In this document: one piece after another, positions 1-64,000 of the stretch | Layout of the letters: the number at the start of each line of letters is the position of its first letter | Position numbering within the stretch: the stretch's first letter is position 1 | Made by a program: the position numbers and the translations under genes | From: Picochlorum sp. SENEW3 | Taxonomy: Eukaryota | Direction of reading: 5' to 3' | Length of the DNA: 64,000 bases | Assembly (NCBI GenBank): GCA_034226945.1 | Contig: CP120461.1 | Location: 682,001-746,000 of the forward strand | The notes under the pieces: generated by a model | Database searches by the model: none | Seen by the model: the letters and a program-made list of their open reading frames with translations, nothing else | Told to the model about the DNA's origin: nothing

Positions 1-14940: not shown

Positions 14941-17900
14941 ATGTCTTCAACCGATCTCAAATCAGCAGTGTATACACTGTATCACGATACCAATAAAGAA
15001 GCTCAAAGGAAAGCAAATTATTGGTTGGAAGAATGGCAGCGATCGGAGGGAGCGTGGGCGGTGTGTTATGAGGTGCTTGGCGATGCTCAAGGCGATCTCG
15101 AGACGTTTTATTTCGCTGCTCAGACCTTACGGACCAAAATTTTACGCGACTTTGAAGAATTAGGGCATACTATTGGTCGTAAATTGCCTGACGATGTTCT
15201 GGGACTGCTGTCAATACATGCCAAGGGCCCAGGGGCTGTCAGGACGCAGTTGTGTCTCGCTGTTGCAGCATTGGCAATGCATATTCCCTCGGCTGAGTGG
15301 GCTGGTGGAGACTTTGTGACGTGGATAGGGCAAAAGTTGTTGTCTGGGGCGTACACGGATGAGAGCGCAAGGCACATTTTGCTCGAAATTCTGACTGTTC
15401 TGCCACAAGAGGCAGGCTCGTATCAACCATCTATAGTGCCAGAAAGGCGACGGCAGATTGAAGATGAATTGCAGCATTCCCTTCCACAAGCTCTGAATTT
15501 ATTATGTATAGTTTCAGATAAAGCTGGAGGAAAGACGGCTGACCAGGTATTAGAGGCTTTCGCTGCGTGGCTGCTGCTGGTTGGGAACAAGGTTGCACCG
15601 TCTGTGGTGATTGAATGCAAGCTGGTGTATGTGGCCTTGGAGGCCTTAAAGAAGGAGGATTCGTTCTTTTCCGCAGTAGATGCAGTCGTAGAGATAATTT
15701 ATTGCTCCTCGCTCCGGGGGAGACCAAAGCCTGAAATGGCTCAGTTGGTGCAAGCCATTGTGTCACAGGTAATGGGGCTGTTGCCCAGGTTCCACATTTG
15801 CATTCAACAGGCTGTTGAGGAGCAGACAGGGACAGCGTCCCCCGAAGGCATACTACATGATAATTATGAGGAGGAAGCCAAGGCCATAGCTCGATTGTTT
15901 GCGGAGGTGGGGGAAGCATATGCGTATCTCATCTCTGAAGCAACACCAGAGGTCATGGGTCCCGTGGAAGCTCTATTGGACGTCTGCAGGTATCCTGACA
16001 TGGACGTGTGCTCAGTCTCTTTCAATTTTTGGCATCGATTGAGCTATATATTATCTTCAGGGAAAAAGCCGCATTCATTAAAGTGGGAGGGGCCAGCTTT
16101 GCCGGAGCAAGAGGCCCAACGGCGGTTGGATGCTTTCTGTCCGTCATTCAAGCGTTTGGTAGAGATTTTGAGCAGGAGGATCGAGTACCCCGTTGATTGG
16201 GATGGCTGGCACAGGGATGAAAAGAATGACTTTAAATATAACAGGATGGTGGTTGGGGATCTGTTGTTAGATTCTACGGATGTCTTGGGGGCAGATGCCT
16301 GCATGTCTGTGTTGACAGCTCCGTTGTCAGAGTTGAGCTCGAATGTCCGGGCCGGAGGAACGTTCGACTGGAGGAAAGCAGAGGCTTGCTTATACTCCCT
16401 GAGATCCATCCATAAGGCTGCATCGAGTGTGCGTGATCCAACGACGCTTGTGTCCCTGCTTTCTGCATTACCGTCCCTCCCGTCGTTTCCCCATCTGGAT
16501 TACTCAGTTGCAGTCTTGTTGGGCTCCTATGCCGAGTGGATGGCAGAAGCAGCGAATGCTAACGAAGGAGTACGCCCTTTAGTTTCCACATCGGTGCAAT
16601 TGATGATAAAAGGTACGATATATAATCTGAGTTGTTTCTTTTGTGTCTCTGGTATTCATGGATATCTGGTGCCCTTGCAGGCCTCGGAAACGAGCGTACA
16701 AGTTCTGCGTGCGCTTTGTCCCTGCGGAACATTTGCGAGAGCTGTGCAACACTTTTGTCTGACTCAGTGCCGTTACTATTAGAGTTATATCGTCAGGTGC
16801 AAAACCAGGGGGATATTTCGCAGGCACGAGAAGCAAACTTTTTGGATGAGGACGAGGTGGAAAGCGTTCTCGAAGCTGTGACATTTGTGGTGTCGTCCAT
16901 GCCTCAGGACCTGAAGAGATCTACTGTACAGCAAATGATTGACTCAGTCGTTCATCCGATACAAGTGATTTTAGATCCGCTTAGAAATCCTCAATATGTG
17001 GCACGTGATCAGAGTCAGTTGCTGATGGTCCTGCCTCTCTTTGAGAGAGTGACAACAATTTTAAAGACCATTGATGACCCAGAGGACGTGGCAATCACGT
17101 TGGAGAAAATCATGCCGTGGATAAATGTGGCATTGTCTGTGTTTGCAGCGGATGCAATGGCCTCGGAGAAAATTTGCAGGGTCCCACGATATGCTGTTCG
17201 CAGTGCAAAGCAAGCAACATATAGGTCTTTGCCATCCTTGTCCGAGTCTCTGACACAAAGATTTGAGCAAACCAAGCATTCCTGCTATCTCTATGTCGCT
17301 AGCGAATTGGTCAAGGCATTCGGACATGACCCTGCTCAGGATGGCTACATCAAGCCAATGCTGCACAGAATGCTTGTCAGCTCCTGCTCCATGTTGACTT
17401 CCCTTCAAGCGGTTACATCGTATCCAGAACTAACGGATGACATGTTTTTGCTCGCTGGTAGAGGGTTGAGCTATGCCCCTCGCCTGATGATGACCCAGGA
17501 GCTGTTGTCAAGTATGGTTCCAACAAGTCGAAATGCCTTGCTGATACAGCACAAGGAAGCATGTGCGAGCGTGTCAGCCTTCCTTGTGCGCCTTTTAGAT
17601 CCAGAAACGCATCGAAAATGTGATGCACAGCAGATCAAAGCATTGGAAATGACGTTTTACCCATATGGAGGCGTCATCACGCAACTGGCACTTGCTGGAG
17701 GGGTTGGGGCCCTTCCGCCATCCAGAATGTACAACATGGTGGACGTCTTGTACGCCCTTCTGAAGTCGTCTCAAGACAGTTTCCAGTGGTTCAACGCATC
17801 GATCTCACTCATTCCTTTGCCAGCGCTTCCGGAAACAGCAAGACAGCGGTTTTTGCACACGTGCCAGTCAATCGTGGCTGACGAAATTCAAGAAGACGAT

Positions 17901-18020
17901 GAGCAGCAGCTTATGGATGCAGTCTTTGAACTCTCAGAGATCTGCAGACGCCACCATAAAATCCAACAAACCGTCATGCAGAGTTTATTACCAAAGGATT
18001 ATCAATATTTTAACATCTGA
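14941..18020 (+). CDS. TNPO3: Transportin-3 / MOS14-like importin-beta
   Basis: Intron 16613-16680 joins the 613-aa and 462-aa ORFs; 'ANYWLEEWQRS', 'YFAAQTLRTKI', 'VRTQLCLAVAALA', 'SFNFWHRL', 'HSCYLYVASELVK'. Confidence 0.88.
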
Positions 18021-18048
18021 GGGCGTTGCATTGCCCCACTCGTTCACA

Positions 18049-18930
18049 ATGGAAGTTGGGTTCCGTCGACCAAGGCATAAAAAGCGCCATAGACACGATA
18101 TCCAAAACGATAGGTTGAAAATCTACGAATATTTACGAGAATCATGTCTAAAAGGAATCTTGATGGACGCTGCGGTCTGGATCTGCGTCAGTGACGACGT
18201 TGTAAAACAACTGGATTATGCATGTTTCGGAAACTTGGACGGCGGACATGGAATGACAGCGTATATTAGAGATGTAATGAGTAGTATTGGTGTAGAATTA
18301 CCAGAGACTTGTAGAAATACTGTCAGATTGAGCCTGGACGAGGCATTTTTCATGCACTATGCTCTGAAAGTTTTGGACCTGTGCAAGGTTGATATCACCT
18401 CAAGGCAACCCTCACAAATCCTGGACACGAAACAGATATGGGAGTATATGGTTCAGGGGCGCGCTGATTTCCCCATACTCTACATCTGTTACCATCACTT
18501 TAGGAGCAAGGTGAGTTTTTTTTATTGTGTCAGGCTTTACTTCAGCCCAAGAGAGAGAACGAGAGAGAGTTCAAATAGCATGTTGTTCTGACGTATCCTA
18601 TTATTATGTTTGATGCTACAGGGATGGATCGCGCGGACTGGGCTACAGTATGGGGTGGATTTTGTGCTCTATCAGAAGCACCCTGCTCTAGCACACTCTG
18701 ACTATTCTGTGGTGATTCAAACACCGGGCATGGTAGATGGTCGACCGCCCATGTCATGGCACGACCTTCAAATTACCAATAGATTGACGGGGCAAGTAGG
18801 TAAACGGCTCCTTGTAGTACATATCTACGATCCTGCGCAGCACATTGGCTACAAAGACCACACATGTATTGACAGGGTATCTCTCTCCGAATACCTCGTC
18901 AGACGATGGGTTCCTGAAAGAACCCAGTAG
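18049..18930 (+). CDS. SEN2: tRNA-splicing endonuclease catalytic subunit (Sen2-like)
   Basis: Intron 18511-18621; 'LSLDEAFF', 'YHHFRSKGW..RTGLQYGVDFVLYQKHPALAHSDY', 'VGKRLL' giving the Tyr/His/Lys triad. Confidence 0.88.
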
Positions 18931-19014
18931 TCTATTAAATTATCATTACCCTACCCTACTTATTTATATATTAATGCACTATATGTATGTTACAGATTCC
19001 GGTAGTGTATCAAA

Positions 19015-19995
19015 TCAATCTTCCTTTCTTGCTGATGATGACTCTGCAGGTGTCACAGTCTGCGCACTTGGAATCATCTTGAGCAACTTTGACAAGTACG
19101 CATCATGGATAAACGTCACCTTCTGGCGAGCAATATCAATCACATTATCAATCTGGTCATGGTACATCTCATACACCTTTGGCACTGCAAATGCGAGGAC
19201 GACACATGCATATGCCAACCCCAGCAGAGACAGAGTTGCAAGCACCTTTGACAAGAAAAACAATCCAGCACTCACAACAATAGACATCAGCACATCCTTT
19301 CCACTCAGAATACGATGTGTGAAGTGCAGTCCTTTGTTCACATATGGTGTTGCCTTCTCAACCACAGCCCTGATCTTTGCCTCTGCAATCCCTTCAACCA
19401 TAAAGGCAGGCATCGGTGGTGGGGGTCTACATCAACACAAAGCTCCATGAGTATTGAAAACTCCACTCCATTCCGGAAATCCGGTCAATCCAGGACCACG
19501 CACCTGTGAATGAACCCTCCAATGATACTCCACACGAGCATCACACCAACCGTGAGACTCATCAGCAACGCAGCCACGCTCAAAAAGCTATTCTTCGCCC
19601 AAAAAAGCAAAACAAATGCAGAAGTAACCGCTGCAAACAAGAACACGTTCGCAGATCAGTCCCATGGCAGAAACAGCCAGTTTCAACACATTCAATCCAC
19701 CCAAGGCGCCTAGGCCTCCGTCTCATTCCATGCTCCTTACAAAAGTGGTCTTCATGGGTATAAAAAGCAACCAGATCAATCCCACGCACCTCCAAAGACG
19801 ATTCCAGTCTTCTTCACATCCCTCCACAACAGCAAATCCTCCACTGCAGACAATTACAAAGGCACAGATAATATATATGTACAAAATGAATAACTATTGT
19901 AGTGTTTCTGTAAGGTAAGGAATAACGCGATCGAACATACGCTGTTGATCTTTGACAGGCAGCTTAATGCGGCCTGGGGTGGGGGCAACTGACAT
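19015..19995 (-). CDS. Reticulon-like protein
   Basis: Introns 19844-19940 and 19427-19503; 'EDLLLWRDVKKTG', two long hydrophobic hairpins, 'AFAVPKVYEMYHDQID', 'LLKMIP'. Confidence 0.85.
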
Positions 19996-20199
19996 TTTTT
20001 TTGAGTTACTAGTTTCAAAAATTTGATATATTGTTCAAGGCCTGCGTGTGGGGTGCCAACAAGGGCACCGAGGCATTGAAAACCCTTTGCTCACCTCAAG
20101 CATTCTGTATTTAGATATTTGGTTGCACCAATTCAACCCCATCTCTTTCAATCAGTGTGCTCAATTTTCGACACATCTGTATCAATTATATTCATAGCG

Positions 20200-21039
20200 A
20201 TGGGTAAGAAAAGGAAGAAGACCCATATCGTTGAGGATCAGTTCGGAGAGGGAGGGGTGAGTCAGGACAAGGAGTTTGCACCTCCCAGGAGCGGAGGACC
20301 AGGCTCTTCCAAGGGCGGTGTCGGCGGTAGTGTACCAGGCAGCACTCCTTTTCACTATGTGAAACATGTGCCCAAGTTTCTGCAGTCTCACGTGCATCTA
20401 CTGGGGCAGAAACCTGCCAATATTGGCACCACTGATGAGGGCGCTTCTGATGCTCAAATACATCCTCAGAATGACGATGGCGATGATGATGAGACAGAGG
20501 AAGAGAAGCGCATGGCACTGCTTCAGGCTTTGGAACAGAATCCAGAGCTGGCGCACGAATATCCAGAGCTTTTGGATTTGAAAAAGGAACGGGATGCTGC
20601 GCAGTTGAAAGCACAAGGCAATGAGGCTTTTAGGAAGGAAGCATATCGCGATGCAATCGATCTGTTTTCAAAATGCATCGAGCTCGATCCGACCAATCAC
20701 ACATATTATAGTAATAGAGCTGCGGCATATATTCGGATAGAGGCATGGGAGGATGCCATACAAGATGGTAGAGAGTGTGTCAGACGAGCACCCGATTGGG
20801 CCAAAGGATACGTCCGTCTCGGAACTGCCCTGTGTCAATCGCCTCATACAGCTGCTGAGGCAGTCTATGTGCTGAAGAAAGCCAAATCCTTGGATCCAGA
20901 TATGCAAGGGATCGATGAACTGCTGGCTCAGGCACAGACAACCAAGGACACATTGCAGGAGCCAAAGGGAAAGAAGACCAAGGGTTCTTCCTTGTTGCTG
21001 TCCTTTGATGAGGAAGGAGAAGAGAATAGAGATGAATAA
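20200..21039 (+). CDS. TPR-repeat protein with DUF4604-like flanks
   Basis: Three TPRs ('LKAQGNEAFRK...AIDLFSKCIELDP', 'YYSNRAAAY', 'WAKGYVRLG'); 'YVKHVPKFL' upstream and 'SSLLLSFDEE' at the C-terminus. Confidence 0.8.
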   Translation: MGKKRKKTHIVEDQFGEGGVSQDKEFAPPRSGGPGSSKGGVGGSVPGSTPFHYVKHVPKFLQSHVHLLGQKPANIGTTDEGASDAQIHPQNDDGDDDETEEEKRMALLQALEQNPELAHEYPELLDLKKERDAAQLKAQGNEAFRKEAYRDAIDLFSKCIELDPTNHTYYSNRAAAYIRIEAWEDAIQDGRECVRRAPDWAKGYVRLGTALCQSPHTAAEAVYVLKKAKSLDPDMQGIDELLAQAQTTKDTLQEPKGKKTKGSSLLLSFDEEGEENRDE

Positions 21040-21221
21040 GAGTACCAGCAGTGGGTGATCCTCCTCCCATCATCATCATGATCATGACAAGCATGCTTGA
21101 GTGTCATTGATGAAGTGTGTTGATTCATCAGAACGATGCTGGCATCATGGCGCATGTGAGATTGGTGTGAAATCAGACCTACACCGACATGGACTGCCAA
21201 AATTGAAATGAATTGTGTAAA

Positions 21222-23531
21222 ATGAAAAGTGATCAGCAACAGAGTCGAGACGAGGGCCCCGTATGGGAACCTCACGTCCAGGAACTGAAAAAATTCACGC
21301 GAAGTTTTAGTCGGGATAATATGGCAAAAGTTGTACCTCTTGATCGAGTTTCGACGACATTAGAGGATGTGAAGCGAAATAGTGAGTCTCTCATGCTCTC
21401 TGCGCACAGTACGTTCCAAAAACTACGACCACCTTCGATGGAAGGAGGGATTTTGGTTGGCGAGCCAAAGAAAGTGGAGCCTCTTACAGTTTCCAAGGAG
21501 ACATCCACGTTTGTGAAACCAGGCACACCTCGGCGTGGATATAAGAAACAAAATCAGCGTGGTAGGAAAATGAGGAGAGCTCGAAGTGATAATACCATTG
21601 TGAAGCCAAAGGTATCAGAGGAGTTGGGGCCTCCAACGTATGCCAAAGATACGTTTGAGTGGTTTTCGAGTTTTGGAAGTCGGAAAGAGGGGCAGGAGAG
21701 CTCTCAGCTTTTCAGTTTCCAGTTGCCTTCGGCATCAGAGCTGCAGGAACAGGCCAAGTTGGTTCACAGCAAATCAGCACAGCATTTTGAGAGGATGGCT
21801 GCGACGTTGATGACAAAGCCCAAAGAAGCCCTTTCGTCGGCGCAACAGACGTTGTCCAATTGTCAGCAGAATCTCCAGTTGCTTCAAGTTTCATTGCAGC
21901 AGAGTTTTTCAGAGGGCAGAGCTGTGGTGGAACACAGGATGCAGGCTCTTGGGGAGCCAGGTTCACCTTTTACAAGTGGGGAAAGATTACAAGAAATATT
22001 AGTACAAGATCGAGAGCGTGATGCGATGGATGATATGTCGCCCACGAGTGTGGCAGACGAGGATGGAGATGCCTCAGCAAAACGGCCGTTGGGACCGTTT
22101 CAGAGGCAGGTTCAGAAGAGGAGGGAGCACGCGAGCAAGAGATTGGGAAGTTCTTTAAAAGAGGATGGCCGACAGATCACGATAGTGACGACGGCGTCCT
22201 TGCCTTGGATGACTGGTACGGCAGTGAACCCATTGTTGAGGGCAGCCTATCTTGCCAAAGATGGGTCAAAATCTGTCAATCTAATGGTTCCATGGCTGGC
22301 AAAGAGTGATCAAGAGCGCGTATTTCCAAATGGAATGACTTTTGACTCTCCCCAGGAGCAAGAAGTATGGGTTCGGGACTGGTTGAAGAAGAGGACTGGG
22401 TTTTGTCCTGATTTTCAGCTGACATTCTACCCAGGGAGGTATGCCCCAGAAAAATGCTCGATATTGCCTGTCGGGGATCCTACAAAGTATGTGCCCGACT
22501 CTGCAGCGGATGTAGCTATCTTGGAGGAACCAGAGCATCTAACGTGGTACCATCATGGGAAACGATGGACGGACAAGTTTTCTCATGTTGTTGGGGTTGT
22601 CCATACCAATTATTTAGATTATGCTCGGCGAGAGGAAGGTGGATCAAATAAAGAGTTACTCCTGCGACATATTAATTCTTGGGTGACTCGTATCCATTGT
22701 CACAAAGTGGTCAAGCTGAGTGATGCTGTGCAAGATTTACCAAGACAGACCACAGAGTTTGTGCATGGTGTGGCCGAGTCCTTCCTCAAAGTGGGAGAGA
22801 AAAAGGCATCCAGTGGTAAAGAGGGCACCTCGAGGTTCTCCAAAGGTGCCTACTTCTTGGGCAAATGTGTCTGGGCCAAGGGATACACTGAGTTGATCAA
22901 CCTCATGAGTGAGAACAAGGACAAGCTTGCTGATGATCTCACTGTGGATTGCTTTGGCACAGGCGAGGACCTTCCGGCAGTCAAATCCGAGTCAGAGCGG
23001 AAACATTTAGGGCTTCATTTCATGGGAGCGAGAGACCACTTGGATGAATCGTTGCATGACTACAAAGTCTTTGTCAATCCATCGACATCAGATGTCGTCG
23101 CCACCACCAGCGCAGAAGCCCTGGCAATGGGAAAGTGGGTTGTTTGCGCAGATCACCCGTCAAACGCATTTTTCTCCCAGTTTCAGAACTGTCTGATTTA
23201 CAGAAATTCCGATGAATTCGTGAAGCATATGCAGTATGCCTTGACCCACGATCCAGCACCAATGACGGGAGAAGACAGAGCCAGGCTAACATGGGAAGCA
23301 GCCACGGAACGTTTCTTGAATGTCAGCGAATTAACCGAAAAAGATATTTCATCTCACCCAATCAGCGCGAGCATTGATACCGCGGCATGGTTCACCCACA
23401 ATACGTTATGTGGAGTGGAAAGTTTGAGAGCAGCTGCAGGAGCTGGAATCAACACAAAAGACAATCCTGAGAGTCTGCTCGATTATAAGCCACATGCAAG
23501 TGGCGGAGGAATGTTTGATAGAACATTATGA
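21222..23531 (+). CDS. DGD1: Digalactosyldiacylglycerol synthase
   Basis: 'IVTTASLPWMTGTAVNPLLRAAYL', 'EEPEHLTWYHHG', 'FVNPSTSDVVATTSAEALAMGK'; long N-terminal extension as in DGD1. Confidence 0.93.
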   Translation: MKSDQQQSRDEGPVWEPHVQELKKFTRSFSRDNMAKVVPLDRVSTTLEDVKRNSESLMLSAHSTFQKLRPPSMEGGILVGEPKKVEPLTVSKETSTFVKPGTPRRGYKKQNQRGRKMRRARSDNTIVKPKVSEELGPPTYAKDTFEWFSSFGSRKEGQESSQLFSFQLPSASELQEQAKLVHSKSAQHFERMAATLMTKPKEALSSAQQTLSNCQQNLQLLQVSLQQSFSEGRAVVEHRMQALGEPGSPFTSGERLQEILVQDRERDAMDDMSPTSVADEDGDASAKRPLGPFQRQVQKRREHASKRLGSSLKEDGRQITIVTTASLPWMTGTAVNPLLRAAYLAKDGSKSVNLMVPWLAKSDQERVFPNGMTFDSPQEQEVWVRDWLKKRTGFCPDFQLTFYPGRYAPEKCSILPVGDPTKYVPDSAADVAILEEPEHLTWYHHGKRWTDKFSHVVGVVHTNYLDYARREEGGSNKELLLRHINSWVTRIHCHKVVKLSDAVQDLPRQTTEFVHGVAESFLKVGEKKASSGKEGTSRFSKGAYFLGKCVWAKGYTELINLMSENKDKLADDLTVDCFGTGEDLPAVKSESERKHLGLHFMGARDHLDESLHDYKVFVNPSTSDVVATTSAEALAMGKWVVCADHPSNAFFSQFQNCLIYRNSDEFVKHMQYALTHDPAPMTGEDRARLTWEAATERFLNVSELTEKDISSHPISASIDTAAWFTHNTLCGVESLRAAAGAGINTKDNPESLLDYKPHASGGGMFDRTL

Positions 23532-23611
23532 TTTTTGCTTTTACTTTATGACGCGTTTGTAATGACTACAATTCAGCAGTTTGAATTAGAAGAGCAGTAG
23601 AGAGACAAGGC

Positions 23612-26600
23612 ATGTCTAGAAACGACAAAGACCTTCGTCGTTGGGTGGAAGGTCGCTTGCATGATATTCTGGGTGCGTTATTGTTATTAATATTTGATAT
23701 ATTCGCTTGCGGGGGTGTGAGAATGACTGTTCTGACAGCTTTGGCATTTCGATGGTCTTGTGCAGGACTTTCAGAGAAGGCTCTCGCTGATTACTGCATT
23801 TCGATCGCAAAAAAGTCATCTGATGTGGGTAGTTTGTCAGATAAATTACAGAGTCAGGGGTTTCCTTCGTCCTCTGTGACGGCAGGCTTTGCGAACGATC
23901 TGCTGGGTCGGTTGCCTGCTCGAACTTCTGGCCAAAAGGTGTCTGACTACAAGCAAAGGGAAAAGGAGGCTTTCAAGCTTCAGCAGCGGAACGAAGGATA
24001 CGATTTACTGTTGGATGAAGGCATGGATGAGCTGCCCGTGCGGCAGGGGCAGCCAGGGGGAGGAGGTGTTTTGACAACGTCTGGCGGGCAGGACAAGGCT
24101 GACAGGGGGGAGAAGAAGAAGAAGCGCCGTTTGAAGAAGTCCAGGGAGGAAAATATAGAAGAAGAGGGTGCGTATGAGGGAGTTTCTGGTGGAGATGGGC
24201 AAGAGCAGCATTTGTCAAAAGAGGAGAAGATGAGAAAAGATCAGGAGGAAAAGGAGGAATTTGAGAGGCGTCTAAAGGAAAGAGACGAACAGCAAACGAG
24301 GAAATTGGTGGAGCGCAAGCTTTCGAAAGAAGAACTCCGAGATATTGAAAGGAGACAGGAGGCCGAGAAAGCTGAAGACAAGGCGGCCGTGGTGAATGAA
24401 CTGAGAAAGGCTTCCCGGAGGGAATATTTGAAAAAGCGCGAAGAGGCCAAGCTGGAAGAACTTGAGCAGGAGATCGAGGATGAGAAGTATCTGTTTGAAG
24501 GAGAAAATCTCACGGATAAAGAAAGGGCCGAGTTAGAGTACAAAGAGCGAGTTCTTCATCTAGCAAAAGAGAGAAAGAAACAGCTAGATGAGCTTGAGCA
24601 TGATGATGCCTACCATATGCCGACAGCGTATGATGAAGGAGATAAACAAGGTGCAGAGAAGCGATACGACGTTTTGACGGCCAGATATCAAAGCCAAGAT
24701 GATGCAGCATTGGAAGAGACCCCATGGGGTCAGCAGGATGCGCTAGAAAGGGAACAGATTAGTAGGGCTGTTGTGAGCATTGGCGCAAAAGATAAGAAGC
24801 GCAAGCAAGATGCGTATGATTTCGTGTTTGAAGATCAAATTGACTTCATTGTGGATTCGTATATGAAAGGAGAAATATTGGACAAAGAGGAGACAAAGGA
24901 AGAGAGATTGATCAGGGAGAGGGAAGAACGAGAGGCAGAGAAGAGGTCAGCTTTTGAACAAATCCAAGCTGATAGAAAAAAGTTACCAATGTATCCTTAT
25001 AGAGACTCACTTCTAGAAGCAATTGCAGAGCATCAAGTCATTATAATAGTTGGTGAAACAGGGAGCGGGAAAACGACTCAGATTCCTCAGTATCTATATG
25101 AAGCAGGCTACCATAAACTCGGAAAGATTGGGTGCACTCAGCCTAGGCGAGTTGCTGCAATGTCCGTGGCAGCTCGCGTTGCCCAGGAAATGGGTGTGAA
25201 ATTAGGCAATGAAGTTGGATACTCTATTAGATTCGAGGACTGTACGAGTGAGAAGACGCAAGTGAAGTATATGACTGATGGTATGCTCCTGAGAGAATTT
25301 CTCTCTGAACCTGATTTGGGATCATACAGTTGCATGATGGTCGACGAAGCACACGAGAGGACTCTTCATACAGATGTCTTGTTCGGTCTAGTGAAAGATA
25401 TTGCACGCTTTCGTCCGGATTTGAAATTGCTTATTTCTTCTGCAACACTTGATGCAGAGAAGTTTTCAGAATACTTTGATTATGCACCAATTTTTCGGAT
25501 ACCTGGGCGACGATATCCTGTAGAGATTTTGTATGCAAAAGCCCCAGAGGCAGATTATTTGCATGCATCAGCCATTACTGCTCTCCAGATACATGTCACC
25601 CAGCCTGCTGGAGATGTCTTGATCTTTTTGAGTGGCCAGGAAGAGATCGAGACTTGCGAAGAGCTGTTGATACAAAGAACAAAAGGTTTGGGCACTAAGA
25701 TTGGTGAACTGATGATTTGTCCCATTTATGCCAATCTTCCGTCGGACATGCAGGCTCGAATTTTCGAGCCAACGCCCCCTGGAGCACGCAAGATTGTCAT
25801 TGCCACAAACATTGCAGAGACTTCGCTCACAATTGATGGCATCAAGTATGTCATCGATCCTGGATTCTGCAAGCAGAACTCGTATAATCCCAGAACTGGT
25901 ATGGAGTCTTTGCAGGTAACTCCGATATCCAAAGCGTCAGCAATGCAGAGGGCCGGTAGGGCAGGTAGAACATCCCCTGGTAAGTGTTTCAGACTCTACA
26001 CAGCATGGGCATTTCAGCACGAATTGGAAGACAATGCTGTCCCAGAAATACAAAGATCTAATTTAGGAAACGTGGTTCTGCTCTTGAAGAGTCTCGGAAT
26101 AAATGACCTCATTAATTTCGACTTTATGGATCCTCCCCCGTCTGAAACAATGTTTCGAGCACTAGAGCAGTTGTACGCTCTTGGAGCACTGAATGATCGG
26201 GGTGAACTCACAACAATGGGGAGAAAAATGGCTGAATTTCCTGTGGATCCAATGCTCGCTAAAATGATCATCCAGAGTGAAAAGTTTGGTGTCAGTGAAG
26301 AGATTGCCACTGTTGCAGCTATGGTGTCTGTGGGGGCATCTGTGTTCTACAGGCCGAAAGAAAAAGCCGTACATGCTGACAATGCACACAAAGCATTCCA
26401 CATGGGCAATGTCGGGGACCATATTGCTTTGTTGAATGTATTCAATGGATGGGCAGAGACGAATTTCGCCGCACAGTGGTGTTATGAAAATTTTGTCCAA
26501 GTCAAGTCCATGAAGCGTGCACGTGATATACGGGATCAAATCATTGGCCTTATGGAGCGATGCGAAATCGATCTCAAAACCAATGTTGGAGATCTTGAGG

Positions 26601-26908
26601 GTATCAGAAAATCAATCACATCAGGCTTCTTCTATCACACTGCTAGTTTGCAGAGAAACGGATCATACAAAACTGTCAAATCCCCACAAACTGTGCACAT
26701 TCACCCATCCTCTGGCCTCTCTGAATTGATGCCTCGCTGGGTCATTTATCATGAACTTGTTCTGACGTCAAAACCTATGATGAGGGTTGTGACAGAAATC
26801 AAGCCGGAATGGCTTGTTGAACTCGCACCCCATTATTATTCATCAAAGGAAATTATGGACAAGGCAAGAAAGAAACTTCCAAAGGTGCAGGGAAGAAAAC
26901 CGACATAA
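23612..26908 (+). CDS. DHX16: Pre-mRNA splicing DEAH-box helicase PRP2/DHX16 (ESP3)
   Basis: Likely in-frame intron 23673-23765; [34 protein letters not shown]-terminal '[10 protein letters not shown]' and '[10 protein letters not shown]'. Confidence 0.93.
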
Positions 26909-26936
26909 GTTACTTACATATATATTAATACAATAA

Positions 26937-27725
26937 TTATTGTTGCCAACACTCTATTTGACGGGCTGGCACCGCAATATCACGCTGCATCCCTGGGAGA
27001 TTGCAGAGAGCCGCAGTCTGCACATCAAAGACATAATGGCAGCTCTTTGGTTCCCTCACATCAACAACAATCGGCTTCTTCGATGTACCACACCAATATC
27101 TCACTTCAACTTCTCTTTTCGCTCCCAATCTGTGTCCTACATCACACACATGTCCCTCGCCACAGACATCAGAGGCATAGTTGTGCTGCGATGCATCCCC
27201 CTCGTCGCCTTCTACTATCGTGGGTGCATCCAGCGTCTCTGGATATTTACCCAACAAAAACTCGCTTGTTACCTTACTTGTCTCTGTATCAGTATGAAAC
27301 TGACGAATGCCTTGTCTATAACAAATCTCATAGGTCCACCACCCATCAATTCGGTAAGCACACCACTCCCCAAGGGATTCTAACGCACTTCTAATCTGCT
27401 CTCCCGCATCTTCCGTCACATGAACTGCACCACTATCTGATTCTAAATATCTACCTCTACATCTATACACGGTGCCATTATGCAAGGTCATTCGTATGGT
27501 ATCCTCTCCCCCCTCTCCTCGTCTACCTGCTGGCAGAAAGCCTATCGAATACTTCACATCCATCTCTCGCTCCAGTGATACGCTATCCCCGCGCGTCTGA
27601 ACAAGATCTAAGATTCCACTCTTCACTTTTCGAAACGTCGCAGCGGCAAAGGTGCCGCTTCCGTTACATACAAGAGCAATCACCTGGCTCCAGCAGAAGA
27701 GGACTCGACTCAACCTCCATACCAT
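26937..27725 (-). CDS. OS9: OS-9-like ER lectin (MRH/PRKCSH domain)
   Basis: Signal peptide from ATG 27725; 'CAYRIDGWWTYEICY...IRQFH', 'GHVCD', 'REVEVRYWC', 'VREPKSCHYVFDVQT..LC'. Confidence 0.8.
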   Translation of the reverse strand: MVWRLSRVLFCWSQVIALVCNGSGTFAAATFRKVKSGILDLVQTRGDSVSLEREMDVKYSIGFLPAGRRGEGGEDTIRMTLHNGTVYRCRGRYLESDSGAVHVTEDAGEQIRSALESLGEWCAYRIDGWWTYEICYRQGIRQFHTDTETSKVTSEFLLGKYPETLDAPTIVEGDEGDASQHNYASDVCGEGHVCDVGHRLGAKREVEVRYWCGTSKKPIVVDVREPKSCHYVFDVQTAALCNLPGMQRDIAVPARQIECWQQ

Positions 27726-28041
27726 GTTGATGTATCGTATCACGCGTATTTTCAGATGGTATTTGCTTACATAGTTACTTTTATGTGTTTGAAATGGCCA
27801 TTCGTTGCCATCGATTTTTGAGTTTTGATCGGCCATTGCAGATCTTGAGATCTCTCTTTGACTCCCCACCACAAGAATTTGGGACCGACAATGTGGCATC
27901 CCTGAGCCATTAAATACAACACATTGTTTTTTAAGAGTGGAATTTTGCTGACAACGACAGAGATCATCGAGTTTTTGTCGTCCACCCAGTGTCATCACCT
28001 GATTTCTACCGTTCCCTCGAATCATTTGATAGATTGATCTG

Positions 28042-29402
28042 ATGATGAAGACAGTCCACTGTAGCACCAATTTAAGCAATGTAAGGCCATCTGGGCACAA
28101 TAGTATTCGCCTGAAGGCGCTGGAGGGCAGGGCCTTGGGTGCTGGTCGAGTGGTCGGAGGGACCACCGCTCGTGGGTTCCAATCAATGCCGGGACAAGGT
28201 ACGCAGTACAGTGCCCATGGTTTTGATCGTTGATGTTTCATGAATATCCAAGGGAATCTGGTCGATGAGGGCGGCACATGTGGGTCGTGCTGTGGGTGGG
28301 TTGGTGCCTCTGGTTGCTGACTTGTGGCTTTGCAGAATGTTCTAAATTTCGTCAATTTTTTCACACATCAGGTCGCATGAGGAGAAGTAGTGTGCATGTT
28401 ATGGCAGCAGAGAATAGCGCAGCTTCTGCCGGCGGTACCCCGGTTCCAAAGAATGCCATTCTTGTGGTTGGTGCCACTGGAACTCTTGGGCGCCAGGTGG
28501 TTCGACTTGCCTTGGACGAGGGGTATGAAGTGAGGTGTACTGTTCGCCCACGTCTGAACCCAGCTGACTTTTTGAGAGATTGGGGAGCGACAACAGTCCA
28601 GATGGATCTCACCGACCCAACATCCATCCCTGCTGCCTTGGTTGGTATCCACACCATTATTGACTGCAGTACAGCTCGTCCTGAGGAATCTGCTGATGTC
28701 GTCGATTGGGAAGGAAAGGTGGCCTTGATTCAGAGTGCTCAGGCAATGGGAATTCAGCGATACATCTTCTTCTCCATCTTGCACTGCGACAAGCACCCAG
28801 AGGTACCTCTCATGAACATCAAGAGGTGCACAGAAGAGTTTTTGGAGCAATCAGGAATGGATTACACAGTTTTCCGCCTCTGCGGATTCATGCAGGCTAT
28901 TATCGGTAATTATGCAGTACCAATATTAGAAGAGAAGCCGGTATGGGGAACCTCTGATACCACCCGTACAGCATACTTGGATACCCAAGACGTTGCCAAG
29001 ATGACCATGGCATCGCTCAGATCGCCAGAGGCCATTGGAAAGACACTTCCTCTCGCAGGGCCACGTGGGTACACGACAGAACAGGTTGTCCGCTTGTGTG
29101 AAACATTAGCCGACTGTGATGCCGAAGTTCGTGATGTACCTGTTTGGGTCCTGAAAGCAGCCCGCAACTTTTTGAGATCCTTCCAATGGGCAGGAGATGC
29201 TGCTGATAGACTGGCTTTTGCTGACTTGCTTTCCGCTGGTGAGGACTTTACTGCAGATATGACAGAAACCTACAGAGTCCTCGGAATGGATGAGAGCTCT
29301 GTCTCATCGTTAGAGGACTACTTGCAGGAATACTTTACCAGAATTTTGAAAAAGCTCAAGGAGGTGGGAGCCTCATCAAAACAGACAAACTTTTATGTAT
29401 AA
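28042..29402 (+). CDS. HCF244: HCF244/Ycf39 atypical SDR, PSII assembly factor
   Basis: Exon 1 (28042-28198) encodes a Ser/Thr/Arg-rich transit peptide; intron ends at 28371 (alternative in-frame acceptor 28335); 'ILVVGATGTLGRQVVR', 'FLRDWGA', 'VDWEGKVALIQ', 'AYLDTQDVAK'. Confidence 0.92.
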
Positions 29403-29483
29403 CATGTGGATTGATTGATTGATTAATTAACAAACTAGTTCGTATGCGATTCGCAATCGAAAATTAGAAACCTGCATTCCATA

Positions 29484-31197
29484 TCACAGCAGACGGTAGT
29501 CTGCATCACGAGGCATGTTGACACCGGGAATTGGAACAGTACTCTCGGTCTTTGGCACATGCCAACCCTCCTTCTCAAGTTTTTGCCGAAACAGAGTGGG
29601 ATACTTCCTCTCTTCTTCTGTCCTAGTATCTTCTATTCGCACAGGAGTGTCTGTTATTAAGAGCGGCTCTCTGAAATTCTCATTCAACCATGATGTCCGT
29701 TCAAGCCTGCCATCAATAATCCTGCGCAATGCATCAGCCCAAGTCCCCTCCCCCATACTCGACGTGATCTCATCCCGAATATCCTGGCACATGCGAGCAC
29801 GTTTGTAACCCTTCACGGTACTCAAGTCGATGTGTTTTGTTTCCTGTCCAGATGCAATACGACGGAGCCAGAGCTTGACATCTGCAACACCAACAACATC
29901 TGCAACCCTCTCCTCAATCGCTCGAGACAATCTGAGCAACGTCGCTTGAGCATCTGGTGCTCTTTTTCCAGAAGATAATGTCATTCGAAGGCATATGTTC
30001 TCATCCTCCAGATCGTGGGCATGAACCGACCAAAATGCTGGCACATACAGGACATCTCCAGGAGAGACAATCCCTCTAAACACTGATATATTCCCCACAC
30101 CGGGCCAATGATCTCGATCAAGTTTCTCTAACGATGCCATCGCATATGAATCGTATGGATGCGCTGTCGGATACGGATACAGCCCGCCAAGTGCATCAGA
30201 GGGTGCCACCATGGTCACTCGGCAACTCCCACACAGCTGTATGTACAGTTGATCCACGGTAGAATACCTGGTCGGCAACACACCATTCTTCACACCCGCC
30301 TCTAAAAATACCTGCCGTGCATTATAAAATCTTTGGGACGACAACAATCCATGCACCCACGACCAATCAATGACATGGCGCTGCACATGCTCTGCCACTC
30401 CCTCCAAAGCACCTTGTTGCATATGCTGGATGAAGGACTCATCACCGCTTCCCTCACCATTTTTTGCCGAGAAATAGCGCATAATAGGAACCTGTATTTG
30501 GCATCACATACACCTTTATCAGGCATTCCAAGCAACAGACAAATGCACGCACACAAACACACCGTCAGATGCAATTTCTGCTTCCTCCAGGACCTAGAGC
30601 ACTGCACAAACTCCTTCACAGGCATTTTGAGCACCTGCGTTTCGAACTCTCGCACATAATATGGACCTCGAGGGTCATTCTTCTCCCGATCAGGCTCGAT
30701 GAATCGATGCTTTTTCACGTCGCTACACAAGACATCAACCTCCCCTGTCCCAGCCAACACACCCAGAGTATCTAACGTCAATCCACCCACGTCCTTCACA
30801 GCCTGACTCTTTCGAATCAACACAGGGACCTTGTCCCACATACATCCCAGCGCTGCATACGCCTGCTGAGGAGAATCCAACGTATAATACTGTATCCAAC
30901 TATATGACAAGGCCCGATCCACCCGAGGACTCGGATACTCCATTTTCTCCCCATGTTGAATATCTCTGCACCATCAATACACATGGAGTATCAACAAAAA
31001 TACAGAAAAGAATGCCTATCCAGGACGTACATGTTTGAAAGCGCTGCAATGGTCGCAGGCCCTCTGCCCACATGCTCCTCAGCCTCGGAGCTCTTTGGAA
31101 CAATCACCTTCCCTTTCCCCTTTGTCGCCGTCACAACCCATGTAGATTCCGTGGTTGTATCACTATCGCGGTGCAATATAACCTCTCCAGATCTCAT
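29484..31197 (-). CDS. JmjC/cupin-like domain protein with degenerate metal site
   Basis: Introns 30966-31030 and 30492-30562 join three ORFs in frame; 'PVLIR', 'LYIQLCG', 'LYPYP..HP', 'VSPGDVLYVPAFWSVH'. Confidence 0.65.
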
Positions 31198-31474
31198 GGT
31201 AAGTGTTCGGTGTGTATTCGAATTTGGTCAACGCAGTTGTCAAAGAAGGATGATATCTTCACAGAAGAAGAAATACAATACTAAAATGGGGCATATATAT
31301 TAATTAATTACTTTCTCTGTGATAATAATAATAATGTGTCAACAACCAGGAGCCAGACGAGAATCTTCTTCTCCTGACGGGATCATCCAGCACACCTTTT
31401 GAATTCAAAGGAGATGGCATTGCGCAATGGATTGTATCGATCCATGATTGCCGTATCCACATAGGATTGTATTA

Positions 31475-31981
31475 TTACAGATTCGGTGTAGAAATATCAT
31501 TCGTAAGATTATATAACCCCAGCGCAGGCCCGATGAAACGGAAGCCCACCCAGGCTGCTGCCAGCAACACCAACCCTCCAATAGTCAGCTGGGTAGACCA
31601 GTACAGAATACCTCGCTCGCCCAAGTACAACTCGGTCGCCTTTTCAATCGGATCCATTTCATCCCATCCTTCTGGGAACAACGACCCCTTCTTCCATTCA
31701 GCTCGCCCACCTCGCCGTTCAGCACCAGGAGAGTTGCCCATCTCTTGCTGCTGAGCATTCTGCATCTTTCCGGATCTCAGTCGGGATTCAAACGCCTCTA
31801 CTCTCTCTTCTTCTGCAAGTGCACTACTATCGCTGGTATCACCGTCTTTTTCATCTGCAGCCCTTCGCATACGAGTATTCCTAGACAGTGTTCTTGTTGA
31901 ACGAGAAAGACCCACACAGCCAGAGACAGCATGCTGCTGTCCACGCAACGCCAAAGGGGGTTGTGCCTTTGTTACCAACAT
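31475..31981 (-). CDS. Conserved green-lineage plastid membrane protein, function unknown
   Basis: Transit-peptide-like N-terminus; 'ELYLGERGILYW...WVGFRFIGPALGLY' with one TM helix. Confidence 0.7.
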   Translation of the reverse strand: MLVTKAQPPLALRGQQHAVSGCVGLSRSTRTLSRNTRMRRAADEKDGDTSDSSALAEEERVEAFESRLRSGKMQNAQQQEMGNSPGAERRGGRAEWKKGSLFPEGWDEMDPIEKATELYLGERGILYWSTQLTIGGLVLLAAAWVGFRFIGPALGLYNLTNDISTPNL

Positions 31982-32247
31982 TTTTTTAAATTATTGTTCT
32001 AGTGTTCCATTATCCTGGGTATCTACGGAGCTGATCTACATTCTCAATCTTTTGGAATCATCGTCGTCTTGTTGAGATTGGTTCCCATCACACATGCCTG
32101 TTGATGGGTTGATACATATAAATAGCTATCTATTTCATATCGATTTAATAGCTTTATATAAGGAATACGGGTTTGGACGCATTGATACAGACGTCCAACC
32201 GTGACGACAGCGTTTGGAAAAGATATACTAAAATACCAGTAAAAATA

Positions 32248-33775
32248 ATGGTGGACACAGAGACGGCAAGGGAGATTGACTCGCTGAGGTGCGATGTGTC
32301 AGTTCAGGGAACGTTGTTGAATTATGCCAACAAGGTGGTGGAAACGGAGAAGAAAAAGGTCGCTGTGGTGGCACATGATTCAAAAATAGTTTTAAATTCT
32401 TTACTGGAGGATATACAGGAGGTGCGGGTTGTTGTAGGCTTTTCTTGGGGCGGTGTCGTTGGTTGGTTGGTTGGTTGTTGCGGTGTTTTGGCATTCATCT
32501 ACATTGACAGGGCTTGTGTCTTTTCTTTTCTGCGATGACTGCTGCTCTATGTCGTAAATATGTATGTGTTATGTTCAGACGAAACGTCGTGGGGCACGGG
32601 AGGAAGCCTGGCTGAGGTTTCTGGTGAGCAAGTATGAGGTTGCTCAGCATGGCATGGAGAGGGATAAGATGCATGATAATATCAAATATAATGCTGCCGT
32701 TGATAGTTTGAGTCAGCAGAAGGAATTGATAGGTCAGTTGATGCGATACATGGCTGCGGATAGGGAGGTGGGTAGGTGTATTGCAGGGCAGAATGCAGTC
32801 TTGTTGAAAGAGCTGCACCGGATGATGGACGTGGCTCGTTCCACGTGTGGTCGGTTGGGCAAGGCTCGGCACATGGTGGAAAGCTTGAAGAAGGAGCTGG
32901 GTATGAAGGATGATATGCTGCATCAGCTGCAGAATCAGATGATGCTAACGAGGACACAGTATGATGAGAGGATGCACCTGTTGGACTCTGATCTGCGGAG
33001 GGCCCAGTCTCGAGCGAATGAGCCGCATAGTGACACGACATTTTTGGATACTATGATGAAAGAGTGCGGTGTTTCCAGCAAGGATGAAGTTGTGAAGAGG
33101 GTGAAGGGGTATGAAGGGTTGGAGAAGGAGGTTGCTCAATTGAAAAAGGCGTGTCAGGAGCAAGAAAAGAAGAGGAAAGAGGCAGAAAAGACGGTAAAAG
33201 AGCAGAAGAAGGAGATCACGGCGAAATCAAAGCGCATCACATCGTTGGAGGAGTCTCTCAAGGCGCAGACGCAGATGACGCCGTCCGCACCAAAAGCAGT
33301 CACACATGCCATGCAGGCTGTTGGCAACCTTGTGGATCAGCTCGGGGCAAGTCCCATGAGTGGAGCGTCGAAGAGTTTCGCGGATACAGAGAGTATAGGT
33401 AGTAAGAACAAGAGAAGAAAGCGTCGAATCAGCAATACAGTGACAAAGAGGGATGGTGATGATGATGTGTCTCATTGGAATCCAGACTCCTCAGCTGCTC
33501 CGAGTGACAAGGAAAATGCACCTCAGATTCTACGAGATCCCAGCAAGGCCCTGTCCTTTGCTACGAGGGAGAATGATAACACCACAACAGAGAAGAATAA
33601 GATTACAAAGAAGGGTGTGGTGGCGTCGAGCGGGGTCTCTGCCGCTGCTGCTCCACAACCAAAGAGACGGTTGCTGTCCGTCACAACCCACCATCAGAAT
33701 AAGAACAATACCGGTGCCCTGCCGAGATTAAAGCCAGGCAGCGGATTCTCGATTCCAAAGCTTTCTCAGAAATAA
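32248..33775 (+). CDS. Coiled-coil protein of unknown function
   Basis: Intron 32422-32578 gives an in-frame join; heptad-rich centre, basic disordered C-terminus with 'NKRRKRR' and a KEN motif. Confidence 0.6.
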
Positions 33776-33818
33776 TCAAATAGCATAATAAATATTATTC
33801 ATTGGTAGTATAGAGACA

Positions 33819-34799
33819 ATGGTAGTCCTCCAAGCAGTCACGAGGCATGTGTGCCCGTCTCTGTGCTCCACACCGCACCTGCCCCGTTCTCGCAATGTAC
33901 TACACCATCCTACTAGAAATATTCAAGTCAAATCACGTGAGAGCGATAAAGAGCTTTCTATGGAGGAAATTTTGGAAGAGTGCGACGACATTGAGGCAGA
34001 AATTAATGTGGCGGATTTCGACAATGTCTCCGTGCATCTGACGGAAGAACAGGATGATGAGTACGTTTGATTATATATGGGCCCATATATCATGCATGCT
34101 GACATGTCTCATGTGTGTAGAGTGTTGGAGTGGGCTGGGTACATGCAGAAGGACTTGGAACAGGAACCTCCTTCCTCGGCTAGCAGCGTCGGTGTCCCGG
34201 AAGCGCAGGATGTGGAAGAAAAGGTAATTTTCAGAGACAATATCGCTGGGAGTAGTTCAAATCCTGTCGTACAGGAGTCCTCAGCTGCCAGGTTTTTCGA
34301 TGGAGACAGTCTCCCCCTCACCCCAGACAGAGGCAATGTCTCAGAGTGGGATCTGCGTGCTTCCATGGAAACAAAACGGTGGTTTGAACGTGACTATGAG
34401 CAATGGCAGAAGCATAATGAAGAGACTGTGGGGAGCTACCCGTTCGTTGCGTCGGACTGGAGGACGGACCTTAGGATACAAGAGTCCTTGGATCCTGCAG
34501 AAGTAGACTACAAAGAATGGACTATGAAGGAAATCTGGGACCTCATCACGCAGAACGGCGAGGCCGCCGATCCACGAGATATTCCATTTGAGGTTAGAAG
34601 GCCTGGATCGCGGACAAATTTTGTAGCTGAAGGGTACGTGCACCATCCCGGTGTTCCAGAATGGTTGGAGGCCCAGGGGAAACTGATGCACGAACAGGAT
34701 GCCAAGGATATTGTGGATGACGAGGCCGAGGCAGCTCTGCTCACCTCTGAATTTTCTGATTTCGACAATGATTTTGATTTTTCTAATGAAGATGATTAA
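33819..34799 (+). CDS. Acidic protein of unknown function, probably organelle-targeted
   Basis: Intron 34061-34120 joins the 83-aa and 240-aa ORFs in frame; transit-peptide-like N-terminus. Confidence 0.6.
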
Positions 34800-35206
34800 C
34801 AAATATGTTTGACCAGCGCTGCGAATATCTGTTGCTTCATGCTCTCTGTGACCGAGGCATCCTGTGGTGGAATGTTGTACGAAGCCACAACAGAGGTGCC
34901 ACTCTTTCGACACAACATGTCCGACAGCCGTTTCGAATCCGCATTCATCTCACGACTCGATAATACGATTGTCGATGCCGGAGGCGTTGTCTGCAGAATT
35001 TGTGATACCTTGTCGTCAGTCAAACATCGTCAATCTGCTGAGAAGAAACACACCTCTTCTTCTTGCCCTATGCCAGGCACAGCCACACTCATGGAATCCA
35101 ATGATCCCATGCCTACATACACATATGTCTGCTTCTCTAATTCCAAGATCTGAACGAATACCCTCACCGTGCCCTCTTCAAATTCGAGAGTCAGTGTTTG
35201 AATCAT
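34796..35206 (-). CDS. PSMG4: Proteasome assembly chaperone 4-like
   Basis: Intron 34991-35053; 'VFVQILELEKQTYVYVG...SLDSMSVAVP', 'SKRLSDMLCRKSGTSVVASYNIP'. Confidence 0.72.
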
Positions 35207-35470
35207 GTTGAGACGTTTCAAAGAAACAGAGCCTGGGTTCAGTTTGCCAGTCCTCTTTCGATCGAAATGCAATGCCCCTCCTTCTTCTCAGTATTTATTA
35301 TTTACTGTAGTATTCATGTGAAAAAAGACTCTCCGTATCCATTTGCGCCACCCGGACTTTTAGAAAAGTTTTCTTCGTCTTGCCAGAATACTGTCGTATG
35401 TACGTACTATATCAACGGATAATAAATAATATATACCGGTATGTATATAAATAATATAGATCTCATCGGC

Positions 35471-37276
35471 TCAATTGGTAGAAGACGTGACATATTCAAA
35501 CCATCTGTCTGTGCCAAAGTATGATCTGGCAGTTGAGAGTTTTGGAGACAGCAGCTCCCATTGTTCCTCTAGATACTGCGGGTTCAAGTCTTCCCACTGA
35601 TTCACGATGAGTATTGGAAATCCCTGCCGAGCAAGATCATGATAGGCTGATACGTTTTGAGCGATTGGAATGGTCAAAACCAGTAATGCCTCAACAAATT
35701 TTGGACTTTGAATGCCATTTCCTGAGGGACACAGCATGAATTTGTAATGCCTTAGTTCGTTCCACCAATGACGAGGTTCTACAGAGGTTTTGCTGATCCA
35801 TGGTGTGTTGTCAACAAATGATTGGGCTTCCACCCTTGACGGTAACCAATCGAGGCCAGGCTGGATTTTTCCCCATGAAGCGATCAAGAGATTTGGCTTA
35901 TCTTGTATGGATGCTCTGATGATTGCTTCTCGTATATTCTTTTCATTATGCTTCTGTGTGTAGTGAGGCAGCAGACCCATTGGAAAGGTATCGATGGTCT
36001 CATGCGGTATATCCTTGGCCTCATACTTGACGGTGTCAAAATATTCAACAAGTTTGGTCAAGTTGGTTGTGTGCATCAGTTTTGAAAGATTGGTGTCTTC
36101 ACCACCTATCAAAAGAGTGCTTCCGTGGAAATCATGAATGGTATCTAATTCCTGTATGAGCAAGTTTACGCTGACTGCTTTGGCCTCACAAAAGACATGC
36201 TTGGGAGTTGCAGTTCTCTTCCTCACACCTCTTTCCTGTTGTATAGGCCCCCTGCTATAAACGAGCCAATCAAAGATAGAGAGTGCCAGAGGAAATCTGT
36301 TGATTCGAACCCTCGTGTGGGCAATGGCATCCACAATGGAATGTGATGAACTCACCATGCGATGAACCGCCCAGGTGGATTTCCATTCAGCCGATGTGAT
36401 GTACCCATACCGACGTGCCTCCTCGTATACCTTTTCTGCCATGGATTCATCCAAAGACAAGAGCTTTAACCATGTCACTCGACCAGCATGACCACTATCC
36501 TTGGGCGATGGATGAGGATCCCTTGGCCTGTGTGGCAAATTCAGTGCCATCGTCAAATCATCTATTGATACATCCTCGGAGTGTATCAACGTTGCATTTG
36601 GAAAATTCATTCGAACTATCGCATTCCAGCGATAGTAGTATTCCATTCCCAACCGGATTCTATCATCAAGGGACCCAAGTCTATCATGCACGACCATCCT
36701 CTCCTCCCCAGACGTGGCAGTTGCAGAAACAAACTCCCATGACATGCGATCTCTTTTGATACCAGGCCCTCTGAGCACGCCCTTCCCACAGAAACACCGA
36801 GACACACTGCTGATCACATCCAATGGGTTGCGGACGAGGTGAACAACCGGGCCAAACGGTTGGAGACCCCCTTTCAAAAACCGTGTCCGCAGTGCCTTTG
36901 ATTGCTCAGATTCGAACGGAATATTCGATTGATTATAGGCCCCATATAGCCATGATACAGACACATGACCAGTTTCCATTTCCTCGTGCAATGCAGGAAT
37001 GCCGTGGGCCTCGAGAAGCTCTTTCACAAACATGGTTCCTGAAGGTCCACAACCAGTGACAAGAGGAACTTGTTCGTGCCTCGGCTTGTTCACATCGTCC
37101 TGAGATTGTCTATCAAGAGCGATTCTCGTATTTGTAATGATGGATGTGTCCCTGGACAGTGCGATTAGACCGGGAAACACGAGGAGCACACAAAGCAATA
37201 CCACAAAGAGAAGGCGTTGACCCCCGTCAAAGCATTTGCTTCTAGGCCTCGAGAAGAACCCTCCGCAGACCACCAT
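35471..37276 (-). CDS. Type II membrane protein with sulfotransferase-like and exostosin/GT47-like domains
   Basis: Intronless; N-terminal signal anchor; 'LVTGCGPSGT' and 'VVHLVRNPLDVISS' (PAPS-binding-like); C-terminal 'YKFMLCPSGNGIQSPKFVEALLVLTIPI...FPILIVNQWEDL'. Confidence 0.65.
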   Translation of the reverse strand: MVVCGGFFSRPRSKCFDGGQRLLFVVLLCVLLVFPGLIALSRDTSIITNTRIALDRQSQDDVNKPRHEQVPLVTGCGPSGTMFVKELLEAHGIPALHEEMETGHVSVSWLYGAYNQSNIPFESEQSKALRTRFLKGGLQPFGPVVHLVRNPLDVISSVSRCFCGKGVLRGPGIKRDRMSWEFVSATATSGEERMVVHDRLGSLDDRIRLGMEYYYRWNAIVRMNFPNATLIHSEDVSIDDLTMALNLPHRPRDPHPSPKDSGHAGRVTWLKLLSLDESMAEKVYEEARRYGYITSAEWKSTWAVHRMVSSSHSIVDAIAHTRVRINRFPLALSIFDWLVYSRGPIQQERGVRKRTATPKHVFCEAKAVSVNLLIQELDTIHDFHGSTLLIGGEDTNLSKLMHTTNLTKLVEYFDTVKYEAKDIPHETIDTFPMGLLPHYTQKHNEKNIREAIIRASIQDKPNLLIASWGKIQPGLDWLPSRVEAQSFVDNTPWISKTSVEPRHWWNELRHYKFMLCPSGNGIQSPKFVEALLVLTIPIAQNVSAYHDLARQGFPILIVNQWEDLNPQYLEEQWELLSPKLSTARSYFGTDRWFEYVTSSTN

Positions 37277-37582
37277 ATTCACAACTCAAGACTAAAATGC
37301 GAATCATCATCATGTATACATTTAACGACTGCAGCGTTTCGTAAGCCGTCAGGGACATATTTATTTTGTTATCGTGGCCAGGCCATCGTGGCCATGGCCT
37401 TTTTCTTTTTATACTATATAAGGAGCAGGCCGCGGTGTCGATCAGCCAACAATAATTGGCAGCATACTGATGTTGCATCAAAAGTAATTTTTGTAAAATC
37501 ATACATACAAAAAAGACAGTATTGGGTGACAACATCGACGTAGGGTGTTAATTTGTGAATCTCTTTTTCCACGGACGAACGA

Positions 37583-37852
37583 ATGAGAGTCTCTTTGTCT
37601 ACTAAAGTTTTGCTTTTGTACGTGCTGCTCTTTGTGCAGCACTGTATGGGAGATGATTGCCCTTTCACGTGCTCGGCGGACAGTGACTGTCAGGGGGTAG
37701 CGGAGAATGTGGGGGCATCTCAGACATGCCAGGACGGATGCTGCGTCCCTTCTCCAGATGATTTTGACATGGAAGGAGATGCTACATCTGCTGCAACAGC
37801 AAGGCTGACTGTTGCTTTGCTGATGCTCCTTTGTGCTTTTGTTGCTGTTTGA
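37583..37852 (+). CDS. Small secreted Cys-rich peptide, probable GPI anchor
   Basis: 89 aa: signal peptide, six-Cys core, acidic spacer, small residues, hydrophobic C-terminal tail; TGTAA at about 37915. Confidence 0.65.
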   Translation: MRVSLSTKVLLLYVLLFVQHCMGDDCPFTCSADSDCQGVAENVGASQTCQDGCCVPSPDDFDMEGDATSAATARLTVALLMLLCAFVAV

Positions 37853-38112
37853 AAACAGAGTTTTCCCGCTCTCTTTTTCCAGTGAGAATGAAAAGAAAAC
37901 ACACTTGTGTATCATGTAATATCACGACATACCTAGCAGCATATGCAATATTGATTAATGTCCTTCACCAACTCTCAGCCCCTGTAGCCTAGGCAGATTC
38001 ATCTCTCAGGATCCAGACTGTTCGCATTCAAGGAAGATTTCTGCGAATATACCCATTCATAAATACATAAAAGACTATTTTTACTAATATAGTACACGCG
38101 TATGCAGCCCAA

Positions 38113-52010: not shown

Positions 52011-52135
52011 AAAAAGAACATGCTTGCTGCGGATACTCAGCAGAGCGTCTAAAGGAGTACTCATTTTGTTTTTGTTTTGTAAGTATATAAATTGTCATTG
52101 CGTGGTTGTGTACATCCAAAACCCAGAAGAGACTC

Positions 52136-52956
52136 ATGGTTGTCTCGTCATTCGCAAACTTGTACTCCTCCTCTGCACATTTTGTCACGCACAAGGTATG
52201 ATTTTAACCATGTAATTTTACATTGAAGTATTTTGATGCATCTGTCGAGACGTTGACGACGAGTTTTGGGTTCCAGGCAACTCTTTCCGTGGGGTCTCAC
52301 CTGCAACCTCACAGCCATGCCACGCCAAGACCAAATCGATTAGGAATTAGAGCACGAAGGATAGGGTCTCCGCGTCTACTGGATCGAACAATTAAAACCC
52401 GTGCGCAATGGCTGGAAAATAGTGCTCAGGTGGAGGTGGACACTCCTGTAGAAGTGGCATGGAGCATGTGGGAGGATAGAGAAAAGATTCCCACTTGGAT
52501 GCCGTGGATCACCAGTGTGGAGATTCAAGAGAATGATAAACACATGTCCAAATGGACGTTATCCACGTATCAATTCAATAGACAGTGGGAATTCAGTTGG
52601 CTTGCCCGGAACATGACCCCCTTGCAGTACCAAAAGATTCACTGGAGGTCTGTGCCCGGATCAACGAGTGGATCGTTGGGGGCAGTGGAGATTCAGAATC
52701 AAGGTCAGATTCGGTTCTTACGAAAGGGGGAGGACCGATGTGCCGTGAAGTTGACCATTTCCTATCAGGTGCCCAGTGTGTTGGCACCCTTTGCAAACGT
52801 ACGTGTGCAAGATGTATACTGATTGACAAGAAGACGCGACCATGATCATGATATATATGTGAATTCGTGCAGCTGTTGACTCCCGTCGTAGAAGGGATCT
52901 TGCAACAAGATATGGAACGATTTGCACAGATTGCAAAGAGCACACACCAACACTAG
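52136..52956 (+). CDS. Plastid polyketide cyclase/SRPBCC-family protein
   Basis: Introns 52196-52276 and 52799-52872; 'WEDREKIPTWMPWITSV', 'FSWLARN..P...QKIHWRS', 'NQGQIRF', 'LQQDMERFA'. Confidence 0.8.
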
Positions 52957-53491
52957 TACCAGAAAGTACAAATGGTATTAAAAAGTTTACAACTGTGATG
53001 GAAACGCATCCTTTCTTCTTGTCTAGTCTTACTGAGAGAATTTTGCAAATATGAATTCCTACATCTCCGAGAATCCCTGCCGAAAAGGCCATCCCCCATT
53101 CCTGTGCGAGAAGCTTCTTCGAAGAAGGATGGCAGACCTGGGTAGACGAGCAACCCAGACATGTACCTCTACAGGTATCATCGATCTGGATCAACAATCT
53201 CATTCCACTGCTCTTCTCGTGTCTCCGTGGTATTTCCAAATCCTGATCCATTGCTCTCGACATGGTTCATACATACATGTGCTGTACAAAAAATGTTTTA
53301 AAGTTTCATTTAGAGAGGATTTATGCTGAATACCCTGCGTCGCCAGTACCAATCCATAATATTATAATACAAATCTAGCATTGATATAGAGAAGTAGTGT
53401 ATGTATACAGATACTGTGAAAGACTAAAAAGCGGCGATAAATCTCTTTGTGACATCCGCAGTCCTTGCGTGTTCTTGATAGTAACAAAACA

Positions 53492-54442
53492 ATGCTTCGC
53501 CAGTACTGCAAGAGCATCGCATCAAAAGTTTTGACACACACATCTCCGATTAGAGAAGTAGAGAGGTCCCTGCTTCCATCGATTCTGTTGGAGCCTGTGT
53601 GCCAAATTTCCTCCACTGGACGACGAGAAGATGAGTCTGACACTGCCTCCACCAGCGCATCGACTTCTATAAAGGATCAAAAGGTATATAGATCTGGGGC
53701 TTTAGCTGTAAAAGTAGGAATGACTCAGGAATGGGATCACTGGGGTGTTCGCATACCTCTGACAGTGTTGTGGATGGATGAGTGCCAGGTTGTCCAGGTC
53801 AAGACCCCTGAAAAGGAAGGGTATTTAAGCCTTCAGTTAGGCATTGGATCAAAGCGTCGCAAACAGCTGCCGGCGAGCTTGTGTGGGCATTTCGATACAG
53901 CAAATGTGCCATTGAAGCGAAAACTGGTAGAGTTTAGAGTATCCCCAGAGGGAGTTCTTCCAGTAGGACACACCTTATCTGCTGCGCATTTTGTTCCTGG
54001 TCAGTATGTGGATGTGGCTGGGACGACAATAGGGAAAGGGTTCCAAGGGGTGATGAAGCGGTGGGGATTTGCTGGGCAACCAGCATCCCACGGAAATTCC
54101 CTGTCCCATAGAGCACCAGGGTCCACAGGAATGTGTCAGGATCCAGGCAAGGTATTCAAAGGGAAGAAAATGCCTGGAAGGATGGGAGGCAAGAGAAAGA
54201 CGGTTCAAAACTGTTATGTATGGCGTGTGGATCCAGAGAGGAATTTACTCTATGTGAGAGGGCAGGTGCCTGGTCACAAGGGCAATTTCGTCGAGATCAA
54301 GGATGCAGCGCATAAAAAGATGGAAGAACAGCCCTTGCTCCCTGTGCCCACGGTGGCGGTCGGCGATGGTGATGACGCTGCGTTTGCATCTGTTCACATT
54401 GCCCCAAAGCCAGAGAGAAACCCATTTGAAATTTCTAGGTAA
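53492..54442 (+). CDS. MRPL3: Mitochondrial ribosomal protein uL3m
   Basis: '[12 protein letters not shown]', '[50 protein letters not shown]'; presequence-like N-terminus. Confidence 0.92.
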
Positions 54443-54771
54443 ATACCATCTATTTCTCTCTCTTTTCCCCCTCTTTGCCAGCAGTAGAACATATAATCAT
54501 ACGTTGTACAGTATGGTTTGAGAGGCCTGCCAGATCAGAGTTCCCTTGTTGGTGACAGCCACTCAATGTCATTTCCCCATGCATGCATGGGCTGCGGAAT
54601 ACATGCCCTGTGCGATGATGTAACACGTCACTACCAGTATAATAGTTACAAAATAATATCCATCTCGTCGCATATCTGTACTGTATCGCATACATACAGG
54701 AAATATACGTGGCCGCGGGTTGTACACACTTTGAATTGCCTACAACGTCCTATTACGATATATCCGTCACT

Positions 54772-56358
54772 ATGATGTCTCATTCGATGGTATTTTTGAC
54801 TGGACAGCGACTGTCTGTGGACTCTGGATGTAGAAATGTCGGAAGAAGGCATCGTCGTTCTCAGGCCACGCAGGTTCGTGCTGCGTTGGCGTCTCCATCT
54901 GAAGGTGGGTTTCATCAAGCAATCGATCCTCATATATAAATTGTGAACCCAAGCATGGGATTGTGTGTATTCTGACGTGGTGTGTGTTGCATGGCATGCG
55001 CAGGCAAGACCATGTTGGTTCAGGACTTGTCCCTTGAGGAACAGGATCCAGAGATTGCCGAGCTGATTCAGAATGAGAAGAAGAGGCAAGTGAGAGGGTT
55101 GGAGCTTATTGCATCCGAGAATTTCACGTCTACGGCGGTGATGACTGCTGTGGGGTCTTGCATGACCAACAAGTACAGTGAGGGGTTGCCTGGGGCTCGG
55201 TACTATGGGGGTAATGAATATATCGATCAGTGTGAGAGGCTGTGTCAGAATCGTGCCTTGGAAGCATTCAGATTGGACAGTAACGAGTGGGGTGTGAATG
55301 TTCAGACGCTGTCTGGTTCTCCAGCCAACTTTGCTGTGTATACTGCCCTGTTGCAGCCACACGACAGGATTATGGGACTGGATTTACCTCATGGCGGGCA
55401 TTTGACCCATGGATTTATGACACCCAAGCGTCGAGTGTCGGCAACATCGGTCTACTTTGAGTCCATGCCATACAGACTGGATGAGTCTACTGGGTTGGTG
55501 GATTATGATGCTCTGGAGAAGAGTGCTCAACTCTTTAGGCCAAAGCTGATCATCGCTGGCGCCTCTGCATACTCGAGAGATTTTGACTACAAGAGGATGA
55601 GAGAGATTGCAGACTCGGTTGGTGCATATTTGATGGCAGATATGGCTCATATTTCTGGGCTTGTTGCTGCTGGATTGGTGGAGAGTCCTTTCGAGTACGC
55701 AGATGTGGTCACCACAACGACTCACAAGTCTCTTCGAGGACCCCGCGGAGGAATGATTTTCTTCAAGAAGGAACTCGAGGGAGCCATCAATCAGGCCGTG
55801 TTCCCTGGATTGCAGGGAGGACCTCACAATCATACCATCTCAGGGCTTGCTGTTGCTCTCAAAGCTGCAACACGGCCAGAGTTTGTCGAGTACCAGAAGC
55901 AAGTCATTTCAAACGCTCGCGCTCTGTCAAAGACTCTCACAGATTTGGGATACACAATTGTATCAGGTGGGACAGATAATCACTTGATTCTCGTAGACCT
56001 GAAGCCCTCAGGAATCGATGGTGCACGGGTGCAGACTGTCCTTGATCTTGTATCGATCACATTGAATAAAAACAGTGTTCCAGGAGATAAGTCTGCCATC
56101 GTGCCCGGGGGAATCCGTGTCGGTACTCCTGCCCTGACCACAAGAGGTTTCCGGGAGGAAGACTTTGAAAAGGTCGCCCATTTCATCGACAGGGCTGTTC
56201 AGATCGCCAAAAATATCAAAGAAATGACCCCAGAACCAGCCAAACTTAAAGACTTTGTAGCGTTTGCGAATTCAGAGGGACCAAACAGACCAGATGTACA
56301 GGCCTTGAAGGAAGAGGTAGAAGCCTTTGCATCACAGTTCCCAATGCCTGGGCTTTGA
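54772..56358 (+). CDS. SHMT: Serine hydroxymethyltransferase, organelle-targeted (likely plastid)
   Basis: Intron 54905-55003; 'LELIASENF', '[15 protein letters not shown]', PLP-lysine motif '[13 protein letters not shown]', 'FPGLQGGPH'. Confidence 0.96.
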
Positions 56359-56482
56359 TCTACTACCATGCTTTGATCTCTGTAAATTGTATTTCTTCTT
56401 TACTTTTTATTACAGTCTTCAAATCGCCATGTGAAGAGGTATTCGCAAAAACATGCTTTCGGTTCAGGGTCGTTGTTGAACC

Positions 56483-59400
56483 ATGAAAGTCGTTCCTCGG
56501 ATAGTTGCATACTCTCGCATCAATCTCCAGCGGTATAGAACGAAGAGACTGTACAACTCTAGGAACCAGGTTTCAAATTCTGTACCGCAGGAAGACTTGG
56601 CAACTTTGGTGGAAAAATTGAAACGGGGCATTCAGTTTGAACAAAAGAAAGGGTTGCAGAATTGGCCGGGGCAGAATCAAATATTTAGTGACTTTTTAAG
56701 TGATGCATTGGATGCAGTTCTCCGTCACAGAGGGCTGGGTGATCGGGAATCTTTCCTCAGACTCAGTGAGTTGGTCAAGAAGAGCAAGTCGTACTCACAG
56801 ATGACGGAAGATATGAGAATGAGCGTCCTGTCTGATGTTGAGAAGATGCTGTGTCATATCGAGCAAGGGTCAGGGAAATCTGTTGGCTGTGATGGGATGG
56901 AATGCACCCCTTTTGTGTTTGACCTGGAGGCCACAGGTCTCTCGACCAAAACATCCCATGTTGTGGAGATTGCTGCTGCTAATATGGTGACACAGGAGTC
57001 ATTTGTGAGTCGTGTTCGCCTTCCAGATGGTGCATCGATTCATCCTGATGTGGAGAAGCTGACTGGCTTGCAGAGTGATGATTTCCGGGATGCATGTGTT
57101 CCTTCGTTTGAACAAGCCATCTCTGAATTCTTTTCGTTTATTCAGACAGCGTGCAATAAACGCCCTGCATCCGTTCCCTTGTTGATAGGTCATAATATTG
57201 TATCATATGATGTGCGGTTGTTGTATAATAGGCTCCAGGCTAGTGGCATGGAACGAGAACAGCGCTTTCTGCTGGAAGAGTGCTTGTTCTTGGATACGCT
57301 GAAGCTTTCCAGGGACCTTCTTGATGATGCAGAATCGTACAAGTTGGGATATTTGTACAATTATTTGACGGGGAAGCAGCCGGAGAATTCACACAGGGCC
57401 CTTGGTGATGTGCATCTCACCATGGAAGTTGTCAATGGCATCCTGCGACGTATGAACATTGATGATTTACGCCAAGGTCGTGCATCAGATCTGCTGAAGC
57501 CATACATCATCACCTCAGAGGTCATGAAGTTTTCTCATAAAAGCGAGAAAACAGCCGTGCCTTCGAAAGAAGAAGCACGTCCAAAGAAAGATGTTGGGGC
57601 CATGTTGACCAGGGATGATATTCTCAACATGGATGTGGCAGGTGACCTTGTGGCGACTGAACCGGAGCCTGATACCTTACTTTCAGATATATTTGAAGAC
57701 AAAAGAGCAATACGTCTGCAGACGCCCGTCAAAGAAATGAAAGTGTTCTCTACTGCTGACAAGAAGCTGCTGACGCAGATGGAGTGCAGCACATTGAAGG
57801 ATGTACTGTATCTCTTCCCAAGAGGATATTTGGCAGCATCTATAGGCAAGTTTCCTCAGACTGATATCGAAGTTGACCAGGCCATTGTTCTTCCGGTGTA
57901 CATGGAGAAAGTGAAAGTCTTTCGTGGCAAATTCCATATCCTCAATGCTAGTATGCGGTGCCTTGATCATGACATGGTGATGGCAGGAAGGCCTTGGGAG
58001 GGAAAAGAAACGAATCCAGTCATCGAGTATAAGGCATTTCGTCGTGGTAGATCAGCAGGTTGGGCAATAGCGAATGAAGAAAAGCGGCTCAAGGCCATGG
58101 GAAATTTCTTTGCTGTATCAGCTCAAGTGACTGTGTCTGATGCGGGCACATTTGTCATCAAAGAGAAAACGCTGGATTTGATGTCTCTGGATTCATTCGT
58201 GAAGCTTCCAAAATCCGATATCTTTCTAAGGGCCATGTATCCTCAAAAGGCCCGAATATCTGCACAGAGCGTCAGCGACATTGTCTCAAGGGCACTTGGT
58301 GCTGTGAACCAGGCTACCAGCAGGCTCCTCGAGCCGCTCCCAAGCAACATTCGTCAAAAGTATTCTATCGGTAGATTTTACGATTCCATTCAGGTATGAT
58401 TTATTTAGTGCAACGTGCTGATTTATACAAAAGTTTTTCACTACATGTGTTCTGGTCTGCAGGAAATTCATCGACCATCTTCCATTGCACAATTTGTCCA
58501 TGCTCGGACTAGTATAGCATTCCATGAGCTCTTCTTTATGCAATTGAGGCTTCTTTGTAGATCTAAAGTCTCAGATAGTGATTATTTTGAGCCAATGTCG
58601 AATTTCGAACAACAGGCATTGGCCACCAAAGCATTGAAATTTCCCCTGACGAATGATCAGGAAAGTGCATTGAAAGCCATCAATACCCTGTTTTCGACCA
58701 CACATTCATCTTCTATTTTGCTTCAAGGAGATGTTGGGTGTGGTAAAACTATCGTGGCCCTTTTAGCAGCACTTATCGTCGTAGGCAATGGAAAGCAGGT
58801 TGCTATCATGGCACCAACAGAAGTCTTGGCAGAACAGCACCTTCGATCTTTCGAACATCTCGTGACTGAGGCCTCGAAAATACCAGGATTCACACAGCCA
58901 AAATACGCATTACTGACAGGTTCAACGAAGACGGCTGAGAGAAAAGCAATCCTCAATCAGCTGGAATCTGGAGACATTGATGTCCTCATCGGGACGCATG
59001 CTCTTCTATCAGCCCCAGTCATTTTTAAAGATCTTGCGTTCGCTGTAGTGGACGAGCAGCACAAATTTGGTGTAGAGCAGAGAGCATCTCTTCTCTCAAA
59101 GGCGAATCCACCCCCTCATATGCTCAACATGTCAGCGACACCAATCCCAAGAAGCCTTGCTCTTGTCCTGTACGGAGAGATGGAATGCATTGAAATACAA
59201 GAGATGCCCCCTGGGAGAATCCCAGTAAAGACATCAGTTTGGACAGAGACTTCAACAACTCGAGATGACCTCATCCACACGATGAAGCGTGAAATTGATT
59301 CCGGAGGAAAATGCTTTGTTGTCTGCCCTCTCATCGACGCCGATGCAGAGAATGGTGTCAGAAGCGTCTTGAACGAAAAGGAGCGGTTATCAGCCACGAA

Positions 59401-59977
59401 GGAGCTTCCATCAGATGCAATAGGCATTCTACATGGAAAAATGACTGGCCCTGAAAAGGATGAGGTCTTGACCCACTTTCTCAACGGCCATCTCCAGATT
59501 CTCATCTCCACGACTGTTGTGGAGGTCGGAGTCAACATTCCAGATGCCTCCCTCATCATCGTGGAGCATGCCGAGCGCTTCGGCCTCGCCCAACTTCACC
59601 AGCTTCGTGGACGAGTGGGACGAGGAACTAGAAGCTCTCAATGCATCCTTGTGACAGAAGGCGACGCAGAAAGGCTGCGCATCCTAGAGGACACGGCATC
59701 AGGTTTCAAAGTCGCCGAGGCTGACTTGCACAGCAGAGGGTCAGGAGACATGATCGGAACTGCACAAGCTGGACAAGGTACCCTGAATTCTCATCGCCTC
59801 TGGGAGCTCCCTCGCGATGCACACCTCGTCACCCAGGCCCGAACAGCTGCCCAAGACTTCATCACTCAGTATGGCTCTGATGTCCATGCCTGGCCCCAGC
59901 ACGCCTCTCAAGCCCTCGACGACCTTTCAGGAGTCAATCTAGACATCAATGAACTACCAAACTTTACATTACAATAA
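56483..59977 (+). CDS. RECG: Organellar RecG helicase with an internal DEDDh exonuclease domain
   Basis: Intron 58394-58462; exonuclease motifs 'FDLEATG', 'GHNIVSYD', 'HRALGDV'; RecG motifs 'LQGDVGCGKT', 'MAPTEVLAEQH', 'VDEQHKFGVEQR', 'MSATPIPRSLA', 'AERFGLAQLHQLRGRVGRG'. Confidence 0.9.
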
Positions 59978-60001
59978 TAATACGACTAGTGTACATGATG
60001 A

Positions 60002-60837
60002 CTAATCCAAGTAAAAAAGAGTCACAATCTTTGTCTCTGCATGCGCCTCTCGACACGTCTCCAACAACAAATTGCTGTCATGAAACGCAAAACAAATAAT
60101 CTGCTGCACACGAGATATAATATCCCTGTTACAAATCCTCGACGCTTCCATCAAAGAAATATCATCATTCTCTGGCATCTCTATAATATTTTGAACATTC
60201 TGCAACAACTCTTGACTCTCTTGCGGCTGACATGAAAAACTCTGCGGCAACACAACCGTCAACAAGTCTGGATTCTCAGCCCTCAACGCCCCACGAATCA
60301 CAGCAGCATTCGTTCCAGTAGCCCCTGATGTAAATATATGATTCCCCTACATACATACAACATATATAGTTGGTATACATTCATTCCACACACACAGGCA
60401 ACACCCAACGCACCGTCAACACCATCGCATACGATAGAACCTCAATCAACTGCTGATGCATAAACCCCATGTTCCGAGTCCCAAAAAATCCGATATTTTT
60501 CGGATGTTCATTTTGAATTGCTAAAAACTCCTACACTCATACCAACGTCACCATCATCGCGATATACACATAAACAACACATATGTAAGCCACTTCATAC
60601 CGCCAAATAATCCTCTGTATCGGGAGGTTTCAGAATATCCTGTAATTGCTGATTAATGTAATCGATAGGATCCACACCAGCGACCATCGCATCCCCCTGT
60701 GTTGGTAGCTCTTTATTCACGATCGGTATACGATCGTCATTCATCGCTGCACATCGCTGTCTATGCTTGACGATGCGTCGTCTGTCATTCCCAAGACGAC
60801 CTACAGAGGACACCCCCCCTGCGATGCACGTTTTCAT
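60002..60837 (-). CDS. Plastid cyanobacterial-type DprA/Smf-like Rossmann-fold protein
   Basis: Introns 60531-60600 and 60347-60413; 'EFLAIQ..HPKNIGFFGTRNMGFMHQQLIEVLSYA', 'TSGATGTNAAVIRGA', 'LLTVVLPQS', 'ICFAFHDS', 'VTLFYLD'. Confidence 0.75.
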
Positions 60838-61025
60838 CGCTGCCCCTCTGCAAATCATGTGCAAAGACAAGAAATGAATTTTATAATATGTATTAATAAT
60901 GAATCTAACGGATGCCGAGCTACTCAGAGTCTGGTATTCATTCATCCATCGACGATTACAATTTCGAATTCGACAGATTCCGGAATCGAATTCCTTACAC
61001 AGTATTCTTATATATAATAACAGAT

Positions 61026-61831
61026 CTATTGTTGTTGTTGTTGTCGAGCTGCCCTGTCTGCTTCAAGCTCTTTGAGAAGACGTGTCAGCTCCTCATCAGT
61101 CAAGAACCGTGGACCACATCCCGCCTCAATCACAGCCACTTCAATATTGGACGTTGACCCTTCCACTACTTCCGTCAACGCTTTCAATGCTAATTTCACC
61201 GTGTCATTTCCAGACGTTTCCTTATAATTCTTCTCCATATACTCCCTCACAGACTTTGAATTCCGCCCGATCGCATTGGCCTTCCACGCAGAATACGTGC
61301 CTGATGGATCCGTCTGGTACAACGCAGGCTTCCCTTCCTGATCAAATCCCACAATCAACATGGATATCCCAAACGGACGAACACCCCCACTCTGTGTATA
61401 CTTTTGCTGCACTCCAGCAATGTATTTCGTCATGTACTCCACACTCGCTGGCTCATCCAATGTCAACCGATGGCTCTGTGCCTCTGTTCGAGCTCTATTG
61501 ATCAACACGCGGGCATCCGCTGTCAACCCAGCAAACGCCAGACAGATGTGATCATCTATTCTAGCAATCTTCCTCACCGTCTGAGACACCTGAAGCTTGG
61601 CCACCGCCTTCTTTTCCACTGCAAGAACCACACAGTCTGTCCCTCTCACCCCAATAGCGAGTGAGCCCTTTCGAACCGCCTCTAACGCATACTCAACCTG
61701 GACCACCATCCATATATAAAATAAAATATATACTTTTTTTTCCAATATATATCCATATGATGTAAGAAACGTACCTGGAATAAGTGTCCATCCGGACTAA
61801 AGACTGTGATTGCTCGATCATACTTGGCCAT
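61026..61831 (-). CDS. PSMA7: 20S proteasome alpha-4 subunit (alpha type-7)
   Basis: Intron 61698-61774; '[24 protein letters not shown]', '[16 protein letters not shown]', '[13 protein letters not shown]', '[11 protein letters not shown]'. Confidence 0.96.
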
Positions 61832-62080
61832 GATTCGCAAGCGACACACAGACTATATATGAGCACGTGTAAAATCTTTCCTTTTCTATATATATATGTA
61901 TGACGCCGTAGTAGTAAAAAATTACTTTGAGATCCATAATATGCGTGTTTCATTCGACAGAGTCTCTCCGTAATACAATACTTTACGTATATAATGCCAT
62001 TTTGAAACGAGAGGAGAGCATCTCATGTTCTCCCAAGTTCAATTGACGATACATTATTATTCCAAGAATAAAAGAAAGTA

Positions 62081-62101
62081 CCACCACCACCACCACCACC
62101 A
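62081..62101. repeat. (CCA)n microsatellite upstream of the cytochrome b561 start
   Basis: About seven CCA units. Confidence 0.85.
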
Positions 62102-62144
62102 CAGAGACAACAAAAGAAAAAAAGAAAGAAAGAAGAGTCTTGCA

Positions 62145-62924
62145 ATGGTTGCGTTGCAGCACCATTCGTTCTCTGCTGCGCTCGCATTGCGCATTGTGCA
62201 GGTTGGAATCACTGGATTGCTTCTCATTTGGATATTTATGTACCTAGGAGGGCTATCTTTGAGTCCGAAGATGATTGATGAGGACACGAACGATACCTTT
62301 GGAATCTTCAATTGGCACCCACTGCTCATGAGTCTTGCCTTTATTGGGTGCATGTCTGAGGCGATCTTGACATACTCGAGCCCATTAGTACACAGTACAG
62401 ATAGAAAGTTGAAAAAGTACACGCATGCAGCATTGCATGCTGCTGCGTGTGTCCTGACAGTGTGTGGGATTGTTGCAGCAATCAAATCCCATACACTGAA
62501 AGCGCCAACCCCCATGCCGAATTTCTATTCCACCCATTCCTACCTCGGTGTGCTCACGTGCCTGATGATGATTGGTCAGATTGTGTTTGGTGTGATGGCG
62601 TATCTGTATCCTCAGTGGTCGTTGGGGGAGAGGCAGGCATTTTCCTCGGTGCACACCTTTTGTGGTGGTGCCACCCTGTGTGTGGGCATGATGACCCTCA
62701 TGGTGGGGCTGCAGGAGAAGACGACGTTTCTGCAGCTCGTCCAGAAACCGAATGTGCGAGGAGCATTGATGCAGATTCCAGCGTTTATTCAAGTAGGTGT
62801 AGCATTATTTACAGTTTTAGTACTCTATCAGGTGGTGTTTGTGTCAAAACTTTCACAGAAAAAGACGATGCAGTTTGCGCCCATCCTGGCCCAGGACGCA
62901 GAGCATGAAATTAATACCATGTAA
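62145..62924 (+). CDS. Cytochrome b561 (transmembrane ascorbate ferrireductase family)
   Basis: 'FNWHPLLMS', 'KYTHAALH', 'NFYSTHSYLG', 'VHTFCG', 'GLQEKTTFL'; conserved heme-ligand His residues. Confidence 0.92.
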   Translation: MVALQHHSFSAALALRIVQVGITGLLLIWIFMYLGGLSLSPKMIDEDTNDTFGIFNWHPLLMSLAFIGCMSEAILTYSSPLVHSTDRKLKKYTHAALHAAACVLTVCGIVAAIKSHTLKAPTPMPNFYSTHSYLGVLTCLMMIGQIVFGVMAYLYPQWSLGERQAFSSVHTFCGGATLCVGMMTLMVGLQEKTTFLQLVQKPNVRGALMQIPAFIQVGVALFTVLVLYQVVFVSKLSQKKTMQFAPILAQDAEHEINTM

Positions 62925-62930
62925 TTTGAA

Positions 62931-63635
62931 TTAGAATTCATCATAGTCTTCATCCTCCGCATGTTCCAGACCATTATCGTCATCTTGTTCCGTATGCATG
63001 TCGTCTTTCACGTCGAGACACTCGGCAATCAATCCAAACTCATCATCATCATTGTTATCTTCTTCTTCCATGTCATCCGCGTCGCTCTCTACAGATGTCT
63101 TCTTCTTCTTCTTCTTCGCTCTCGTCGTCTTTTTCTTCTTCTGCGTTGTTGTTCCGTTGTTGTCCTCTGCATCCCCACGCCGACGACTCTTCTTCTTTCC
63201 CGTGGCAGCATCATCTCCCACATCGGGAGCCTTGGCAACAATATCTTGACAGAAATCCAAGGTTGCTTCCCTCCCCACATGCGCCTTTCTACACACATAT
63301 ACATATATACTTTTACATCAGACACATTGCCATCACCTCATCTATAGAGAATGATCACGTACATGTGAGATGGAGACAGTATTTTCCCATTCCCATGCTC
63401 CACAGACACTGCTACAGCACCCCTGACCAGCTCATCCAAAAACTCTTCCACCGCATAGGCTACACACCAATCGCACCATCTCACACACCATTGTCAACAC
63501 CCACATAATTCTAAACCATCACATACCAACCACGTGCGTCGATGCTGCTGCTACTTTTCCAACATCGTCGTTCGACTGCATGATTTTTTTAATTCGGTTC
63601 TGCAACCCATGGGATTTCGCCAGATGCCGAGACAT
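62931..63635 (-). CDS. DRAP1: NC2-alpha (DRAP1)-like histone-fold protein
   Basis: Introns 63460-63526 and 63289-63362 give 'RIKKIMQSNDDVGKVA...AVEEFLDELV...LSPSHIKAHV...LDFCQDIV'; basic then acidic tail. Confidence 0.85.
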
Positions 63636-63645
63636 TTTACATATA

Positions 63646-64000
63646 TTACAATTCAGAATCTACCATCTCATGATGCATATATTTCATATGGGTGATGCGA
63701 GCGACGATACCCAACACAAGACTGGCGATACCAGCCACTCCAATCAGGCCATACGCAATCCATGTGAGAATACTCATACCCCCTTGCTGACGTTCTTCTT
63801 CTTCTTCCTGAGCACGACGCAGTCGCTTTCTCTCTCGTTCCATCTCCCTTTTTGCTGCTGCCACAGCCAACAGCGTCCTACTCTTTTTGTTCTTTGTGGC
63901 ACTCCCCTCCCCACCACCTGCTGCTGCTGCTGGGACTGTCTTTTTCACAAACTCCCTCTTCCTCTCTTCCAATGTGGACCCTTCTTCTCTTCTATTGTTG
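63646..64000 (-). CDS. 3' end of an unknown protein with a C-terminal TM helix (5' partial)
   Basis: Open frame running toward the window edge; charged region followed by 'ILTWIAYGLIGVAGIASLVLGIVA'. Confidence 0.55.
   Translation of the reverse strand, partial: NNRREEGSTLEERKREFVKKTVPAAAAGGGEGSATKNKKSRTLLAVAAAKREMERERKRLRRAQEEEEERQQGGMSILTWIAYGLIGVAGIASLVLGIVARITHMKYMHHEMVDSEL

Follow-up and report, generated by a model that had tools for sequence, protein, structure and literature searches.

A locus on the plus strand of the 64,000-nucleotide stretch of green-algal DNA analysed here (the window) was predicted, from its letters alone, to encode RecG with a DnaQ-like DEDDh exonuclease inserted behind a cyanobacterial-type N-terminal domain. 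Is such a protein the product of one gene, are its parts what they appear to be, and what might a nuclease do inside RecG? RecG-type enzymes protect the genomes of plastids and mitochondria from rearrangement at short repeats; in moss, RECG localises to both organelles and suppresses recombination between such repeats (PMC4358946). The host genome is compact, with a GC content of about 46%.

Results

One spliced gene encodes the whole protein

The locus reads as a two-exon gene whose product is a polypeptide of about 1,142 amino acids (Table 1). The main ATG, at 56483, lies in the context ACC ATG A, and all of the peptides quoted in the original prediction fall in the frame that it opens. Exon 1 ends at 58393 in the sequence TTCAG/GTATGA (the slash marks the exon edge), and exon 2 is in phase from 58463 to a TAA stop at 59975-59977.

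The single intron that had been proposed to join exon 1 to the helicase core was confirmed by transcript contigs: those from two runs belonging to two studies, X2 and X7, skip exactly the same 69 nt. The X2 contig, which comes from a run whose labelling as RNA is only a guess, is 3,732 nt long and spans the whole gene in two blocks (56400-58390 and 58460-60050), with at least 255 nt on each side of the joint; it begins about 36 nt before position 56400 and, in the 5' leader, is colinear with the window. The X7 contig is much shorter (155 nt; oligo-dT metatranscriptome) and extends only 18 nt beyond the joint on its shorter side. Runs X1, X7 and X9 leave parts of the gene uncovered, gaps from which we draw no conclusion. 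Homologues agree with the splice: the junction peptide RFYDSIQ/EIHRPSS aligned without gaps to AIKQIHKP in all five full-length homologues compared, and full-length homologues that lack the intron (1130-1179 aa) are colinear across the splice junction. Two close relatives, P0282 and P0026, present a 636-aa open reading frame with the same stop, and are 94% and 83% identical, respectively, in the N-domain region. From these results, we conclude that the locus is a single nuclear gene, belonging to a green alga of the Chlorophyta, and that its product is one continuous polypeptide of about 1,142 aa.

Table 1. Features of the locus, with positions in the window and residues (aa) of the encoded protein.
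Feature	Position	Strand	Basis and remarks
5' leader	56429..56479	+	two tiny uORFs immediately before the main ATG, read from sequence
uORF 1, ATG-TGA	56429-56434	+	sequence reading
uORF 2, 8 codons	56453-56479	+	sequence reading
Exon 1, 637 codons	56483..58393	+	presequence, N-domain, exonuclease, linker, wedge region
Presequence-like N-terminus, aa 1-35	56483..56587	+	composition; pLDDT <50 (AF2 model)
Helical N-domain, aa 36-133	56588..56881	+	NF008170, hhalign, cyanobacteria-only HMM, BLASTP, AF2 helices
DEDDh 3'-5' exonuclease domain, aa 139-325	56897..57457	+	Pfam RNase_T, PDB sequence matches, fold
Catalytic codons D147, E149, D243	56921-56923, 56927-56929, 57209-57211	+	sequence
Catalytic codons H304, D309	57392-57394, 57407-57409	+	sequence
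Linker, aa 326-415, partly disordered	57458..57727	+	pLDDT <50 at 351-371 and 386-391; alignment
RecG wedge-containing region, aa 416-637, including TLKDVLYLFPRGY	57728..58393	+	BLASTP against P0280; homologue model
Intron, 69 nt, GT..AG, phase 0	58394..58462	+	sequence; X2 and X7 contig joints; homologue colinearity
Exon 2, 504 codons and stop	58463..59977	+	IHxP region, SF2 helicase core, RecG domain 3 / TRG region
DEAD	about 58655-59158	+	Pfam E 3.8e-22, 79.2 bits, above cut-off
Helicase_C	about 59282-59623	+	Pfam E 2.3e-23, 83 bits, above cut-off
RecG domain 3 / TRG region	about 59693-59869	+	Pfam RecG_dom3_C E 2.8e-8, 34.1 bits against a cut-off of 26.8

Exon 1 contains a complete DEDDh exonuclease domain

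An exonuclease with its full set of motifs had been placed at about 56910-57430. We found that Pfam RNase_T (PF00929) matches aa 145-316 well above its cut-off (E 1.9e-17; 64.7 bits against 24) and over nearly the entire profile (positions 2-163 of 164); the domain, at 56897-57457, agrees with the predicted placement. The residues of Exo I (D-x-E), Exo II (D) and Exo III (H-x4-D) are all present, and they are invariant in six of six close relatives. Across the 64 exonuclease-bearing rows of the family alignment, D243, H304 and D309 are kept in all 64; D147 and E149 are kept in 57, that is, in every one of the 57 complete rows, the other seven being six N-terminally truncated sequences and P0030, which starts within the domain. 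The family so sampled ranges down to roughly 20% overall identity. Because the five catalytic residues are kept family-wide, the domain is likely to be an active nuclease.

A sequence search of the PDB with exon 1 returned TREX1 homologues, RNase T, DnaQ and PolC, all exonucleases, and no RecG. The AF2 model has pLDDT above 90 throughout the exonuclease domain, and its closest folds are Plex9.1 (Z 21.5), TREX1 (Z 20.9) and E. coli epsilon (Z 20.2, rmsd 1.8); Foldseek likewise matched TREX1 (E 6e-10). These fold searches used a 638-aa model and were dominated by exonuclease matches, such that the N-domain and the wedge were barely probed; the N-domain found no solved structure among those matches.

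The exonuclease is preceded by a cyanobacterial-type RecG N-domain

The first 35 residues contain 8 Arg/Lys but lack Asp/Glu. Of six aligned family members, five have this N-terminus, and all five conserve MK..P..VA.SR in it. The basic composition suggests that aa 1-35 are probably an organellar targeting peptide.

The helical segment that follows had been said to resemble the cyanobacterial RecG N-terminus, and profile comparisons confirmed the resemblance. Positions 11-96 of NCBIfam NF008170 match aa 43-130 (E 1.2e-13); this model is the top one, above cut-off, for all three cyanobacterial RecGs tested (1315-1355 bits), and it is not the top model for a Chloroflexi RecG (P0210). Profile-profile alignment of the N-domain with cyanobacterial RecG by hhalign gave a probability of 97.8% (E 1.1e-12, 86 columns). 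An HMM built solely from cyanobacterial sequences matches aa 45-128 (E 2.7e-8), the reciprocal HMM gave E 1.8e-14, and BLASTP against cyanobacterial RecG P0280 gave E 9e-5. The AF2 model has helices at 39-131, mostly with pLDDT above 90, and the pattern ..L..G/A.. E...G..N..G....FS.FL .. Y..(M/L)....R is present at the start of the protein. A word-indexed search with aa 30-135 alone returned only two close relatives; the homology to cyanobacterial RecG surfaced with profiles only. Together, these comparisons confirm, at the level of sequence, that the N-domain and the N-terminal domain of RecG of the cyanobacterial type are homologues.

The linker on the far side of the exonuclease carries a conserved patch, ..(S/T)RDD(L/I)L(D/N)M... 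Just beyond it, after 57740, the contigs of relatives have an in-frame insertion of 3 nt.

The remainder of the protein is a divergent RecG

The RecG wedge that had been assigned to exon 1 was recovered by homology. BLASTP aligned aa 430-636 to residues 279-468 of P0280 (E 2e-5), where Pfam RecG_wedge covers 266-437; on the window protein itself (P0001), the RecG_wedge match is weak and partial (E 0.02; 15 bits against a cut-off of 23). For the model of a full-length homologue, the best whole-length match is T. maritima RecG (1gm5; Foldseek E 2e-35), with residues 363-1098 superposed on 11-755 at Z 33.6 and 625 of 729 residues aligned.

Exon 2 carries the SF2 helicase core motifs GDVGCGKT, DEQH, SATPIPR and QLRGRVGRG, and in the TRG region RGSGDMIGTAQAGQ aligns with the family motif RGxGDxLGTxQSG. 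NCBIfam RecG models match exon 2 with E-values down to 2.4e-166, although exon 2 alone scores 555 bits against the NF008168 cut-off of 718, a value calibrated on bacteria. RecG E-values of 1e-169 to 1e-187 were likewise accompanied by scores below these bacterial cut-offs. Since even the full-length homologue P0004 stays below the NCBIfam equivalog cut-offs (624 bits where NF008168 requires 718, and 563 where TIGR00643 requires 659, both calibrated on bacteria), we describe the protein as a divergent RecG. A DinG-type fusion was also considered and was rejected: models of RecG and Mfd account for the helicase part, and DinG models match aa 145-325 only.

The architecture is shared by a known green-algal family

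The order of parts along the polypeptide is basic presequence, N-domain, DEDDh exonuclease, linker, RecG wedge, and SF2 motor with TRG. Homologues share this order: the N-domain precedes the exonuclease in all 52 proteins where it was found, and the exonuclease precedes the wedge in 30 of 30 family proteins. Among the matches listed, 50 of 120 long RecG homologues combine RNase_T with RecG, and all 15 fused homologues that are named by organism come from green algae; an origin in a diatom or stramenopile, considered at first, was dropped on this ground. The window protein is colinear with members from Nannochloris, Coccomyxa, Auxenochlorella, Bryopsis and Scenedesmus. A search of a protein atlas gave no usable match. 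In a FastTree phylogeny of the helicase core (69 sequences, 491 columns, midpoint root; fused P0053, P0191, P0195, P0239 and others omitted), the window protein falls in one clade with P0003-P0007, P0028 and P0175-P0179; the tree does not settle its root or the relation to cyanobacteria, and we draw no claim of origin from it. PF00929 was found neither in two land-plant RECG models (Lupinus P0181 and Quercus P0197) nor in the bacterial RecGs listed, in agreement with the premise that RecG in bacteria and RECG in land plants lack a nuclease domain.

Fusions of a DPD1-like exonuclease to RecG have been reported from Micromonas, Ostreococcus, Volvox and Cymbomonas (Sloan et al., Plant Cell 2024, koae277), names that do not occur among our homologue matches. 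A 2025 review in Plant Physiology repeats these exonuclease-RecG fusions, and says that their function 'remains to be explored'. The window protein is a member of this green-algal fusion family, which is widespread in Chlorophyta. The architecture, which the original prediction had implied to be new, has been in print since 2024, an outcome that the prediction itself had named as refuting, and is present in public annotations as well. The predicted anatomy itself held wherever it was tested: one gene places an exonuclease between a cyanobacterial-type N-domain and the wedge. What the window adds is this position of the nuclease, between the inherited N-domain and the wedge.

Discussion

Our results indicate that this alga makes a RecG with a built-in, probably active nuclease. 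We regard organellar branch remodelling coupled to 3'-end trimming as the best explanation of the fusion, and as moderately probable. The original prediction had likewise proposed that one organellar enzyme remodels forks, D-loops or R-loops and trims 3' flaps, which is a reasonable inference. The protein would be imported into plastids, mitochondria or both, where the wedge and motor would bind branched DNA such as stalled forks, D-loops, R-loops and 3' flaps, and the motor would pull the duplex through, as in bacterial RecG. The tethered exonuclease would then digest the 3'-ended strand freed by unwinding, so that an invading strand once rejected, or a 3' flap once removed, could not be restored. 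The outcome would be that short-repeat recombination and unscheduled re-priming are suppressed in organelle genomes. In E. coli, RecG becomes essential once the 3' single-strand DNA exonucleases are missing (PMC3542137, citing Rudolph 2010).

A more specific form of this proposal, which we offer tentatively and would not bet on, is that the fusion acts in the organelle as an 'abort-and-erase' machine complete in itself: RecG would dissociate illegitimate D-loops or convert the 3' flaps of fork collisions, and the tethered exonuclease would destroy the freed 3' end within the same binding event. If this were so, one polypeptide would unite RecG and 3' single-strand exonuclease activities that are mutual backups in E. 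coli; the fusion might have assumed the role of the DPD1-MutS1 fusion, which is lost in most chlorophytes; and a fixed placement between N-domain and wedge would set the nuclease at the strand exit. Because the models reach a pTM of only 0.59-0.65 and the linker is disordered, they do not fix where the exonuclease sits relative to the wedge.

Could the fusion instead destroy organelle DNA in bulk? As a DPD1-type degrader acting in nucleotide salvage, or in genome elimination during inheritance or senescence, it would use RecG as a motor that feeds branched or duplex DNA to the nuclease, not as a repair enzyme. Sloan et al. (koae277) call the domain DPD1-like, Arabidopsis DPD1 degrades both plastid and mitochondrial DNA (PMC12292046), the 2025 review places the fusions in the context of cytoplasmic inheritance, and the nearest fold matches are those of TREX1-type DNA exonucleases. 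The wedge, motor and TRG are nevertheless all conserved together with the nuclease throughout the family, which fits a branch-specific role better, and we consider bulk degradation unlikely.

A substrate of RNA is less probable again. Here, RecG would unwind organellar R-loops and the DEDDh domain would degrade the released RNA from its 3' end, in the manner of RNase T. RecG enzymes do unwind R-loops (PMC3542137), the substrates of DEDDh enzymes may include RNA in addition to DNA, Pfam names the family RNase_T, and the fold matches include RNase T, 3'hExo and ERI-type RNases at Z 18-19.6. The best matches in both sequence and fold, however, are DNA exonucleases (TREX1, Plex9.1, epsilon and the DinG exonuclease domain), and the sequence itself holds nothing that discriminates RNA from DNA.

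We think it very improbable that the domain is catalytically dead or structural only, for example a module that binds DNA ends: the five DEDDh residues are all present in the window protein and are kept in each member that covers them, down to about 20% identity. Finally, that adjacent exonuclease and RecG genes were wrongly joined is effectively refuted, for although stops separate two reading frames in the window and gene callers give the 636-638-aa product of exon 1 alone (P0026 and P0282), the wedge, a defining part of RecG, sits in exon 1, the conserved IHxP segment starts exactly at exon 2, the phase 0 GT..AG intron is removed in spliced contigs, and about 50 fused homologues are uninterrupted.

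The 3'-5' exonuclease built into this RecG suggests that in green algae unwinding and end removal are hard-wired to each other, two steps that bacteria and land plants assign to separate proteins. Marine picoalgae and model chlorophytes commonly carry members of the exonuclease-RecG family, which is thus a good target for biochemistry and genetics.

Comparison with known systems

The closest analogy is DinG with an N-terminal DEDD exonuclease, as in S. aureus and B. subtilis, which is likewise an exonuclease-helicase fusion that acts under replication stress. The exonuclease domain of S. aureus DinG is a fold match (Z 19.8), NCBIfam dinG_rel matches the exonuclease region, and B. subtilis DinG degrades single-stranded DNA in the 3'->5' direction (PMC12525004). 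In contrast to the algal protein, DinG has an XPD/DinG-type helicase, not a RecG double-strand translocase with a wedge, and its nuclease lies at the extreme N-terminus, whereas that of the algal fusion is internal. TREX1/TREX2, DPD1 and DnaQ-epsilon have the fold and the five catalytic residues in common with the algal domain at a sequence identity of only 21-26%; unlike that domain, they are stand-alone enzymes or polymerase subunits. Kinship with DPD1 is the label given by Sloan et al.; likeness to TREX, which that paper notes for DPD1 as well, is what our analysis reproduced.

Land-plant RECG/RECG1 (Physcomitrium RECG and Arabidopsis AT2G01440) is likewise a RecG of bacterial type that is encoded in the nucleus and extended at its N-terminus; its helicase core is 39-44% identical to that of the window protein. 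The N-domain profile had no match in two land-plant RECG models, one of them odd-looking, a sample too small to establish absence. Cyanobacterial RecG (NF008170, about 820 aa) has a homologous N-terminal helical domain, wedge and helicase core in the same order. It differs in lacking the nuclease: P0280 has about 120 residues between the aligned blocks, whereas the alga has about 300, comprising the exonuclease and linker.

The fusions of Sloan et al. (2024) have the same components, a DEDDh exonuclease and RecG in one polypeptide, and come from the same lineage, Chlorophyta. Nothing essential sets the window protein apart from this family: its gene has one intron of 69 nt, and at about 1,142 aa it is short for a family whose members reach 1,686 aa. 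In the window protein the exonuclease occupies the interval between N-domain and wedge, and the window contributes one further member to the known family.

Gene structure and transcript evidence

The RecG-exonuclease gene consists of two exons joined in phase, and all peptides quoted in the original prediction are encoded in the frame that opens at ATG 56483. Across the splice junction the protein reads ...RFYDSIQ from exon 1, followed by EIHRPSSIAQFVHAR... from exon 2, and this stretch aligns without gaps in five uninterrupted homologues of 1130-1179 aa. These were found with exon 1, a search that gave 16 matches: the 5 fused proteins, and 11 PolC polymerases that matched the exonuclease only. 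The predicted arrangement, in which one intron joins a long first exon to the helicase core, was borne out by contigs of two public studies, both of which skip the 69-nt GT..AG intron. The contig from run X2 (3,732 nt, ~98% identical; its RNA label is a guess) covers 56400-58390 and 58460-60050, omitting exactly 69 nt. The contig from run X7, a 155-nt sequence from an oligo-dT marine metatranscriptome of the other study, joins the exons at this point as well; one flank of the junction is just 18 nt long.

Features in and around the RecG-exonuclease gene
Feature	Position	Strand	Details
Serine hydroxymethyltransferase gene	54976-56358	+	Pfam SHMT, E 2e-197
Exon 1	56483-58393, from ATG	+	637 codons; boundary TTCAG/GTATGA
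Intron	58394-58462	+	69 nt, GT..AG
Exon 2	58463-59977, in phase	+	TAA stop at 59975-59977
Convergent ORF	60002-60346	-	114 aa; without Pfam match
Proteasome subunit gene	61026-61796	-	Pfam Proteasome, E 9e-60; downstream

The X2 contig looks like a single mRNA of this gene alone, since it starts ~36 nt before 56400 and stops ~110 nt after 60050. It thereby reaches into the convergent ORF, and the two genes probably overlap at their 3' ends. Spacing of the genes is very tight; the neighbouring genes, of which the serine hydroxymethyltransferase gene ends 125 nt upstream of the RecG start, and a GC content of ~46% point to a compact eukaryotic genome.

The 5' leader contains two tiny upstream ORFs, at 56429-56434 (an ATG directly followed by TGA) and 56453-56479 (8 codons, ending 3 nt upstream of the main ATG), which could affect translation. 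Contigs from X2 and a further run, X1, have 3 nt (GC plus C) inserted in frame at 57740-57741, directly past the disordered linker, and the X2 contig differs from the window by ~60 substitutions over the gene; close strains or species are therefore present in public data.

Exonuclease, wedge and helicase core

The claim of a DEDDh exonuclease with all motifs held. Residues 145-316 of exon 1 exceed the gathering score of Pfam RNase_T (E 1.9e-17) and carry the full DEDDh set: D147, E149, D243, H304 and D309. By sequence it matched TREX1 homologues, RNase T, DnaQ and PolC in the PDB. Exon 1 was modelled with AlphaFold (mean pLDDT 84.8), and the fold of the exonuclease domain in this model matched Plex9.1, a TREX1 homologue, with Z 21.5, mouse TREX1 with Z 20.9, E. 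coli epsilon with Z 20.2 (rmsd 1.8) and the S. aureus DinG exonuclease domain with Z 19.8; TREX1 also ranked first in Foldseek. When 73 sequences were aligned, 64 of them with the exonuclease, D243, H304 and D309 were present in all 64, and D147 and E149 in 57; the other seven are N-terminally truncated (six) or start inside the domain (one).

Exon 2 exceeds the Pfam gathering scores for DEAD, Helicase_C and RecG_dom3_C, and matches NCBIfam RecG models with E down to 2.4e-166. Residues 430-636 align with the part of the cyanobacterial RecG P0280 that Pfam names RecG_wedge; by sequence, the region after the linker is a RecG wedge. In the full-length model of the homologue P0004 (pLDDT 86.1), residues 363-1098 superpose on residues 11-755 of T. 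maritima RecG 1gm5 (Z 33.6, 625 residues aligned), its first-ranked Foldseek match (E 2e-35). The models have pTM values of 0.59-0.65 and a disordered linker, and do not fix the placement of the nuclease relative to the wedge.

A cyanobacterial-type N-terminal domain

The proposed resemblance of the N-domain to the cyanobacterial RecG N-terminus was not shown by a single-sequence word search, but was shown by four other comparisons. Positions 11-96 of NCBIfam NF008170 match aa 43-130 (E 1.2e-13); this model ranks top, above cut-off, for three of three cyanobacterial RecGs and not for one Chloroflexi RecG. BLASTP of exon 1 against P0280, whose best 80 genomic relatives are cyanobacteria or unlabelled MAGs, gave two colinear blocks, aa 3-128 and 430-636, flanking the exonuclease. 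With hhalign, 42 algal N-domains matched 69 cyanobacterial N-termini over 86 columns (97.8% probability, E 1.1e-12). Finally, a cyanobacteria-only HMM recovered the window protein with E 2.7e-8; of the 282 proteins searched, 37 members of the family scored E < 1e-3. On these results, "inserted behind a cyanobacterial-type N-domain" is an accurate wording.

The N-domain lies upstream of the exonuclease in all 52 proteins in which it was detected (by a profile built from 42 of the same proteins), and the order exonuclease then wedge holds in 30 of 30; 7 of the 12 proteins lacking a detectable N-domain start inside the exonuclease.

The second half of the algal profile (..Y..L....R..vL.. helices) also weakly matched the N-termini (residues ~29-85) of eight long bacterial RecGs, several Chloroflexi-type (P0221, P0236, P0247, P0252, P0254, P0264, P0269 and P0272; E 0.018-0.36 among 282 proteins). 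Because of these matches, the N-domain may be older and more widespread than cyanobacteria.

Distribution of the fusion

An exhaustive exon-1 search gave 1,021 proteins at E <= 1e-3, 10 of them at E <= 1e-30; RNase_T and RecG helicase domains occurred together in 12 of 20 exon-1 matches scanned with Pfam. The window gene is joined by at least 50 homologues with PF00929 and RecG domains in one protein (50 of the 120 matches listed in an exon-2 search among longer proteins). Among these listed matches, all 15 organism-named fused proteins are from green algae (Nannochloris, Symbiochloris, Trebouxia, Elliptochloris, Myrmecia, Coccomyxa, Auxenochlorella, Bryopsis, Apatococcus, Micractinium and Scenedesmus), and neither of the two land-plant entries carries PF00929, nor does any named bacterial RecG. 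The family is real and widespread.

Three matches have the N-domain and exonuclease without the RecG part: P0031 (419 aa), P0039 (581 aa) and P0038 (280 aa). These may not be free-standing proteins: like our query P0001, they could represent the first exon of an intron-containing gene, or they could be truncated at a contig end. Some exonuclease-only matches contain two tandem DEDDh copies: P0041 (371 aa), P0071 (618 aa) and P0075 (505 aa).

Possible function

Two things lead us to infer import into an organelle: an N-terminus that is basic, lacks acidic residues, is disordered in the model and is conserved in relatives, and the analogy to moss RECG. There, the protein would bind branched DNA in a RecG-like manner, and its unwinding would free a 3'-ended strand for the exonuclease to digest. 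We lean towards this reading as a whole, with modest confidence, since E. coli without 3' ssDNA exonucleases needs RecG (PMC3542137) and plant RECG suppresses short-repeat recombination (PMC4358946). Bulk degradation of organelle DNA in the manner of DPD1, a nuclease that resembles TREX1/2 (Sloan et al., koae277), seems a good deal less probable, and trimming of RNA at R-loops by the exonuclease domain is unlikely. It would be more surprising still if the domain were inactive, and that the joining is a gene-model artefact is scarcely credible. The sequence itself shows one polypeptide in which an intact-looking DEDDh active site is combined with the RecG wedge, motor and TRG region, and both domain order and catalytic residues are clearly conserved.

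Comparison with known systems

We found no functional study of the green-algal fusion in the literature on RecG, DPD1 and exonuclease fusions. Zegeye et al. 2012 list recG of O. tauri and N. bacillaris in text that mentions no nuclease. The fusion itself, of RecG with a DPD1-like exonuclease, has been described in the green algae Micromonas, Ostreococcus, Volvox and Cymbomonas by Sloan et al. (Plant Cell 2024, koae277), and a 2025 Plant Physiology review repeats it, stating that its function "remains to be explored". The exonuclease-RecG architecture is thus already known, and its implied novelty falls. The original prediction therefore stands in full as an observation, N-domain resemblance included, and only in part as an interpretation. 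The passages on the fusion in Sloan et al. and the review leave unstated how the nuclease lies with respect to N-domain and wedge; figures or supplements of the paper may show it. What the window contributes is one further family member and this detail of domain placement, with the nuclease between the cyanobacterial-type N-domain and the wedge. Where cyanobacterial RecG P0280 has ~120 residues, the alga has ~300, comprising the exonuclease and linker.
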